Shown piece after piece: positions 1-64,000 of a stretch of 64,000 bases of DNA. The stretch's first letter is position 1. Each line of letters begins with the position of its first letter. Position numbers and translations under genes: made by a program. The stretch covers positions 29,774 to 93,773 of the forward strand of contig JAZJZK010000022.1 of assembly GCA_040389905.1 (NCBI GenBank). The letters are read 5' to 3'. The notes under the pieces are model-generated. The model saw only the letters and a list, made by a program, of their open reading frames with translations, did no database searches and was not told where the DNA came from. Source of the stretch: Gemmatimonadota bacterium. Its GTDB lineage: Bacteria; Gemmatimonadota; Gemmatimonadetes; Gemmatimonadales; Gemmatimonadaceae.

Positions 1-221
1 AGGCCGGCGGCGCGAAAGTCGATCGCGCTGATCAACTCTTGCGCGAAATCGCGCGGCTTCTTGCCGAGTGACTTGGCGAGCACCATCGCAACGTTGGTCG
101 CCCAGTCGCCAAACGCTGGGTCGCGCGGCCGCTCGAGCAGCGGTACAAACTCCGGCTGAGCCCCGAGCGAAACTGCGGCGCGTGACAATTCATTCCGGAG
201 CACATCCGTGCCCGCGCTCAC
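1..221 (-). CDS. argS: Arginine--tRNA ligase, N-terminal part (runs off the window edge)
   Basis: Manual translation from GTG at 221 (overlapping the upstream TGA) gives MSAGTDVLRNELSRAAVSLGAQPEFVPLLERPRDPAFGDWATNVAMVLAKSLGKKPRDFAQEL. This matches the ERP...GDxATNxA..LAK..K.PR pattern of the ArgRS N-terminal domain. Not in the ORF track. Confidence 0.85.
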   Translation of the reverse strand, partial: MSAGTDVLRNELSRAAVSLGAQPEFVPLLERPRDPAFGDWATNVAMVLAKSLGKKPRDFAQELISAIDFRAAG

Positions 222-655
222 TCGCCGGCGCTCGGCTTCGAAGGCGGAGCCGCCGGCTTGGCTTCCGCCTTGGGTTCGGCCTTTTTCTCGCTGCCGGCGG
301 AAGCCTCGCTCTTGCTGGCCGCAGCACCGCCGCCATCAGACGCGGGTGCACTCTTCGACGACTCGCCGCCCTCCTTGGCGCCGCTGTCTTTCGAGCCTCC
401 GTCCTTGGGAGCGGCGTCCTTGCTGGCCGTCTCGCCGCCGGACGCCGACGGGGGCGCCTCGCCGCGGTGTGCGTTCTTGCCGTAGTCCGTCAGGTAGAAG
501 CCCGATCCCTTGAAGGCAAATCCAGTTGCTGACATCATCCGTTCCGCCGCCTTCCCACAGGTGGGACAGGCGGCGGCAGACTCAGCCGTACCAATAGATC
601 TGTAGAACTTCTCGAACTCGTGCCCCTCGGGGCAACGAAACTCGTAAGTTGGCAT
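218..655 (-). CDS. FmdB-family zinc-ribbon protein with low-complexity Ala/Lys/Ser tail
   Basis: MPTYEFRC..GH.FE, CPTCG, and FKGSGFYLTDY motifs. Confidence 0.9.
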   Translation of the reverse strand: MPTYEFRCPEGHEFEKFYRSIGTAESAAACPTCGKAAERMMSATGFAFKGSGFYLTDYGKNAHRGEAPPSASGGETASKDAAPKDGGSKDSGAKEGGESSKSAPASDGGGAAASKSEASAGSEKKAEPKAEAKPAAPPSKPSAGE

Positions 656-791
656 CGATATGAGACTTAGGCTATTCCAGCGCGACTCAGAAGATTAGCC
701 AGCGCGTCAGTCGGGAACAAGGTCACAAATGTGATGGACCGCGGGCGTTGCGGCCGTGGCCGTCAGCTCGAGCGAAGTCCACGCACTGGTG

Positions 792-1323
792 TCAATGCGT
801 GAAGAACGACAACCCGGCAGAGAGGGACAACTCGCTATGCGCGCCCGATCCGGAACTCGCGGTGGACGTGACCGTCGCTTCGAATCTGCTGGCGAGACGA
901 TTGGACATCGGAATCTTCGCGCCCAGTCCCGCTCCTACACGGAGATTCGTCGTCGAGTTGCTGGTGGACGAACTCGACACACTCGACGTGCCAAATCCGA
1001 CAAAGGGCCGGACATACGTTCGCGACGCTGTCCGGTCGGCACTGAAATGGAATAGCGCCCCGACGTCGAGAATGAGGATCGTCGCACTGCTCGACCCCAC
1101 TTTGGAGAGCTCGAGTGAGCCCGCTGGTTCGATTGACACCGAAGGTGAATTTTCGAACCCGATGCGGATCCTGGACGCGGGCAACGCGAATCCGGTCCGG
1201 TGCGGCGAATCGAGTGATGTGGACAGCGTCGCGTCCATTCCGAGTTCGACCGGGGCGCCCTGCTGCGCGAGTACAGGTGCGGAGAGGGCAACCAGCATCG
1301 CAGTTGTGGCCAGATAACGCATG
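792..1323 (-). CDS. Small outer-membrane beta-barrel protein
   Basis: Signal peptide MRYLATTAMLVALSAPVLAQ, alternating beta-strand pattern, C-terminal AGLSFF. Start moved to ATG 1323; the ORF is open to 1373. Confidence 0.7.
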
Positions 1324-1369
1324 AGTCTCCCGGCGAAGGTTAGAAGTCCCGCGCGACGTGCGGATGTGC

Positions 1370-2962
<1,593 letters not shown>

Positions 2963-3049
2963 AGCCTGAAGTTATTCAGGGGACAGGCGTCAGGGGACAG
3001 GACCTGCACGTCTGTGACCGAAGGCCCGGCACGTGTGCCATTCCACGAT

Positions 3050-3139
3050 TGTCACCCCGAGTGAGCGAAGCGAATCGAGGGGTCTGCACCTCGTACACAG
3101 GCGGCAGGTGCAGATCCCTCGACTTCGCTCGGGATGACA
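3050..3139. repeat. REP-like palindromic element, full two-arm copy (family A)
   Basis: TGTCACCCCGAG...GAGGGGTCTGCACCT and AGGTGCAGATCCCTCGACTTCGCTCGGGATGACA form inverted arms; related copies occur elsewhere in the window. Confidence 0.85.
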
Positions 3140-3162
3140 TGCAAGGCCATGCGCCGCAGCAG

Positions 3163-4191
3163 CTACGCTCCGACGAGCTCCGAGTGATGCGCGTACGTCA
3201 GCGTGGCGAGGTCGGTGTCGCGCTTGCTGCCGATGAAGAGCGGCGTGCGCTGATGCAACTCGGAAGGGTTGATGTCGAGAATGCGGCGCACGCCGTCCGT
3301 CGCGCCGCCGCCCGCCTGCTCGCAGATGAAGGCCAACGGGTTCGCTTCATACAGCAAACGCAGCTTGCCCACCGTCGCCTTGTTGTTCGACGGATAGCAG
3401 AATACGCCGCCGCCGAGGAGGTTCCGATGGAAATCGGCAACCAGTGAGCCGACGTAACGGACACTGAGCGGCTTCCGATCGCCCTCCAGCCCGCGATACT
3501 TCCGCATCAACTGTTTCGTCGCTTCGTCCCACGAGCCTTCGTACGAGTCATTCACGGACAGATAGCGGCCCTCATCGGGTATTCGGATATTCGGGTGCGA
3601 GAGCAGGAATTCGCCGATCGAGGGGTCGAGCGTAAAGCCATGCACACCCTGCCCCGTGGTGTAGACGAGCATCGTGCTCGACCCATAGATCACATAGCCC
3701 GACGCCACCTGGCGCCGGCCGGGCTGGAGCATGTCCTCCATCTCGCCCTGCCGTCCGCGCGTGATCTTCTGCACCACGCTGAAGATGGTCCCGACCGGCA
3801 CATTGACGTCGATATTCGATGAACCGTCGAGCGGATCGAACAGCAGGCAATACTTACCTGTGCGAAACCCCTCCGGGATCTGGATGATGTCAGGTTCCTC
3901 CTCGGACGCCATGGCGCAGAGGCGCCCACCATGATCCATCGCCTTGATGATGGTGTCATTGGCAAAGACGTCGAGCTTCTGCTGGATTTCGCCCTGCACG
4001 TTCGAGTTGTCCGTGGAACCGAGAATGTCGGCGAGCCCGGCTCGGCGCACCTTGTTCGCGATCATCTTCGCCGCCAACGCCATGTCGTACAGGATGCCGG
4101 AGAGCTCGCCCGTCGCCTCCGGGTGCATCCGCTCCTGCTCGATGATGAACCGCTCGATCGTGACGACCGACGTCGCTGTGTGTTGAACCAC
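3163..4191 (-). CDS. fbp: Fructose-1,6-bisphosphatase class 1
   Basis: NVQGEIQQKLDV, SEE, FDPLDGSSNID, RYVGSLVADFHR and GKLRLLYEANP motifs. Confidence 0.97.
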   Translation of the reverse strand: MVQHTATSVVTIERFIIEQERMHPEATGELSGILYDMALAAKMIANKVRRAGLADILGSTDNSNVQGEIQQKLDVFANDTIIKAMDHGGRLCAMASEEEPDIIQIPEGFRTGKYCLLFDPLDGSSNIDVNVPVGTIFSVVQKITRGRQGEMEDMLQPGRRQVASGYVIYGSSTMLVYTTGQGVHGFTLDPSIGEFLLSHPNIRIPDEGRYLSVNDSYEGSWDEATKQLMRKYRGLEGDRKPLSVRYVGSLVADFHRNLLGGGVFCYPSNNKATVGKLRLLYEANPLAFICEQAGGGATDGVRRILDINPSELHQRTPLFIGSKRDTDLATLTYAHHSELVGA

Positions 4192-4200
4192 AGGCTGCCT

Positions 4201-4590
4201 CTACGCGGTGGAGTGAGCGCTCAGCCTACGCGCCGCGAAAGTGCGCGCCTCGGCTTCATACGGATTGTCGGCGTAACCGTGTCGAATGCTTCGCCACAGG
4301 TAGCGCAGCGGAAACAGGGAATCTGCCTGAAACTGACGGACATGTGCGAGTTCGTGCAAGAGCAGTTCCGGATCGTGCACCGCATGTGTGGCGACGCACA
4401 CCGTTCGCCACAGCGTGATGCCCGAGACCGACGCCGCACCCAGGCACCATCCGCCGATGCGGAGCATCGCCCCTCCCCTGCGCCAGCGCGCCTGCGCGAG
4501 CTCGGGGAACTGCGACAACAACTCCGCTGAAAGTGCGAAGCGGTCACCGAATAGCCAAGTCTGAAACGACGCGAAGATTCGAGTATTCAT
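4201..4590 (-). CDS. Hypothetical HExxH protein (DUF4157-like)
   Basis: GITL...[11 protein letters not shown]...[11 protein letters not shown] at 4590 overlaps the comEC stop. Confidence 0.7.
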
Positions 4591-6803
4591 CTGGTGACTT
4601 GTCGCTGAACATTCCACTGCTGTCCGTTCGCCGACACGCCTATCGCGTCGGGTCGGAAACGGAGCACAACAGTTCCGAGCTGGTCGGTACGTAATATCTC
4701 GGCGCCGGCCTCGCGCAACGCCTCCATGATTTGTGCTGAGGGATGACCATATGCATTGTGCGCGCCGACGCTCACAAGGGCGATTCGCGGTCGTACTGCG
4801 TCGAGAAATGCCGGCGTTGTACTCGTCGAGCTGCCATGATGGCCCACTTTCAACACGTCCGCCGTGAGTGCCTCGCGCGAATGAGCCAGAAGCCAGTCTT
4901 CTTCGGCAGCTTCCGCGTCGCCCGTAAACAGCACGTGTGCGCCACCGATGCGTGCGACGAGCACGCTGCTCGCGAGATTCGCGTCGGTGAGAGCCGCCGT
5001 CCACGCGGAATCGGGAGCAAGAGCAGTCAGGACGATATCGTCGACGACCAGTGAATCGCCAGGACGCACGCGTTGCCACGGCATCCGTCTCTCGCGCGCA
5101 GCGGCAAGCGCAGCAACGTACGGGGCGCTCGTACCGACGTACCCCGGATCGAGAAAGCGCGCCGGCCGCAGCATCGTAAACAGCGACGCCGCGCCCCCCA
5201 CATGATCGGAGTGTGGGTGCGAAAGCACGAACAACGCAACGTCTCCACCCCGGTGGGCGAGGTACGGCACGACGGTGCTCTTGCCGGCGTCACCGCCAAT
5301 CCAGCTCCTGCCGGCATCGATGACGATCCATCGCCCGCGCGACGTCCGCAACGCAATGGCGTCTCCCTGCCCCACGTCGATCATGTGGAGCTCCGGCACA
5401 CCATGGTGCGGCACGAGCGGCTCGATGATCAGCGCGCTCATCGCACCCAACGCGACAACGAGCGCGCGACCACTGTTTTTCGTAACGCACGCGACGACGA
5501 TGGCAATCGATGTAACGCCAGCGGCGACCGCCCCAGCGGCCGTTGGAAGGACGAGAGGAGCGGCGCCGGGAACTACGTCCGCGGCGCGCGCGATCCCGTC
5601 GAACGCAAGGAGCAATGCGTGTGCGGCGTCGGCGGAGAAGTTTTCGACGGGCGCGATTGGGACGATCACGGCGAGGAACAACACGGGTTGGAGTAGCCCC
5701 ATGATCGGATCGGCCAGCAGGTTACTCAGAGGCCCCAATAGGGAGACACGACCAAAGGTCCACGCCACCAGTGGCGCGGTTACGAGTGTGGCGACGATGC
5801 TGATCAGCGCAGACGCTGCGAGGCTGCGACGCGCACCCTTCCATCGCTTCGGGATCGTGCGCTTCGACAACGCGCCTCCGGCAATGAGTGCCGCCGTCCC
5901 GGCAACGCTGAGTTGCCAGCCGAGGTCGAGGGCGGTGCGCGGATCGATGAGTGGTGCGGCCGCACCCAGTGCGAGTATCGCCCACGGCGACGTCGGACGC
6001 TGAAGGACGCGCGTCATGAGCAACGCGCCAAGCATCACGGCGGCGCGTACGGCCGGAGGCGGCGCACCGATTGCCATGACATATCCCGCGAGAATGATGA
6101 GCGTGGCAAGTCGTGCCGGCGTTCGCGGCAAACGGAGAATGGACGCGAGGAGTTCCAGTGCCAGCGCGATAATTCCGACGTGCAGTCCTGAGACGCTGAT
6201 CATGTGCACGAGCCCGGAGCGAGCGAACCGGTCACGCTGTTCGGGAGGAATACCGCTCATGTCACCGATGACCAGCGCGCGCGCCATGGCGGCATCGCTG
6301 CGAAAAATCCGATCGATACGTCGCGCGGTGGCCGCTCGAAGCATGGAAAGAAGTTCCCCGCGCGTCACGGCGGTGATCGTGGCGTCCTCGATGAACAGTC
6401 CTCGTTCGTCCGTGGTCGCGCGACCTCGAACGACGCCGCGCTCGCCCGCGCTCGCATGTCCGTCTGCCACAATCACCATCGCTCGGGCCGAACACCCGTC
6501 GGCAGCTACGTGGGCCTTTGCCGCGCCGCGCGACGCGTCCGTGTCGAAACTCGCGATCCATTCGTGACGCCGCGCCAACCGCGCACCACACGTGGCATCA
6601 TGCGACGTAACGGCGACGGCGATAAGCGTCGCCGCCGCGGCGATCGCACCAACGGACGCCGACGCGCGCCGACCGGTGGCGAACAATGCGAGTGTGGCGA
6701 CAAGCGTGGCCGCACACAACGCGAGCTGCGCGCTCGAACCGACGCTCAACGCGACGATGAGCGCCGCGGCATAGGTCAGGGTAGTCCAGGCGACGAGCGG
6801 CAC
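4587..6803 (-). CDS. comEC: DNA internalization competence protein ComEC/Rec2
   Basis: [10 protein letters not shown] competence motif, multiple TM segments, and an MBL domain with DVGQGD, SHPHSDH, TGDAE and GHHGS. Confidence 0.95.
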
Positions 6804-6870
6804 TGCGCAAAGAAGCGACTTCCTTGCGTCGGCGCGTCACCGAATTCGTGCCGAGCGTGGCGTTTTCCTG

Positions 6871-8205
6871 CTAACCCGCCATTGGGAGTGGCTGGCGCTC
6901 GCGGACGATGCTACCGGTGAACGTCGATCCGGTCGTCCCGGTCAGCTCGACCGTGAAGTACTTCCCCAGCATGGTCGAATCTCCCGGTACGAGTACCGTT
7001 TTGAAATCGCGCGTGCGAGACATCAGCATGGCTTCCCCACGCTTGGCCTCGCGTTCCACGAGCACCTCGTGCCGAGTTCCGAGCAATCCAAGGTTGCGCT
7101 GGCGCGTCGCCGATCGAACCGTCTCGACGAGCCGCTGCAAACGCTCTCCAGCGACGTCGGCGGGTACCGAGAGCTCGGACGGAAGCCGCGTCGCAGGCGT
7201 GCCGTCGCGCGGCGAGAAAATGAAGGTGAACGCGTCGGAGAATCCAACCGTACGTACCGCGCTCAATGTCTCGTCGAACTCCTCGTCGGTCTCTCCCGGA
7301 AATCCAACGATGATATCGGTCGTGAGCGTTACGCCAGGAATGGCTTTGCGAATCCGCTCGACACACTCGAGGTATCCCTCGCGCGTGTAGCGACGCAACA
7401 TTCGCTTGAGCGTGCGCGATGACCCACTCTGCATCGGCAAGTGAACGTGCTCGCAGACCGTGGGCACTTCGGCCATTGCCGCAATGACGCGCTCACTGAA
7501 GTCATTCGGGTGCGGACTCGTGTACCGCACCCGGCGAATGCCCGGCACCGTGCCGACAGCGCGAAGCAAGTCGGCAAAGTCGTGCACGCCATCGTTGTAC
7601 GAGTTCACCGTCTGTCCGAGCAGCACGACTTCGCTCATTCCGTCAGCGACGACACCGTGCGTCTCACGCACGACGTCCTCGAGACGCCTGCTGCGTTCGG
7701 AGCCGCGCGTCGTCGGCACGATGCAATACGTACAGCGATAATCGCATCCGCGTTGCACCGGGATCCACGCCTTCACCTTGTCGAAGCGGCGCGGCGTAAA
7801 ATCCTCGTAGTGCTCTTCGAGATCGAACGTGGTGTTGATGGCAATGTCGCCGCGACGGGCACCATCGACCAGCTGCGGCAGGGCGCGATAGCCATCTGGC
7901 CCAACCACCAGCGATACGTGCTTCGCCTTTTCGAGCAGCTGTGGCCCGAGTCGCTGGGCCATGCAGCCGGTCACGCCCATGATCGAGTCCTTCGTCATGT
8001 GGCGTTTCAGTTCACCAAGCCGGCCGATCACTCGCTGCTCGGCGTGATCGCGAATGGCGCAGGTGTTGAGCAGGATGACGTCGGCACCGTCCGGCTTATC
8101 GACGCTTTCGTAGCCGGCGCTCGCGAGCCGCCCGAGCATGAGCTCGGAGTCGCTCACGTTCATCTGGCAGCCGTACGTCTCGATGTACACGGTCGGTTTC
8201 GACAT
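6871..8205 (-). CDS. miaB: tRNA-2-methylthio-N6-dimethylallyladenosine synthase
   Basis: TYGCQMNVSDSE, NTCAIR, GCMAQ, radical-SAM CDYRCTYC motif, C-terminal TRAM domain. Confidence 0.96.
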   Translation of the reverse strand: MSKPTVYIETYGCQMNVSDSELMLGRLASAGYESVDKPDGADVILLNTCAIRDHAEQRVIGRLGELKRHMTKDSIMGVTGCMAQRLGPQLLEKAKHVSLVVGPDGYRALPQLVDGARRGDIAINTTFDLEEHYEDFTPRRFDKVKAWIPVQRGCDYRCTYCIVPTTRGSERSRRLEDVVRETHGVVADGMSEVVLLGQTVNSYNDGVHDFADLLRAVGTVPGIRRVRYTSPHPNDFSERVIAAMAEVPTVCEHVHLPMQSGSSRTLKRMLRRYTREGYLECVERIRKAIPGVTLTTDIIVGFPGETDEEFDETLSAVRTVGFSDAFTFIFSPRDGTPATRLPSELSVPADVAGERLQRLVETVRSATRQRNLGLLGTRHEVLVEREAKRGEAMLMSRTRDFKTVLVPGDSTMLGKYFTVELTGTTGSTFTGSIVRERQPLPMAG

Positions 8206-8214
8206 GCTCGTAAT

Positions 8215-9402
8215 CTACCCGCCGATTGGGACGGACGCGGATGGCGGGTGCTCCGGAAGCCAGAAGTGAAACGCACTCCCGACCATATCGCCACCGCTCT
8301 TTACCCAGATGCGACCACCATGCGCTTCGACGACGAGCTTGCAGAAGGCCAGGCCGAGGCCGGAGCTCCGCACGCGCGGGATGTGCGGCGTCTTCACCTG
8401 CTCGAACTTCCGGAAGATGAGCTCGTGATACTCGGCCGGAATGCCCACGCCGTTGTCCGCCACCGTGAACAGGGTGCCGCCATTTTCCTTGCGCGCGCCC
8501 AGCGTCAGCGTCACGGCACGCGCCGAGTGCGTGAGCGAATTCTGCACGAGGTTGCCGAAGACGCGCTTGAGCAAGGCCTGGTCTGCCTCGATCACGGGTG
8601 CATCGTCGGCGACGTCTAGCAGGACCGTCGCGTGCTCCTGCTGCGCGCGAATGTCCCAGTCGCGGCGGACCTCAGCGAGAATCGTCGCAGGGGGCGTCAG
8701 GGTCAGATCGAGCGCGAGCCGAGTCTCCTCGAGGCGCGCGACTTCGAGCAGATCCTCGATCAGGCCGAGCAGATCCTCCGCGCGCGCTTCGGCATCGCCC
8801 AACGCTGACCGCTGTTCGGCGGTGAGCGTCCCGAAGTCCCCATCGATGAGCATTTCCATCGCGCCGATGATGGACGTGAGCGGCGACTTCAGGTCGTGGA
8901 CAATCATCTTCATCAGGTCGTCGCGAACCTTCTCGAGCTCCTTCTGCTTCCGCAGACTTTCCTCGAGCGCATCCGTCGCCGCCTTGAGCTTGAGCAGCGA
9001 GCGGACGCGCGCGCCGAGCACCAAGCGATTGTGCGGCTTCGTCAGGAAATCATCGCCACCCGCTTCGATCGCCTTCACCCGGTCGGTCGTGTCGTTCAGC
9101 GCCGTAACGAAGATGACCGGAATACGCGCCGTCCTCGAGTCACGCTTGATGCGACGACAGACCTCGAATCCGGTGGACCGATCGTCCACGCCGAGGTCGC
9201 CGGCGGGCATCGACACATCGAGGATGCAAAGATCCGGAAGCTTCTCGAAGCAGGTCTGGAGCGCCGAGGGGCCGTCAGAGGCCGCGATCGCGCGAAAGCC
9301 GAGAACGTGGAGTTGATCGAAGAGAAGCTCCACGTTCGCGGGAACGTCGTCCGCCACGAGAATGATCGGCGCATCAGCCGGTGGTGGAACGAGTCCAGTC
9401 AT
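8215..9402 (-). CDS. Cytoplasmic hybrid receiver / histidine kinase
   Basis: Receiver motifs (VADD, LDVSMP, FVTA, LTKP), followed by H-box VHDLKSP and N/G boxes (NLVQN, DNGVG, GLGL). Confidence 0.92.
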   Translation of the reverse strand: MTGLVPPPADAPIILVADDVPANVELLFDQLHVLGFRAIAASDGPSALQTCFEKLPDLCILDVSMPAGDLGVDDRSTGFEVCRRIKRDSRTARIPVIFVTALNDTTDRVKAIEAGGDDFLTKPHNRLVLGARVRSLLKLKAATDALEESLRKQKELEKVRDDLMKMIVHDLKSPLTSIIGAMEMLIDGDFGTLTAEQRSALGDAEARAEDLLGLIEDLLEVARLEETRLALDLTLTPPATILAEVRRDWDIRAQQEHATVLLDVADDAPVIEADQALLKRVFGNLVQNSLTHSARAVTLTLGARKENGGTLFTVADNGVGIPAEYHELIFRKFEQVKTPHIPRVRSSGLGLAFCKLVVEAHGGRIWVKSGGDMVGSAFHFWLPEHPPSASVPIGG

Positions 9403-9408
9403 GTCGGT

Positions 9409-10545
9409 TCAGGGGCGAACGGTGACGCCGATGCTGAGCGTAAACGCAGTTTCCGACAGGTTTGCGCCGGCCTTTCGCGTGGCGCGGATGCCGGCAATGT
9501 CGAACGCGGCACGGCCACGCGCCATGAGCGTGCCCGCGCCGAAGGAGTAGCTGTCCTCACTCACGCTTGTCGACGCCAGGCCGAATGGGAGCGTTCGGCT
9601 CCGCATGCCGGCGCGCAATTGCACCGGGTTCTGACCGAGGTGCGGCCCGAGAATATCGGCGCCGAAGCTCGTGTCCCAGCCATCGGTGATGTGCACATTG
9701 GACGAGCCGAGCAGGTTCATGCGCGACCAGGTGTCCTTCGCGCGCCGAGCGGCGATCGTCGTGCCCTTGATGCCGGTGTACGCCGCGCTGAAGGCGAGCC
9801 GGTCAGGCACGTGCGCATTCGAAATCGTGGTATCTCCGCGCTTGATGGAGAGCGGGCCACCACGCCGGTACGATCCGGTGATGGAAAAGGCCTTTCCGGA
9901 GACTTCCACGCCGGTGGAGAATGCCTTCCCAGTGTAGCCGACCGTTGCGGTGTCGACGAGCGCCGCGAAGCGCGAGCTGTCGTCGAACACCTGGCTCGTC
10001 GAGACGCGGTTGTCACCCGTGACGGCGTGCGCAGCCGCGCCAACCTTGAGCCAGCTGCGCGGGTTCCAGGCGAGCGCGACCCGCACATCGCCAATGGCGC
10101 CATCACTCTTGAAGCGGTTCGTGGTGGCGAGCGACGTATCACCGATGGATGCGTTGCTCCGCGTCGTCGTCTCGAAGCTCCGCTCGAGAAGATTCGAGAG
10201 GCTGAGGCCGAGCATCACCGTCGGCGTCACTGGAAACGCCGCGACCACGAGCGGATATCGCGCAACGGAACTCTTCTCCGACACGGCGCCGATGTGCAGC
10301 GTGCGATACTCGGGCTCCGCCTGGAAATACAGCGCCGAGCCACCGAAGTACGAAATCACCGCGGGGTTGGTCGCGGAGAGCGGGTCGATGTCCCCCATCG
10401 CACCGCCGGTGCCGAGCGAACGCGTGCTGAGTTGTCCGCTCGGATATCCGAAACCGAGCTGCGAGATGGTACCCTGTGCGCAGAGCGGCGTGGCAGAGAC
10501 CAACGCGGCCAGCAGATAGCGGGTTGTCGTAGTGCGCATCATCAC
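9409..10545 (-). CDS. Probable outer-membrane beta-barrel protein (FadL/TodX-like N-terminus)
   Basis: Signal peptide, RSLGTGG...NPA N-terminal motif, amphipathic beta strands; translationally coupled to the upstream lipoprotein. Confidence 0.6.
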   Translation of the reverse strand: MMMRTTTTRYLLAALVSATPLCAQGTISQLGFGYPSGQLSTRSLGTGGAMGDIDPLSATNPAVISYFGGSALYFQAEPEYRTLHIGAVSEKSSVARYPLVVAAFPVTPTVMLGLSLSNLLERSFETTTRSNASIGDTSLATTNRFKSDGAIGDVRVALAWNPRSWLKVGAAAHAVTGDNRVSTSQVFDDSSRFAALVDTATVGYTGKAFSTGVEVSGKAFSITGSYRRGGPLSIKRGDTTISNAHVPDRLAFSAAYTGIKGTTIAARRAKDTWSRMNLLGSSNVHITDGWDTSFGADILGPHLGQNPVQLRAGMRSRTLPFGLASTSVSEDSYSFGAGTLMARGRAAFDIAGIRATRKAGANLSETAFTLSIGVTVRP

Positions 10546-11825
10546 GGAATTCCAAAGCCGCGACGCGGCACGTAGGTGAGGCGAAGGCGCGGGCGGAGTG
10601 CCGCCAATCCCTCGATGGACGTGAAGCTCAACTCGCCCGCCACCGCACCCTCTTCCGCGGGTCGAAGGACGATCGATCGAGAGGTGTTCTTCTCACCCAC
10701 GGCTTTCCAGAAGCGCACGAGATTCACCAGCTCGATGCTCTTGGTCCCACTGCCTGTCGGGACGAAGCGCACCGAATCGACGCCGTATGCCGTCGGGCTG
10801 CCCATGAAGGAGAGCGCGGTCGTCACGTCAGTGACGGACGGCGACGCCAGAATAGGGTGCGTGAAGATCGTCAGCGTGTCATTGGTGCGCCCAGTGGAGC
10901 GGCCTGGCACCTGATTCAGCAGCAGCGAGGCGCGGATCACCTGCACCGAATCGCTGAGCGTCGACGGCAAATCGAATTTCAGATACGCGCGCGCACCGGC
11001 GATACCGCCGATCACGAAGGTCCCTGGCGGCGGTGGCGGCAGCGCGCCCTTCACGACAACGGGGTACACGGCGAGCGTCGCCTGGATGTACTCGTTGTCC
11101 GTAGGCGTGAGCGACGTCAGGAACACGGTGTCGGGTTTGACGCTCGTATCGGCCGACACCCTGAAGCGAAGGCGTGGCGAGAACGAGGACGCGATCATCT
11201 TGAGCCGCGCCGATCCGGTGGAGCTCGACACCCGCAGCCCGATCCGAAGGTTCAAGGTGTCCTTGATCTTCGCGAACACCTTGTCGTTGTTCAGCGTCAG
11301 GCGGACGGTATCCTTGAAATCGCCCTTCTGGAACGTCTGCGAACCGATCAAGCGGTCAGCGCGGAACAGCGGAATCAGCGTCGACGGCAGTGTGTCGTTC
11401 GCCGTCGTGTCCACGTCGAATGCGTCGATCGTCAGGGGAAAGGTGGGCGCGGACGCCAGCGTGTCGACGACGAAAAGCATCGTCGTACTATCGACCATGC
11501 GGATGAGGCTGTCCGCCAACGTGACCGGGAATGGGTAGATCGCCGGCAACGTATCGAACCGCGTGACCACGCGCACATCGGCCGTATCGCCTTTGTCGAG
11601 CATCGACAGGTCGCGGCTCTCGCCCAGACGAGGGTAGCCGAACAGCGACGAATCGAGGACGACGGCGCCGAGGAGCGTCGTGTCGCGCAACGTTCCGCTC
11701 TCATCGGAGCAGAGCGACGGACACCCAGCACTCACGGCGACGTTCTCGCTACACCCGCCGAGCAATCCTATGAACAGGAACGCCGCGAAGGCGATCCGGA
11801 GAATCCGGTCAGACACTACGTACAC
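10542..11825 (-). CDS. Hypothetical lipoprotein
   Basis: Lipobox LGGC after a hydrophobic stretch; 427-aa ORF in operon with cdd and deoB; ends RPRLRLTY. Confidence 0.7.
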   Translation of the reverse strand: MYVVSDRILRIAFAAFLFIGLLGGCSENVAVSAGCPSLCSDESGTLRDTTLLGAVVLDSSLFGYPRLGESRDLSMLDKGDTADVRVVTRFDTLPAIYPFPVTLADSLIRMVDSTTMLFVVDTLASAPTFPLTIDAFDVDTTANDTLPSTLIPLFRADRLIGSQTFQKGDFKDTVRLTLNNDKVFAKIKDTLNLRIGLRVSSSTGSARLKMIASSFSPRLRFRVSADTSVKPDTVFLTSLTPTDNEYIQATLAVYPVVVKGALPPPPPGTFVIGGIAGARAYLKFDLPSTLSDSVQVIRASLLLNQVPGRSTGRTNDTLTIFTHPILASPSVTDVTTALSFMGSPTAYGVDSVRFVPTGSGTKSIELVNLVRFWKAVGEKNTSRSIVLRPAEEGAVAGELSFTSIEGLAALRPRLRLTYVPRRGFGIP

Positions 11826-11849
11826 TCCATCCGTAAACGTCGAGGCGCA

Positions 11850-12287
11850 TCAGCGGCGCCCAAGTGACGTGGGGGTAAAAGCCTGGGGAAGAAGGTCCGA
11901 GATGGACCACTGCTGCTCCGCGCCCTTCGTCGTAATGCTGAGAACGACGAGTTGCGGCGCGAACTCGACCAGTACCTGCCGACAGATCCCGCATGGCGGA
12001 GTCGGCGATTCCGCTTCGGTGGCGATCGCGATCGCCGTGAATTCCCGCGTGCCGCGCACGATCGCCGCCGACACTGCGGCTCGCTCCGCACAGATCCCGG
12101 CAGGATACGACGCGTTCTCGACATTACAGCCAATCGAAATCGAGCCATCCAAACCCAGCACCGCCGCGCCGACACGAAAGTTCGAATACGGCGCGTAGGC
12201 GTGACGCATGGCCGCCACCGCGTGCTCTCGAAGATTGGCAAGGTCCAGCGGCGTGGACCTGGCAATTCTCACGGCGCGCGCACTCAT
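11850..12287 (-). CDS. cdd: Cytidine deaminase
   Basis: AYAPYSNFRVGAA, NVENASY, CAER and PCGICRQ motifs. Confidence 0.96.
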   Translation of the reverse strand: MSARAVRIARSTPLDLANLREHAVAAMRHAYAPYSNFRVGAAVLGLDGSISIGCNVENASYPAGICAERAAVSAAIVRGTREFTAIAIATEAESPTPPCGICRQVLVEFAPQLVVLSITTKGAEQQWSISDLLPQAFTPTSLGRR

Positions 12288-13456
12288 GCTCCGCGCTCCA
12301 GTTCAGGCAGAAAAGAGGTTCCGCGCCCGCGAAAACCGACGTGAAGCCACTCGCCGACCGTTGCCCCCAGGTCGGAGAACGTTGGGCGGACGCCCAGCGC
12401 GAGCGGCCGAACCGCTGCCCCGCAGACGAGCAAGGGCACGCGCTCGCGCGCGTGATCGCTCGAGCCCGTTGTCGGGTCGTTGCCGTGGTCCGCGGTAATG
12501 AACAGCAGATCGTCCTCTCGAAGAGCGGCGCGAATGGCCGGTAAAGCGTCATCGAACTGGCGCAGCGCGCCCTCAAAACCGGCCACGTCGCCGCGGTGAC
12601 CGTATAGCGTGTCGAAATCTACAAGGTTGGCGAACAGCAACCCACCCTGCGTGCCCGCGAGCCACTCCAGGATCGCCCGAATGCCCTCGGCGTTGTCCGC
12701 CGTGTGGCGCGCGGTCAAGGAACGTCCCGCAAACAAGTCGTCCACTTTGCCAACCCCTGCCCGGTGGACCCCTGCTCCAGCCAGCGCGTCAAGCAGCGTC
12801 TCTCCGGGTGGAGCAATGGAGAGATCGCGCCTGTTCTTGGTTCGGACGTACGTACCCTCCTCGCCGACGAATGGCCTCGCAATCACTCGAGAGACATCGT
12901 GCGGTGCAACCAACTGCGCGCGCGCGATCTCGCAGGCGCGATACAACTCGGCCAGCGGAATCACCGCCTCGTTCGCGGCCACCTGAAAGACCGAGTCCGC
13001 CGACGTATACACGATCCATTTTCCGGTCCGCGCATGCTCGGCGCCAAATCGCTCGATGATCTCCGTCCCACTGGCGGCCACGTTCCCGAGGACGCCCCGC
13101 CCCGTTTCTCTCTCGAAGGCCTCGAGTACCTCAGAGGGGAACCCATTGGGGTACGTCGGAAAGGGTTTCGCGAGATGGAGTCCTGCAATCTCCCAGTGGC
13201 CGGTTGTGCTGTCCTTTCCCGCCGACGCCGGATTCATCATTCCCCACGCGCCCGCCGGAGCTACCGCCGGTTCCACCCCTTCAAGTGGCGCGATGTTCCC
13301 GAGGCCGATCGCCTGAAGATTCGGCAGAAGCAACCCGCCCCGCACACGGGCGATATTCCCGAGGGTATCACTGCCGACATCGCCATAGGCCGCCGCGTCG
13401 TCCGCTGCCCCGATCCCGACGCCATCCAGCACCAGGATGACTGCGCGATTCCTCAT
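12284..13456 (-). CDS. deoB: Phosphopentomutase
   Basis: VLDGVGIG, GKDSTTGHWE, YTSADSVFQ, NLVDFDTLYGHR and TADHGNDPT motifs. Confidence 0.96.
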   Translation of the reverse strand: MRNRAVILVLDGVGIGAADDAAAYGDVGSDTLGNIARVRGGLLLPNLQAIGLGNIAPLEGVEPAVAPAGAWGMMNPASAGKDSTTGHWEIAGLHLAKPFPTYPNGFPSEVLEAFERETGRGVLGNVAASGTEIIERFGAEHARTGKWIVYTSADSVFQVAANEAVIPLAELYRACEIARAQLVAPHDVSRVIARPFVGEEGTYVRTKNRRDLSIAPPGETLLDALAGAGVHRAGVGKVDDLFAGRSLTARHTADNAEGIRAILEWLAGTQGGLLFANLVDFDTLYGHRGDVAGFEGALRQFDDALPAIRAALREDDLLFITADHGNDPTTGSSDHARERVPLLVCGAAVRPLALGVRPTFSDLGATVGEWLHVGFRGRGTSFLPELERGA

Positions 13457-14535
13457 GCCGGTAACTCCGGGGCTTCCTGGCCGACGTACCGGCGGGGCAA
13501 ACGAAGGCGAAGCCCTGTGAGGACTTCGTAGGCGGACACGTCGCTTCGCTGGGCGAGTTCGCTCACGGTGATGACGTCGCCCCCGTCGCGGCCGAGCAGC
13601 GTGACAAGATCGCCTAATTCGGCTTCCACATCAGTCACGTCCAGCATCGTCATGTCCATGGTCACTCGGCCCGCCACGGGAATGCGCTGTCCCCGTAACA
13701 GCACCTCGCCCCCGTTGCTGAGCGATCGGCGATATCCGTCGGCATACCCCACCGGCACCGTGGCGATCCTCCGAGCGCCCGCGGCACGCCACGTCGCATC
13801 GTAGCCCACCGATTCCCCGTCGTTTACGGTGCGCATCTCGACGATTCGCGCTCGCATGCTGGCGACTGGCTCGGGGACAAGCGCGCCTCCCTCGATGGAC
13901 GATACGCCATAGAGAAAGATGCCGGGGCGGCACAGGGTCCATGGCGACGGTGCACGCATCTCAATTGCCGCGCTGTTTTCGACGTGGACGACTGGCGGAC
14001 GCTCGGGGAGTTGGGCCAGCGCCTCCGCGAACCGTCGCTCCTGCACCGCTCGGCTGTCGTCGGTGAGTTCAGCGGAGTGGAAATGGGTGAACACGCCTGC
14101 CGGCGCCGAACGCTCGAACAGCAATCTATTTTCCAGAACTTGCGTCCAGAGCATGCCCGCCCGAGACATTCCGGTGTCGATCTGGAGTTGCCAGGGTCGC
14201 CCCGTCCTCGCCCACGATTCGATGACGGCAGGATCGCCAAGGGCTGGCGTCAGGTCGGCGCGCCGCAGCGCGTCGATTTCGTTGCGGAGAATCGGGGTGA
14301 ACACGACAATCGGCCGGCCGATGCCACCGCGGCGTAGATCCTCGCCCTCGGCCACCGTCGCGACGCCAAATCCCCACGGATCGAGCGCATCGAGTGCCAA
14401 GGCGGCGCGAAGCCCTCCGAGGCCGTAGCCGTCCGCCATGACCATCGGCAAGATCGGCGCGCCCGCCAGGGCACCGATGGCGGCGCCGTTGCGGCACAAA
14501 GCGCCCAAGTCAACCTCGACCCAGGCGCGTGTCAT
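13453..14535 (-). CDS. alr: Alanine racemase homologue with the PLP-binding Lys replaced by Met (M33)
   Basis: IDTGMSR, RPGIFLYG, VGY, GYADG and GRVTMD are present. The xVKAxxYG motif reads MVMADGYG (codon ATG at 14437-14439). Confidence 0.88.
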   Translation of the reverse strand: MTRAWVEVDLGALCRNGAAIGALAGAPILPMVMADGYGLGGLRAALALDALDPWGFGVATVAEGEDLRRGGIGRPIVVFTPILRNEIDALRRADLTPALGDPAVIESWARTGRPWQLQIDTGMSRAGMLWTQVLENRLLFERSAPAGVFTHFHSAELTDDSRAVQERRFAEALAQLPERPPVVHVENSAAIEMRAPSPWTLCRPGIFLYGVSSIEGGALVPEPVASMRARIVEMRTVNDGESVGYDATWRAAGARRIATVPVGYADGYRRSLSNGGEVLLRGQRIPVAGRVTMDMTMLDVTDVEAELGDLVTLLGRDGGDVITVSELAQRSDVSAYEVLTGLRLRLPRRYVGQEAPELPA

Positions 14536-14540
14536 CTGAC

Positions 14541-14606
14541 GGCGCGAGTAGCTATCATGTGGAGACTAAAGAAGATAGGAGCACCGCCAGGTCGGTGCAA
14601 CCGAGG
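14541..14606 (+). repeat. Left copy of a decayed direct repeat flanking the racemase/epimerase cassette
   Basis: Ungapped manual alignment to 18320-18385 gives 45/66 identities, including exact GCTATCATGTG and TGCAACCGA at the same 45-nt offset. Confidence 0.65.
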
Positions 14607-14649
14607 TGGTGGGCGTTCTTCGACGCCGACGATGGGCAAAATGGTTGCC

Positions 14650-15747
14650 TCAGTGCACGAGCGCGCAGCCGTGGCCGAGGAGTCCGTCAGGGATCGATAT
14701 CGTCGGCCCTTCATAGACCATTCCACCGGCAATCGGCCCCGGGCGCATGAAGAACGGCGTGTCGAGATCTACATACCGAATCGTCTCGGGATAACGCATG
14801 GCAAGAGCTGCCGAGACCGTCATGCTCAGCCGTGTCTCTACCATGCCACCGATCATGCAGACCATACCACGATCAGCCGCTCGCTCGATTGCCACCACTG
14901 TGGGCCCCAGACCCATCTTCATGGTCTTGAAGTTCACGGACCGCAGTGACGGAAACTGACAGATCGCGTCGAGGTCCTCCACCGACTTCAGGGATTCGTC
15001 GAGGCAGATCAGCACGTCAGTGGACTCCTGAAGCGTGGCCAGGTCTCTCAGCGACTCACGCGACAGCGGCTGCTCGAGCAGGGGAATCGCAATGCCAGCG
15101 GATGCCAGCGACGCCAACAACTCGCGCGCCGTCGCCAAATCGTACGCGCAATTAGCGTCCAACACGATCTCGAGTGAGGGAAACGCGCCGTGAATGCTGA
15201 CCAGAAGGTCGACGTCCTCGCGAAGTGCTCGGCCGCCGATCTTCACTTTCAATGTCGTGAAACCCTTCGAGACGACGTCCGCCACGAAGCCGAGCGCCTG
15301 ATCGACCGGCCCGACGGGCAGGGTGATGTCACTCGTTATCGTGCGGCACTGCGGTGGCATCCAGTCGAGCACGGACATGCCCTGTGAGCGCAACCGGGCA
15401 TCGAGGACGGCCAGCTCCAATCCGCACTGCGCCGCCGGCGCATGCGGAAATGCGCCCAGCACGCGAGTGCTTTCGACGTAATTCAAGCGCTCCGCGGGCG
15501 TGAGCGTCGCCGTCGTGCGCTCGAATTCGCGGAGTATTTCGATCGTCGAATCGACGGTTTCACCTGAGACGGCGGGAAAGGGTGCGCTTTCGCCGATGCC
15601 GACGGTGCCATCACTCAATGTCGCAGTGGTGATGACGGCGAGCGCCGTGGCCATGCCGCCACCGGCGATGGCAAATGGCATGATCAGATCGTGCTCGATG
15701 ATCTCGAACGCTACCGCGGAAAGGCCAAGCTCCTCAGTCGATGACAC
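14650..15747 (-). CDS. Dipeptide epimerase (L-Ala-D/L-Glu epimerase family, enolase superfamily)
   Basis: GIGESAP, KVKIG, metal ligands in DAN/EQP/DES, NFKTMKMG, GGMVET and DLD motifs. Confidence 0.88.
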   Translation of the reverse strand: MSSTEELGLSAVAFEIIEHDLIMPFAIAGGGMATALAVITTATLSDGTVGIGESAPFPAVSGETVDSTIEILREFERTTATLTPAERLNYVESTRVLGAFPHAPAAQCGLELAVLDARLRSQGMSVLDWMPPQCRTITSDITLPVGPVDQALGFVADVVSKGFTTLKVKIGGRALREDVDLLVSIHGAFPSLEIVLDANCAYDLATARELLASLASAGIAIPLLEQPLSRESLRDLATLQESTDVLICLDESLKSVEDLDAICQFPSLRSVNFKTMKMGLGPTVVAIERAADRGMVCMIGGMVETRLSMTVSAALAMRYPETIRYVDLDTPFFMRPGPIAGGMVYEGPTISIPDGLLGHGCALVH

Positions 15748-15750
15748 AGT

Positions 15751-18249
15751 TCAATGTCTCACGAAAATGCGTTGAACCCGGGGACCGAGCCGGGAGATGA
15801 CTTCGTACGGAATGGTCTGCATCGCCTCTGCCACGTGTTCGATGGACTGCGACGACCGGCCGCGCGCGCCGAAGACGAGGACATCATATCCCACCTCGGC
15901 CTCAGGACACTCGCTGAGGTCGATGACCATCGAATCCATCGAGATTCTGCCGACCACGGCACATCGTCGCCCATTGATGACGACCGAGCCATGTGCGGCG
16001 AAGGAACGAAAAACACCGTCGTAATACCCGAGCTGCACGACGCCCACCGTGAGCTCCCGATCCGCCTGGAAGGTTCCTCCGTAGCCCACGCGGTCTCCTG
16101 GCCGTAGGACGCGCCGGTCGATGAGCCGGCTCACGAGTGTCAGCGACGGAACCAATGGGACCGCGCGACAATCTAGCGAGGGAGCGATGCCGAGCAGCGC
16201 CAGGCCGACGCGCACCATTTCCATGGCGTGCCCGGGAAACCGAATGATGCCCGCACTTGCCAGCGCGTGGCGAGGCGGGATCGTTGCGCCGGCTGCCTCG
16301 GCGGCGCTGATCGTCTGGTCGAACAGTGCGAGTTGGCCTCGCGTGAAGTCGTCCATCGATTGCTCATCCGCACTTGCGAGGTGCGTCATGATTCCGGCAA
16401 CCGGAACATTGGCGCGTTGGAGCGCAAGAAGCGCGGACGGCGTGATGTCGGGTGCGAGTCCCGTACGATGCATTCCCGTGTCGACCTCGAGATGCACATT
16501 CGCAACTCGGTCTGGAGACGCGAGAACCGCGCGTAGTAATTCCTCGCTGTGCACACAGGGCGTCAGGTGTGCGATACGCGCCTTGTCGAGTTCGTCCGGC
16601 GTGGCCAACAACACGAGGATCGGACGAGAAACGCCCGACCGTCGAAGGGCGACGCCCTCATCTGTATGCGACACGGCGAACTGGTCGACACCAGCGGCGG
16701 CGAGATGGCGCGCGAGCTCGGTTGCGTCTGCGCCGTACGCGCTCGCCTTTACCACGGCCATGATCTGCGCGCCCGGACAGCGGTGTCGCACCATCGCGAG
16801 GTTGATCTCGATAGCGCCGACGTCGATGTAGAGCCTCGTCGGCGCCATCGCTTCGAACAGTTCCTTCGCGATGCCATCGATCATCTGGCCTCGCCCCGTA
16901 AAGAGCGCGACGACATCTCCAGCGCGCACCTCTCCGATGAGCGCGGCCCCAAGCGCACCCGCGTCGTGGAAGACGTGAAGCTCGGCCGCGGACTTCGAGT
17001 CGGCCATGATGTCGGCCGCCCGTCCTGCCGTCATGTAGATCGACGCCGTCTGCTGCGCGACAAGGTCTCGCAGCGTGAGGAGCGTATTCTCCGACAACGC
17101 GTGTACCGCCTCGTTGAGCACGAGGTAGATTCGGCCATTCCCTCCGGCCGTTGCCACCGCATCCGCGATCGCGACGCGCCACGCCATCGCATCGTCCACG
17201 ACCGCGCAACGCAGGAAGTGCACGCCCTTCGGCGATTTCCACGTCTGCAGGTCGAGCGACGTCGGGCTGTAGGATTGTGAGCGGGGAGCGTGCGCGAGAA
17301 TCGTCGCGGCCGCCGCGGCAAGGGCGACATCGTCGGCCAACCACGATGAGGAGGTGGCCACTTCGATCCGGGATGTGGTCGCGTCAGGGGAGCGAACGAG
17401 CACACTCATGATGTCGGAGCCAATCCGCTCGATTCGCTCGACGGGCCACCGGGCGGTGCGTGGTTGCTCCAGAGACGTCCCCGTCGGCAGGAAACGCGCG
17501 AGGTTCGTGGCGGGGTCACCGCAGACCACTTTCCCGTTCGGCGGTAGGTGACGCGCGAGTTCGGAGAGTTCCGCGGCGTACCGCTCCATGCTGCCGAAGC
17601 GGTGCTGAAATCGGCTTCCGACGTTCGTCACGACGAGGCTCGTCGGGCGCACCATATCCGCATGCCGCGCCATTTCCCCCATTTCCGTCGCGGCAATCTC
17701 GATGACGGCATAATCCGCCTCGGGAGGACACGAGAGCAGCGACAGGGGAACACCAATCTGACTGTTGAAGCTACCCGGGCTGCCGTAGCAAAAGCCCGAT
17801 TCACCGAGGAACGACACGAGTGCGTCCTTCGTACTCGTCTTGCCGACGGAGCCGGCCACGGCGATGACCTCGCAGCGGAGTTGCAGCCGGTACCAGCGGG
17901 CGAGGTCTTGCAGGGCGGTCAACGAGTTGTCGACGCGCACGAGAGCGCGTCCATCCGCATTGCCCGACCACGTTTGCTCGACGATCGCGCAACTTGCTCC
18001 GCGATCGAGCGCATCTAAAACCCATTGATGGCCGTCGCGCTTGCCATGCAGCGCGAAGAAGATGGTGCCTCGCTCCACGAGACTCGAGTGAATGGCAACG
18101 CGACGCGGGCCGAGGTCGACGTCCGCGTCGATGTCGCTCGCTGCGACAATGTCTCCGTGCACAACCGTCGCCAAGTCGCGCAGCGTCAACCGAATCGCAG
18201 ACGCCGCATCCGCCTGACGAATTCCCGTTCTCACGTTGTCCGCGCGCAT
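15751..18249 (-). CDS. MurF-like Mur-ligase / alanine racemase fusion protein
   Basis: N-terminal part has FFAL.GK.DGH, GSVGKTSTK and SFNSQIGVPLSL. The C-terminal part (~15751-16850) has AVVKASAYG, VDTGMHR, VGYG, GYYDG, GRISMD and TIPYE. Confidence 0.9.
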   Translation of the reverse strand: MRADNVRTGIRQADAASAIRLTLRDLATVVHGDIVAASDIDADVDLGPRRVAIHSSLVERGTIFFALHGKRDGHQWVLDALDRGASCAIVEQTWSGNADGRALVRVDNSLTALQDLARWYRLQLRCEVIAVAGSVGKTSTKDALVSFLGESGFCYGSPGSFNSQIGVPLSLLSCPPEADYAVIEIAATEMGEMARHADMVRPTSLVVTNVGSRFQHRFGSMERYAAELSELARHLPPNGKVVCGDPATNLARFLPTGTSLEQPRTARWPVERIERIGSDIMSVLVRSPDATTSRIEVATSSSWLADDVALAAAAATILAHAPRSQSYSPTSLDLQTWKSPKGVHFLRCAVVDDAMAWRVAIADAVATAGGNGRIYLVLNEAVHALSENTLLTLRDLVAQQTASIYMTAGRAADIMADSKSAAELHVFHDAGALGAALIGEVRAGDVVALFTGRGQMIDGIAKELFEAMAPTRLYIDVGAIEINLAMVRHRCPGAQIMAVVKASAYGADATELARHLAAAGVDQFAVSHTDEGVALRRSGVSRPILVLLATPDELDKARIAHLTPCVHSEELLRAVLASPDRVANVHLEVDTGMHRTGLAPDITPSALLALQRANVPVAGIMTHLASADEQSMDDFTRGQLALFDQTISAAEAAGATIPPRHALASAGIIRFPGHAMEMVRVGLALLGIAPSLDCRAVPLVPSLTLVSRLIDRRVLRPGDRVGYGGTFQADRELTVGVVQLGYYDGVFRSFAAHGSVVINGRRCAVVGRISMDSMVIDLSECPEAEVGYDVLVFGARGRSSQSIEHVAEAMQTIPYEVISRLGPRVQRIFVRH

Positions 18250-18319
18250 CGCGAATTCATCGACTGGGCGGCGGCCGACGCCGCAGCGTTCCGGCGCCTC
18301 ACGCGCAATGTTCCTTGGC

Positions 18320-18385
18320 GGCGCAACTCGCTATCATGTGCACACGCAACAGCATACGAGGCTACCGAGAGCGATGCAACCGAAG
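18320..18385 (+). repeat. Right copy of the decayed direct repeat; covers the mazG upstream region and start codon
   Basis: See 14541-14606; contains a TATCAT -10-like hexamer (18332-18337) and ATG 18374. Confidence 0.65.
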
Positions 18386-19141
18386 CCGGGACTGGCGGAT
18401 ACGCTGGCACTAATGAAGGATCTTCGCCTGCGCTGCGAGTGGGATGCGGCGCAGACGCACGAGTCGCTGCGCCCGTATCTGATTGAGGAGGCGTATGAGG
18501 TCGACGATGCCATCCGCTCGGGTGACGACCGCTTGCTCCGCGAAGAGTTGGGGGACCTGCTCCTTCAGGTGCTGTTCCACAGCGTCGTCGCGGAGGAGCG
18601 TGGTGCGTTTGATTTCGCGGACGTCGCAGAGGGGTTCCTCGCCAAGATGAAGTCACGTCACCCGCACCTGTACGAGGGTGGCGAGCGCCAGAGCTGGGAA
18701 GGCATGAAGGCGAAGAAACGGGACAGCATCGTCGACGGCCTGCCTGCGGAACTCCCTGCCTTGCATCGTGCGTTCCGTCTTCAGGATCGGGCGGCGGGCG
18801 TCGGCTTCGACTGGCCTGATGCGGTAGGGCCCGCCGCGAAAGTGGAGGAAGAGCTCGCTGAAGTCCGTGCCGAGGTGGACCGTGGGGCGAAAGCCTCTGG
18901 CAATGGGGTGCCGGACCCGCTGCTCGAGGACGAACTCGGCGATCTCCTCTTTTCCGTGGTCAACCTGTGCCGGAAGCTCGGTGTGCACCCGTCACTGGCG
19001 CTGGATAAGGCGAATGTGAAGTTTGCTACGCGATTTCAGGGGATCGAAGCGCTCGCCAAATCAAGGGGAATTGATGTGAAGACGGCCGGCCTCGACGTCC
19101 TCGACACGCTCTGGGACGAGGTAAAAAAGTCGCCGCTTTAG
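18374..19141 (+). CDS. mazG: Nucleoside triphosphate pyrophosphohydrolase MazG
   Basis: CEWDAAQTHESL.PY.IEEAYE, EELGDLLLQV, RHPH, GFDW, ELGDLLF and KFATRF motifs; start placed at ATG 18374. Confidence 0.95.
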   Translation: MQPKPGLADTLALMKDLRLRCEWDAAQTHESLRPYLIEEAYEVDDAIRSGDDRLLREELGDLLLQVLFHSVVAEERGAFDFADVAEGFLAKMKSRHPHLYEGGERQSWEGMKAKKRDSIVDGLPAELPALHRAFRLQDRAAGVGFDWPDAVGPAAKVEEELAEVRAEVDRGAKASGNGVPDPLLEDELGDLLFSVVNLCRKLGVHPSLALDKANVKFATRFQGIEALAKSRGIDVKTAGLDVLDTLWDEVKKSPL

Positions 19142-19247
19142 GAGCGGATTGAACGAATACACCGGAAACTACCGGATCAAAAACAGCCAACACATTCAAA
19201 TTGAGTGATCTGGCTGTTTCCGGTGCATCCGTTCAATCCGTTCCTAA
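19138..19247. repeat. 32-bp-arm inverted repeat between convergent mazG and asnS (family B, CGGAT/ATCCG units)
   Basis: 19138-19169 matches the reverse complement of 19216-19247 at 29/32 positions. Confidence 0.8.
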
Positions 19248-19297
19248 ATCCGTTGCGAATGTGAGCGGTGATTGAGCTGACGCCGGTCGAGGCAAGT

Positions 19298-20602
19298 CTA
19301 CGGCCGCAGCCGATGCATCATCCTCGGAAATGCGATCACTTCCCGGATATGCTGCAGTCCACAGATCCACGCGACCGTCCGCTCCAATCCGAGCCCGAAT
19401 CCGGCATGCGTGAACGTCCCGTAGCGCCGAAGGTCCAGATACCAGTTGTACGCTTCCATCGGTAGCCCTTCGTGCTGGATCCGCGCCACGAGCTTGTCGT
19501 AGTCATCCTCGCGCTGTGACCCGCCGATGATCTCTCCGTACCCTTCTGGCGCCAGGCAGTCATTGCAGAGGACAGTGCGCGGGTCGTCCGGGTTTTCCTT
19601 CATGTAGAAGGCCTTGGCCTCCTTCGGGTAATTCATCACGAACACCGGGCGATCATACTCCGCGACGATCAGCGCCTCGTCCTCTGCGCCGAGGTCCTCG
19701 CCCCATTGTGTCGTGCTGCCCTTTGACTGGATGAGCGCTACGGCATCGGTGTAATCCAGGCGAACGAAGGGCGCCATTACGGTCTCGAGCTTTGTAACGT
19801 CGCGCTCCAATTCCTTGAGTTCGACCTGCCGGCGTTCGAGGACGCGTTGGACCAGGTACGAAACGAAATCCTCCTGGAGCCGCATGTTCGCCGCCGAGTC
19901 GTTCCATGCGACTTCCGGCTCGATCATCCAGAATTCGGTGAGGTGCCGCCGCGTCTTGGATTTCTCCGCGCGAAATGTCGGGCCGAAGGTGTAGATCTTT
20001 CCGAATGCCGCCGCCGCGGCCTCGCCATAGAGCTGGCCGGTTTGTGCCAGGTAGGCATTGCCTTCGTCGAAGTACTCGGTCGCGAACAGGCCGGAACGCT
20101 CGCCGATGGCCGCCGTCAGGATCGGCGTATCGACCCTCAGGAATCCGCGCTCGTAAAAGAAGTCATGAATTGCTTGCTCGATTTCGTTACGAATCACGGC
20201 AATCGCCCGCTGACGCGGTGAGCGCAGCCAGAAGTGACGATTGTCGAGGAGGAAGTCGATGCCGTGCTCCTTCGGTTGAATCGGGTAATCCACCGGGCTC
20301 ACGCCAATGATCTCGAGGTCCGTCACGCCAATCTCGAAGCCACCGGGCGCACGGGGCTCCGCGCGAGCCTCACCGGTGATCGCGACCGATGTCTCCGTCG
20401 TCAGCTGTGCGAAGCGCTCCCAGACCTCGATGGGTAGCTGGTTCTTCACGAACACGGTCTGGCAGACCCCTGTTCCGTCGCGGAGGACGGCAAACGCGAT
20501 CTTCCCTGAGGAACGGACGTGCGTGACCCAGGCACGAACGGTCACGGTGGTTCCAGCGTGCGCAGCAAGCTCGGAGATACGGAGAAACGGAGCGGAGGAC
20601 AT
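19298..20602 (-). CDS. asnS: Asparagine--tRNA ligase
   Basis: OB-fold N-terminus, YLAQTGQLY, FGPTFRAEKSKTRRHLTEFWMIEPE, GEIIGGSQRE and GFGLGLER motifs. Confidence 0.96.
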   Translation of the reverse strand: MSSAPFLRISELAAHAGTTVTVRAWVTHVRSSGKIAFAVLRDGTGVCQTVFVKNQLPIEVWERFAQLTTETSVAITGEARAEPRAPGGFEIGVTDLEIIGVSPVDYPIQPKEHGIDFLLDNRHFWLRSPRQRAIAVIRNEIEQAIHDFFYERGFLRVDTPILTAAIGERSGLFATEYFDEGNAYLAQTGQLYGEAAAAAFGKIYTFGPTFRAEKSKTRRHLTEFWMIEPEVAWNDSAANMRLQEDFVSYLVQRVLERRQVELKELERDVTKLETVMAPFVRLDYTDAVALIQSKGSTTQWGEDLGAEDEALIVAEYDRPVFVMNYPKEAKAFYMKENPDDPRTVLCNDCLAPEGYGEIIGGSQREDDYDKLVARIQHEGLPMEAYNWYLDLRRYGTFTHAGFGLGLERTVAWICGLQHIREVIAFPRMMHRLRP

Positions 20603-20797
20603 GTGGTCGGGGGCGTGTCAGTGGCGCGGGAACGGCGTTGCGCCTAGAATCCGAGGAGGCAGCCCGCGCCACGAGCAGTGAGCGAGGCGCCTCCATGGCT
20701 GAACATCCAATGCTACACGTCGGCTGCAGCGCAGCAAAGGCCCGTCCGGCTAGGCTTTTGCTACGAGTTGTCGCCAATCCACCTGCTCGCGAACCAC

Positions 20798-22300
20798 ATG
20801 ACATTGCGCGCGAGGCTCGCCCTCAGCCTCGTAATCATCGCCGGAGTCCTCATCGTGCCACTCCTCGTGGCGCGAAACTCCATCGTGCGCCTGCACAGTG
20901 ATGTGCGCGATTTGCGCGAGGGGGAGTTCCAGGCATCCCTCGTATTGGGGCGCCTGCGCGATGCGCTGGCGGATGTTCGCGCTCGCGAAGTGGCACTCAG
21001 CGTGGTGAAGTCCGACACCGTGCTTGCGCAGCTCGACGGCGCCCTTCGTCGGGCGTCGGCGCTTGCCGATTCCCTCAGGCGCTACAAGCTCAAGCCGACG
21101 AGCGACCGGATCACCGGCGATCTCGCGGTGGTAGCGCCGGCCGTCGACAGCGAGTACTCGCTGATCCGCGCTGATGCGCTGAACGCCGCTGACTCCCTTT
21201 CCACGAGTACCATCGCTCCGAGCCTTCGCGATGCCGATCACGCCATCGTGCAGGCCGAAGCGCAGCTCCGAGACCGTACGACGGACCGGGTCACGGCCGC
21301 TGAAGAAGCACTTGGCGACGTCGAGGATATTTCGGTCGCCGCGTTGTCAATCGCGCTGTTGCTTGCCACGATCATCGCGCTCTGGCTGACGCGCTCCATT
21401 AGCGCGCCGGTCCACGCCCTCGAACGAGGGATGGAGGCCGTCGCCGGCGGCGAACTCAGCCATGAACTCAAGTTCGACGTCGAGCGGAAGGACGAATTCG
21501 GGCGTCTCGCGGTCAGCTTTCGGGAAATGACACGCCAGTTGCGTGACCTCGATAAGCTCCGGGCGGAATTCGTCTCCATCGCGTCACACGAACTCAAGAC
21601 GCCGATCAACGTCATTCTCGGGTACCTCCAGCTGATGCAGGAGGGCGTGTACGGTCAGCTTACCGAGAAACAGTTGCCCGTCACCAAGACCATCGAGAAC
21701 CAGGCGCGCACGCTCGCACGACTCGCCTCCCAGCTGCTCGACGTCAGCCGGTTCGAGGCCGGTGGCGGCCGCATCGAACCGCGCCCCATCCGGCTGTATT
21801 CCATGCTGGACGATCTCGAGCGGACGTTCCATGTCCTCGCCGTTCAGCGTGGCGTAGACTTTCGTGTCTCCCGCATGGACGCTCTTCCGGAAGAAGTCGT
21901 CTGGGACCCGGAACGCATCAACGAGGTGACGGGTAACCTGCTGTCCAACGCCTTCAAGTTCACGCCGTCCGGAGGCACCGTGGAGCTGACGGCCGGACCG
22001 CTTGAGAACGGAGTGTGCATAGAGGTCAAGGACAGCGGCGCGGGCATTGCCGCTGACCAGTTGCCGCACGTGTTCGAAAAGTTCTACCAAGCCAACAACC
22101 AGAAATCGGCGTCCGCCAAGGGCACCGGCCTCGGACTCGCCATCGCCAAGGAGATCGTGGAAGCGCACCAGGGAAAGATCACTGTGACGAGCGAAGTTGG
22201 AGCAGGCACGACCTTCCTGCTGAAGTTGCCGCGCGCGGTCGTCAACCGGCGCAGAACTGGTGGCTTCCGGCTCATTGCGCCCGCGGACATTCCGAAATGA
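20798..22300 (+). CDS. Membrane sensor histidine kinase (two TM segments, periplasmic domain, HAMP)
   Basis: MTLRARL + TM, DEFGRLA (HAMP), SHELKTP, NLLSNAFKFT and GTGLGL; start moved to ATG 20798. Confidence 0.93.
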   Translation: MTLRARLALSLVIIAGVLIVPLLVARNSIVRLHSDVRDLREGEFQASLVLGRLRDALADVRAREVALSVVKSDTVLAQLDGALRRASALADSLRRYKLKPTSDRITGDLAVVAPAVDSEYSLIRADALNAADSLSTSTIAPSLRDADHAIVQAEAQLRDRTTDRVTAAEEALGDVEDISVAALSIALLLATIIALWLTRSISAPVHALERGMEAVAGGELSHELKFDVERKDEFGRLAVSFREMTRQLRDLDKLRAEFVSIASHELKTPINVILGYLQLMQEGVYGQLTEKQLPVTKTIENQARTLARLASQLLDVSRFEAGGGRIEPRPIRLYSMLDDLERTFHVLAVQRGVDFRVSRMDALPEEVVWDPERINEVTGNLLSNAFKFTPSGGTVELTAGPLENGVCIEVKDSGAGIAADQLPHVFEKFYQANNQKSASAKGTGLGLAIAKEIVEAHQGKITVTSEVGAGTTFLLKLPRAVVNRRRTGGFRLIAPADIPK

Positions 22301-22848
22301 ACCGAGACACGCTGCGGCTGCTCTCGCTTGCCCTGCTCTGCTCGTCGTTGTCGGCGTGCCGCGGGGCGCAAACGCACTTCACGGAATCTGCCCCGTCACC
22401 GCAGGCCGAGTTCGTCACGATGTTGACGCAGGCATCCGACGAGGCGATCGCTGGTCGCCACGCTGCAGCGGACCGACTGCTGGCAGACTACACGACGCGC
22501 TTTCCTGCGAGTGCCGATGCCGTAGAGGCGATGTACTGGCGCGCGTTGTACAAGGTCGATCCTGCGAATCAGTCCGCGTCGCCGCGCGAAGCAATCGTCC
22601 TGTTGGACGGCTACTTGATGTCCTCGACCGCCGCGCACCGCTCCGAGGCGGTAACCCTCAAGCGACTGGCGGCCGCGCTCGACGCCCGCGTCGCACCGCA
22701 ACCGGCTGGCCCGGTCCGCGTCGATCCCGCACCCCCGGGCGACAAAGCGAAGGACGACGAAATCGCACGATTGAAGGACGAGCTTGCCAAGGCGAACGCC
22801 GAACTCGAGCGGATCAAGCGACGGTTGGCGCAGCCGACCAAACCGTAA
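22297..22848 (+). CDS. Alpha-helical lipoprotein with TPR-like region and C-terminal coiled coil
   Basis: Lipobox LSAC, FPAS..A.EA.YW, and EIARLKDELAKANAELERIKRRL; ATG overlaps the kinase stop. Confidence 0.75.
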   Translation: MNRDTLRLLSLALLCSSLSACRGAQTHFTESAPSPQAEFVTMLTQASDEAIAGRHAAADRLLADYTTRFPASADAVEAMYWRALYKVDPANQSASPREAIVLLDGYLMSSTAAHRSEAVTLKRLAAALDARVAPQPAGPVRVDPAPPGDKAKDDEIARLKDELAKANAELERIKRRLAQPTKP

Positions 22849-22877
22849 CGGCGTGGGTGCAGGCCGTTCGCCCGCAC

Positions 22878-24968
22878 CTATCCCACTCTAAACAACTCGA
22901 GAGATCGCGCGTACCGTTCGCCCATCACTCGCTTGAGCGCCGCGTGCTGAGGCGTGGTGAGTTCCGGATCCACGGCAAGCAGCCGATCGGCGGCTTCGCG
23001 TGCGAGCTCGTTGAGACGCTCGTCGCGCAGCGGGTCAGCCACGCGAAAGGTGGGAATACCGCTCTGCCGCTCGCCGAAGAGATCACCCATGCCGCGCAGT
23101 TGCAGATCCGCGCGCGCGATCTCGAAACCATCCTCGCTGCCGACGAACACGTCCAGCCGTTGCTTGGTTTCTGGACTGACGCCACCCAGAAGAATGCAGT
23201 ACGAGGATTCCGCGCCACGGCCGACACGGCCACGCAACTGATGCAGCTGCGAGAGTCCGAATCGCTCCGGGTGCTCGATCAGCATCACGGTGGCATTTGG
23301 TACATCGATTCCTACTTCGATAACCGTCGTGGCGACGAGCACGTCGATCACGCCATCGCGAAAACGGCGCATGACGTCGTCCTTCTCATCGGCGGGCAGG
23401 CGGCCATGTAGCAACGCAACGCGCTTGTCCTTGAAGGGCCCCGTCGACAGTAACTCGAACATCGTCGTCGCCGCCTTGAGATCCGTCTTCTCCGATTCAT
23501 CGATCACGGGATAGACGACATACGCCTGGCGTCCAAGCCCAAGCTCTCGATTCACAAAATCCATGACGCGCTCGCGCGCAGACTCTGGCCGCAGCGCGGT
23601 GGTGATGGGCTGTCGCCCTGGCGGCCGCTCGTCGAGCACGGAAAGATCGAGATCTCCGTACAGAGTCAACGCGAGCGATCGCGGGATTGGCGTTGCGGTC
23701 ATCAAGAGGACATCCGGCGCCTCACCTTTGGCGCCAAGCGCCTTCCGCTGTTCCACGCCGAAGCGATGCTGCTCATCCACGACCGCGAGGCCAAGGTTCG
23801 AGAACTCCGTCGCCTGTTGCACCAGTGCGTGCGTCCCCACGACCAGCGACGGCGTCGCCTCCGCCAAGCGTGACGCCACCTCACGACGTGCTTTCGCCTT
23901 GAGACTGCCGGTCATGAGAATCGGCTCAATACCGAGGGGCGCCAACATCGTGGACATCGACCGAAAGTGCTGCTCGGCGAGGAGTTCCGTGGGCGCCATG
24001 ATCGCGGCCTGATAGCCATTCTCGATGGCCAGCATCGCGGCGAAGAGCGCGACGACCGTCTTGCCGCTGCCGACATCGCCCTGCAAGAGGCGCTGCATCC
24101 GGCGATCGCTGCACATGTCGGCGAAGATCTCGCGAAGGACGCGCCCCTGTGCTGCGGTGAGCTGAAACGGGAGCGCCTCGCGGAGTCGCGTCGTCAATTC
24201 TCGGCGGTTGGCGAACTGGATGCCACGCCGAACGACACGCGATAGCGCCTTGGCGCGCTGATGCAGCAGGTGGACGAACAGCAGTTCCTCGAACGCGAGC
24301 CGTGCCCGCCCTTCATGCGCTTCCGCCAGTGACGCGGGCCGATGCACCATGCGAAGCGCGTCGCCGATTGAGGGTACCGCCGCGGCCGAAAGTACTTCGC
24401 GCGGCAGATACTCCGTCACCAAAGGCAGCAGTTGCTCGAGATGCGCATCGATGATGTTGCGTATGATCTTGAACGACAGCCCCTCGGTCGCTGAATACAC
24501 GGAGAGCACGCGGCCTTGGGCCGTGCCCTCTTCATCGGCGCCAAGGTTGATGAACTCGCGCGGAACGAGCTGACGACCATGGAAAAAGCGAACGGAGCCC
24601 GAGACCAGCAGCACATCGCCCTTGTCGATCGTCCGATCCAGAAAGGACTGGCCCGGCCACGCGACTTCGATCATGCCCGTGTCGTCCTTGAGAACCGCCT
24701 GAAAGATCCTCAACCCCTTCCGCGTCGGCAGAACGCCCTTGGAGACCACTCGGCCGATGATGGTGCCCTGCATTCCTGTTTCGAGCCGGGAAATCGGCGA
24801 GACGGTGCTCGCGTCCTCATAGCGATGGGGAATGTGATACAGGAGGTCGCCTGCCGTCTGAACGCCCAACCGCCGGAGCGCCTCGGCGCGCCCCGGCCCG
24901 ACACCCTTGAGGTAGGTGACCGGCGTGTCGAGCCGAAGTCGCGGTTGCCGCACGGGTTCGCGACTCAC
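22878..24968 (-). CDS. recG: ATP-dependent DNA helicase RecG
   Basis: LKGVGP, RLLQGDVGSGKT, DEQHRFGV, MTATPIPRSL and QLHQLRGRVGRG motifs. Confidence 0.97.
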   Translation of the reverse strand: MSREPVRQPRLRLDTPVTYLKGVGPGRAEALRRLGVQTAGDLLYHIPHRYEDASTVSPISRLETGMQGTIIGRVVSKGVLPTRKGLRIFQAVLKDDTGMIEVAWPGQSFLDRTIDKGDVLLVSGSVRFFHGRQLVPREFINLGADEEGTAQGRVLSVYSATEGLSFKIIRNIIDAHLEQLLPLVTEYLPREVLSAAAVPSIGDALRMVHRPASLAEAHEGRARLAFEELLFVHLLHQRAKALSRVVRRGIQFANRRELTTRLREALPFQLTAAQGRVLREIFADMCSDRRMQRLLQGDVGSGKTVVALFAAMLAIENGYQAAIMAPTELLAEQHFRSMSTMLAPLGIEPILMTGSLKAKARREVASRLAEATPSLVVGTHALVQQATEFSNLGLAVVDEQHRFGVEQRKALGAKGEAPDVLLMTATPIPRSLALTLYGDLDLSVLDERPPGRQPITTALRPESARERVMDFVNRELGLGRQAYVVYPVIDESEKTDLKAATTMFELLSTGPFKDKRVALLHGRLPADEKDDVMRRFRDGVIDVLVATTVIEVGIDVPNATVMLIEHPERFGLSQLHQLRGRVGRGAESSYCILLGGVSPETKQRLDVFVGSEDGFEIARADLQLRGMGDLFGERQSGIPTFRVADPLRDERLNELAREAADRLLAVDPELTTPQHAALKRVMGERYARSLELFRVG

Positions 24969-25897
24969 TCTCCGCCGAGTAGCTCCCGCGCGAATACGGT
25001 CGCGTCGAACGGTGCGAGATCGCCGCTCGATTCGCCGGTGCCGAGGAACTTGACGGGGACGTCAATCGCCTCGTGGACCGCGATGACGACGCCTCCGCGC
25101 GCAGTACCATCGAGCTTCGTCAGCACCAACCCGGACACCGGGACGGCGGAAGAAAACGTCTTCGCCTGCTGCACGGCGTTCTGCCCGATAGTGGCGTCGA
25201 GCACGAGCAGCGTTTCGTGCGGCGCCGAAGGCAACCGCTTGGTAATGACGCGAGCGACTTTCTTGAGCTCAGTCATGAGCCCTTCACTCGTGTGGAGACG
25301 ACCCGCGGTGTCGATGATGAGGACGTCGGCACCACGCGCGATCGCGGCGTCGATTGCATCGAAGGCGACGGCGGCCGGATCGGCGCCAGGCAGGGCGGAA
25401 ATGAAATCTGCGCCAGTGCGCTCTGCCCAGACACGAAGCTGGTCGATCGCCCCCGCCCTGAAGGTGTCGCCCGCCGCGACGATGACCTTTTTTCCCTCAG
25501 CCTTGAACCGCGCCGAGAGCTTGCCGATGAAGGTGGTCTTCCCCGCTCCGTTCACGCCGACGATGAGAATGACCGTTGGACCTTCCGTCGCGCGCTGAAG
25601 GTCGGTGGCACTGTTGCCGGCGCAGAGTGCCGCAACCACGCCTTCCTCGAGGACAGCGAGAAACTCCCCCTGCGACTTCAACAGTCCACGCTGAGCACGA
25701 CGCTCCACTTCGGCCACGAGCTTGAGCGTGGTGGGAACCCCGAAATCCGCCTCAAGGAGTAGCTCCTCCAGTTTTTCCAGCGACCCTGCCGACACGCCGC
25801 CGCGCGCCAGCACGGCGACGTCGGTGAGCGCGACGTCTTTTATTCGTTGCCAGAGCGACCGTTTAGGAACGTCGCCGGTTTTCTTCAGAATGCGCAT
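24965..25897 (-). CDS. ftsY: Signal recognition particle receptor FtsY (short form)
   Basis: LLEADFG, GVNGAGKTT, DTFRAGA, DTAGR and TKLDGTARGG motifs. Confidence 0.97.
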   Translation of the reverse strand: MRILKKTGDVPKRSLWQRIKDVALTDVAVLARGGVSAGSLEKLEELLLEADFGVPTTLKLVAEVERRAQRGLLKSQGEFLAVLEEGVVAALCAGNSATDLQRATEGPTVILIVGVNGAGKTTFIGKLSARFKAEGKKVIVAAGDTFRAGAIDQLRVWAERTGADFISALPGADPAAVAFDAIDAAIARGADVLIIDTAGRLHTSEGLMTELKKVARVITKRLPSAPHETLLVLDATIGQNAVQQAKTFSSAVPVSGLVLTKLDGTARGGVVIAVHEAIDVPVKFLGTGESSGDLAPFDATVFARELLGGE

Positions 25898-25920
25898 GAC
25901 GAAAGTTAATGGCGAAACGA

Positions 25921-25949
25921 CAATGGGAGCCCGTTATGGGCTCCCATTG
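25921..25949 (-). terminator. Hairpin downstream of the M14 peptidase gene
   Basis: CAATGGGAGCCC-GTTAT-GGGCTCCCATTG, a 12-bp perfect stem, with a weak U-tract on the minus strand. Confidence 0.6.
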
Positions 25950-25979
25950 CGTATCAGTTCCTTGCGGAGCGAACCCTTT

Positions 25980-26007
25980 TGTCACCCCGAGCGAGCTCGG
26001 GATGACA
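25980..26007. repeat. Collapsed family A REP-like copy
   Basis: TGTCACCCCGAGCGAGCTCGGGATGACA: both outer ends present, interior absent. Confidence 0.8.
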
Positions 26008-26013
26008 TCGATA

Positions 26014-29000
26014 TCACTTTCCGTTCGCGCTCAGGTCGTTCCAGTTCATGATGGTGTTGAAGCCCATGATGAAGGTGCCCTGCGTCTGCCACCGCCAGAA
26101 GGGACGGATCGTGAACATCACCACGTGACCCTTTCCGATCGGTGAATCAATGACGTTGGGGCGGTTCGACAAATTTTGGCCCCCCTCGAGCACGCCCGAC
26201 AGCAGCATGTCGCGCGGGCTCGCCGGCCACGACATCACGACGCGCGGCTTCATGTCGCCGAGAGTACGAGACTGTGGGCCAGCCGCACCACCGCCAAAGC
26301 CACCACCGCCGCCACGACCACCGAACAGGTCAGCCGTGGACGCTTCGGCTGCGGCGACCGGCCACTGCTGGTTGGGGTCCCACACCGAGTGCTCGACCCA
26401 TGTGGCCATCGGCTGTGTATTCTGGTACACGCTCGCGGCGCCACCACCGCCGCCGCCACCGCGACCGCCGCCGCCACCGAATCCACCACCGGCCGCAGCG
26501 CTGCCCGGCCTGGTCGTGTCCAGCTTGCTCACGGGGGCGGCGTTGGCTGGAGCCTGCGGTACTCCCGCATCGAGCAACGTTCCCCCGCTGAAGTACACAG
26601 GGAGCTGATTGACGGAATACCCGTACGCAATCGGGCTGCTCGCGTCATTGATGACGCCGCGGAGAATCGTTCCGCGGTTGACGAGGCCTGGAGCCGCCGT
26701 GGTACGAAGACCGGGTGTCAGGTTATACGTCGGGAAAATGGCGGATGTGCCGCCCTCGGTCACGAGCGTACCACCCGCCTGCACGAACTCATAGAGCATC
26801 TTGAGCCCGTCCTCTCCAAGCCCGCCACGCGTATCCGCAGTGGAGTCCGGAAAGCCAAGAGCCGGATAGTCCTTCGTGCTCTTGTACGGAATCGGCGCGC
26901 CGGACGTGGGCGCCGGCTGACCGACGGCCCCACCATGCGGCCAGAGGATGACGTCGAACTTGGTCTTCAGCGAGCCCATGGTGCGGACCGCGTTCTCACC
27001 GAAGTAGTTGTACGGAATCTTGTAGTAGTCGAGCGCCGCACGGACCCACCCCTCGTCCTGCGTGTTGCTCCAGCTGTGGATGTAGCCGATGCGCGGGATA
27101 TCGAGGTCGTGCGACTTGACCGTCGGCGCCGCGTCCACTGCCCACCCGGAAAGCCCGAGCTCCTTGAGCACCGGCTCCAGCTGGCCCCTGTTAGCGCGCG
27201 CGATGATGAACGAGCCCGCGCCAAACTTGTGACCGGCGGCTTCGAACGCCGCTTCCGCTGCGCTCATCTTCGTGCTGGCAAGGCGATAGCGAAGCGCGAC
27301 CATGTTGTTGTCGCCGGTGTGCTCGACAATCACGGTGTTGCCGGTGCCCGCGATCCCTCCGGAGGACATCACGTGTCCGCTCACCGGCGACATCGACGCC
27401 GTAAGCAGCGCCGGATCCTTGATCGTATGCAAGATGATGTTGCGCATCATCTGGTACGTCCACCCCGTGTCATCGTACGGCGACGGGTTGGTGGTCGGAT
27501 AGTTCTGGATCGAGAAGTACATGTCGGCGATCGTGCGAAGCGGCTGGTCTCCCCGAACGATCCAATCACCCTTCTTCACCTCGACGTCGCCGATCTTCAT
27601 ATCGGCGTTCGCGACGTGGAATTCGAGGCCTTGGTCAATGAGTTCGTTGACCGCCTCCGCAGCGTTCGCCTTGGCGCGCTGTTCCGCGGGAATGACCCAG
27701 CCCTTGGTCGGTCCGACTACGCCCTTCTTGATCGCGTTCTTGTTCTTGATCCAGTAGTTCTCGAGGAAACGATCCCGCTCTTTGCCGGTGTTCCAGAGGG
27801 CAAAGAGAACGGCGGATTCCTGGATGTTCGTGTTCGCGCGCGAGCCCCACCGGATATCGTTCGGCGTGGGATTCGGGCGGAACCACTCACGGCTCTGGTT
27901 GTAGTTCGTGCCACCGAGGATTCGCGTGAGCTGGCTGTCGTCGCCGGTTGCTGCGTTGGCACCGCCACCACCACCGCGACCGCCGCGTCCACCACCACCG
28001 CCGCCACGACCGCCGCGACCGCCTGCCGCGCTATCGGCGGGAGGCGTTGCTCCACCTGCTGGTGCTGCTGCCGGCGGCGCACCGCCACCACCACGCCCAG
28101 CCGCGACCACGCCATCACAGCCGCTGCCGAAGCTCTGTACCTCGTAGAACCGTCCAATCGCGTTGTGCGAATGCACGAGGAAGAACATGTAGTTGGGAAC
28201 CCACCCGTCGTAGAACCCGTAGGTCCACACGCCCGGAACCCCCTGCTTCGTCATTTCCATGACGTCGTTCTCGGCCATCCACCACCACTCGTTGATCGTG
28301 ATGGGGTCGAGCTCCTCGTTGTATGGTCCCGTTCCCGTGGACGCATACAGGAGCGTCTGCGCTTCATGCAGATCGTGCAGGATCGTCGGGTGCCAATCGT
28401 TGGCCGCCTTGCGGATATTCTGCGTCAGCTTGAGGAACTGTCCCATGCCGTCGCGATTGTTGTCGTGCGCGACGTACTTGCCCCAGTACGGCGTGGGAAG
28501 CTGAAGTCCGGTCCGCTGACGGAAGCACGCGCCATCGACGATCTTGTCACGACCGTCGGTTTCGATGACCGGCGTGATGAAGGTGAGGACGTTCTTGCGA
28601 ATGCCCTGGATCATCGGGGATTCATCCACGACGAGGCGATAGGCAAGCTCCATGAGCATTTCCGGGCCGCCCGTTTCCGTGGAGTGCATGCCACTCGCGA
28701 GGTAGTACACGGGCTTGCCGAGCGACGAAATGATCTGCCGCGCACGCGCTTCGGTCGTCTTGCGAGGATCGGCAAGCTCCGCCAGATAGCCGCGGTACTT
28801 CTCGAGGTTCGCGATCGCTTCCTCGTCACCGACGATGAGCATGATCATGTCACGCCCCTCTTCCGACTTGCCGATGTTGAAGAGCTTCGAGCGCGTGGGC
28901 GCCGCGTCGGCGACGGCCTTGAAGTAACGGTTGATGTCGGCAACCTTGGTGAGATACCCAGGCATACCGATGATGTGGTTGATGCCCGGGAACTTGAGCG

Positions 29001-29220
29001 GCGTTGGCACCTTATCCGAGTACGGCAAGTAGTCGACGAGGTACGTCGAGATGCGGGGATCGGTGAGATGCTGCTTGATCAGCCGTGTGTACTCCTCGTC
29101 CTGCCTCTGAGCCGTCTGTGCTGATGCGGCTGGTCCAGCGCCAGTGATTGCGGCGGTGACCAGCGCGGACCAGACGAGCCGGCGCATCGATCCTGTCATG
29201 CGCGACATCCTTTCTCCCAT
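26014..29220 (-). CDS. Secreted M14-family zinc carboxypeptidase-like protein
   Basis: Signal peptide, IGKSEEGR, HSTE (HxxE), DNNRD and DLHE motifs; Gly-rich inserts. Confidence 0.85.
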   Translation of the reverse strand: MGERMSRMTGSMRRLVWSALVTAAITGAGPAASAQTAQRQDEEYTRLIKQHLTDPRISTYLVDYLPYSDKVPTPLKFPGINHIIGMPGYLTKVADINRYFKAVADAAPTRSKLFNIGKSEEGRDMIMLIVGDEEAIANLEKYRGYLAELADPRKTTEARARQIISSLGKPVYYLASGMHSTETGGPEMLMELAYRLVVDESPMIQGIRKNVLTFITPVIETDGRDKIVDGACFRQRTGLQLPTPYWGKYVAHDNNRDGMGQFLKLTQNIRKAANDWHPTILHDLHEAQTLLYASTGTGPYNEELDPITINEWWWMAENDVMEMTKQGVPGVWTYGFYDGWVPNYMFFLVHSHNAIGRFYEVQSFGSGCDGVVAAGRGGGGAPPAAAPAGGATPPADSAAGGRGGRGGGGGGRGGRGGGGGANAATGDDSQLTRILGGTNYNQSREWFRPNPTPNDIRWGSRANTNIQESAVLFALWNTGKERDRFLENYWIKNKNAIKKGVVGPTKGWVIPAEQRAKANAAEAVNELIDQGLEFHVANADMKIGDVEVKKGDWIVRGDQPLRTIADMYFSIQNYPTTNPSPYDDTGWTYQMMRNIILHTIKDPALLTASMSPVSGHVMSSGGIAGTGNTVIVEHTGDNNMVALRYRLASTKMSAAEAAFEAAGHKFGAGSFIIARANRGQLEPVLKELGLSGWAVDAAPTVKSHDLDIPRIGYIHSWSNTQDEGWVRAALDYYKIPYNYFGENAVRTMGSLKTKFDVILWPHGGAVGQPAPTSGAPIPYKSTKDYPALGFPDSTADTRGGLGEDGLKMLYEFVQAGGTLVTEGGTSAIFPTYNLTPGLRTTAAPGLVNRGTILRGVINDASSPIAYGYSVNQLPVYFSGGTLLDAGVPQAPANAAPVSKLDTTRPGSAAAGGGFGGGGGRGGGGGGGAASVYQNTQPMATWVEHSVWDPNQQWPVAAAEASTADLFGGRGGGGGFGGGAAGPQSRTLGDMKPRVVMSWPASPRDMLLSGVLEGGQNLSNRPNVIDSPIGKGHVVMFTIRPFWRWQTQGTFIMGFNTIMNWNDLSANGK

Positions 29221-29380
29221 GGTGGTGGATACTCCTGTAGCGGGGCGTCCGCTCGACTAACTGCGACGCCTGAACGATAGTACGCGCTGGTCTCTCATTT
29301 CGTGGATTGGTACTGCGACGCTACCGCCCAATGTGCGTCGGATCTCGAGCGGCCGCGAGTCAGCTGATAACGAGGAATGG

Positions 29381-29630
29381 GGGCGAGGGCCCGACCTCGG
29401 GTCAACCGCGGGCCTGGGCGCGGGCGGGGGCCAGGGCTTGGGCTCGGGCTTACCTTCAGGCTGGAGGCTTGGGATCGGGCCTGGGCAGGGGCCGCTGGTT
29501 GACTCCTCAGAGATGACTTCGCCCTTGCTCTTGCCCGGGCTTGAGCCCCGGCCTGCAGGTAAGCCCCTGCCCAAGCCCTAGCCCGGGCCCGCGGCCAAGC
29601 CCGCGGTTGGCCCGGCTCGAGCCCCGGCCC
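29381..29630. repeat. Long imperfect inverted repeat built from GGGCNN hexamers
   Basis: Arms 29381-29492 and 29521-29630 align at roughly 75-80% as reverse complements; 28-nt loop. Confidence 0.85.
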
Positions 29631-29668
29631 GAAACAAACAGGCCCCTCGCTCACGAGGGGCCTGTTTG
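29631..29668 (-). terminator. Intrinsic terminator of the TonB-dependent receptor gene
   Basis: CAAACAGGCCCCTCG-CTCA-CGAGGGGCCTGTTTG stem with TGTTTGTTTC on the minus strand. Confidence 0.8.
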
Positions 29669-29690
29669 TGTACCAGCCGTCGACGAGCCT

Positions 29691-32150
29691 CTACGGGAAG
29701 CCGGGCCCCGACTGCTGCTGCTGCTCGACCTGTCTCACGCGCGGAACCTGTCCAAAGTTGTACTGAACCCCGAGGAACACGCCGCGAACTCCCGCCGTCC
29801 GCTCGGTGATCTGGTAGACGTTGTCGTCACCCGTGCTGATCCTGAACCGGTTCGTGCTGAACGGATCCAGGACTCTCACGAGAACTGCAAGATTGTCGCC
29901 GTCGACCTTCTTGCGGACGGTGAAGTTCACATTCGTGACCGCTGCGAACTCTCCACGCTCGATCTTCATCGGTGCGCGGTACTGGTAGTTGCCCTGCACC
30001 ATCAGCGTCGGCGTGAGGTTGGACGTCACGCTCATGCGGCCCATCCACGCGATCGCGTTCGAGCCGACACTGGAGAGCGAGCCGCCGTCGGTTACCATCT
30101 TGAAGATGTTGAACCCCGACAGGACACTCAGCTTCGGTGAGTAGCGGAACTGGCCATTCACGTCCGCACCCCACGAATTGCTCGTCGCAAGATTCTGGAA
30201 GCTGATGGATGTCACGTTCCGGCCGTCGATCATGTCGTCCGTATCGATGATGACGCGGATGATGTTGGTCGTATGCCGGAAGAAGGGCGACAGCTGGAAC
30301 GTTCCGTACTGGCCATTCTTCACGAGACCGAGCTCGAGCGCGTCGGTGTATTCCGGATCCAACTTCGGGTTGCCGAGGAACACGTTCTGGACGTCGAAGA
30401 ACGTGGGGAACGGATTCAACTCCTGCGTCCCTGGCCGGCGAATACGGCGCGAGTAGCTCGACTTGAGCTGAAGGCCATCATTCACATTGTACATCACGAT
30501 GCCGCTCGGGAAGACGCTGGCGTACTGATAGGGATAGTTGCTGGCGCTTCCAGCGAGCTTGAAATCGCGGCTCGCCAGCTCGCCGCGCAGGCCCCCCTGA
30601 AGCTCGAACTTGCCCGCGCCCTGACTCAGCACGCCGTACACCGCGTTGACTTCTTCGTCGAACTCGAGCCCGTTGCTCAGGTCGCTCCGAACCCAGACGT
30701 TGGTACCGAGCGGATCCTTCAGGACGTTGTAGTCGCGGTCGAGCCAGCGCGTCGTGCTCTTGAAGCCTGTCTCCAACTTGGTGCGCGCAGCGAGCGTGCG
30801 CGTGTAGTCCAGCTGCGCATTGAAGGACTTCGACACCGCCTCCGTGATATCCCGCTCACCTTCGAGCTTCGGTGAGGACAACGACGACGAGAGCGGCGCC
30901 TGGCGCCACAACATCGTCTCGTCATCGTCGTCGCCACGATTGAAGCGAACCTCGGCGTTCACCTCGTGCTTACGCGGCTCGAAGGTGCGCTTGAACGCGA
31001 GGCTGTAGTCCACCATCCAGCCCGTTGCGCCCGTATTGCGGAGGCGATCGTATCGGTCGAGCAACGTCCGCGCGCTATTCAATTCGGAGTACGCCATGAG
31101 CGTCGCGTCGGACGACCGGCGGCGATTGAACGAGAAGACGTTCGACACCACGTCGCGAGGATTCAGCTTGTAGTCGACGTTGAGACTCGCGTTGTGGCCG
31201 GCGTTCCCATTCAACGTGGAGATGTCCTGGTCGGTGAACGAAAGCGGCACCAGCGCCGCGCCGAGCTTCTGCCGGTCGTTGATGCCGATGACGTTCCGAT
31301 CTTCGGCGTTGAATCCGTAGGTCGTGAACGTGGACAGGTTGCCCGCCTGGTAGCCGACGTTACCCGACGTCCCGTACCGCTGCTTGTTCGCAGCGTTCGC
31401 ATTCACGCCACCGCTGAAGCCGAGGTCGACGTTCTGCTTCATCACGATATTGATGATGCCCGCCATGCCTTCTGGATCGTACTTGGCAGACGGATTCGGC
31501 ACGACTTCCACACGATCGAGCACATTCGCGGGCAGCGACTTGAGGTATGCAGCGAGCTGCGTGCCCCGAATCGGTGACGGGCGGCCGTTGATCTGGATGG
31601 CGACATTCTCGTTGCCGCGCAGGCTGACCTTTCCATCAGCGTCAACGGCGACGGACGGAACGTTCTCGAGGACGTCACTGGCATTCGATGCGCCAGGCGC
31701 CACGTCCTTCGCGCGATACGTGTTGCGATCGGGTTCGATCGTGGCCGCCGCTGCCTCTTCGACGACGTTCACGCTGCCGAGCGTCACCGCGAAGCGAGAC
31801 AGCCGCAGAACGCCAACGTTGGCGATCGGCGCGCTATCGGTGATGGCGAAATCTCGAACGACGGGCGTGTAGCCGAGCGCTGCCACGCGCAGTGAATAGC
31901 GGCCGGGGCGTAGGCCAGGCGCGCGGAAGGTACCAGCGGGGGTGGCGATTGCTCCGGCGACGAGCGACGAATCTCGCTTGCTACGAATGGTTGCGGACGC
32001 ACGCGCGAGCGGCATGCTGTCCTTGGCGTCGAGCACAGTTCCGCGAAGCTCGCCCGGTCCGGACGGCGGCGGAGTGACAGGTCTTCCCTGCGCGGACGCG
32101 AGTTGCGTGGCGGCGAACAGGAAGGCGATGGCGAACAGGTGGCGTCTCAC
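29691..32150 (-). CDS. TonB-dependent receptor / outer-membrane beta-barrel with N-terminal carboxypeptidase-regulatory-like domain
   Basis: VLENVPSV.VD.DG.VSLRG, EVVPNPSAKYDPEG.AGIINI, GNPKLDPEY and QYNFG motifs; start placed at GTG 32150, ahead of a signal peptide. Confidence 0.92.
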   Translation of the reverse strand: MRRHLFAIAFLFAATQLASAQGRPVTPPPSGPGELRGTVLDAKDSMPLARASATIRSKRDSSLVAGAIATPAGTFRAPGLRPGRYSLRVAALGYTPVVRDFAITDSAPIANVGVLRLSRFAVTLGSVNVVEEAAAATIEPDRNTYRAKDVAPGASNASDVLENVPSVAVDADGKVSLRGNENVAIQINGRPSPIRGTQLAAYLKSLPANVLDRVEVVPNPSAKYDPEGMAGIINIVMKQNVDLGFSGGVNANAANKQRYGTSGNVGYQAGNLSTFTTYGFNAEDRNVIGINDRQKLGAALVPLSFTDQDISTLNGNAGHNASLNVDYKLNPRDVVSNVFSFNRRRSSDATLMAYSELNSARTLLDRYDRLRNTGATGWMVDYSLAFKRTFEPRKHEVNAEVRFNRGDDDDETMLWRQAPLSSSLSSPKLEGERDITEAVSKSFNAQLDYTRTLAARTKLETGFKSTTRWLDRDYNVLKDPLGTNVWVRSDLSNGLEFDEEVNAVYGVLSQGAGKFELQGGLRGELASRDFKLAGSASNYPYQYASVFPSGIVMYNVNDGLQLKSSYSRRIRRPGTQELNPFPTFFDVQNVFLGNPKLDPEYTDALELGLVKNGQYGTFQLSPFFRHTTNIIRVIIDTDDMIDGRNVTSISFQNLATSNSWGADVNGQFRYSPKLSVLSGFNIFKMVTDGGSLSSVGSNAIAWMGRMSVTSNLTPTLMVQGNYQYRAPMKIERGEFAAVTNVNFTVRKKVDGDNLAVLVRVLDPFSTNRFRISTGDDNVYQITERTAGVRGVFLGVQYNFGQVPRVRQVEQQQQSGPGFP

Positions 32151-32311
32151 AGGTGGGGTTCCAAGAGGAAGTGGAGAAACCGGATCGGCGTACGCGATTG
32201 CGCGTATTCGTTCCGGTATCCAGTACGAGACTTCCCCTATGGAGTTTCGACTTTTTTTCAACTAAGAGACTGTGTCATTTCGACTACGAAAACTCACAGT
32301 TCTCTAACGGT

Positions 32312-32926
32312 TTACTGTGTCACTTCGACGACAGCGGCGCCTCGCGTCGCATCAGCCAACGCGGAAATGAGCGCAGTGATTTCCGTTCGCGGAACGAGAA
32401 GGCGATACTGCACATTCGCTTCATATTTCTCGTCCATGATCTCTGCGCGTATTGCGTCGAACTGTTGTTGCGCGACAGTGACGCTGGCATAGTCGATCGT
32501 CACGCGTACCTCGACGACGTCGACCTTCTCTCGGAGCGGAAGCGATTCGAACGCGAGCTTCACCATGCCGCCATAGGCCTTGACGAGTCCACCCGTTCCG
32601 AGCTTGGTACCGCCGTAGTAGCGCGTGACGACCGCGACGACCTCCCCAACACCGCTGTGCAACAGAACCGTCAGCATCGGCCTGCCGGCGGTGCCGTGCG
32701 GCTCGCCATCGTCGCTCATCCCGACCTGATTGGTATTGCCTGGCGGACCTGCCGCGAAGGCCTAGCAGTTGTGCGTCGCGTCCGCAAACTCGCGCCCGAT
32801 TTCCCGCACGAACGCCTGAGCCTCGGCAGCCGTAGTGCATCGTTCGATGGTGCAGCAGAAACGGCTGCGTTCGATGGTCTGTTCCACCCGATGCCGCGCT
32901 GCAGGGATGGGATATCGACTGTCCAT
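32312..32926 (-). pseudogene. yigZ: YigZ/IMPACT-family gene with an in-frame TAG at codon 55
   Basis: From ATG 32926: ...IERSRF...DATHNC*AF...SDDGEPHGTAGRPM...VTRYYGGTKLGTGGLVKAY. The TAG at 32762-32764 is where Trp (TGG) is expected. Confidence 0.75.
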
Positions 32927-32984
32927 GTCGTTCCGGCCGAGGGGATTTGGTGGTAAGCTGTCAGCGTAGTGAAAGACTCGCGAT

Positions 32985-33013
32985 TGTCACCCCGAGCGGC
33001 GCTCGGGATGACA
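32985..33013. repeat. Collapsed family A REP-like copy
   Basis: TGTCACCCCGAGCGGCGCTCGGGATGACA. Confidence 0.8.
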
Positions 33014-33070
33014 TCCATAAGGTGCTTCCAGACGACAGTTCTGGAACGCAACAAGGTATCAAGGAGATTC

Positions 33071-34513
33071 ATGCGTCGGATGAATTCTGGAATGATCGGA
33101 GCTGTCTCGCTGGCAATCATCGGTTGCGCCGGAAGCACCACGCAGATGCCGGCCTCCGCGTCGTCCGAGGACGCGGTTCTCGCGAAGGCACGCGGCATCC
33201 ACGACCGTGTGATGACGGCCGACACCCACGTCGATATCGATGCTGGTGCGTTTCGCGTCGGTGAACTGAACTACGGCCAGCGACTGAGTTCCCAGGTCGA
33301 CTTGACCAAAATGGAGGCGGGCGGCCTCGACGCGGTGTTCGTCTCCATCTACGTCGGTCAGGGCGCGCTCGACTCGGCGGGCTTTGCGCGCGCGTACGCC
33401 ACGGACACGGCGAAGTTCAACGCCGTGCATACGCTTGCCGAGAAGATTGCTCCCTCTCGGATCGCGATCGCGTACACTGCTGACGACGCGCGGCGAATCT
33501 ACGCCAGCGGCAAGAAGGTCGCGTTCATGGGCGTCGAGAACGGCTATGGAATTGCCAACGACATCACGCGAGTGAAGGAGTTCTACGATCGCGGCGCGCG
33601 GTACATGTCACTCGCCCACAATGGCCACAGCCAGCTGTCCGATTCGAACACCGGTGAAGCCACCAACGATTGGATGTGGCACGGATTGTCGCCACTCGGC
33701 AAGCAGGTGATCGCCGAAATGAATCGGCTTGGCATCATGATCGACGTGTCGCATCCGTCGAAGGAGTCGATGATGCAGGCCATCGCGATGTCGAAGGCCC
33801 CGATCATGGCGTCGCACTCCGGAGTGCGCGCACTCTGCAACGTCTCGCGCAACCTCGACGACGAGCAGCTGAAGGCGATGGCGAAGAATGGCGGTGTGGT
33901 CCAGATGGTCGCCTTTCGCAGCTATGTGAAGTGTGACCCTGCCTCGACAACCGCGCGCACCCAGGCGATTGCGGCACTGAACACCGAATTCGGCCTCACC
34001 GTGCCGACCGGTCGTGGTGGAGGTGCCGGCGGCCGAGGTGCGGGCGGAGGCGGCGGTGGGCGTGGTGGACCTGTCGCTGGCGCACCGGGAATGGCGTGTG
34101 GTGCTCCCGCTGCTGGTGGCGGACGCGCAGGCGGCACCGCGGCGGCGCTCGACTCGCTCGTGGCTGCGCTACCGCCGGGGCGCCGGCAACAGTACCTCGA
34201 CAAGCAGCGCGCGATCAACGAGAAGTATCCCACGGCAGCGCAAGCAACGGTCAAGGACTTCGTCGATCACATCGATTATGGCGTGAAGTTGATGGGAATC
34301 GACCACGTCGGTATCAGCTCGGATTTCGACGGAGGCGGGGGATTGGACGGATACAACTGCGCGCTCGAGTCGATCAACGTGACGACCGAACTCGTGCGGC
34401 GCGGATATACAGAAGAGCAGATCGCCAAGATCTGGAGTGGAAACCTGCTCCGTGTGCTGGGCGAGGTAGAGGCAGTGGCGAAGAAGATTCAAGCGGGCGG
34501 GCTGCGCCCGTAG
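33071..34513 (+). CDS. M19 membrane dipeptidase family, probable lipoprotein
   Basis: AAGGAG RBS before ATG 33071, IIGC lipobox, and DTHVD, GVENG, IDVSH, ASHS, RNL.D, DHIDY and SSDFDGG motifs. Confidence 0.93.
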   Translation: MRRMNSGMIGAVSLAIIGCAGSTTQMPASASSEDAVLAKARGIHDRVMTADTHVDIDAGAFRVGELNYGQRLSSQVDLTKMEAGGLDAVFVSIYVGQGALDSAGFARAYATDTAKFNAVHTLAEKIAPSRIAIAYTADDARRIYASGKKVAFMGVENGYGIANDITRVKEFYDRGARYMSLAHNGHSQLSDSNTGEATNDWMWHGLSPLGKQVIAEMNRLGIMIDVSHPSKESMMQAIAMSKAPIMASHSGVRALCNVSRNLDDEQLKAMAKNGGVVQMVAFRSYVKCDPASTTARTQAIAALNTEFGLTVPTGRGGGAGGRGAGGGGGGRGGPVAGAPGMACGAPAAGGGRAGGTAAALDSLVAALPPGRRQQYLDKQRAINEKYPTAAQATVKDFVDHIDYGVKLMGIDHVGISSDFDGGGGLDGYNCALESINVTTELVRRGYTEEQIAKIWSGNLLRVLGEVEAVAKKIQAGGLRP

Positions 34514-34528
34514 ATTGGGACTGATGAC

Positions 34529-34808
34529 TGCGTTGAAGACTGCGTTGTTCGTGGGAGAACATCCGATTGTATTGATTGTTCGGATTTGCACGGATTGCGT
34601 TTGCAACGCCGAATCACGCAACAATTACATGAACCTTTCAGGTGCAGACCCTTCGACTCGCGGAGCCTGCCCTGAGCGCAGTCGAATGGGCTCGCTCAGA
34701 CTGGCAAATGATTTTGGGCGACACGATTTGAACTCATATCGCTATCCGTAGAATCCCTGTAATCCGTCGAATCTTGTTCCACCTCCGAATAACGCGGTTT
34801 CAAGCGCA
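34529..34808. repeat. Composite palindromic intergenic element: family B arms with a nested family A remnant
   Basis: 34529-34551 is the near reverse complement of 34786-34808, CGGAT/ATCCG units lie inward, and a family A sequence sits at ~34639-34706. Confidence 0.6.
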
Positions 34809-34847
34809 TTCTTGACGTTGTATCACCGCAGCAATTGAGGATCTCAA

Positions 34848-37238
34848 ATGAAGACGACTCGCGTCGCTATTGTCCTCTCGACCCTGATCGCCGTATCCGC
34901 GCCGATCGAGGCCCAGAAACCGAAATACACCATCGACCAATTCCTTTCGCCAGCGTCGCCACTCGAGGTAAGTGCATCGAGGAAGACCGACAAGATCGCC
35001 TGGGTCACGTACGAGCGCGGCATGCGCAACATCTACGTGGCATCCGCGCCGGCGTTCAAGGCCACGCGCATCACCAATTTCATGAAGGACGACGGAGTGG
35101 ATCTCGGCTCCGTGCGCCTGTCCGACGACGGGTCGATTGCGATCTTCGTGCGGGGCACGTCGCCGAACCGGGAGGGGTGGGTCGCCAATCCGTCGCACGA
35201 TCCGGATGGTGGTGAGCGCGCGGTCTGGGCCGCGAAGACCGATGGTAGCGGCGCATGGCGGCTCACGTCGATCACAGGAACACAGCTTGGCGGTCGCGGC
35301 GGCGGCGCCCCGGAGCTGTCGCCGGACGGGAAGTACGCGGTGTTTGTCAGGGACGGTCAGATCTTCCGCGCACGGACGGCCAAGGGCTCCACGGCGGCAA
35401 TCGATACGGCCGGCGTTCCCTTCATCAAGGAGTGGGGGCGTCAGGGCAGTCCCGCGTGGTCGCCCGATGGTTCGAAGCTCGCCTTCGTGAGCACGCGCGA
35501 CAATCACGCGTTCATCGGCCTCTACGACATGAAGTCGCGCACGGTGGATTTCATTTCGCCGAGCGTTGACATCGATGGCAGCCCGGCGTGGTCGGCGGAT
35601 GGAAAGCGGATTGCATTCATTCGTCGCCCAGGTACGCCATTCGGCCAGCAGGACGCGACGGGCGCCGCGTTTGGACAGGCTCCAGCGCCGGTCGCGGGCG
35701 CGGCGCCAGGGGGTGGGCGTGGCGGCCGAGGCGGCGCAGGTGCGGCAGCCGCAGCGGGTGCAGCATCGGCGACAACGCCCAGCGGCTGCCGAGTGCAGGG
35801 TGGTGGCGGCGGACGAGGAGGTGGTGGTGGTGGGCGTGGCGGGCAGCCGGATACAGCCACCGTTGTATATGATGGCCTCTGCCGAGCGGCGTTCGCGGGT
35901 GGTCACACGATCGAGTTCATGGTCGCTGACGTTGCGACCGGCAAGGCGCATACGTTTTGGAAGAACCAGCCGCAGGACCGCAACTTCGCGGCCATCAACA
36001 GCATCGCCTGGGCGGGCGATCACGTGGTGTTCTCCGCTCCCCAGCCGCGCGACGAGTGGGATCGCTATTACTCGGTGCGCATCGAGAATTCCGATCCGAA
36101 GCCGATGCTGCTCACGTCGACCGATGGCCTCATCAATGATGGCGTCGCCGACCGCACGTTCGTGACGACGGCATTCTCGCGCGACGGCAAGACGATGTAC
36201 TACGCGACGAATGCGACGGACATCGAGAAGCGGCACATCTGGGCGGTCCCGACCGCTGGTGGAACGCCGACGAAGATCTCGACCGACGATGGCGTTGCGG
36301 TGTCGCCCACGCCGTTGGCGTCGGGCAAGAGCCTCGCGGTGCTGTTCTTCGATGCGGCGCAGCCGGCGTCGATCGGCATCGTTCCGACGTCCGGGGGCCC
36401 CACCAAGGTGGTGTACCCTACCCTTCCCAAGGATTTCCCGCAGCTGGCACACGTGAAGCCAGAGATCATCCTCACGAAGGCGCCTGATGGGATGGAGGTG
36501 CACAACCAGCTGTTCCTGCCAAAGGACCTCAAGCCGGGTGAAAAGCGACCGGCGATCGTCTTCGTGCACGGCGGCCCGGCGCGCCAGATGCTGCCGGCGT
36601 ATCACTACATGCAGTTCTATCACTGGTCGTATGCGTACAACCAGTGGCTGCAGACGCAGGGCTACATCGTGCTGTCGGTCAACTATCGGGCGGGAGTGGG
36701 CTACGGGAATTCCTTCCGCCGCGCGCCCAACACGCAGGGCCAGGGCAACTCGGAGTACCAGGATGTCCTCGCCGGCGCGAAGTACCTGCAGAGCCGCCCG
36801 GACGTCGACGCGTCACGAGTGGGAATCTGGGGGTTGTCATATGGTGGATTGCTGACAGCCGAGGCGCTGGCGCGCAATTCCGATGTCTTCGTGGCGGGCG
36901 TCGATCTCGCCGGCGTGCACATCTACGGAAGTGCCGCGGACACGACGAGCCTCGCCTTCCGCTCATCGGCCGTTGGCCACATCGATACATGGAAGTCACC
37001 GGTGTTTCTCCAGCAAGGCGACGACGACCGCAATGTGGATTTCGCGCAGATGGTCGGACTGGTGAGCCTCCTGCGCGCGCGCAACATCTACTACGAGTTG
37101 ACCGTTACGCCGGACGATGTGCATGAATCACTGATTCATAGCCGGTGGATCGATATCTTCGGGCGCAGTAGCGACTTCCTCCACCGCTTCGTGTGGGAGA
37201 AGCAGGCGGCTCCGGCAATGACGTCGAACGGGAAATAG
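34848..37238 (+). CDS. Secreted S9-family (prolyl oligopeptidase / DPP IV-like) serine peptidase
   Basis: Signal peptide, propeller repeats (WSPDG), VHGGP, GLSYGG nucleophile motif, GDDDRNV and DDVH. Confidence 0.93.
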   Translation: MKTTRVAIVLSTLIAVSAPIEAQKPKYTIDQFLSPASPLEVSASRKTDKIAWVTYERGMRNIYVASAPAFKATRITNFMKDDGVDLGSVRLSDDGSIAIFVRGTSPNREGWVANPSHDPDGGERAVWAAKTDGSGAWRLTSITGTQLGGRGGGAPELSPDGKYAVFVRDGQIFRARTAKGSTAAIDTAGVPFIKEWGRQGSPAWSPDGSKLAFVSTRDNHAFIGLYDMKSRTVDFISPSVDIDGSPAWSADGKRIAFIRRPGTPFGQQDATGAAFGQAPAPVAGAAPGGGRGGRGGAGAAAAAGAASATTPSGCRVQGGGGGRGGGGGGRGGQPDTATVVYDGLCRAAFAGGHTIEFMVADVATGKAHTFWKNQPQDRNFAAINSIAWAGDHVVFSAPQPRDEWDRYYSVRIENSDPKPMLLTSTDGLINDGVADRTFVTTAFSRDGKTMYYATNATDIEKRHIWAVPTAGGTPTKISTDDGVAVSPTPLASGKSLAVLFFDAAQPASIGIVPTSGGPTKVVYPTLPKDFPQLAHVKPEIILTKAPDGMEVHNQLFLPKDLKPGEKRPAIVFVHGGPARQMLPAYHYMQFYHWSYAYNQWLQTQGYIVLSVNYRAGVGYGNSFRRAPNTQGQGNSEYQDVLAGAKYLQSRPDVDASRVGIWGLSYGGLLTAEALARNSDVFVAGVDLAGVHIYGSAADTTSLAFRSSAVGHIDTWKSPVFLQQGDDDRNVDFAQMVGLVSLLRARNIYYELTVTPDDVHESLIHSRWIDIFGRSSDFLHRFVWEKQAAPAMTSNGK

Positions 37239-37246
37239 CTACTCGC

Positions 37247-37336
37247 TGTCATCCCGAGCGAAGTCGAGGGATCTGCACCTTCCGTCTGGGCTTGTGGTGC
37301 AGACCCCTCGACTCGCTTCGCTCGCTCGGGGTGACA
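37247..37336. repeat. Full family A REP-like copy, inverted relative to 3050-3139
   Basis: TGTCATCCCGAGCGAAGTCGAGGGATCTGCACC...GGTGCAGACCCCTCGACTCGCTTCGCTCGCTCGGGGTGACA. Confidence 0.85.
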
Positions 37337-37359
37337 TTCCTACTATAAAGGCCGCTCAG

Positions 37360-39075
37360 ATGAGCATCTCCCGAACCTATCTCACGGCAACTTTCGCCCT
37401 CCTGCTCATCGCCACGCGAGGCCACGCGCAGGACCGCTCGCAATCCCGCTCCATGGTGGCGTCGCAAACCGGGATTGTCGCCAGCGAGAGCGTGCTCGCG
37501 TCGCAGGTGGGTGCGCGCATTCTCGAACAGGGTGGCAACGCCGTCGACGCCGCGGTCGCGGCGAATGCGATGATGGGGCTCATCGCGCCGATGAACGACG
37601 GCATCGGCGGCGACCTGTTCGCGATCGTGTATGAAGCAAAGACGGGAAAGCTCTACGGGCTCAATGCGTCGGGCTGGGCGCCCGCTGGTCTGTCGGCGGA
37701 CTACCTGCTGGCCAAGGGCATCAAGACGATGCCGACGCGGGGGATCAACAGTGTCACGGTTCCCGGTGCCGTCGACGGATGGAGCAAATTGCTCACACGC
37801 TTCGGGCGGAGAAGCATGGCGCAGGTGCTGGCGCCGGCAATCGGATACGCCGAGACAGGCTTTCCTGTGGGTGAAGTCGTAAGCGTGTATTGGCGCGACA
37901 GTCGAGATTCACTCATTCCGGATGGGCCAACGGCAAAGACCTTCCTCGTGGGCGGCCGCGCGCCGGCCGCGGGAAGCGTGTTCCGCAATCCGGAGCTCGC
38001 GTGGTCGTACCGGCAGTTGGCAACACAGGGCCGCGATGCATTCTACAAGGGAGACATCGCGAAGCGCATGGTCGCTTCGTCGAAGAGTCACGGCGGAACC
38101 ATGACCGCGGCGGACCTCGCGGAGTATTCGAGCGAGTGGGTCGAGCCGATCTCGACGACGTACCGCGGCTGGACGGTGCACGAGCTTCCACCGAATGGCC
38201 AGGGGATCGCGGCGCTCGAGATGCTCAACATCCTCGAGAACTTCTCGTTCGCCGCCGGCCAGCATAACAGCGTGCGCTCTCTGCACCTCATGATCGAAGC
38301 GAAGAAGCTCGCCTACTCGGACATGCAGCGGTACGATGCTGACCCTCGCTTTGCCAGGATTCCGACTGAAGGACTCCGCGCAAAGGCGTTCGCGAAACAA
38401 CGGGCATCGCTGATCGACTCGATGCGCGCGAATTGCACGGTTCCCGCCGGCGTGCCGCAGGGCACGGACAATGGGACGACGTACCTGAGCGTGGTGGATG
38501 GCGAGGGCAACATGGTGTCGCTCATCCAGAGCAACTACTCCACGGTGGGTTTCGGCTCAGGACTCGGCGTCGCCGGCGCGGGCTTTGTCTTCCACAATCG
38601 CGGTGGCGGCTTCACACTCGACAAGTCGTCGCCGAACGTCTTAGCCGGCAGAAAGCGGCCACTCCACACGATCATCCCGGCGTTCATGGAAAAGGGTGAC
38701 GTGCGCGTGGCGTTCGGCATCATGGGCGGATGGAACCAGGCGCAGGCGCACGCGCAGTTCGTGTCGAACATCGCGGATTACGGAATGAACATCCAGGGCG
38801 CGCTCGACGCCGCCCGCTTCTCGAAGGAGACGTTCGCGGGATGTGATGTGAATCTTGAATCGCGGATTTCCGAGGCCACGCGCAAGGAGTTACAGGTGCG
38901 CGGACATGTGCTCGTCATGCGGGGGGACTACTCGTCAACGCGCATGGGCGCGGGCCAAGCGGTGATGCGAGACTTTTCGACGAAGGTGAACTTCGGGGCG
39001 TCGGATCCGAGAAAGGATGGCGCGGCGGTGTCGGAGTTGCGAGCTGTTGGCGGGTCTCGGAAGAGAAGCCAGTAG
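37360..39075 (+). CDS. ggt: Gamma-glutamyltransferase-family Ntn hydrolase, secreted
   Basis: GGNAVDAAVA, GIGGDLF, VPGAV, autocleavage site GTTYLSVVD, RPLHTIIP, GIMGG and GASDPRKDG; start placed at ATG 37360. Confidence 0.92.
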   Translation: MSISRTYLTATFALLLIATRGHAQDRSQSRSMVASQTGIVASESVLASQVGARILEQGGNAVDAAVAANAMMGLIAPMNDGIGGDLFAIVYEAKTGKLYGLNASGWAPAGLSADYLLAKGIKTMPTRGINSVTVPGAVDGWSKLLTRFGRRSMAQVLAPAIGYAETGFPVGEVVSVYWRDSRDSLIPDGPTAKTFLVGGRAPAAGSVFRNPELAWSYRQLATQGRDAFYKGDIAKRMVASSKSHGGTMTAADLAEYSSEWVEPISTTYRGWTVHELPPNGQGIAALEMLNILENFSFAAGQHNSVRSLHLMIEAKKLAYSDMQRYDADPRFARIPTEGLRAKAFAKQRASLIDSMRANCTVPAGVPQGTDNGTTYLSVVDGEGNMVSLIQSNYSTVGFGSGLGVAGAGFVFHNRGGGFTLDKSSPNVLAGRKRPLHTIIPAFMEKGDVRVAFGIMGGWNQAQAHAQFVSNIADYGMNIQGALDAARFSKETFAGCDVNLESRISEATRKELQVRGHVLVMRGDYSSTRMGAGQAVMRDFSTKVNFGASDPRKDGAAVSELRAVGGSRKRSQ

Positions 39076-39137
39076 ACGCTCTGTGCTGGCCCTTCGCTCC
39101 GCTCACGGGCGACAAAGTCAGGTCAGAAGTGCGCCAC

Positions 39138-39653
39138 TCAATGCAGGCCCTTCACGAACGTCACGAGCGCATCCCGCTGCGCGGCAACCGTCCCGGACGC
39201 ACCGAACAGATGAATGAACAGCATTCCGTTCGGAGTCTCGGCAATCGCTGCAACAAGGGTCTGGCCCGGCTTCGCATTGGCGACGTCCCCCGCCCCGACG
39301 CCGCGCGCATACGTTCCGCGATATTCGGCGTAGGTGACCGGAAATGCGCCAGAAGAATCGCGCGTCACTTTTTCGTAGACCGCGGCACCATCCGGATTCG
39401 AGAACTGGCTCTTCCACCGCTCCGTGTTCGCCGCGACTGTCCCGCCCTGCCCCTTCCCGAAGAAATACACGATCACCTCGGCACCGGGCGCAACGAATTC
39501 CGCCAGCCGCATCGAGGAGGCCGGGGCGCGGGTCACCCAGCTTGAGGGAGCGGTGGTGCGGTATCCGAGGAGCGTGACCTCGGACTGCGCGCTGGCGACG
39601 ACCGGTATCGCGCAGAGGAAGCCCACGATGCACCGCAGAGGAGTGGCTGACAT
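39138..39653 (-). CDS. Hypothetical secreted protein
   Basis: Signal peptide ending ASA-Q; SSMR.AEF and GGTVAANTERWKSQF; fills the gap between ggt and the M28 gene. Confidence 0.7.
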   Translation of the reverse strand: MSATPLRCIVGFLCAIPVVASAQSEVTLLGYRTTAPSSWVTRAPASSMRLAEFVAPGAEVIVYFFGKGQGGTVAANTERWKSQFSNPDGAAVYEKVTRDSSGAFPVTYAEYRGTYARGVGAGDVANAKPGQTLVAAIAETPNGMLFIHLFGASGTVAAQRDALVTFVKGLH

Positions 39654-39779
39654 GACTGTCCGATGTGAGGATGACGGAATATGTCGCGGTCACTGGCTCC
39701 ACGGCAGCCGACGCGTAGCTTTTCTACCACTGACTGCATGCCGCCAATCGCGGCGACTTCCGATTTTCCCATTGTGCCC

Positions 39780-41561
39780 ATGACATCATCTCGCAGACTC
39801 ACCGCCATCGGTCTCATTGCGGTGGCGGCCGCCGCGCCGTCGCACGCGCAGACGACGACGTTCCCCAAGAGCAATCCCACCATGGAACGCATCTGGCGCC
39901 TTGGCATGGACAGCTCGCACGTGCAACAGCTGTCTCAAGTGCTGTTCGATTCCATTGGTCCGCGCCTGACTGGTAGCCCTGGGCTCACTCGGGCGAGTGA
40001 CTGGGTCATCGGCCAGTACAAGGCGTGGGGCATCGAGGGGAAGCGCGAACAGTACGGAACATGGCGCGGCTGGCGCCGCGGGTACTCGCACATCGATCTC
40101 GAGCAGCCGCGCGTCCGCTCCCTCGCGGGGACGATGCTGGCGTGGAGCCCGGGAACCAACGGCAAGCCCGTGAAGGCAGAAGTCATTACCCTCCCGAAGT
40201 TTGCGGATAGCACAGAATTCGTGAAATGGCTGCCGAAAGCAAAGGGCAAGATCGTGATGCTCTCGCCGGCGTGGCCGACGTGCCGACCGTCGGAGGACTG
40301 GAATCGATTTGGGACAGCGGCCTCGATTGCGCGGATGGATAGCGCCATCGGCCGGATGCAGGCTGATTGGGCCGTGACGACCGGCGACAGCACGAAGCTC
40401 TATCGCGGCACGGGTTATAACCTTGCGCTCGGAACGGGGACGCTCGGCACACGCCTCGAGAAGGCGGGTGTCGTTGGGACGATCACTTCGCGCAACAAGC
40501 TCAGCGGCTTCAACAATCCGTTTGCGGCACCAGGTGGCGGTGGTGGTGGTCGCGGCGGACGTGGTGGCGGTGGCGGCAATCCACCTGGATCGGCCAGCGC
40601 GCGCGGTGGTGGCCCGGCCGCGAGCCTAGCACAGGGTGGCGGCGGTCGTGGTGGCGCGGGTGGAGCGCAGGGCGCCGGCGGATGGGGCACGATCGAAATC
40701 TTCGAGACGTACAACACCAAGGCTCCCGCGGTGACACTCGAGTGCGAGGACTATGGTCTCGTCTACCGCTTGGCGGAGAACAACCAGAAGCCGGTGGTGC
40801 GGCTGGATCTGGACGCATCGCTGCTTGGCGAAAAGCCGGCGTTCAACACCATCGGGATCATCAAAGGAACGGAGAAGCCCGATGAGTACGTGATGCTCTC
40901 CGCGCACTTCGACTCGTGGGATGGCTCTTCGGGCGCGACGGACAACGGAACGGGCACGATGATGGCGATGGAAGCAATGCGCATTCTGAAGCTCGCCTAC
41001 CCGAATCCGAAGCGCACGATCATGGTCGGTCACTGGGCAAGCGAGGAGCAAGGCCTCAACGGCTCCACGGCGTTCACAGAAGATCACCCGGAAGTGATGA
41101 AGGGCCTGCAAGCGCTCTTCAATCAGGACAATGGAACGGGGCGCGTACAGTCATTGGGTTCGTCCGGGCTCCCCGACATTGGGCGCCATCTCAAGCAGTG
41201 GTACAGTGCGCTGCCGAGCTTCTTTACGGATAGCATGAGCTCGAACGTGGTGTCGTGGTCGTTCGATGACCGGGCGCCCGGCAACCCAGGCGGCACGGAT
41301 GGCGCAGTCTTCACGTGCAAGGGCGCGCCGTCGTTCGGCATGGGCGCGGTAGGCTGGAACTACGGCACGTATACCTGGCACACGAACCGTGATACGTACG
41401 ACAAAGTCGTGATGGACGACCTGAAGCACAATGCGACGCTCGCCGCGATGATGATTTATCAGGCGTCTGAAGACCCGGAGTTCATCAAGCGCGATAAGTC
41501 AGCAGGTACTTGGCCGGCAAGTTGCGGTAATGCCCCACGCAAGACCAAGCCGCGCCTGTAG
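39780..41561 (+). CDS. Secreted M28-family aminopeptidase/carboxypeptidase (PA-domain type)
   Basis: DSIGPRLTGSP, SAHFDSW, GATDNGTG, SEEQGL, NQDNG, GGTD and WHTNRD motifs. Confidence 0.92.
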   Translation: MTSSRRLTAIGLIAVAAAAPSHAQTTTFPKSNPTMERIWRLGMDSSHVQQLSQVLFDSIGPRLTGSPGLTRASDWVIGQYKAWGIEGKREQYGTWRGWRRGYSHIDLEQPRVRSLAGTMLAWSPGTNGKPVKAEVITLPKFADSTEFVKWLPKAKGKIVMLSPAWPTCRPSEDWNRFGTAASIARMDSAIGRMQADWAVTTGDSTKLYRGTGYNLALGTGTLGTRLEKAGVVGTITSRNKLSGFNNPFAAPGGGGGGRGGRGGGGGNPPGSASARGGGPAASLAQGGGGRGGAGGAQGAGGWGTIEIFETYNTKAPAVTLECEDYGLVYRLAENNQKPVVRLDLDASLLGEKPAFNTIGIIKGTEKPDEYVMLSAHFDSWDGSSGATDNGTGTMMAMEAMRILKLAYPNPKRTIMVGHWASEEQGLNGSTAFTEDHPEVMKGLQALFNQDNGTGRVQSLGSSGLPDIGRHLKQWYSALPSFFTDSMSSNVVSWSFDDRAPGNPGGTDGAVFTCKGAPSFGMGAVGWNYGTYTWHTNRDTYDKVVMDDLKHNATLAAMMIYQASEDPEFIKRDKSAGTWPASCGNAPRKTKPRL

Positions 41562-41585
41562 AACGCGCCTGTCGCCCGCCGGTGG

Positions 41586-41756
41586 CTAATCGTCATCCGG
41601 CAGGCGCACGGCACCAAGCTTCGTCGTCCTCTTAGCATATGCCTTAGGCGCTCCCGCCCCATCGCGCGGAGCGCCTTTCTTTTTCGCGGCGGCCTTCTTC
41701 TTCCCGAACTGTGCGTTGGAGGACTTACGTCCGCGGCCTGCTTTACCTCCCTTCAT
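41586..41756 (-). CDS. Small basic Lys/Gly/Ala-rich protein (56 aa)
   Basis: GGAGG 5 nt before ATG 41756; MKGGKAGRGRKSSNAQFGKKKAAAKKKGAPR... Confidence 0.55.
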   Translation of the reverse strand: MKGGKAGRGRKSSNAQFGKKKAAAKKKGAPRDGAGAPKAYAKRTTKLGAVRLPDDD

Positions 41757-41790
41757 CACAGCCTCCGTAGACGGTTCCCGTTGGGGGACA

Positions 41791-41834
41791 GCAGGTGCAG
41801 ATCCCTCGACTCGCTTCGCTCGCTCGGGATGACA
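41791..41834. repeat. Single-arm family A REP-like copy
   Basis: GCAGGTGCAGATCCCTCGACTCGCTTCGCTCGCTCGGGATGACA. Confidence 0.8.
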
Positions 41835-41841
41835 TTCACCT

Positions 41842-42225
41842 TTACCATACCACGGGAACGCCGTAGCGCTCGAATTCGCCATCGCATGACACGAGCGAGA
41901 GCCGCTCAGCTGCGGCCGTTGCGATGAGCAACCGGTCAAAGGGATCGCGGTGATAGGGCGGAAGCGCGGCCACTGCGGCGACGTGCTTCAGGTGAATTGG
42001 GAGAAGCCGGAACCGGAGCGCGGCGAGGCCCTCGGTGAATAATGTTTCGATCGGCGCACCAAGATGCACGCGGCCGAGCCCATTCAAGATCGAGAGCTCC
42101 CACGCGCTCGTGAGGCTGACGTACACTTCCGATGCATCGGCGACCACCGAGCGCGCGCGGAGGGAGAGCTTCTCGGGTTGGGCGAGCGACCAAACGAACG
42201 CGTGGGTATCGAGCAGGAGTCTCAC
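41842..42225 (-). CDS. vapC: VapC-family PIN-domain toxin
   Basis: RLLLDTH, S..SAWE and HRDPFDRLLIA motifs; GTG overlaps the antitoxin stop. Confidence 0.92.
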   Translation of the reverse strand: MRLLLDTHAFVWSLAQPEKLSLRARSVVADASEVYVSLTSAWELSILNGLGRVHLGAPIETLFTEGLAALRFRLLPIHLKHVAAVAALPPYHRDPFDRLLIATAAAERLSLVSCDGEFERYGVPVVW

Positions 42226-42560
42226 GGCTTCCGGGAACGCCCCGGCTTGGCGCCCTTCTGCACGTTCTCCGCAACGCGCCGTGGTTGCGCGACCGGCGCG
42301 CTGGACAGTGGCGGGAGTTCGCCGCCGATACCCTCGAACGCGTCGAGCAGCCACGGCGGCGACTCGAGTGCGTCGTCGGACAACCAGATTTTGCCCGCGT
42401 AGAGGCCGAGTGGGCGAGATGTCGATTCCACGCCGTACGGTACGAGCTTGGCTACGGGTACTCCGTCTTTCGCGATCACGATTTCCTCCCCGTTTGCGAC
42501 GCGAACCAACAACTTCGAGAAGTTAGTCTTGGCGGCGTGCACGTTCATCATCTCTTTCAT
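42222..42560 (-). CDS. Phd/YefM-family antitoxin
   Basis: NVHAAKTNFSKLLVRV..GEEIVIAK.G.PVAKLVP. Confidence 0.92.
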   Translation of the reverse strand: MKEMMNVHAAKTNFSKLLVRVANGEEIVIAKDGVPVAKLVPYGVESTSRPLGLYAGKIWLSDDALESPPWLLDAFEGIGGELPPLSSAPVAQPRRVAENVQKGAKPGRSRKP

Positions 42561-42596
42561 GCGGCCTCGTATCAAAAGAGCGCAGTGTTTCGCGCT

Positions 42597-42628
42597 TAGT
42601 CTATCAGTTAGTCTATATGCTAGTCTAT
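42597..42628 (-). promoter_or_regulatory. Candidate TA operator: three TAGTCTAT direct repeats with 12-bp period
   Basis: Exact copies at 42597, 42609 and 42621, just upstream of the antitoxin. Confidence 0.6.
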
Positions 42629-42665
42629 TGGTTGCTGGGGGGCAAGGACGCCCAGGCTCGAGTGC

Positions 42666-42697
42666 AAAAAAAAGCCGCCCGCCTAGCGGCGGACGGC
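42666..42697 (-). terminator. Intrinsic terminator of the M1 peptidase gene
   Basis: GC-rich stem (GCCGCCCGCC/GGCGGACGGC) followed by T8 on the minus strand. Confidence 0.8.
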
Positions 42698-42724
42698 CTC
42701 TTCCGGTGCATCAGATCGCCGAGC

Positions 42725-44785
42725 CTAGCGCACGCAGGCGCTCGCGACGCCACGGGCACCTTGCGCTGGCTGCGCGACAACCTCCGCTTTCGGCCACGCG
42801 TTGTCCGCAGGCTCTCGATCCGGGAAGCGACAGCCGGGATCGAGTACCACGCGCTCGATCTTGCGCGCGCCGAAGTTAAGATCGGCCTTGAAGGTGCGGC
42901 TGCCCGCGAACCAGACATCCACCGGCCAGGTCACCAGCGCCGTCACACTGTCGACCATCGTTGCGTTTGGCATCTTCTTGATCGCCGGACCTTTCGCCGC
43001 GAACTGGACTTTCAACACGACAGGCGAGGGCATCTGCCCGTCTTGCCGAACCGTGACAGTGGTCTTGCCGCCAGCCGTCGCAACGCTCTGGATCGAACCG
43101 TCCACGCTTTCCGTGGTGAAGAGCCAGTAGTACCAGAACCAACCCAGATCTTTCTTGAGCGCGTTGTTCATGAAGAACATGTAGTCCCACGGGGACGGAT
43201 GCTTGAAGAGCCACGTCTTGCCCCAGTCGCTGTGCGCGCGTTGCACCGCGGAATCGCCCACGATGCCGCCCAGCATCGAGAGCATAAGGGGCGTCTTGGA
43301 GTACGTGGTGAATCCGTAGCGCGACGGGCCATCATAATTCGCATTCCACATCATCGGCGGCTCGGCCTCATCGCCGCTCACGGAGCCATAGGATTGGCCC
43401 AGACGGTCGAGTACGGGCTGTGTCTTGTTGCGGTCCGCGGCGGACAAGATGTTCATGTACTGGTTGAACCCTTCGTCCATCCATCCATACCACGTCTCGT
43501 TGTTGCTGACGGCCATGGGCCACCACTGGTGGCCGGTCTCATGATCGGCCGCGCCCTGGTTGGAGTTGATGACCATGGGGTACTCCATTCCAGCGCTTGG
43601 TCCGTCCTGAAGCGTCAGCTGCGGGAACTGATACGGGAACCAGAGCTTGGAGTAGAACTCCAACGCGTGCTTCGCGAGAGGACCGGCGTTGGTGAACGAC
43701 GGCGCGTTGCCCGGCAGGAAGTACATATAGACCGGCACAGCGCCCTTCTCAGGAATGTTCGCGCGCGTTGCGGTCCAGTTGAACTTCTTCGCCGTGGCCC
43801 ACGCGAAGTCGTTGACGGTATCTGCGACGAAGTGCCACACGAGGCGGTCGCCCGCTGCGGTCGCCTTCCCAGCTCCGACCTCATCGCTCCCCACAATCGT
43901 GCGCACTTCATCCGACTCGAGCACGTGTGAGAGTCGCTCACGCGCCGTAGCGGTCAATACCTCTTGTGGATTCTGAAGCACGCCCGTACCGCTGACGATC
44001 CAGCCGGCCGGTGCGTCGATGCTCACGTCGAACCTGCCGAAGTTGTTGTAGAACTCGGACGGACCGACGTACAGTTCCGGGTCCCAGCCGCGGAGGTCGT
44101 CATAGACGGCGACGCGGGGATACCACTGCGTGGGCTGGTAGAGCGTATCAGCCCAGCGCTGTGTCATGCGATGGTTCTGTCCCGGCCCGCCCGGGACCTT
44201 GTGGCTCCACTCGATCTCGAGCGACGCTCGCCCCTTGGCGGGGATGGCGCTGAGGAGAGCGATCGTGGCGCGCGTTGAGTTGAGTCCGGTCATGCGGTTC
44301 TCCGTCGGCGCGGCTGGAGCACCACCACCACGGCCACCGCCGCGGCCGCCTGCGGGCGGATTGAGATTCACCGGCTGCCCGTTCACCGTCACGCGAGTGA
44401 TGGCGAATCCGTCGGTCGGTTCCGCGGGCACCCACGGCGCCGCATGCGGGCTCTGGAACAGGAAGAGATTCTGATCGAGCCGCATCACGATGCTGCTCAA
44501 CGAATCGCTCGTGTTGTTCTGGACGACGATCGTCTCACGCCCGGTGATGCGTGACGTCGAGGGGTCGATGCGCGCGTTGATGGTGTAGTCGGTGCGCAGT
44601 TGCGCGTAGTTGCGTCCGGGACGTCCGGTCGAGTCGCGCGTACCCCCGGCGAACGCCTTGCGAATCGCGTTCGTCATGGGGATGTCGCGGCGGACGGCGC
44701 GTTCGGGAAGTTTGGTCGCCTGTGCGGAGATGGTCGAACCGGCGAGCGACAGTAAGGCCAGAGAAAGGGTCGAACGAACGAACAT
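42725..44785 (-). CDS. Secreted M1-family zinc metallopeptidase
   Basis: AGGAG RBS before ATG 44785, signal peptide, and QWYPR, AGMEYPM, HETGHQWW, WMDEGF and YSK motifs. Confidence 0.9.
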   Translation of the reverse strand: MFVRSTLSLALLSLAGSTISAQATKLPERAVRRDIPMTNAIRKAFAGGTRDSTGRPGRNYAQLRTDYTINARIDPSTSRITGRETIVVQNNTSDSLSSIVMRLDQNLFLFQSPHAAPWVPAEPTDGFAITRVTVNGQPVNLNPPAGGRGGGRGGGAPAAPTENRMTGLNSTRATIALLSAIPAKGRASLEIEWSHKVPGGPGQNHRMTQRWADTLYQPTQWYPRVAVYDDLRGWDPELYVGPSEFYNNFGRFDVSIDAPAGWIVSGTGVLQNPQEVLTATARERLSHVLESDEVRTIVGSDEVGAGKATAAGDRLVWHFVADTVNDFAWATAKKFNWTATRANIPEKGAVPVYMYFLPGNAPSFTNAGPLAKHALEFYSKLWFPYQFPQLTLQDGPSAGMEYPMVINSNQGAADHETGHQWWPMAVSNNETWYGWMDEGFNQYMNILSAADRNKTQPVLDRLGQSYGSVSGDEAEPPMMWNANYDGPSRYGFTTYSKTPLMLSMLGGIVGDSAVQRAHSDWGKTWLFKHPSPWDYMFFMNNALKKDLGWFWYYWLFTTESVDGSIQSVATAGGKTTVTVRQDGQMPSPVVLKVQFAAKGPAIKKMPNATMVDSVTALVTWPVDVWFAGSRTFKADLNFGARKIERVVLDPGCRFPDREPADNAWPKAEVVAQPAQGARGVASACVR

Positions 44786-44969
44786 GGAGGCTCCTATGGG
44801 GTCGCCGAAAACGTATCGCGCAGACAATGACGGCGCGACGGCGTTGAAGAGAAAGGTGCGGGTTGGCCGGATCATCACGGAGACGGCCGGATCTTCACGC
44901 TTGACCAGTGCAGTTTCCGTCGCATCCGTGAAATCCGCTCCTCAAGCGATTGATTACAACACGATCTGT

Positions 44970-44998
44970 TTGACTAGTCTGACCAGACTCTGTATCAT
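44970..44998 (+). promoter_or_regulatory. Sigma70-type promoter with embedded palindromic operator for the second TA pair
   Basis: TTGACT (44970-75), 17-nt spacer, TATCAT (44993-98); AGTCTG-AC-CAGACT palindrome at 44976-44989; ATG 5 nt after the -10. Confidence 0.7.
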
Positions 44999-45003
44999 TT
45001 ATC

Positions 45004-45291
45004 ATGAGCGATGAATACTCACTATACGATGCGAAGGCGAACTTCTCGAAGATCGTGCGTCAGGTCCGCGAGGGTGGACCATCGGTCGTCGTCACGGTAC
45101 ACGGCGAACCGGCAGTCGAGATCCGCGCGTATAAGCCCCTGCCGACTGAAATCGAGGCTCGCTGGGCTGAGATGACAGCGCGCGGAATCCTTTCTACTGC
45201 GAAACGCAGTCCGAAAGACCTCGTATACGAACCAGGCCCTTCGCGGCCAGGCGGTCTCCAACGATTTCTAGACGAGCGGGACCAAGATTGA
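45004..45291 (+). CDS. Phd/YefM-family antitoxin
   Basis: YSLYDAKANFSKIVRQV..G..VVVTVHGEPAVEI. Confidence 0.88.
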   Translation: MSDEYSLYDAKANFSKIVRQVREGGPSVVVTVHGEPAVEIRAYKPLPTEIEARWAEMTARGILSTAKRSPKDLVYEPGPSRPGGLQRFLDERDQD

Positions 45292-45671
45292 CCGCTCGCG
45301 CGTATGTCGACTCGTCGTGCATCGTTGCCGTTGCCCTGCGGGAGCTCACCGCTAAAGACGTGATCCAGCAACTGCGCGAATTTGCGGAGTTAAGCTCCAA
45401 CCCGTTGCTCGACGCGGAAGTACGCGCGGCCTGCGCACGCGAACACGTTCCCCTTCCAGCGGCGACGCTCGAGACAATTAAATGGACCCAGATGACGCGC
45501 CCGCTTTCCTCGGAGATCGATCGGGTCCTCTCAGCCGGATATTTGCGCGGTGCGGATTGCCTTCACGTCGCTACCGCCCTCTATCTGTCGCCTGATCCTG
45601 AACAGCTGACATTCATGACGCTCGACCTTCGGCAACGGGCAGTCGCAGACACGCTCGGCTTCAAGACCTGA
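45288..45671 (+). CDS. vapC: VapC-family PIN-domain toxin
   Basis: YVDSS and LRGADCLHVATA...TLDLRQ...A..LGF; start overlaps the antitoxin stop. Confidence 0.88.
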   Translation: MTARAYVDSSCIVAVALRELTAKDVIQQLREFAELSSNPLLDAEVRAACAREHVPLPAATLETIKWTQMTRPLSSEIDRVLSAGYLRGADCLHVATALYLSPDPEQLTFMTLDLRQRAVADTLGFKT

Positions 45672-45678
45672 CCGTTCT

Positions 45679-46944
45679 TCACGTCAGCTCTCGCCCCTTC
45701 GTCTCGGGTATTCCGAGCCATCCGACCGCGCCAAGCAGATACGCGGCGCCCGCCAGCAGGAACGCGACTCCGAAGCCGTGTGACGTGGCAAGTTTCCCCA
45801 CCGTGAACGGCGCCATCGCGCTCGCCACTCGGCCGAGATTGTACGTGAACCCCTGCGCGGACGCTCGAATCGCCGTTGGGTAGATCTCGGCGGTCACCGC
45901 ACCAAATCCGCTAAAGAAGCCCGTGCCGAAGAACGCGACGAATGGCCCGAGGATGACAAGAATCCATGGATTCTTCATCACGCCATACAGCGGCAACAGA
46001 ATGCTCGCCATGATCAGATACGCGACGTACACGCGCTTCCTGCCGATTGCATCGGTGATGTAGCCAAACGACACGTAGCCGAGCCACATGCCAACCTGCA
46101 TGGCGACGACGAGCCACGACATCATCTCGGTGCTCAACCCCACGCCGCCCTGCGACGGTGCAAGCGAGAGATAGGCGGGAATCCACCCATTCAGCCCCCA
46201 CCAGCCGAAGAGGCAGCAGGCATTCATGAAGGTGACTGCCGCGGTGAGTCGCAGCATCTTCCCCTTGAACATGTCCGAGTAGCGGCTCGCACCGGCCGCT
46301 GCCGCAGTCGTGCCGCCGGCCAACTTCGCCCGCCGGTGCTCGAGCCACACTTCCGGCTCTTCGACGTTCCGCCGCACCCAGAGGATGAAGAAGGCGGGCA
46401 GAATCCCGATGAAGAACACGGTGCGCCACCCCCAGCGCGGAAGCACGAAACCGACCACCATGGCGGCCGCGGCGAAGCCGATCGCCCAGGAGCTCTGCAT
46501 GAATCCGAGCGCACGACCCCGATGCTTCGCGGGCCACGTCTCAGAGACGAGCGCTGCGCCACTCGCCCACTCGCCCCCCATCCCGAGTCCGAGCAGCGCG
46601 CGGAAGATGGCAAACTGCCACAGTGTCTGTGACAATCCGCACGCGGCGGTGAAGACCGAGTAGATCAACACGCTCGCCATCAGGGCGCGCGTTCGTCCGA
46701 ATCGGTCGGCGATGTACCCGAACGCGAGCCCGCCCGCCGCGCCGCCGAGCAGGGTGATCGAACCGAGCGCGCCAGCCTGTGTCTTGGTGAGGCCGAGTTC
46801 CTTGATCACGGTGGCGAGCGTGAGCGAGAACAACATCACGTCGAAAGCGTCCAGCGCCCAGCCCAACGCGGCAGCGATGAGCGCACGTCTCGATCGTTTG
46901 TCGGCAACGCGCCACCAGCCGAAGAGTCCTGCGTCTGATTCCAG
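45679..46944 (-). CDS. MFS transporter (SHS/aromatic-acid-like)
   Basis: GWALDAFD, GYIADRFGR, GLGMGGEW, ETWP...RG and EIYPT.IR motifs. The frame is open upstream of TTG 46866; start proposed at CTG 46944, behind GGAGG. Confidence 0.88.
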   Translation of the reverse strand: MESDAGLFGWWRVADKRSRRALIAAALGWALDAFDVMLFSLTLATVIKELGLTKTQAGALGSITLLGGAAGGLAFGYIADRFGRTRALMASVLIYSVFTAACGLSQTLWQFAIFRALLGLGMGGEWASGAALVSETWPAKHRGRALGFMQSSWAIGFAAAAMVVGFVLPRWGWRTVFFIGILPAFFILWVRRNVEEPEVWLEHRRAKLAGGTTAAAAGASRYSDMFKGKMLRLTAAVTFMNACCLFGWWGLNGWIPAYLSLAPSQGGVGLSTEMMSWLVVAMQVGMWLGYVSFGYITDAIGRKRVYVAYLIMASILLPLYGVMKNPWILVILGPFVAFFGTGFFSGFGAVTAEIYPTAIRASAQGFTYNLGRVASAMAPFTVGKLATSHGFGVAFLLAGAAYLLGAVGWLGIPETKGRELT

Positions 46945-47054
46945 CTCGTCCTCCCGAAAGGGTCGCGCAATATGAGGACGCGTCGCCTTGCCAGCGAGCC
47001 CGGCGATTCGTAAATCAGGGCGAGCAGAATCCTTCCCCGGACGCAGAGCCCTAT

Positions 47055-50000
47055 ATGTCGCGCTCCCTCCGCCTCAGTTGCGCAGCCGCCGTTCTCGCCC
47101 TTGCAGCCGGCCGCCCCGTCATCGCCCAAACGCCGGAGCCCATCAAGTTCGCCCGACTGCCTGGCGTGGCAAACGATGGCCGCGTGGCCTTCACGTATCA
47201 GGACGACATCTGGGTCGTCGACGCCGACGGCAGCAATCCCCGACGGATCACATCGCATCTCGCGCGCGATTTTTCACCGCGCTTTTCGCCTGACGGCAAG
47301 TGGATCGCCTTCACGAGCGCGCGCAACGGCAATAACGATGTCTACGTCGTGTCGTCGAGCGGAGGGGAGCCGAGGCAACTGACGTGGTTCGGCGGCAATG
47401 ACGACGCCCTCTATTGGACGCCGGACGGCAAAGGCATCGTCATGGCCAGTGCCCGCGGCGCCGGCGCGTGGGGCTCCCCGCTCTACGTACAGGCAGTTGA
47501 TGGGGGGATCGCGAAGCCACTCGGCATGGGGATCGCGCGCGCGGGCATGATCAGCCAGGATGGCGCGAACATCGCCTTCAATCGCAACCTGCCGTCGGCG
47601 TGGCGCAAGGAGTATCGCGGCAATGCCGCTGCGACGATCGCCGTGATGAACGTGAAGAGTGGCGAGATCACCGAGGTGACGAACACCGACATCAAGCAGT
47701 TCAAGACGATGTCGAACAACGTCTTCCCCATGTGGGGCGCCGATGGAATGATCTATTTCGCCACGGAACGCGACGGACCGTACAACCTCTGGCGCATGCC
47801 GGCCAAGGGTGGCGCGCCGCAGCAGGTGACGAATCACCGTGAAGGTGGCGTGTTCTTCCCGTCCATCTCCCCTGATGGAAAGCACATCGTCTATCAGAAC
47901 GACTTCGATCTCTACACGATCGACGTGCCGAGCGGAAAGCCGAAAAAGCTGACGATCGCCATGTCGTTCGACCCGAAGGACAACGATATCTCCATCCTCG
48001 CGGTGCAGAACCGCGCCGAAGGATTCAGCATTTCCCCCACAGGCGATTACATGGCCGTCGACTATCATGGCGAGATCATGATTGTGCCGACGGAATCGGG
48101 CGTTGGCGAGAAAACGCAGGTCACGAACTCGGCGTGGCGAGATCAGGCCGAGGAGTATTCTCCCGACGGGAGGAAGATCGCGTACATCTCGGATGAATCG
48201 GGCGATCAGGAGGTGTGGGTCTACGACATTGCGAGCGCGACGCGCAAGAAGTTGTCGAAGTATCCGTCCGAGAAGGGCGGCATCACGTGGGCGCCGAATT
48301 CGCAGAAACTCGCGTACACCGCCGATAACAGAATCTTCGAAGTGGATGTCGCATCGGGTGCGCCGCGCGAACTCGCACACAATGAGGCCGGCGGATTCGT
48401 CGTTGATCAATACTCCGCCGATGGCAACTGGCTTCTGTATAGCAGGAGCGACGACGAACAGAACGCAGACGTGTACCTGTATGACATCCGCGCGAAGAAG
48501 GCGATCAACGTGACACAGAGTCCGTGGACGGAACGCGCCGCCGCCCTCACGCCTGACGGAAAGACCGTCGTCTTCACGTCCAATCGGGATGGCACGTCCA
48601 CGCAACTGTATGCCGTCGCACTCACGAAGATCGCCGAAGATCCCAACGATCCACTGGTGCGTGAACGCATTCGTCGCACCACGGTTGCTGGAGGGCGCGG
48701 CGGCCGCGCTGGCGGGGCTCCCGCCGAGGATGCGGCGCCTTCCGTGGACGGCGCCAGCATTCGCGTGGACGCCGAGGGAATTGAACGTCGCGCCGTAGCA
48801 CTGACGAGCGGTGGAACGAGCGTGGGAAGCTTTTTCCTTTCGCGCGACGGGCGGACGGTGTTCTTCTCGATCGGAGGCGGAGGTGGAGGCCGTGGCGGTG
48901 GCAGGGGCGCAGCGCCGGGCGGAGCAGACAACTCGCAGAATGGACTCTACTCGGTCGGGATCGATGGACGTGATCGCCGTCGTGTGGCCGCCGGCACCTT
49001 CGCAGGCATGCAGCCGACCGCAGACCGCCGTTTCATCTACTTCCGCGGACAAACGGCGAATGCTGGAGGCGGCGGCGGCCGCGGCGGTGGAGCGCCCGCC
49101 GAGGTTGGCTTCCCGATCGAGCGGCTGGCGATTGGCGCTGGTGGCGGTGGTGCCGCCGCTGCGAGCGGTGGCGCGGGTGGTGGCCGCGCCGGTGGTGCGG
49201 GCGACGCCGTGTCATTCGCCTTCAACGTGAAGGTCGATCGGCGCAAGGAGTGGCAGCAGATCTTCGACGAATCGTATCGCGTGATGAAATACCGCTACTA
49301 CGACCCGAAGATGCATGGGAAGGATTGGACGGCGATCAAGGCGAAGTACGAGCCCCTCCTCAAGTACGCCGGAACGAATGAGGATGTCTACGACATCGCC
49401 AACGCGGCGATCGGCGAACTGAGTTCGTCACACACAGGAGTGACCGGCCCGCCATCCACCTCGCTCGACCGAACGTATACAACGAAGTATCTCGGATTCG
49501 AACTCGAGCCGAGCGGCGCGCAGTATCGCGTGTCGCACGTGTATCGCGACGGGCCGGCGGACAAGGACTGGATCGACATCAAGAAGGGCGACTACGTGCT
49601 AGCCGTCGACGGACAGGACATCAAGGCTGGGGACGACTACTGGAAAATTCTCAGCAGCACGGAAAACGACTACGTCCCCGTCAAAGTCTCGCGATCGGCG
49701 GATGGTGCGAACGCGAAAACGTTCCGCATCGCGACCGCGGCGAATCTCACGAACATCAAATACGAGGAGTGGGTCGCGAACAATCGCGATTCGGTGGACA
49801 AGGCGACGGATGGGCAGATCGCGTACGTGCACATCCGGGCCATGGATCAGCCATCGCTCGATCGCTTCAAGAACGAGATCGACCGCTTCTGGCAGAAGAA
49901 GGGGATCATCGTCGACATCCGGAACAATGGCGGTGGCAACATCGACCAGGAGCTCCTCGATATTCTCGAGCGGCAGCCGTATCAGTTCTGGAACAGCCGG

Positions 50001-50411
50001 AATGGCTCGCGCGTGTGGGGGCGCCGCCCTCGCCAGGCGATTGTCGGGCCGAAGGTGATGATGATCAACTACCGCTCCGTCTCCGATGCCGAAGTCACGC
50101 CGGCAGGATTCAGGCAGTTGGGGCTCGGGCGCATCGTTGGAAACCCGACGTCCGCCCAGGTGATCGCCACCGGGAGCTACCCGCTGATCAATGGCGGCGC
50201 GATTCGTACGCCAGGCTCGCTCGTGGTCAGCTGGGATCCGACGAAGCCGAACAACTATGGGTTCGATCTCGAAAACTACGGTGTGCCGCCGGACGTGTGG
50301 ATCAAGAACTCGCCGGCCGACGAGGCCAAGGGAGTCGATCGCGAGCTCAAGGTGGCGATCGATGAAGCGATGCGGATGTTGAAGAACCCCGGCCCCAAAC
50401 CCATCCCGTAG
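47055..50411 (+). CDS. Tricorn protease homologue (S41)
   Basis: Signal peptide, PD40 repeats, ELSSSHT, PDZ region, DIRNNGGG, SVSDAE and ENYGVPPD. Confidence 0.93.
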   Translation: MSRSLRLSCAAAVLALAAGRPVIAQTPEPIKFARLPGVANDGRVAFTYQDDIWVVDADGSNPRRITSHLARDFSPRFSPDGKWIAFTSARNGNNDVYVVSSSGGEPRQLTWFGGNDDALYWTPDGKGIVMASARGAGAWGSPLYVQAVDGGIAKPLGMGIARAGMISQDGANIAFNRNLPSAWRKEYRGNAAATIAVMNVKSGEITEVTNTDIKQFKTMSNNVFPMWGADGMIYFATERDGPYNLWRMPAKGGAPQQVTNHREGGVFFPSISPDGKHIVYQNDFDLYTIDVPSGKPKKLTIAMSFDPKDNDISILAVQNRAEGFSISPTGDYMAVDYHGEIMIVPTESGVGEKTQVTNSAWRDQAEEYSPDGRKIAYISDESGDQEVWVYDIASATRKKLSKYPSEKGGITWAPNSQKLAYTADNRIFEVDVASGAPRELAHNEAGGFVVDQYSADGNWLLYSRSDDEQNADVYLYDIRAKKAINVTQSPWTERAAALTPDGKTVVFTSNRDGTSTQLYAVALTKIAEDPNDPLVRERIRRTTVAGGRGGRAGGAPAEDAAPSVDGASIRVDAEGIERRAVALTSGGTSVGSFFLSRDGRTVFFSIGGGGGGRGGGRGAAPGGADNSQNGLYSVGIDGRDRRRVAAGTFAGMQPTADRRFIYFRGQTANAGGGGGRGGGAPAEVGFPIERLAIGAGGGGAAAASGGAGGGRAGGAGDAVSFAFNVKVDRRKEWQQIFDESYRVMKYRYYDPKMHGKDWTAIKAKYEPLLKYAGTNEDVYDIANAAIGELSSSHTGVTGPPSTSLDRTYTTKYLGFELEPSGAQYRVSHVYRDGPADKDWIDIKKGDYVLAVDGQDIKAGDDYWKILSSTENDYVPVKVSRSADGANAKTFRIATAANLTNIKYEEWVANNRDSVDKATDGQIAYVHIRAMDQPSLDRFKNEIDRFWQKKGIIVDIRNNGGGNIDQELLDILERQPYQFWNSRNGSRVWGRRPRQAIVGPKVMMINYRSVSDAEVTPAGFRQLGLGRIVGNPTSAQVIATGSYPLINGGAIRTPGSLVVSWDPTKPNNYGFDLENYGVPPDVWIKNSPADEAKGVDRELKVAIDEAMRMLKNPGPKPIP

Positions 50412-50603
50412 CGTTGTCCGGAGGGGCGCGCATCCAGGTGCGCCCGTCTCCGCGAATTCCAGTCACCGAGTCCGTCTACAAGGACGGGACGGGGTCATGT
50501 CCACCAGAAGATGGCGGACACGGCCGGTATAGCGTATGATCGTGGCGCCCACCCATTCGTTTGTTCCCCGTACAAATTCGTTTGCCTTCACATGGTGAGT
50601 CCG

Positions 50604-53600
50604 ATGCGGCGACTTGCAGCGCTGGCGTTTTGCGCGCTCTTTCTCACACCCTCCGCCGCCAAGGCACAAGTTGTCTTGCTCCGAGAGGGATCGACACTAC
50701 GGGCACAGGTGGCGCCAAACGGGAAGATCGCCGTTCCCGTCGTGGTCGACTTGTCGAACGGTGCGGGTACCAACGTCAGCGCACTGACTCTCTCCCTGAA
50801 CTGGGCGACGAGTCGTCTCACGTTCGACTCGGTGAAGACGGGAGGCTTCGGCTCTCTTACATCGAATACGTCGGGGGCGTCCACCGGCTCCCTCGCGCTG
50901 TCGATGTTCGATGCCAGCGGCACGACGTCGACATTCACAATGGCGACGGTGTACTTCACCGCGTCCGCGACGCCCGGCGGAGCGCGCGTCACCATGAATC
51001 CAACCGTCGCGGGCAATGACGTTGGCACCAGTATCCTGTCACTCTTCCGGCTCCAGGATCTCGACGTCTGCGTGGCGACCAGCGGTCTCTACGGCGACTC
51101 CAACGGCGACGCTAACGTCAACATCATCGACGCACAGCAGATCGCCCGGTTCAGTGTGGGACTCTCGGTGGCGAACAGCACGGCGCTGAACGCGAACGGA
51201 GACGTAACGGCTGACGGCAATATCAACATCATCGACGCACAACAAATCGCGCGATACAGCGTGTCGCTTTCTGCGGCCGCCCGCGTGAATACCACGTACT
51301 TCACCGCCGCTGCCCTGAATGCGCTGGCCATGAGTCAGGGCACGGGCACGGTCAGCATCGGCGGCACGCTCCAGCTCACGGCGCTGCTGACGGACGCTTC
51401 GAATAACTCCCTCGCCGGGTGTTATCCAGTGACGTGGAGTTCGCTGCAGCCAACCTTCGCGAGCGTCGATTCCACCGGACGCGTGGTGGGCAACAACACC
51501 GGCTCGGCGACCATTACCGCCGGCGCCGGCGGAAAGAGCGCGACCGCCACGATCACGATTGGCAACGTCTCGGGACCACCGGCGTCGATTGCCATGGCGC
51601 AGGGCGATCAGCAGTGGTCGTACGCGAGCAACTCCGTACCGGTGCTGCCGCAAGTGCTCGTGAAGGATGCATCGCAGAATCCCGTCCCGAATGTCGCGGT
51701 GACGTTCACCGCGAGCGCCGGCACGTTCAATGGAGGCGCGCCGCTGATCGTCAACACGGACGCCAACGGACTCGCCTCTGCCTCGAATTGGGTTGCTCCA
51801 GCGACCGGCGCGACCGCCATCATGACCGCGTCCATCGCGGGTGGTTTGTCAGCAACGGCGACGGCAAACATCCTGGCGGCGGCGAGTGCGCAAACCACGT
51901 GCATCTACGACGGTTGGAGCTCGCGCTGCTGGGGAGTCGGCACTCGCGGCCAGCTGGGCAACGGCGCCAACACGTCCAGCGCGAGTCCTGGCGCGGTTTC
52001 TGTTGGCGCAACCGGGATGAAGGTCGCCACCAAGACGGCGTGGGGCGATCACTTCTGCGGTCTCAATAGCTCTGGCGCGGCCTATTGCTGGGGCTGGAAC
52101 ACGGCGGGCCAGCTCGGCGACGGCACCCGGACGGATCGCAATGTCCCGACGCTGGTGAGCGGTAGCCTGACCTTCCGGAGCCTCGCAACCGGATCGCAGC
52201 ACACGTGCGGTGTCACGCTCGCCGGCGAGGTCTATTGCTGGGGTGTGAGCACGCTGGGCCAACTCGGCGACGGAAGCCTGGGTGCCCAGCGGCTGGTCCC
52301 AACGAAGGCGAATACACCGGCGGGCATCGTGTTTACGCAGGTGGCCACTGGTAACAATCATACCTGCGCCGCGACGGCGGCGGGCGACGTGTACTGCTGG
52401 GGCGTCAACAACAATGGACAGCTTGGCGACGGCACGATCTCGACGACGCCACGCCCAACCCCGGCGCTGATCACCGGCGGCCTCAAATACCCGATTATCT
52501 CGGCGTCGCCGAGCGGGACGTGCGGACTGACGTCTGCGGGTGCGGCGTACTGCTGGGGCGGAAACGGCAGCGGCCAACTCGGGAACGGGACGTTCGTGAA
52601 CAGTGCGACGCCAGTTGCCGTGCAGGGTGGACTCGTCTTCAGCAACATCACGTCGGGCAACGGCCGCGCGTGCGGAGAGCGCGGCTCGCTTGGCGAGGAG
52701 TACACGGTGTGGTGCTGGGGCTTCAACGGCGGCGCGCTCGGTGATGGAACGAGCGTCAACCGGCCGAGCCCAACGCTCATTGGGCCAAGCATGCAGCAGC
52801 TCTTCCATGGTGGCACTTCAAGCCCGAATTACGCGTGTGGTGTGCAGCCTGGTGGTGGTCAAATATTCTGCTGGGGTGCCAATGCCAGTGGGCAACTCGG
52901 CTTTGGGAGCACGAGCACCACAGCCCAGAGCTCACCAGACTTGGTTGCCCGCGCCGGTGCGACCGCGGGTGCCCCATCGGCGATGGGGCCAGGTGACAGT
53001 GGGCAATCGCAGAGTGCGGCGGCATCCACGGCGCTTCCCGTGGCTCCCATTGTGCTCGTGGGAGACGGTCTCGGAAACTTGCTCCCCAACGTCACGGTGA
53101 CGTGGACGGTTCTGTCGGGTGGAGGAAGTGTCACCAACCCAACGTCGCAGACGGGCGCGGACGGCACGGCGACCAGCGGCGGATGGACGCTCGGTCCGAC
53201 GCTCGGAATGCAGAAGATGCAGGCCACGGTGTCCGGCATCATCGTCAATGGCAGCCCTGCTCCGCCGCTCCGGCAGACGTTCATCGCGTATGCGACAAAC
53301 GCACCCGCGCTTGCAGTGAAAATTTCCGGCGACAGCGCCTGGAACTCGACCAATACGCAGGCCAACAACCACATCATTCCAATGGTGGTCAAGGTCACGG
53401 ACGGTTCGAGCAACCCCATTGCCAACGTCACGGTGACATTTGCCCTCGGCGCAAACAGTGGAAGCCTCGGCGCGTCATCGGAGGCAACCATCCTTACAGA
53501 CGCGGCCGGACTCGCCACATTGCCCGCGAATGAGTGGATTCCGACGACGTCCGGAACGAGCACACTGACCGCGACCGTCGCGGGTATTGCCACGCCGCTC

Positions 53601-56600
53601 GTGTTTACACACTTCACGGCCACGACGTCTGCCAGCTTCGGGTTGGCGTCGTGCGAACTCACCAACGCCGGCGCGGCGATGTGCGCTGGGTTGAACGCGA
53701 ATGGGACCGTCGGCGATGGGACGAACACAAACAGATCGACGTTTGTCCCGGTGAGCGGAGGTTTGGTGTTCACGTCGCTTGCTGAAGGTGTTGGCAGCCA
53801 CAAGTGCGCGCTCGTGGGTACCACCGCGTATTGCTGGGGCTACAACGGGCTTGGCCAGCTTGGCGATGGTTCGTTCGTTGATCGCAACGTGCCGACGGCA
53901 GTGTTGGGAGGGCTGGCGTTCTCGAAGCTCTACACGCAGGGAATGACTACGTGCGGGCTTACGACATCGTCATTGCTGTACTGCTGGGGCTGGTCGGGGA
54001 CGGCCGGCTGGGGTATCGGTGAAGCGCAACGCGGTCGCCGGTTCAATGTGCCTACGCTCGTGAATACCGAGGGCAACACGTTCACGAAGATCGCTGTCAT
54101 GGACGATGCCGTGTGCGGGTTGACTGGAGCGGGTGCCATCAAGTGCCGCGGCCGTGCCCTCGCAAATGGCGACGGCACATCCGACCAGCGCGTGACGTTC
54201 TCGACGTGGTCGGGCGGGCCGTGGAGCGACGTCAGCACGGGTAACAACAGCATGTGCTCGCTCGACATCACCGGACTCGCCTTCTGTCTTGGCTCGGATC
54301 AAGGCGGCGCGCTCGGCATCGGCACGGGCGGAGTCGGTTCTCGCACGGTGCCGACGCAGACACTGGGCGGCACCACGTTCGCCAGCATTCACGTGCAGAA
54401 CTTCAGGGCCTGCGCGCGGCGCGCCAATGGAGAGCTTTGGTGCTGGGGACTGAACAACGGCACAGGCACGTCAGCGGTCGTCGACCGCCCGACGCTCGTT
54501 CCTGGCATCACGGTCACATCGGTACGGCAGGAGACCTTCCGGAACGCCTGCGCGAAGGTGGCGAATGGGCAACTCTACTGCTGGGGCCCGAACGTCGTCG
54601 GATCGACTGGGGTCGTGGGTGACGGAACGGGAATCGATCGCCTGTCACCGGTCGCCGTGGTTGGTTGGCCGGATGGGCCGGCCGCCGGCACGGCTGCGGC
54701 GATTTACGTGGGACAATCCGCGTACACGGGCATTGTTGGCGCCGCCGTGTCCCCGCTGCCGTCGGTGACGGTCAAGGACCGGCTCGGAAATGCGGTCGCG
54801 GGAGCGAGCGTGACATTCAATGCGCCGGCCGGCAGCGGTACCGTCACGGGCGGAACCGTTGTAACGAACGCGAGCGGTGTGGCGACGGTTGGGAGTTGGA
54901 CACTACCGTCGACCACGGGTACGGCGCGGCTGGATGTGACCACTACCGGTGTGCCACAGGCATCCTTTGTCGCAACCGTTTCTGCCGCGCCAAATACGAT
55001 TACCATCACGGCAGGCAACAATCAGTACATGCCGGACTTCAGCACGAACGCGCAGGCCGCCAGTGTCACGGTGCTCGATGCGAGCAACGTACCGCTCGCC
55101 AATGTCGGCGTTACGTTTGCGGTCGCTGCTGGAAACGGGACGATCTCCGGCGGCTCGTCGATTGTCGTCGCAACGAATGCCTCAGGTGTGGCGACTGCCA
55201 ACGGCATCTGGTCCGTCCCATTGGCGACCGGGACTGCGTATGCGATGACCGCGACGGCGCCCGGACTGCCTGCGGTCACCTTTACCGCGCGGCGTCTCGC
55301 GTTCAACAACAACTCGCCAAACAACCCCAACTCCACACAGTGCCGGCTTACGGTTGCAAAGGCCGCCTACTGCTGGGGTGGAAACACGACGGGCGCCGTG
55401 GGTGATGGCTCGGTCACCGGTCGCAATGCACCAGTGGCGGTATCTGGCGGCTTGACGCTCGATTCGCTCGCGAGGGGACCGTTCAACTTCCACAACTGCG
55501 GGCTGACGTCCGCAGGCCAGGCGTACTGCTGGGGTGCCAACGACGCCGGCCAACTTGGCAACAACTCACAAACCAACAGCCCCGTTCCGGTGGCCGTCGC
55601 TGGAGGTTTGACGTTTGTGTCCCTGGCGACTGGTCAACTCTCTACGTGCGGCGTCACCTTCACTGGCGCGATGTACTGCTGGGGTTGGGGAGGATACAGC
55701 CACCGCGGCGACGGCGAGCTGTACACCATACGGCTCGTGCCAACGCTCGTGAATACCGGCGGCCGTATCTTCGTCAACATCAGTATTGGCACGCGCGCAA
55801 TCTGCGCGCTGGACGTCTCCGGTCAGGCGTTCTGCTGGGGCGAGAACTTCACCGGACACCTCGGGAACGGCAACACGACGAGTTCTACGGTGCCCGTTGC
55901 GACGAACACGGCGCTTCGGTTCAAGAGTCTCACCGCAGGGTTCGATCACACGTGCGGTTTGACATTGAGCAATACCGTTGCGTGTTGGGGCGGCAACTAC
56001 AACGGACAGATCGGTAACGGCAACCTCGTCAACCAGTTCTCGCCGACGGTCGTCAGCGGGCTGACCGGTGTGCAAGAGGTCCGCTCCGGCGAGTCGCACG
56101 TCTGTGCGCGGACGAGCACGAGTGTCTACTGCTGGGGCTACAACGGCGGCGGGAATGTTGGGGACGGAACGACGACGAGTCCTCGCTCGACACCCGTGCA
56201 GGTCGCATTGGGCATCACGCCCGTCTCACTCGCGACGTTCTCGCGCGGTCTTTCCTGCGTGTCCACGAGCACGCAGTTGTACTGCTGGGGAAGCAGTCCC
56301 TTCGGCGTCGGCGATGGAACGGGATCCTCACGCACAGCGCCAACGGCGGTCATTTGGCCGGACGCACCTACCTCTGCCGCCGCAACGACGATACCGACCA
56401 CGCCATTTACCATCACCGCAGCGGCGGGAGAGCTGCAAACGGTCCTTGTCCAGGTGAAGAACGCGGCCGGCACGCTGATGCCCAATGTGACGGTCAACTT
56501 CGTGGTCACATCGGGAGGAGGGGAGGTCACCGCTGGAACCGCGATTACGTCTCCGTCAGGAATAACCAGCACCGCATGGAAGCTCGCTGGCGCCGTTGGA

Positions 56601-59600
56601 ACCGTGGGGACGCTCGAAATTCGCGTGACGGGAATCCCGACGGTCATTATCACTGGCACCGTGGTCGCTTCGGCGGGCTCTATTTCGATCACGGGCGGAA
56701 ACGGCCAGTGGCTCCCGGACTTCTTCGGAGTCGGCACCTCGCCGACCGTCACGGTTCTCGATGCGAGCAGTGCACCGAGTGCTGGTACGACCGTCAACTG
56801 GCTTCCCCTGGCTGGAACGGTTTCCAATTTTGCGACGAACACGAACGCGAGCGGCGTGGCCACGTTGCCGAGCTGGACGACGCCGACCGCGATCGGCACG
56901 GCGTACACACTTCAGGCGAGCGCCACGGGTCTTCCTCCTGTGACGTTCACGACGCGACGCTTTTCGTGGGGTAACAATGGCGCAAGCAATCCCACGTCGA
57001 GCTTCTGCCGCCTGAATTCGTCCGGTGCGGCGCTCTGCTGGGGAGGCAACGCCCAGGGCCAGGTTGGTGATGGAACCAACACCAATCGGACAGTACCGAC
57101 GGCGGTGTCCGGCGGGTTGACCTTCACGTCGCTCGCCAAGGGCGGCTTCGGTCTGCACAACTGCGGACTGACAGCGGGAGGACAGGCGTACTGCTGGGGC
57201 ACCAATGAAGTGGGCCAGTTGGGTAACAACTCCCAGACCAACAGCAACGTGCCGGTACTGGTGTCTGGCGGCCTCACCTTTTCCCATTTGGCGACGGGAG
57301 GCGCTTCCACGTGCGGCCTGAGTGGCGGCGCGATGTATTGCTGGGGCTGGGGGAACTGGAGCTTCCGCGGCGACGGTGAGATCTACACCAACCGCTTGGT
57401 GCCGACCGCGGTGGCGACCGGGGGAAAGACCTTCGTCAGCATTGCAGTCGGTTTACGCGTGATCTGCGCGCTCGATGCCTCCGGCCAGGCGTACTGCTGG
57501 GGTGAGAATTACGCTGGCCAGCTTGGCACGGGCAACTTCACGTATTCCACGACGCCAGTCGCCACATCCACGAGTCTCCGCTTCACGAGCCTGTCGGCTG
57601 GCCACGATCAGGTGTGCGGCTTGACGACCACGAACACTGTGGCGTGCTGGGGCGCGAATGGTTCCGGGACGACCGGCAACGGCACAACCACGAATCAGAC
57701 GACGCCGCTCGAGGTGGCCGGAATTACCGGGGCACTCGAAGTGCGCGGCGGCGAGACGTTCTACTGCGCCAGAACAAGCACGAAGGTCTACTGCTGGGGA
57801 AACAACGGCTCGGGTCAGATAGGCGACGGGACCTTCACCAACAAGTTGTCGCCTGTCGTCGCAATGACGGGTGTCGCCGCGTCGTCATTGCTGTCCTTCT
57901 CCAAGGGCGCGTCATGCGCCACCGCATCGTCGCAGATGTACTGCTGGGGCGGCGGACCGGGTGGTATCGGCGACGGCACCGGTTCGAATCGCACCGTCCC
58001 GACGGCCATCCAATGGCCCGAAGCGCCGGCGTCCGACGTGGCGACCACATCACCCATCACACCGAGTACGATCACCGGCGCCGCGGCGGTCGCGCAGACC
58101 GTCACGGTCCAGCTGAAGGGCAACCTCGGAGCACTCAAGGCCGGCGTCGGCGTCACATTCGTTGTGACGTCTGGCGGCGGATCAGTGCCCGGAGGCACGG
58201 TTACCACCGATGCCAACGGATACGCGAGTACGACGTGGACGCTCGCCGGCGCCATCGGTACGGTCGGCACGCTGGAGGCGCGAGTGACCGGAGTTCCCAG
58301 CCTCGTCTTTACCGGGACGGTCGTGGCGGGCGCCGGCTCGATCACGATTACGGGTGGAAACAATCAGTACAATGCGGACTTCGCCACGTTCACACTACCG
58401 CTGTCGGTCACGGTACTCGACGGGAGCAACGCTCCGATGGTCGGCACGACGGTCACATGGACGGTCACGGCAGGTAATGGCACGATTGGCACGACCGCTG
58501 TGAACACAGCCACAGGCGGGATCGCGACTCTGGGGTCATGGAGTCCACCGACGGCCATTGGAACAGCATACACACTGCAAGCGAGTGTACCCGGCCTTGC
58601 GCCAGTGACCTTCACGACGCGGCGGTTTGCATGGTCCAACAATGGCGCCAGCAACCCGACCAATGCGATGTGCCGCCTATCGGCCGGTGCCGCGTATTGC
58701 TGGGGCGGAAACACCCTCGGGGCGGTCGGTGATGGCTCTTTCACGAGCCGGACGGCCCCGACACTTGTCAGCGGAGGCATCACCTTCGCGTCATTGGCGA
58801 AGGGCGGTTGGGGCGCGCACAACTGCGGACTGACGGCAGCCGGACAGGCGTACTGTTGGGGAAGCAACGAAATGGGGCAGCTCGGAAACAATTCGCTCGC
58901 CAACAGCAATGTGCCGGTGCTTGTCTCGGGCGGATTGGCGTTCGCCCACCTGACGACGGGTCCGGTGTACACCTGCGGCATCACCACCGGAGGCGCGACA
59001 TACTGCTGGGGCTGGGGTGGATCGAGCCTGCGCGGCGACAACGAGTTGTATACGATTCGCACGGTGCCGACCCTCGTGAACACGGGTGGCCGTACCTTCG
59101 TCAGTCTCGCTGCGGGATTGCGCTCGCTCTGCGGGCTCGACGTGTCGGGTCAGGCGTTTTGCTGGGGCGAGGGCGGTGGGGGTCAACTTGGCACCGGCAC
59201 CACGAGCAGTTCAACGACTCCGGTCGCGACGTCCACTGCCCTTCGCTTCACGAGCCTGACGGCGGGCTTCGATCACACCTGCGGGCACTCAACGACCAAC
59301 ACCGTGGCGTGCTGGGGGTACAACGGGAATGGCGTCGTTGGAAATGGCACCACGATCAACCAGACCACACCGTTCGAAGTCGCGGTTTCTGGAGCGCTCG
59401 AGGTACGCGCAGGTGAACTGCACAATTGTGCCCGCACCAGCAGCAGCGTGTACTGCTGGGGCATCAACAGCTCTGGCCAGGTTGGCGATGGGACGACGAC
59501 GGGACCGCGCACTTCTCCCGTGCTCGTCGCATCGGGCCTGACGGCGACATCGCTGCTGTCGTTCGCAAAGAATATCTCGTGCGCGGCGAACAGTACGCAG

Positions 59601-59993
59601 ATGTACTGCTGGGGCAATTCATCGGGCGGTGTCGGTGATGGGACATTTACCCTGCGCTCAGTCGCGACCGCGGTTCGCTGGCCGGAGGCGCCGGAGTTCG
59701 ATGCGGCAATGACGGTCGCGATTACCCCGGTAACCATCTCGGCGGCCGCTGGCGCTCCGCAGACCGTTACCGTGCAGGTGCGCACCGCTCTCGGCGTGCC
59801 GTTAGTCGGCGTGAACCTCAGCTTCGTCGTTACGAGCGGAGGAGGGAGTAGTACCGTCACAAGTGTCCAGACCGGCGCGGGGGGAAACGCCAGTACGTCA
59901 TGGACGTTGGCCGGCGGCTCAGGCACCGTCGGGAAACTCGAGGCGCGTGTCAACGGGATTCCGACGCTGGTGATCACGGGGACGGTGCCTTAA
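50604..59993 (+). CDS. Giant secreted protein: cohesin, dockerin, Ig-like domains and five RCC1/BLIP-II-like beta-propellers
   Basis: Signal peptide, two GDxxxDxxxNIIDA repeats, VTWSS...ASVDSTG.V (Big_2-like), many CWGxNxxGQLGxG repeats and VTF/TxAxGxA Ig modules; start at ATG 50592 or 50604. Confidence 0.9.
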   Translation: MRRLAALAFCALFLTPSAAKAQVVLLREGSTLRAQVAPNGKIAVPVVVDLSNGAGTNVSALTLSLNWATSRLTFDSVKTGGFGSLTSNTSGASTGSLALSMFDASGTTSTFTMATVYFTASATPGGARVTMNPTVAGNDVGTSILSLFRLQDLDVCVATSGLYGDSNGDANVNIIDAQQIARFSVGLSVANSTALNANGDVTADGNINIIDAQQIARYSVSLSAAARVNTTYFTAAALNALAMSQGTGTVSIGGTLQLTALLTDASNNSLAGCYPVTWSSLQPTFASVDSTGRVVGNNTGSATITAGAGGKSATATITIGNVSGPPASIAMAQGDQQWSYASNSVPVLPQVLVKDASQNPVPNVAVTFTASAGTFNGGAPLIVNTDANGLASASNWVAPATGATAIMTASIAGGLSATATANILAAASAQTTCIYDGWSSRCWGVGTRGQLGNGANTSSASPGAVSVGATGMKVATKTAWGDHFCGLNSSGAAYCWGWNTAGQLGDGTRTDRNVPTLVSGSLTFRSLATGSQHTCGVTLAGEVYCWGVSTLGQLGDGSLGAQRLVPTKANTPAGIVFTQVATGNNHTCAATAAGDVYCWGVNNNGQLGDGTISTTPRPTPALITGGLKYPIISASPSGTCGLTSAGAAYCWGGNGSGQLGNGTFVNSATPVAVQGGLVFSNITSGNGRACGERGSLGEEYTVWCWGFNGGALGDGTSVNRPSPTLIGPSMQQLFHGGTSSPNYACGVQPGGGQIFCWGANASGQLGFGSTSTTAQSSPDLVARAGATAGAPSAMGPGDSGQSQSAAASTALPVAPIVLVGDGLGNLLPNVTVTWTVLSGGGSVTNPTSQTGADGTATSGGWTLGPTLGMQKMQATVSGIIVNGSPAPPLRQTFIAYATNAPALAVKISGDSAWNSTNTQANNHIIPMVVKVTDGSSNPIANVTVTFALGANSGSLGASSEATILTDAAGLATLPANEWIPTTSGTSTLTATVAGIATPLVFTHFTATTSASFGLASCELTNAGAAMCAGLNANGTVGDGTNTNRSTFVPVSGGLVFTSLAEGVGSHKCALVGTTAYCWGYNGLGQLGDGSFVDRNVPTAVLGGLAFSKLYTQGMTTCGLTTSSLLYCWGWSGTAGWGIGEAQRGRRFNVPTLVNTEGNTFTKIAVMDDAVCGLTGAGAIKCRGRALANGDGTSDQRVTFSTWSGGPWSDVSTGNNSMCSLDITGLAFCLGSDQGGALGIGTGGVGSRTVPTQTLGGTTFASIHVQNFRACARRANGELWCWGLNNGTGTSAVVDRPTLVPGITVTSVRQETFRNACAKVANGQLYCWGPNVVGSTGVVGDGTGIDRLSPVAVVGWPDGPAAGTAAAIYVGQSAYTGIVGAAVSPLPSVTVKDRLGNAVAGASVTFNAPAGSGTVTGGTVVTNASGVATVGSWTLPSTTGTARLDVTTTGVPQASFVATVSAAPNTITITAGNNQYMPDFSTNAQAASVTVLDASNVPLANVGVTFAVAAGNGTISGGSSIVVATNASGVATANGIWSVPLATGTAYAMTATAPGLPAVTFTARRLAFNNNSPNNPNSTQCRLTVAKAAYCWGGNTTGAVGDGSVTGRNAPVAVSGGLTLDSLARGPFNFHNCGLTSAGQAYCWGANDAGQLGNNSQTNSPVPVAVAGGLTFVSLATGQLSTCGVTFTGAMYCWGWGGYSHRGDGELYTIRLVPTLVNTGGRIFVNISIGTRAICALDVSGQAFCWGENFTGHLGNGNTTSSTVPVATNTALRFKSLTAGFDHTCGLTLSNTVACWGGNYNGQIGNGNLVNQFSPTVVSGLTGVQEVRSGESHVCARTSTSVYCWGYNGGGNVGDGTTTSPRSTPVQVALGITPVSLATFSRGLSCVSTSTQLYCWGSSPFGVGDGTGSSRTAPTAVIWPDAPTSAAATTIPTTPFTITAAAGELQTVLVQVKNAAGTLMPNVTVNFVVTSGGGEVTAGTAITSPSGITSTAWKLAGAVGTVGTLEIRVTGIPTVIITGTVVASAGSISITGGNGQWLPDFFGVGTSPTVTVLDASSAPSAGTTVNWLPLAGTVSNFATNTNASGVATLPSWTTPTAIGTAYTLQASATGLPPVTFTTRRFSWGNNGASNPTSSFCRLNSSGAALCWGGNAQGQVGDGTNTNRTVPTAVSGGLTFTSLAKGGFGLHNCGLTAGGQAYCWGTNEVGQLGNNSQTNSNVPVLVSGGLTFSHLATGGASTCGLSGGAMYCWGWGNWSFRGDGEIYTNRLVPTAVATGGKTFVSIAVGLRVICALDASGQAYCWGENYAGQLGTGNFTYSTTPVATSTSLRFTSLSAGHDQVCGLTTTNTVACWGANGSGTTGNGTTTNQTTPLEVAGITGALEVRGGETFYCARTSTKVYCWGNNGSGQIGDGTFTNKLSPVVAMTGVAASSLLSFSKGASCATASSQMYCWGGGPGGIGDGTGSNRTVPTAIQWPEAPASDVATTSPITPSTITGAAAVAQTVTVQLKGNLGALKAGVGVTFVVTSGGGSVPGGTVTTDANGYASTTWTLAGAIGTVGTLEARVTGVPSLVFTGTVVAGAGSITITGGNNQYNADFATFTLPLSVTVLDGSNAPMVGTTVTWTVTAGNGTIGTTAVNTATGGIATLGSWSPPTAIGTAYTLQASVPGLAPVTFTTRRFAWSNNGASNPTNAMCRLSAGAAYCWGGNTLGAVGDGSFTSRTAPTLVSGGITFASLAKGGWGAHNCGLTAAGQAYCWGSNEMGQLGNNSLANSNVPVLVSGGLAFAHLTTGPVYTCGITTGGATYCWGWGGSSLRGDNELYTIRTVPTLVNTGGRTFVSLAAGLRSLCGLDVSGQAFCWGEGGGGQLGTGTTSSSTTPVATSTALRFTSLTAGFDHTCGHSTTNTVACWGYNGNGVVGNGTTINQTTPFEVAVSGALEVRAGELHNCARTSSSVYCWGINSSGQVGDGTTTGPRTSPVLVASGLTATSLLSFAKNISCAANSTQMYCWGNSSGGVGDGTFTLRSVATAVRWPEAPEFDAAMTVAITPVTISAAAGAPQTVTVQVRTALGVPLVGVNLSFVVTSGGGSSTVTSVQTGAGGNASTSWTLAGGSGTVGKLEARVNGIPTLVITGTVP

Positions 59994-60054
59994 GCGTCCA
60001 CTTCAACGCGCATTGGCAACGCATTGGCGAATGGAGGGGCCCGTACCAGCGTTT

Positions 60055-60085
60055 GGTGCAGGCCCTCGCTTCGTTCAGGGCGACA
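60055..60085. repeat. Degenerate family A half copy
   Basis: GGTGCAGGCCCTCGCTTCGTTCAGGGCGACA; a similar remnant lies at ~39089-39114. Confidence 0.5.
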
Positions 60086-60186
60086 AAACGACTACGATTG
60101 CGGGAATTCGGTGACGCTCTCCTCGCGCCATCATGTCATCCTTCCCGCGTGCCCACTTGCAAAAGACTTCCTCCGCCGAGCAGACT

Positions 60187-60804
60187 ATGGCTATGCCTGC
60201 GATCCGTCGTCACTGGACGACTGCCGACGTGCGCGCCCTCACGAGCGAAGAGCGCGCGTGGCCGCGATACGAGCTCATTGATGGCGAACTGTTCGTGACC
60301 CCCGCGCCCGCGTCGACGCATCAGATCGCGTGTGCGGAACTCTGGCGCTTACTCGACGAATACCTCGAGCGCGAACCAGTCGGCATTGCGCTCACGTCTC
60401 CCTCCGATCTCGAGTTGCGCGAAGGAACCATCACGCAGCCCGACGTCTTCGTCTTGCCGCGAGAAACTGAGATAACCGGCGACGTCCTCCTGTGGTCCGA
60501 CGTCAGGTCGCTCTTGCTCGCCGTCGAAATCCTCTCGCCGAGTTCAATACGCACGGACCGCATCAAGAAACGCGACTTCTATCTCGAGAACCACGTCGAG
60601 GAATACTGGATCATCGATGTAGACGCGCGCTTCGTCGAACGGTGGATGCCCCAGAAGGAGCATCCGGAAATCGTTCGACAAGTGCTCCGGTGGACGCCCG
60701 TTGGCGCCGCGCCGCTGGATATCGACCTCGTGAATTACTTCGATCGCATCAGGCACAAGACGAGCATTCTCACGAAACGCGATCAGCGCGCCGGCAACCA
60801 GTAG
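60187..60804 (+). CDS. Uma2 (DUF820) family putative endonuclease
   Basis: RYELIDGEL.VTPAP...HQ, QPDVFV, LAVEILSPS...DR..KR..Y and EYWIID motifs. Confidence 0.92.
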   Translation: MAMPAIRRHWTTADVRALTSEERAWPRYELIDGELFVTPAPASTHQIACAELWRLLDEYLEREPVGIALTSPSDLELREGTITQPDVFVLPRETEITGDVLLWSDVRSLLLAVEILSPSSIRTDRIKKRDFYLENHVEEYWIIDVDARFVERWMPQKEHPEIVRQVLRWTPVGAAPLDIDLVNYFDRIRHKTSILTKRDQRAGNQ

Positions 60805-60866
60805 CTCACCGTGACGGCGAGGAAGTTGTCGCCGGTTACAGCTTTCAACGACTCCGAACCGTCGCG

Positions 60867-62120
60867 CTACCCCGCTGCGATCTCCTTCAGCGCCGCCACG
60901 AAGACATCGAGCTCCTTGGGGGTCGTGAACAATTGCGGCGTGACGCGCACTCCCCGAACCCCTGCGGAGTCGATCGCAACCGTCCACACCTTGTACTTCT
61001 CGAGCAGGCGCCTGGCGAGATCGGCCGGGGGCATCGTACTCACGCCGACATTCGCAATGGCGCACGACCGCCCCGGGTCGCTCGGCGAATTCATCACGAG
61101 GTTCCGCACTCCGCGTACGCGGCTCGTCCAGTACTGCTGCAGATACTTGAGCCGCGCTTCCTTGCGCTTCGTCCCGATACTCTCATGGAACTGGATGGCG
61201 CTCTCGATCGCCAAGTCCGTGTGAACCGGGTGCGTTCCCGTGTGGTTGAGCTTTCGAATATCGGTATCCGGAACGGAGCTATCGGCGTAAATTGGCCATA
61301 ACGATGCAATGCGGTCCGCACGCACGTAGAGAATACCTGTGCCAAGCGGAGCTCCAAGCCACTTGTGCAAACTGGCCCCAAAGTAGTCGGCGCCGAGTTC
61401 CGGTATGCGGAAGTCCATCTGTGCGAAGGTGTGTGCGCCGTCCACCATCACCTGGACGCCGCGTCCGTGCGCCATGTCCACGATCTTGCGAACCGGAAGG
61501 ACGTGGCCGGTAATGTTCACCATGTGACAGACCATCAGCAGCCGCGTTTTCGGCGTGATGGCGCTTTCGTACAGCCGAACGATCTCGTCATCCGACGACG
61601 GATCCATCGGCAGCGAGAGCACGCGATTGACCACACCGTACCGTCGAGCCTGGAGGCGAAACATGTCCAGCATTGCGCCGTAGTCCTGCGCGGCCATCAC
61701 TGCTTCGTCGCCCGCCTTCCAGTCGAAGCCGGCGATCACCGTGTCCAGTGATTCCGTGGTATTCCTGGTGATGATCAGTTCGTCGACGCTACAGCCGGCC
61801 ATCGCGGCGAGCCGTGTTCGCGCGGCGAGCTTGTCGTCGAACTGCCGCGTGCGCATGTAGTGCGACGCCTCGTAGTTGATCTCGCGAACGCGCCCGAGAA
61901 ATGCGTCGAGCACCGGCTGGGATTGCATGCTATAGTAGCCGTTCTCCAGGTTGATATAGGCTGGCGTCAGCCGGTATTTCTCACGGAGCGCGGCCCAGAA
62001 CGTTTCGTCTTCCGCGAGCGCCGCAGGTGGAACCGTCGCGTATTCCGCCCACAGGCGCTCGCCCAGCAATAAACCAATCGAGGCGCCGCCCATGGCGCGA
62101 AGAAACTCTCGTTTGTGCAT
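60867..62120 (-). CDS. Class V PLP-dependent aminotransferase-fold enzyme (isopenicillin-N-epimerase/cysteine-lyase-like) with Tat-like leader
   Basis: INLENG, TRNTTE, VDGAH, SLHKWLGAP.GTG and VRVTP motifs; N-terminus MHKREFLR. Confidence 0.88.
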   Translation of the reverse strand: MHKREFLRAMGGASIGLLLGERLWAEYATVPPAALAEDETFWAALREKYRLTPAYINLENGYYSMQSQPVLDAFLGRVREINYEASHYMRTRQFDDKLAARTRLAAMAGCSVDELIITRNTTESLDTVIAGFDWKAGDEAVMAAQDYGAMLDMFRLQARRYGVVNRVLSLPMDPSSDDEIVRLYESAITPKTRLLMVCHMVNITGHVLPVRKIVDMAHGRGVQVMVDGAHTFAQMDFRIPELGADYFGASLHKWLGAPLGTGILYVRADRIASLWPIYADSSVPDTDIRKLNHTGTHPVHTDLAIESAIQFHESIGTKRKEARLKYLQQYWTSRVRGVRNLVMNSPSDPGRSCAIANVGVSTMPPADLARRLLEKYKVWTVAIDSAGVRGVRVTPQLFTTPKELDVFVAALKEIAAG

Positions 62121-62176
62121 GCGTTTTCTGCCTGAAGGAGTGCGTCATATTGGCGAGATTCGCTGGCGCTCGATAG

Positions 62177-63840
62177 TGTGCGCGCGCTGGTCAGTCGTGT
62201 TCGTCGCCCTGACCGCGACTACCACCGCCGCGCAGCGAGTCCACCGGACCGTCGCCGACGCGCTCACGAATGCGCCCATCGCTGGCACCGTCGTCTGGTT
62301 TGCGGATTCGTCCGGCGGTATGCTCACGCGAACGATATCCAACGATGGCGGCTTCGCGCTCCGCCGGCCGACGGGCGCGGCGCAGTTGCACGCGGTGCGG
62401 ATTGGGTATCGCCCGTTCGTTCGTGCGCTTTCGCCGGCGGATTCGATCGTGGCCCTTCGCCTCGAGCCGCTCCCAGCGATGTTGTCGGGCGTCACGACAC
62501 TAGGTCGTCGCATCTGCCCCGGCGACAAGCGCGCCGACGAAGGCTTCGACCTGTGGGATCAAGCGAGGGCAGCGCTGCTTGCGAGCGTCGTCTCGCGGGA
62601 GTTGCATCCGCCGCTGGTGCGGTTGCTCTCACACGAAAGAACGATCGACCCGTTGAGCCGCCGTGTGGTACACCAGACGGCGAACGCGAAGGAAATGCTC
62701 GTCGACCGCTCGTACGTCGCGGGACGGTCGGCCACCGCGTTTTCCGTTCTCGGATACATGCTCGAGGAGGGCAGCGACCGAATCTTCTATGCACCGGACA
62801 ACGAGACCCTTCTCGACCCAACATTTGCGAACACGCATTGCCTTGCGGCCATACCCGCTGATCGTGATCACGCCGGCCAGCTGGGTATCGCGTTCGAACC
62901 GACTCGCGAAGGGTTTCGCGACACGCTGGTCGATGTGCGAGGTGCCCTTTGGCTCGACCCGGAGTCTCCCGCGCTTCGCTCCATCGAGTTCACGTATACG
63001 GGACTCGAACCGGCGGCGCGTGAAAGCGGAGGGGAGGTCACGTTTGCACAGATGCCAAACGGAACGTCCCTGGTTCAGCATTGGAGCATTCATACAGCGA
63101 TCATCGCCGTGGACGAATCGCGCGACGACGGGATCCGACGTCGGCCGCCTCCGCGAGAGCTCAGGCGCAATAGGCGTGTGACGGCGCTGCACGAAGCGGG
63201 AGGCGACGTCGCGTCCGCATCCTGGCCGGACGGCACGAGCTGGCACGGCGAGTACCCCCGCATCGTCGGGCTCCTCACGGATGCCGCAGGCGAGCCGGTT
63301 GTCGGCGCGCGCGTGTGGATCGCCAAATCACGCGATACTGTGACGACGGATTCTGCGGGCCGGTTCGCCTTTCCCTACATGTCGCCCGGACTGTATGCCG
63401 TCCTCGGCTCAGACAGTGTGCTTGCCGCCGCGGGGCTCAGCTTGACGACAACCAATTGGGTCGCTCTGGACGGCAGCATGGAAAAGCATGTCCGGCTCGC
63501 CATGTTCCCGCGCACCGAGGTGCTACGACAACTGTGCGGCGCGGCGACCTATGTGCCGGGAATGGGCGTGGTGATCGGTACCGCCACGGATGCCGTCGGG
63601 AACCCAGCAGCCAAGGCACGAATCGACGTATGGCAGCGCTACCAGACGGCACGCGTCGAACTGTTTCGTCAGGTGAACGTCGGGGAGGCCGGGCCCGACG
63701 GGCGCTTCGTCATCTGCGGTACGCCGTTCGACCAACGCATTCGCGTTCGCCTGTCGACGGCGACCGAGAGCGCGGAGTTCGTGGTGGACTGGACGAGCGA
63801 TGTCTTCGCTGCGAGGGTGGTTTTGAGGCCGACGCCTTGA
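62177..63840 (+). CDS. Secreted protein with carboxypeptidase-regulatory-like (transthyretin-fold) domains
   Basis: Repeated D....PI.GA.V...T..DG.F and RIGYRP modules; start uncertain (ORF open from 62092). Confidence 0.7.
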
Positions 63841-63857
63841 ACGTCAAAGGCATTGAC

Positions 63858-63884
63858 CACAGAGGACACAGAGGAACACAGAGG
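63858..63884 (+). repeat. Short tandem repeat, three copies of CACAGAGG
   Basis: Copies at 63858, 63867 and 63877. Confidence 0.7.
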
Positions 63885-64000
63885 ACAGCATTGACGCAAA
63901 TCGCGGGAAAAAAACTTTGAACGCAGAGGTGCGTCAATTTGCTTTTGAGGGTCTTCTCCCGATCGAGTGGGTGAATTTGGATAAGAAATCGGCCGCAGGC

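Follow-up and report, generated by a model that had tools for sequence, protein, structure and literature searches.

A MurF'-Alr fusion and a coupled dipeptide epimerase inserted beside a mutated native alanine racemase in a Gemmatimonadota bacterium

An acquired MurF'-Alr fusion, coupled to an epimerase, has been inserted in a duplicated alr/mazG promoter in a Gemmatimonadota bacterium of the family Gemmatimonadaceae. This fusion has probably taken over from the native racemase, which carries the change K33M, as the source of D-alanine for ordinary peptidoglycan. This is the account that we hold to be probable; the evidence for it comes from the insertion site, the residues of the three enzymes, and the fate of alr in other genomes with the same type of fusion. 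The window referred to below is the whole stretch of DNA analysed, 64,000 nucleotides of contig JAZJZK010000022.1 (assembly GCA_040389905.1).

Gene order and insertion site

The order deoB-alr-mazG is common to the host and to Gemmatimonas genomes, with protein identities of 60-70%. In the host, the genes alr and mazG are separated by an insertion of 3.7 kb with a MurF'-Alr fusion and an enolase-family dipeptide epimerase, the two genes lying 3 nt apart (Table 1). An initial annotation of the DNA had described this pair between alr and mazG, with both catalytic residues in the Alr half of the fusion, a stand-alone Alr without its lysine and a decayed direct repeat around the cassette; each of these points is confirmed, the coordinates included. 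Its three-gene system becomes a two-gene unit, as the stand-alone alr belongs to the host itself. The whole assembly (5.08 Mb, 84.6% complete) was examined and contains two Alr genes, both inside the window. An inverted repeat whose 43-nt arms are 86% complementary lies between mazG and asnS (window 19137-19248) and is likely dispersed, since several further contigs of the run match 19206-19255.

Table 1. Features of the alr-mazG region (positions in the window)
Feature	Position	Strand	Remarks
deoB	12284-13456		start overlapped by alr stop
Native alanine racemase alr, 360 aa, full length	13453..14535	-	catalytic Lys33 to Met, codon 14437-14439
Left copy of alr/mazG intergenic region	14536..14604	+	decayed mazG start (GTG for ATG)
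Enolase-superfamily dipeptide epimerase, 365 aa	14650..15747	-	catalytic residues present; Gly30 at Arg24 position
MurF'-Alr fusion, whole gene	15751-18249	-
Alr half of fusion, about residues 466-832	15751..16854	-	K501, R595, H623, R680, Y723, Y815 present
MurF' half of fusion, about residues 1-465	16855..18249	-	P-loop K137 and E184 kept
Right copy of alr/mazG intergenic region	18315..18383	+	continues into true mazG start
mazG, native flank	18374..19141	+

In congeners, alr and mazG point away from each other, with 59 nt between them. A comparison of mazG-alr synteny in relatives, proposed in the initial annotation, found the site empty and Lys33 present in 30/30 congeners examined, which are those of 54 genomes whose returned loci had a complete alr start. 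Seven genomes of the same order have both the synteny and the alr lysine. The fusion is carried by none of the 54 other congeners searched and by none of 400 genomes drawn from the family.

The bracketing repeat consists of two copies of the 59-nt alr/mazG intergenic region, each with the first codons of mazG (38/59 and 11/15 letters identical between the copies). It was judged by a matrix scan; a random-pair control contained genomic repeats (maximum 378). Applied to the whole genome (5.08 Mb), the matrix, built from the intergenic regions of the 30 congeners, picks out exactly the two copies, with scores of 56.5 and 37.7 bits, and the next match scores 6.1. The repeat is not among the 20 largest repeat families listed in a repeat search. 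In the left copy the mazG ATG is missing, and in the right copy the similarity ends at the alr start, so that the fusion occupies the position of alr in congeners; relative to the fusion, the right copy is placed upstream and faces it as the region faces alr in those genomes. The insertion splits a duplicated alr/mazG promoter. The fusion would be driven by the alr side of that promoter, with the unit transcribed leftwards from the right copy. In a simple consensus scan for promoters, the only site seen was a rightward one in the left copy, and leftward sites were absent from both copies. A duplication that reaches into the 5' end of alr was considered and rejected, since 21% of random controls score equally well.

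The nearest homologues of the insert are 61-65% identical. Its GC, GC3 and tetranucleotides are host-like, and a composition anomaly, looked for in these three measures, was not found. Carriage on a plasmid was also rejected, the best full-length matches reaching just 27% identity.

The native alanine racemase

Active canonical Alr has two catalytic bases, one of them the PLP-binding Lys39 (PMC8142540, PMC11467907). Its equivalent is absent from the host's native enzyme, where the motif reads MVMADGYG with Met33 encoded by ATG; Y245 is retained. The codon is AAG (Lys33) in 30/30 congener alr genes, or 29/29 with the unpublished G012 left out. As Lys39 is a catalytic base, Met33 should abolish the activity of the native Alr. 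The change is known from one population only.

Apart from this codon the gene is well conserved. Against 28 relatives, mean dN is 0.18 and mean dS 1.25, similar to the values for neighbour genes. Three private changes occur at otherwise invariant columns (0-4 in relatives), and the terminal branch is the second longest of 29. No relaxed selection was seen in dN/dS or in private changes compared with relatives, and no decay besides K33M, so the native alr may have been a working enzyme until very recently; replacement here would have been caught late and incomplete. Inactivation looks recent, and later than the gain of the unit. The diverged promoter copies, the host-like composition and the purifying selection on native alr suggest that both racemases were present side by side over a long period and that K33M is recent. 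The likely reason why the dead gene keeps its full length is the coupling of deoB to its stop codon.

A second alr may exist in the host genome, since the assembly is incomplete and the whole canonical ddl region is missing from it. Loss of ddl by the host was rejected as an assembly gap, as the genes on either side of it are absent as well; host contigs C2 and C58 carry three ddl-like genes that score below cut-off.

The MurF'-Alr fusion

The Alr half of the fusion has both catalytic residues, in the motifs VVKASAYG (K501) and VGYGG (Y723). Equivalents of K39, R136, H166, R219 and Y265 are present in 20/20 rows of its clade, and Asn203 is replaced by Ala in 18/20. Tyr354, a position tied to alanine preference in PMC13726279, is kept as Y815. 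An AlphaFold model of the fusion (pLDDT 79) folds onto solved Alr with a TM to target of 0.8-0.9. With its racemase residues intact, the protein is likely to be an alanine racemase, a prediction from sequence. A MurF-like N-terminal region and an Alr domain in one ORF constitute the type 3 Alr architecture. By this architecture the fusion can be classed as a type 3 Alr outside the NF008897 equivalog, whose NCBIfam curated cut-off it misses (477 of 804 bits). Assignment as a VanT serine racemase was rejected (266 of 460 bits; Mur-like N-terminus, Y815); according to PMC13726279, VanT has a membrane domain at its N-terminus and carries Asn in place of Tyr354.

The MurF' half has a different record of conservation. 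Alignment of 151 fusion rows, in which 3 of the 21 rows of the host fusion's clade duplicate others, places F214, L228, D333 and C348 at the positions of MurF His188, Lys202, Arg316 and Asp331. Residue 188 was read off an alignment to 1GG4; 316 and 331 were placed via the motifs of the host MurF. We take His188, Arg316 and Asp331 to be ligase residues. Their equivalents occur in 97, 96 and 94 of 97 other fusions and in 13, 29 and 29 of 33 sister-clade rows, and in 1, 0 and 0 of the 21 rows of the host's clade. The P-loop lysine and the equivalent of the Mg-binding Glu158 are kept in 21/21 clade rows and are near-invariant across the 151. Lys202 of MurF is usually carbamylated; its loss is not diagnostic, since the canonical MurF of the host (C19:25082-26680, in the dcw cluster) has Glu there. 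This MurF is encoded by a separate, non-chimeric gene and retains the ligase residues.

Across the whole clade, then, the MurF' half is likely a pseudo-ligase that retains the ATP P-loop. It is predicted to act as a non-ligating, nucleotide-binding module that would support or tune the racemase. The initial annotation had suggested that the cassette makes or recycles a non-standard peptidoglycan peptide. New peptidoglycan chemistry is not supported by the sequences, because the MurF' half of the fusion seems to have lost ligase function and MurF and MurI are both still present in the host. A loss of murI in the host was considered and rejected, MurI being present.

The epimerase

The epimerase has K167/K169, D197/E225/D250, K274 and D327/D329, which correspond to the KxK motif and second lysine, the metal ligands and the DxD motif. 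Arg24 in the capping loop binds the substrate carboxylate (bioRxiv 10.1101/2022.05.01.490185). This position is Gly30 in the host enzyme, with no Arg there across the clade. With Arg24 missing, the enzyme is probably not an L-Ala-D/L-Glu epimerase, the label that it had been given, and it stays below the NCBIfam cut-offs for that activity (134 of 500 and 69 of 343). Small or hydrophobic Ala-X dipeptides are its predicted substrates, with inversion at the C-terminal residue, and it most likely would salvage D-Ala-containing dipeptides. A second, distant enolase-family epimerase-like gene of the host (C7:43900-44874, 25% identity) has Arg in the capping loop.

About 22 close homologues make up the epimerase clade, which is found in 0/400 genomes of the phylum at E 1e-60. 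Fusion and epimerase genes overlap by TGATG in 5/5 other loci with both genes (L051, L124, L125, L126 and L127). Five further pairs were matched solely by the equal size of their contigs. Tree distances of the two proteins agree (Mantel r 0.88 for 9 pairs, of which 5/9 are size-matched and kin are not independent). Co-occurrence elsewhere, which the initial annotation had named as a check, is thus found, and the congruent trees and TGATG coupling indicate that the epimerase travels with the fusion. It is absent from L052 and the genome of that locus, and from 14 kb around the clade gene of G546. The epimerase is dispensable and accessory, and is not required for replacement. The sister group of the epimerase clade has support 0.999; two of its members, L054 and L069, adjoin MurF'-Alr and a tandem Ddl (D-Ala-D-Ala ligase), so the association with D-alanine metabolism predates the clade.

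The neighbourhoods of the actinobacterial sister clade (L054-L111) have features of their own. MurF'-Alr is found <10 kb from an 800-aa tandem D-Ala-D-Ala ligase in 26/32 loci, many of them from Dactylosporangium and not independent. Several loci also hold an aminotransferase and an Lrp/AsnC regulator. A gene pair, MurD and a MurL-like epimerase that stays below cut-off (E 8e-98), adjoins MurF'-Alr at L063:11833-14554, L080:14718-17307 and L058:11966-14567; in L063 and L080 the pair also adjoins the tandem Ddl, and the genes form a compact D-amino-acid supply cluster.

Origin of the clade and loss of native alr in other carriers

In a tree of Alr halves, the clade of the host fusion contains Ilumatobacteraceae and metagenome sequences (support 100/98), with actinobacterial fusions as sister. 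The fusion's Alr half is distant from native Alr (100/100), a separation that rests on branch support. A tree of the MurF' halves is in agreement, and in it a Gemmatimonas sequence, L053, joins the clade; the size of the clade is a lower bound. Judged by these trees the fusion is foreign to the host and horizontally acquired, and the absence of the fusion from congeners and family genomes bears out the same claim of the initial annotation.

The clade is rare in its carrier groups too (3/301 genomes). Five genomes with a clade gene were found (the host, G071, G072, G073 and G546), all carriers being incomplete MAGs, and none has an intact canonical alr. In G073, a Gemmatimonas with the clade fusion, a single contig has deoB and mazG separated by 520 nt, and no trace of alr is left there. 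The 520 nt at the usual Gemmatimonas place of alr (L181:5338-5857) are unrelated sequence. The G073 fusion ends at a contig end, 71 residues into the Alr half; the composition of its contig correlates with that of the deoB/mazG contig (r 0.93), and its neighbours have Gemmatimonas homologues. As a control, alr lies between deoB and mazG in 24/30 Gemmatimonas loci, and the other 6 show one flank. In the Ilumatobacteraceae G072 and G546, nnr abuts tsaE, alr is gone, and the clade gene has the sole Alr C-terminal domain; tsaE is downstream of alr in 19 of the best-scoring 20 Ilumatobacteraceae alr loci. In G071, of the same family, the fusion is the sole Alr and the native locus is unassembled. 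G546 has two tsaE copies and is a possible mixed bin, and the deletions in G072 and G546 may be one event. The clade gene of G546 (L182:6680-7810) is a stand-alone Alr that has no MurF' half and shares 63% identity with the fusion's Alr half.

An Alr C-terminal domain is found in 81/87 Gemmatimonas and 80/81 Ilumatobacteraceae genomes. Five other Gemmatimonas genomes have no Alr; among the 4 checked, 3 have deoB at a contig end and 1 is without deoB. A long open frame in G774 proved to be the native alr, next to deoB. In the sister clade, a second Alr is retained in 4/5 genomes. Since native alr is deleted from an otherwise intact locus in G072, G073 and G546, replacement appears recurrent, and these parallel deletions agree with the takeover of racemase function that the initial annotation had proposed.

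Alternative explanations

The same function could have had another history, with the unit recombined recently from a congener that already held it at this promoter, so that the copies differ by lineage and not by long decay in place. The identity of the copies (38/59) is within the between-congener range of 34-59, median 46, and such a donor would also yield host-like composition and account for an undecayed native alr. However, no such donor is found among 54 congeners, and the mazG start of the left copy and the alr-side bases of the right copy are both decayed, as expected of copies ageing in place; we consider this history unlikely. It is quite improbable that the fusion is a passenger or catabolic extra, with D-alanine coming by another route or from a second alr missing from the assembly, and with K33M transient in one population. 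The incomplete assembly, the otherwise conserved native alr and the single sample would fit, but congeners hold essentially one alr, at this locus, and native alr is lost outright in three other carriers. That K33M or the insertion is an artefact of assembly or binning is hardly credible. Two overlapping Logan contigs (depth about 13) have zero differing letters and no joint over 12500-19500, and the duplication brackets the insert exactly, although both assemblies may share the same reads and so are not independent samples.

More far-reaching readings concern the MurF' half. A unit that builds or recycles a non-standard peptidoglycan stem, with a Mur half that joins on some atypical D,D- or L,D-dipeptide from racemase and epimerase, would be in keeping with the tandem Ddl beside sister-clade fusions (26/32 loci), with the MurL-like/MurD pair in 3 and with the P-loop and Glu158 kept in 21/21 clade rows. 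This is very unlikely given that the His188, Arg316 and Asp331 equivalents are missing in 20, 21 and 21 of 21 clade rows, that no Ddl lies beside clade members in the long loci L051, L052 and L126, that the host keeps MurI and its own MurF with the ligase residues, and that Tyr354, the position tied to alanine preference, is kept. A bolder extension of the replacement account, which is speculative and doubtful, makes the clade a mobile D-alanine module. The MurF' half would be a pure sensor, binding ATP or UDP-MurNAc-peptide without ligation and tying racemase output to wall demand; the epimerase would recycle D-Ala dipeptides; and the regulatory edge would lead to repeated eviction of an essential native alr in two phyla, with the host an intermediate state. 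Replacement of the native racemase by the fusion, for ordinary peptidoglycan, is the reading preferred here.

Comparison with known systems

A literature search, mostly of sources other than subscription papers and bioRxiv supplements, found no description of a fusion-epimerase pair or of the displacement. To that extent the arrangement is undescribed, as the initial annotation had thought; the fusion architecture itself has been characterised in PMC13726279. The host has a new form of type 3 Alr, accompanied by an accessory epimerase, that probably takes the place of native alr.

According to PMC13726279, the MurF'-Alr of Phocaeicola dorei racemises Ala and is the only Alr of its genome, and MurF' alters Km and kcat. 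The supplements give 0-3 Gemmatimonadota and 11-53 Actinomycetota matches per query, and a text search of the three did not return 'epimerase'. The host fusion is like this type 3 protein (PRK11930/NF008897) in its MurF-like and Alr halves, both catalytic residues, Tyr354 and a separate canonical murF, and it is likely the only working Alr. Unlike the type 3 fusions of Bacteroidota, it belongs to a separate clade allied to Actinomycetota, without the His188, Arg316 and Asp331 equivalents that the Bacteroidota type keeps; unlike the P. dorei enzyme, it is coupled to an epimerase and inserted beside the resident alr, not fused to it. The ligase function of MurF' and the reason for fusion to Alr are unanswered in PMC13726279. 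With the ligase residues lost and the nucleotide site invariant, the host's clade is a natural experiment in which ligand control of the racemase is cleanly testable.

The epimerase is like the L-Ala-D/L-Glu epimerases YkfB/YcjG (PDB 1JPM; PMC5808125) in its two catalytic lysines, three metal ligands and DxD amino-group motif. It differs in having Gly for Arg24 and no adjoining murein endopeptidase. Its best solved relatives are the dipeptide epimerases 3IK4, 3U9I and 3S5S (E 7e-82 to 4e-72), with the same Arg-less capping loop, although the host enzyme is in a separate clade at about the 40%-identity tier. Epimerases of that type are said, by Lukk et al. in 2012, to prefer aromatic or hydrophobic dipeptides.

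In xenologous gene displacement in situ, a foreign homologue assumes an essential function at the locus of the resident gene. The host has a foreign racemase at the resident alr locus, and with empty sites in congeners, both genes adjacent here and completed cases elsewhere, the locus is a snapshot of essential-gene replacement. It differs from the usual displacement in that the resident alr is still present, one base from the codon of congeners, and in that the incomer brings an extra domain and a partner.
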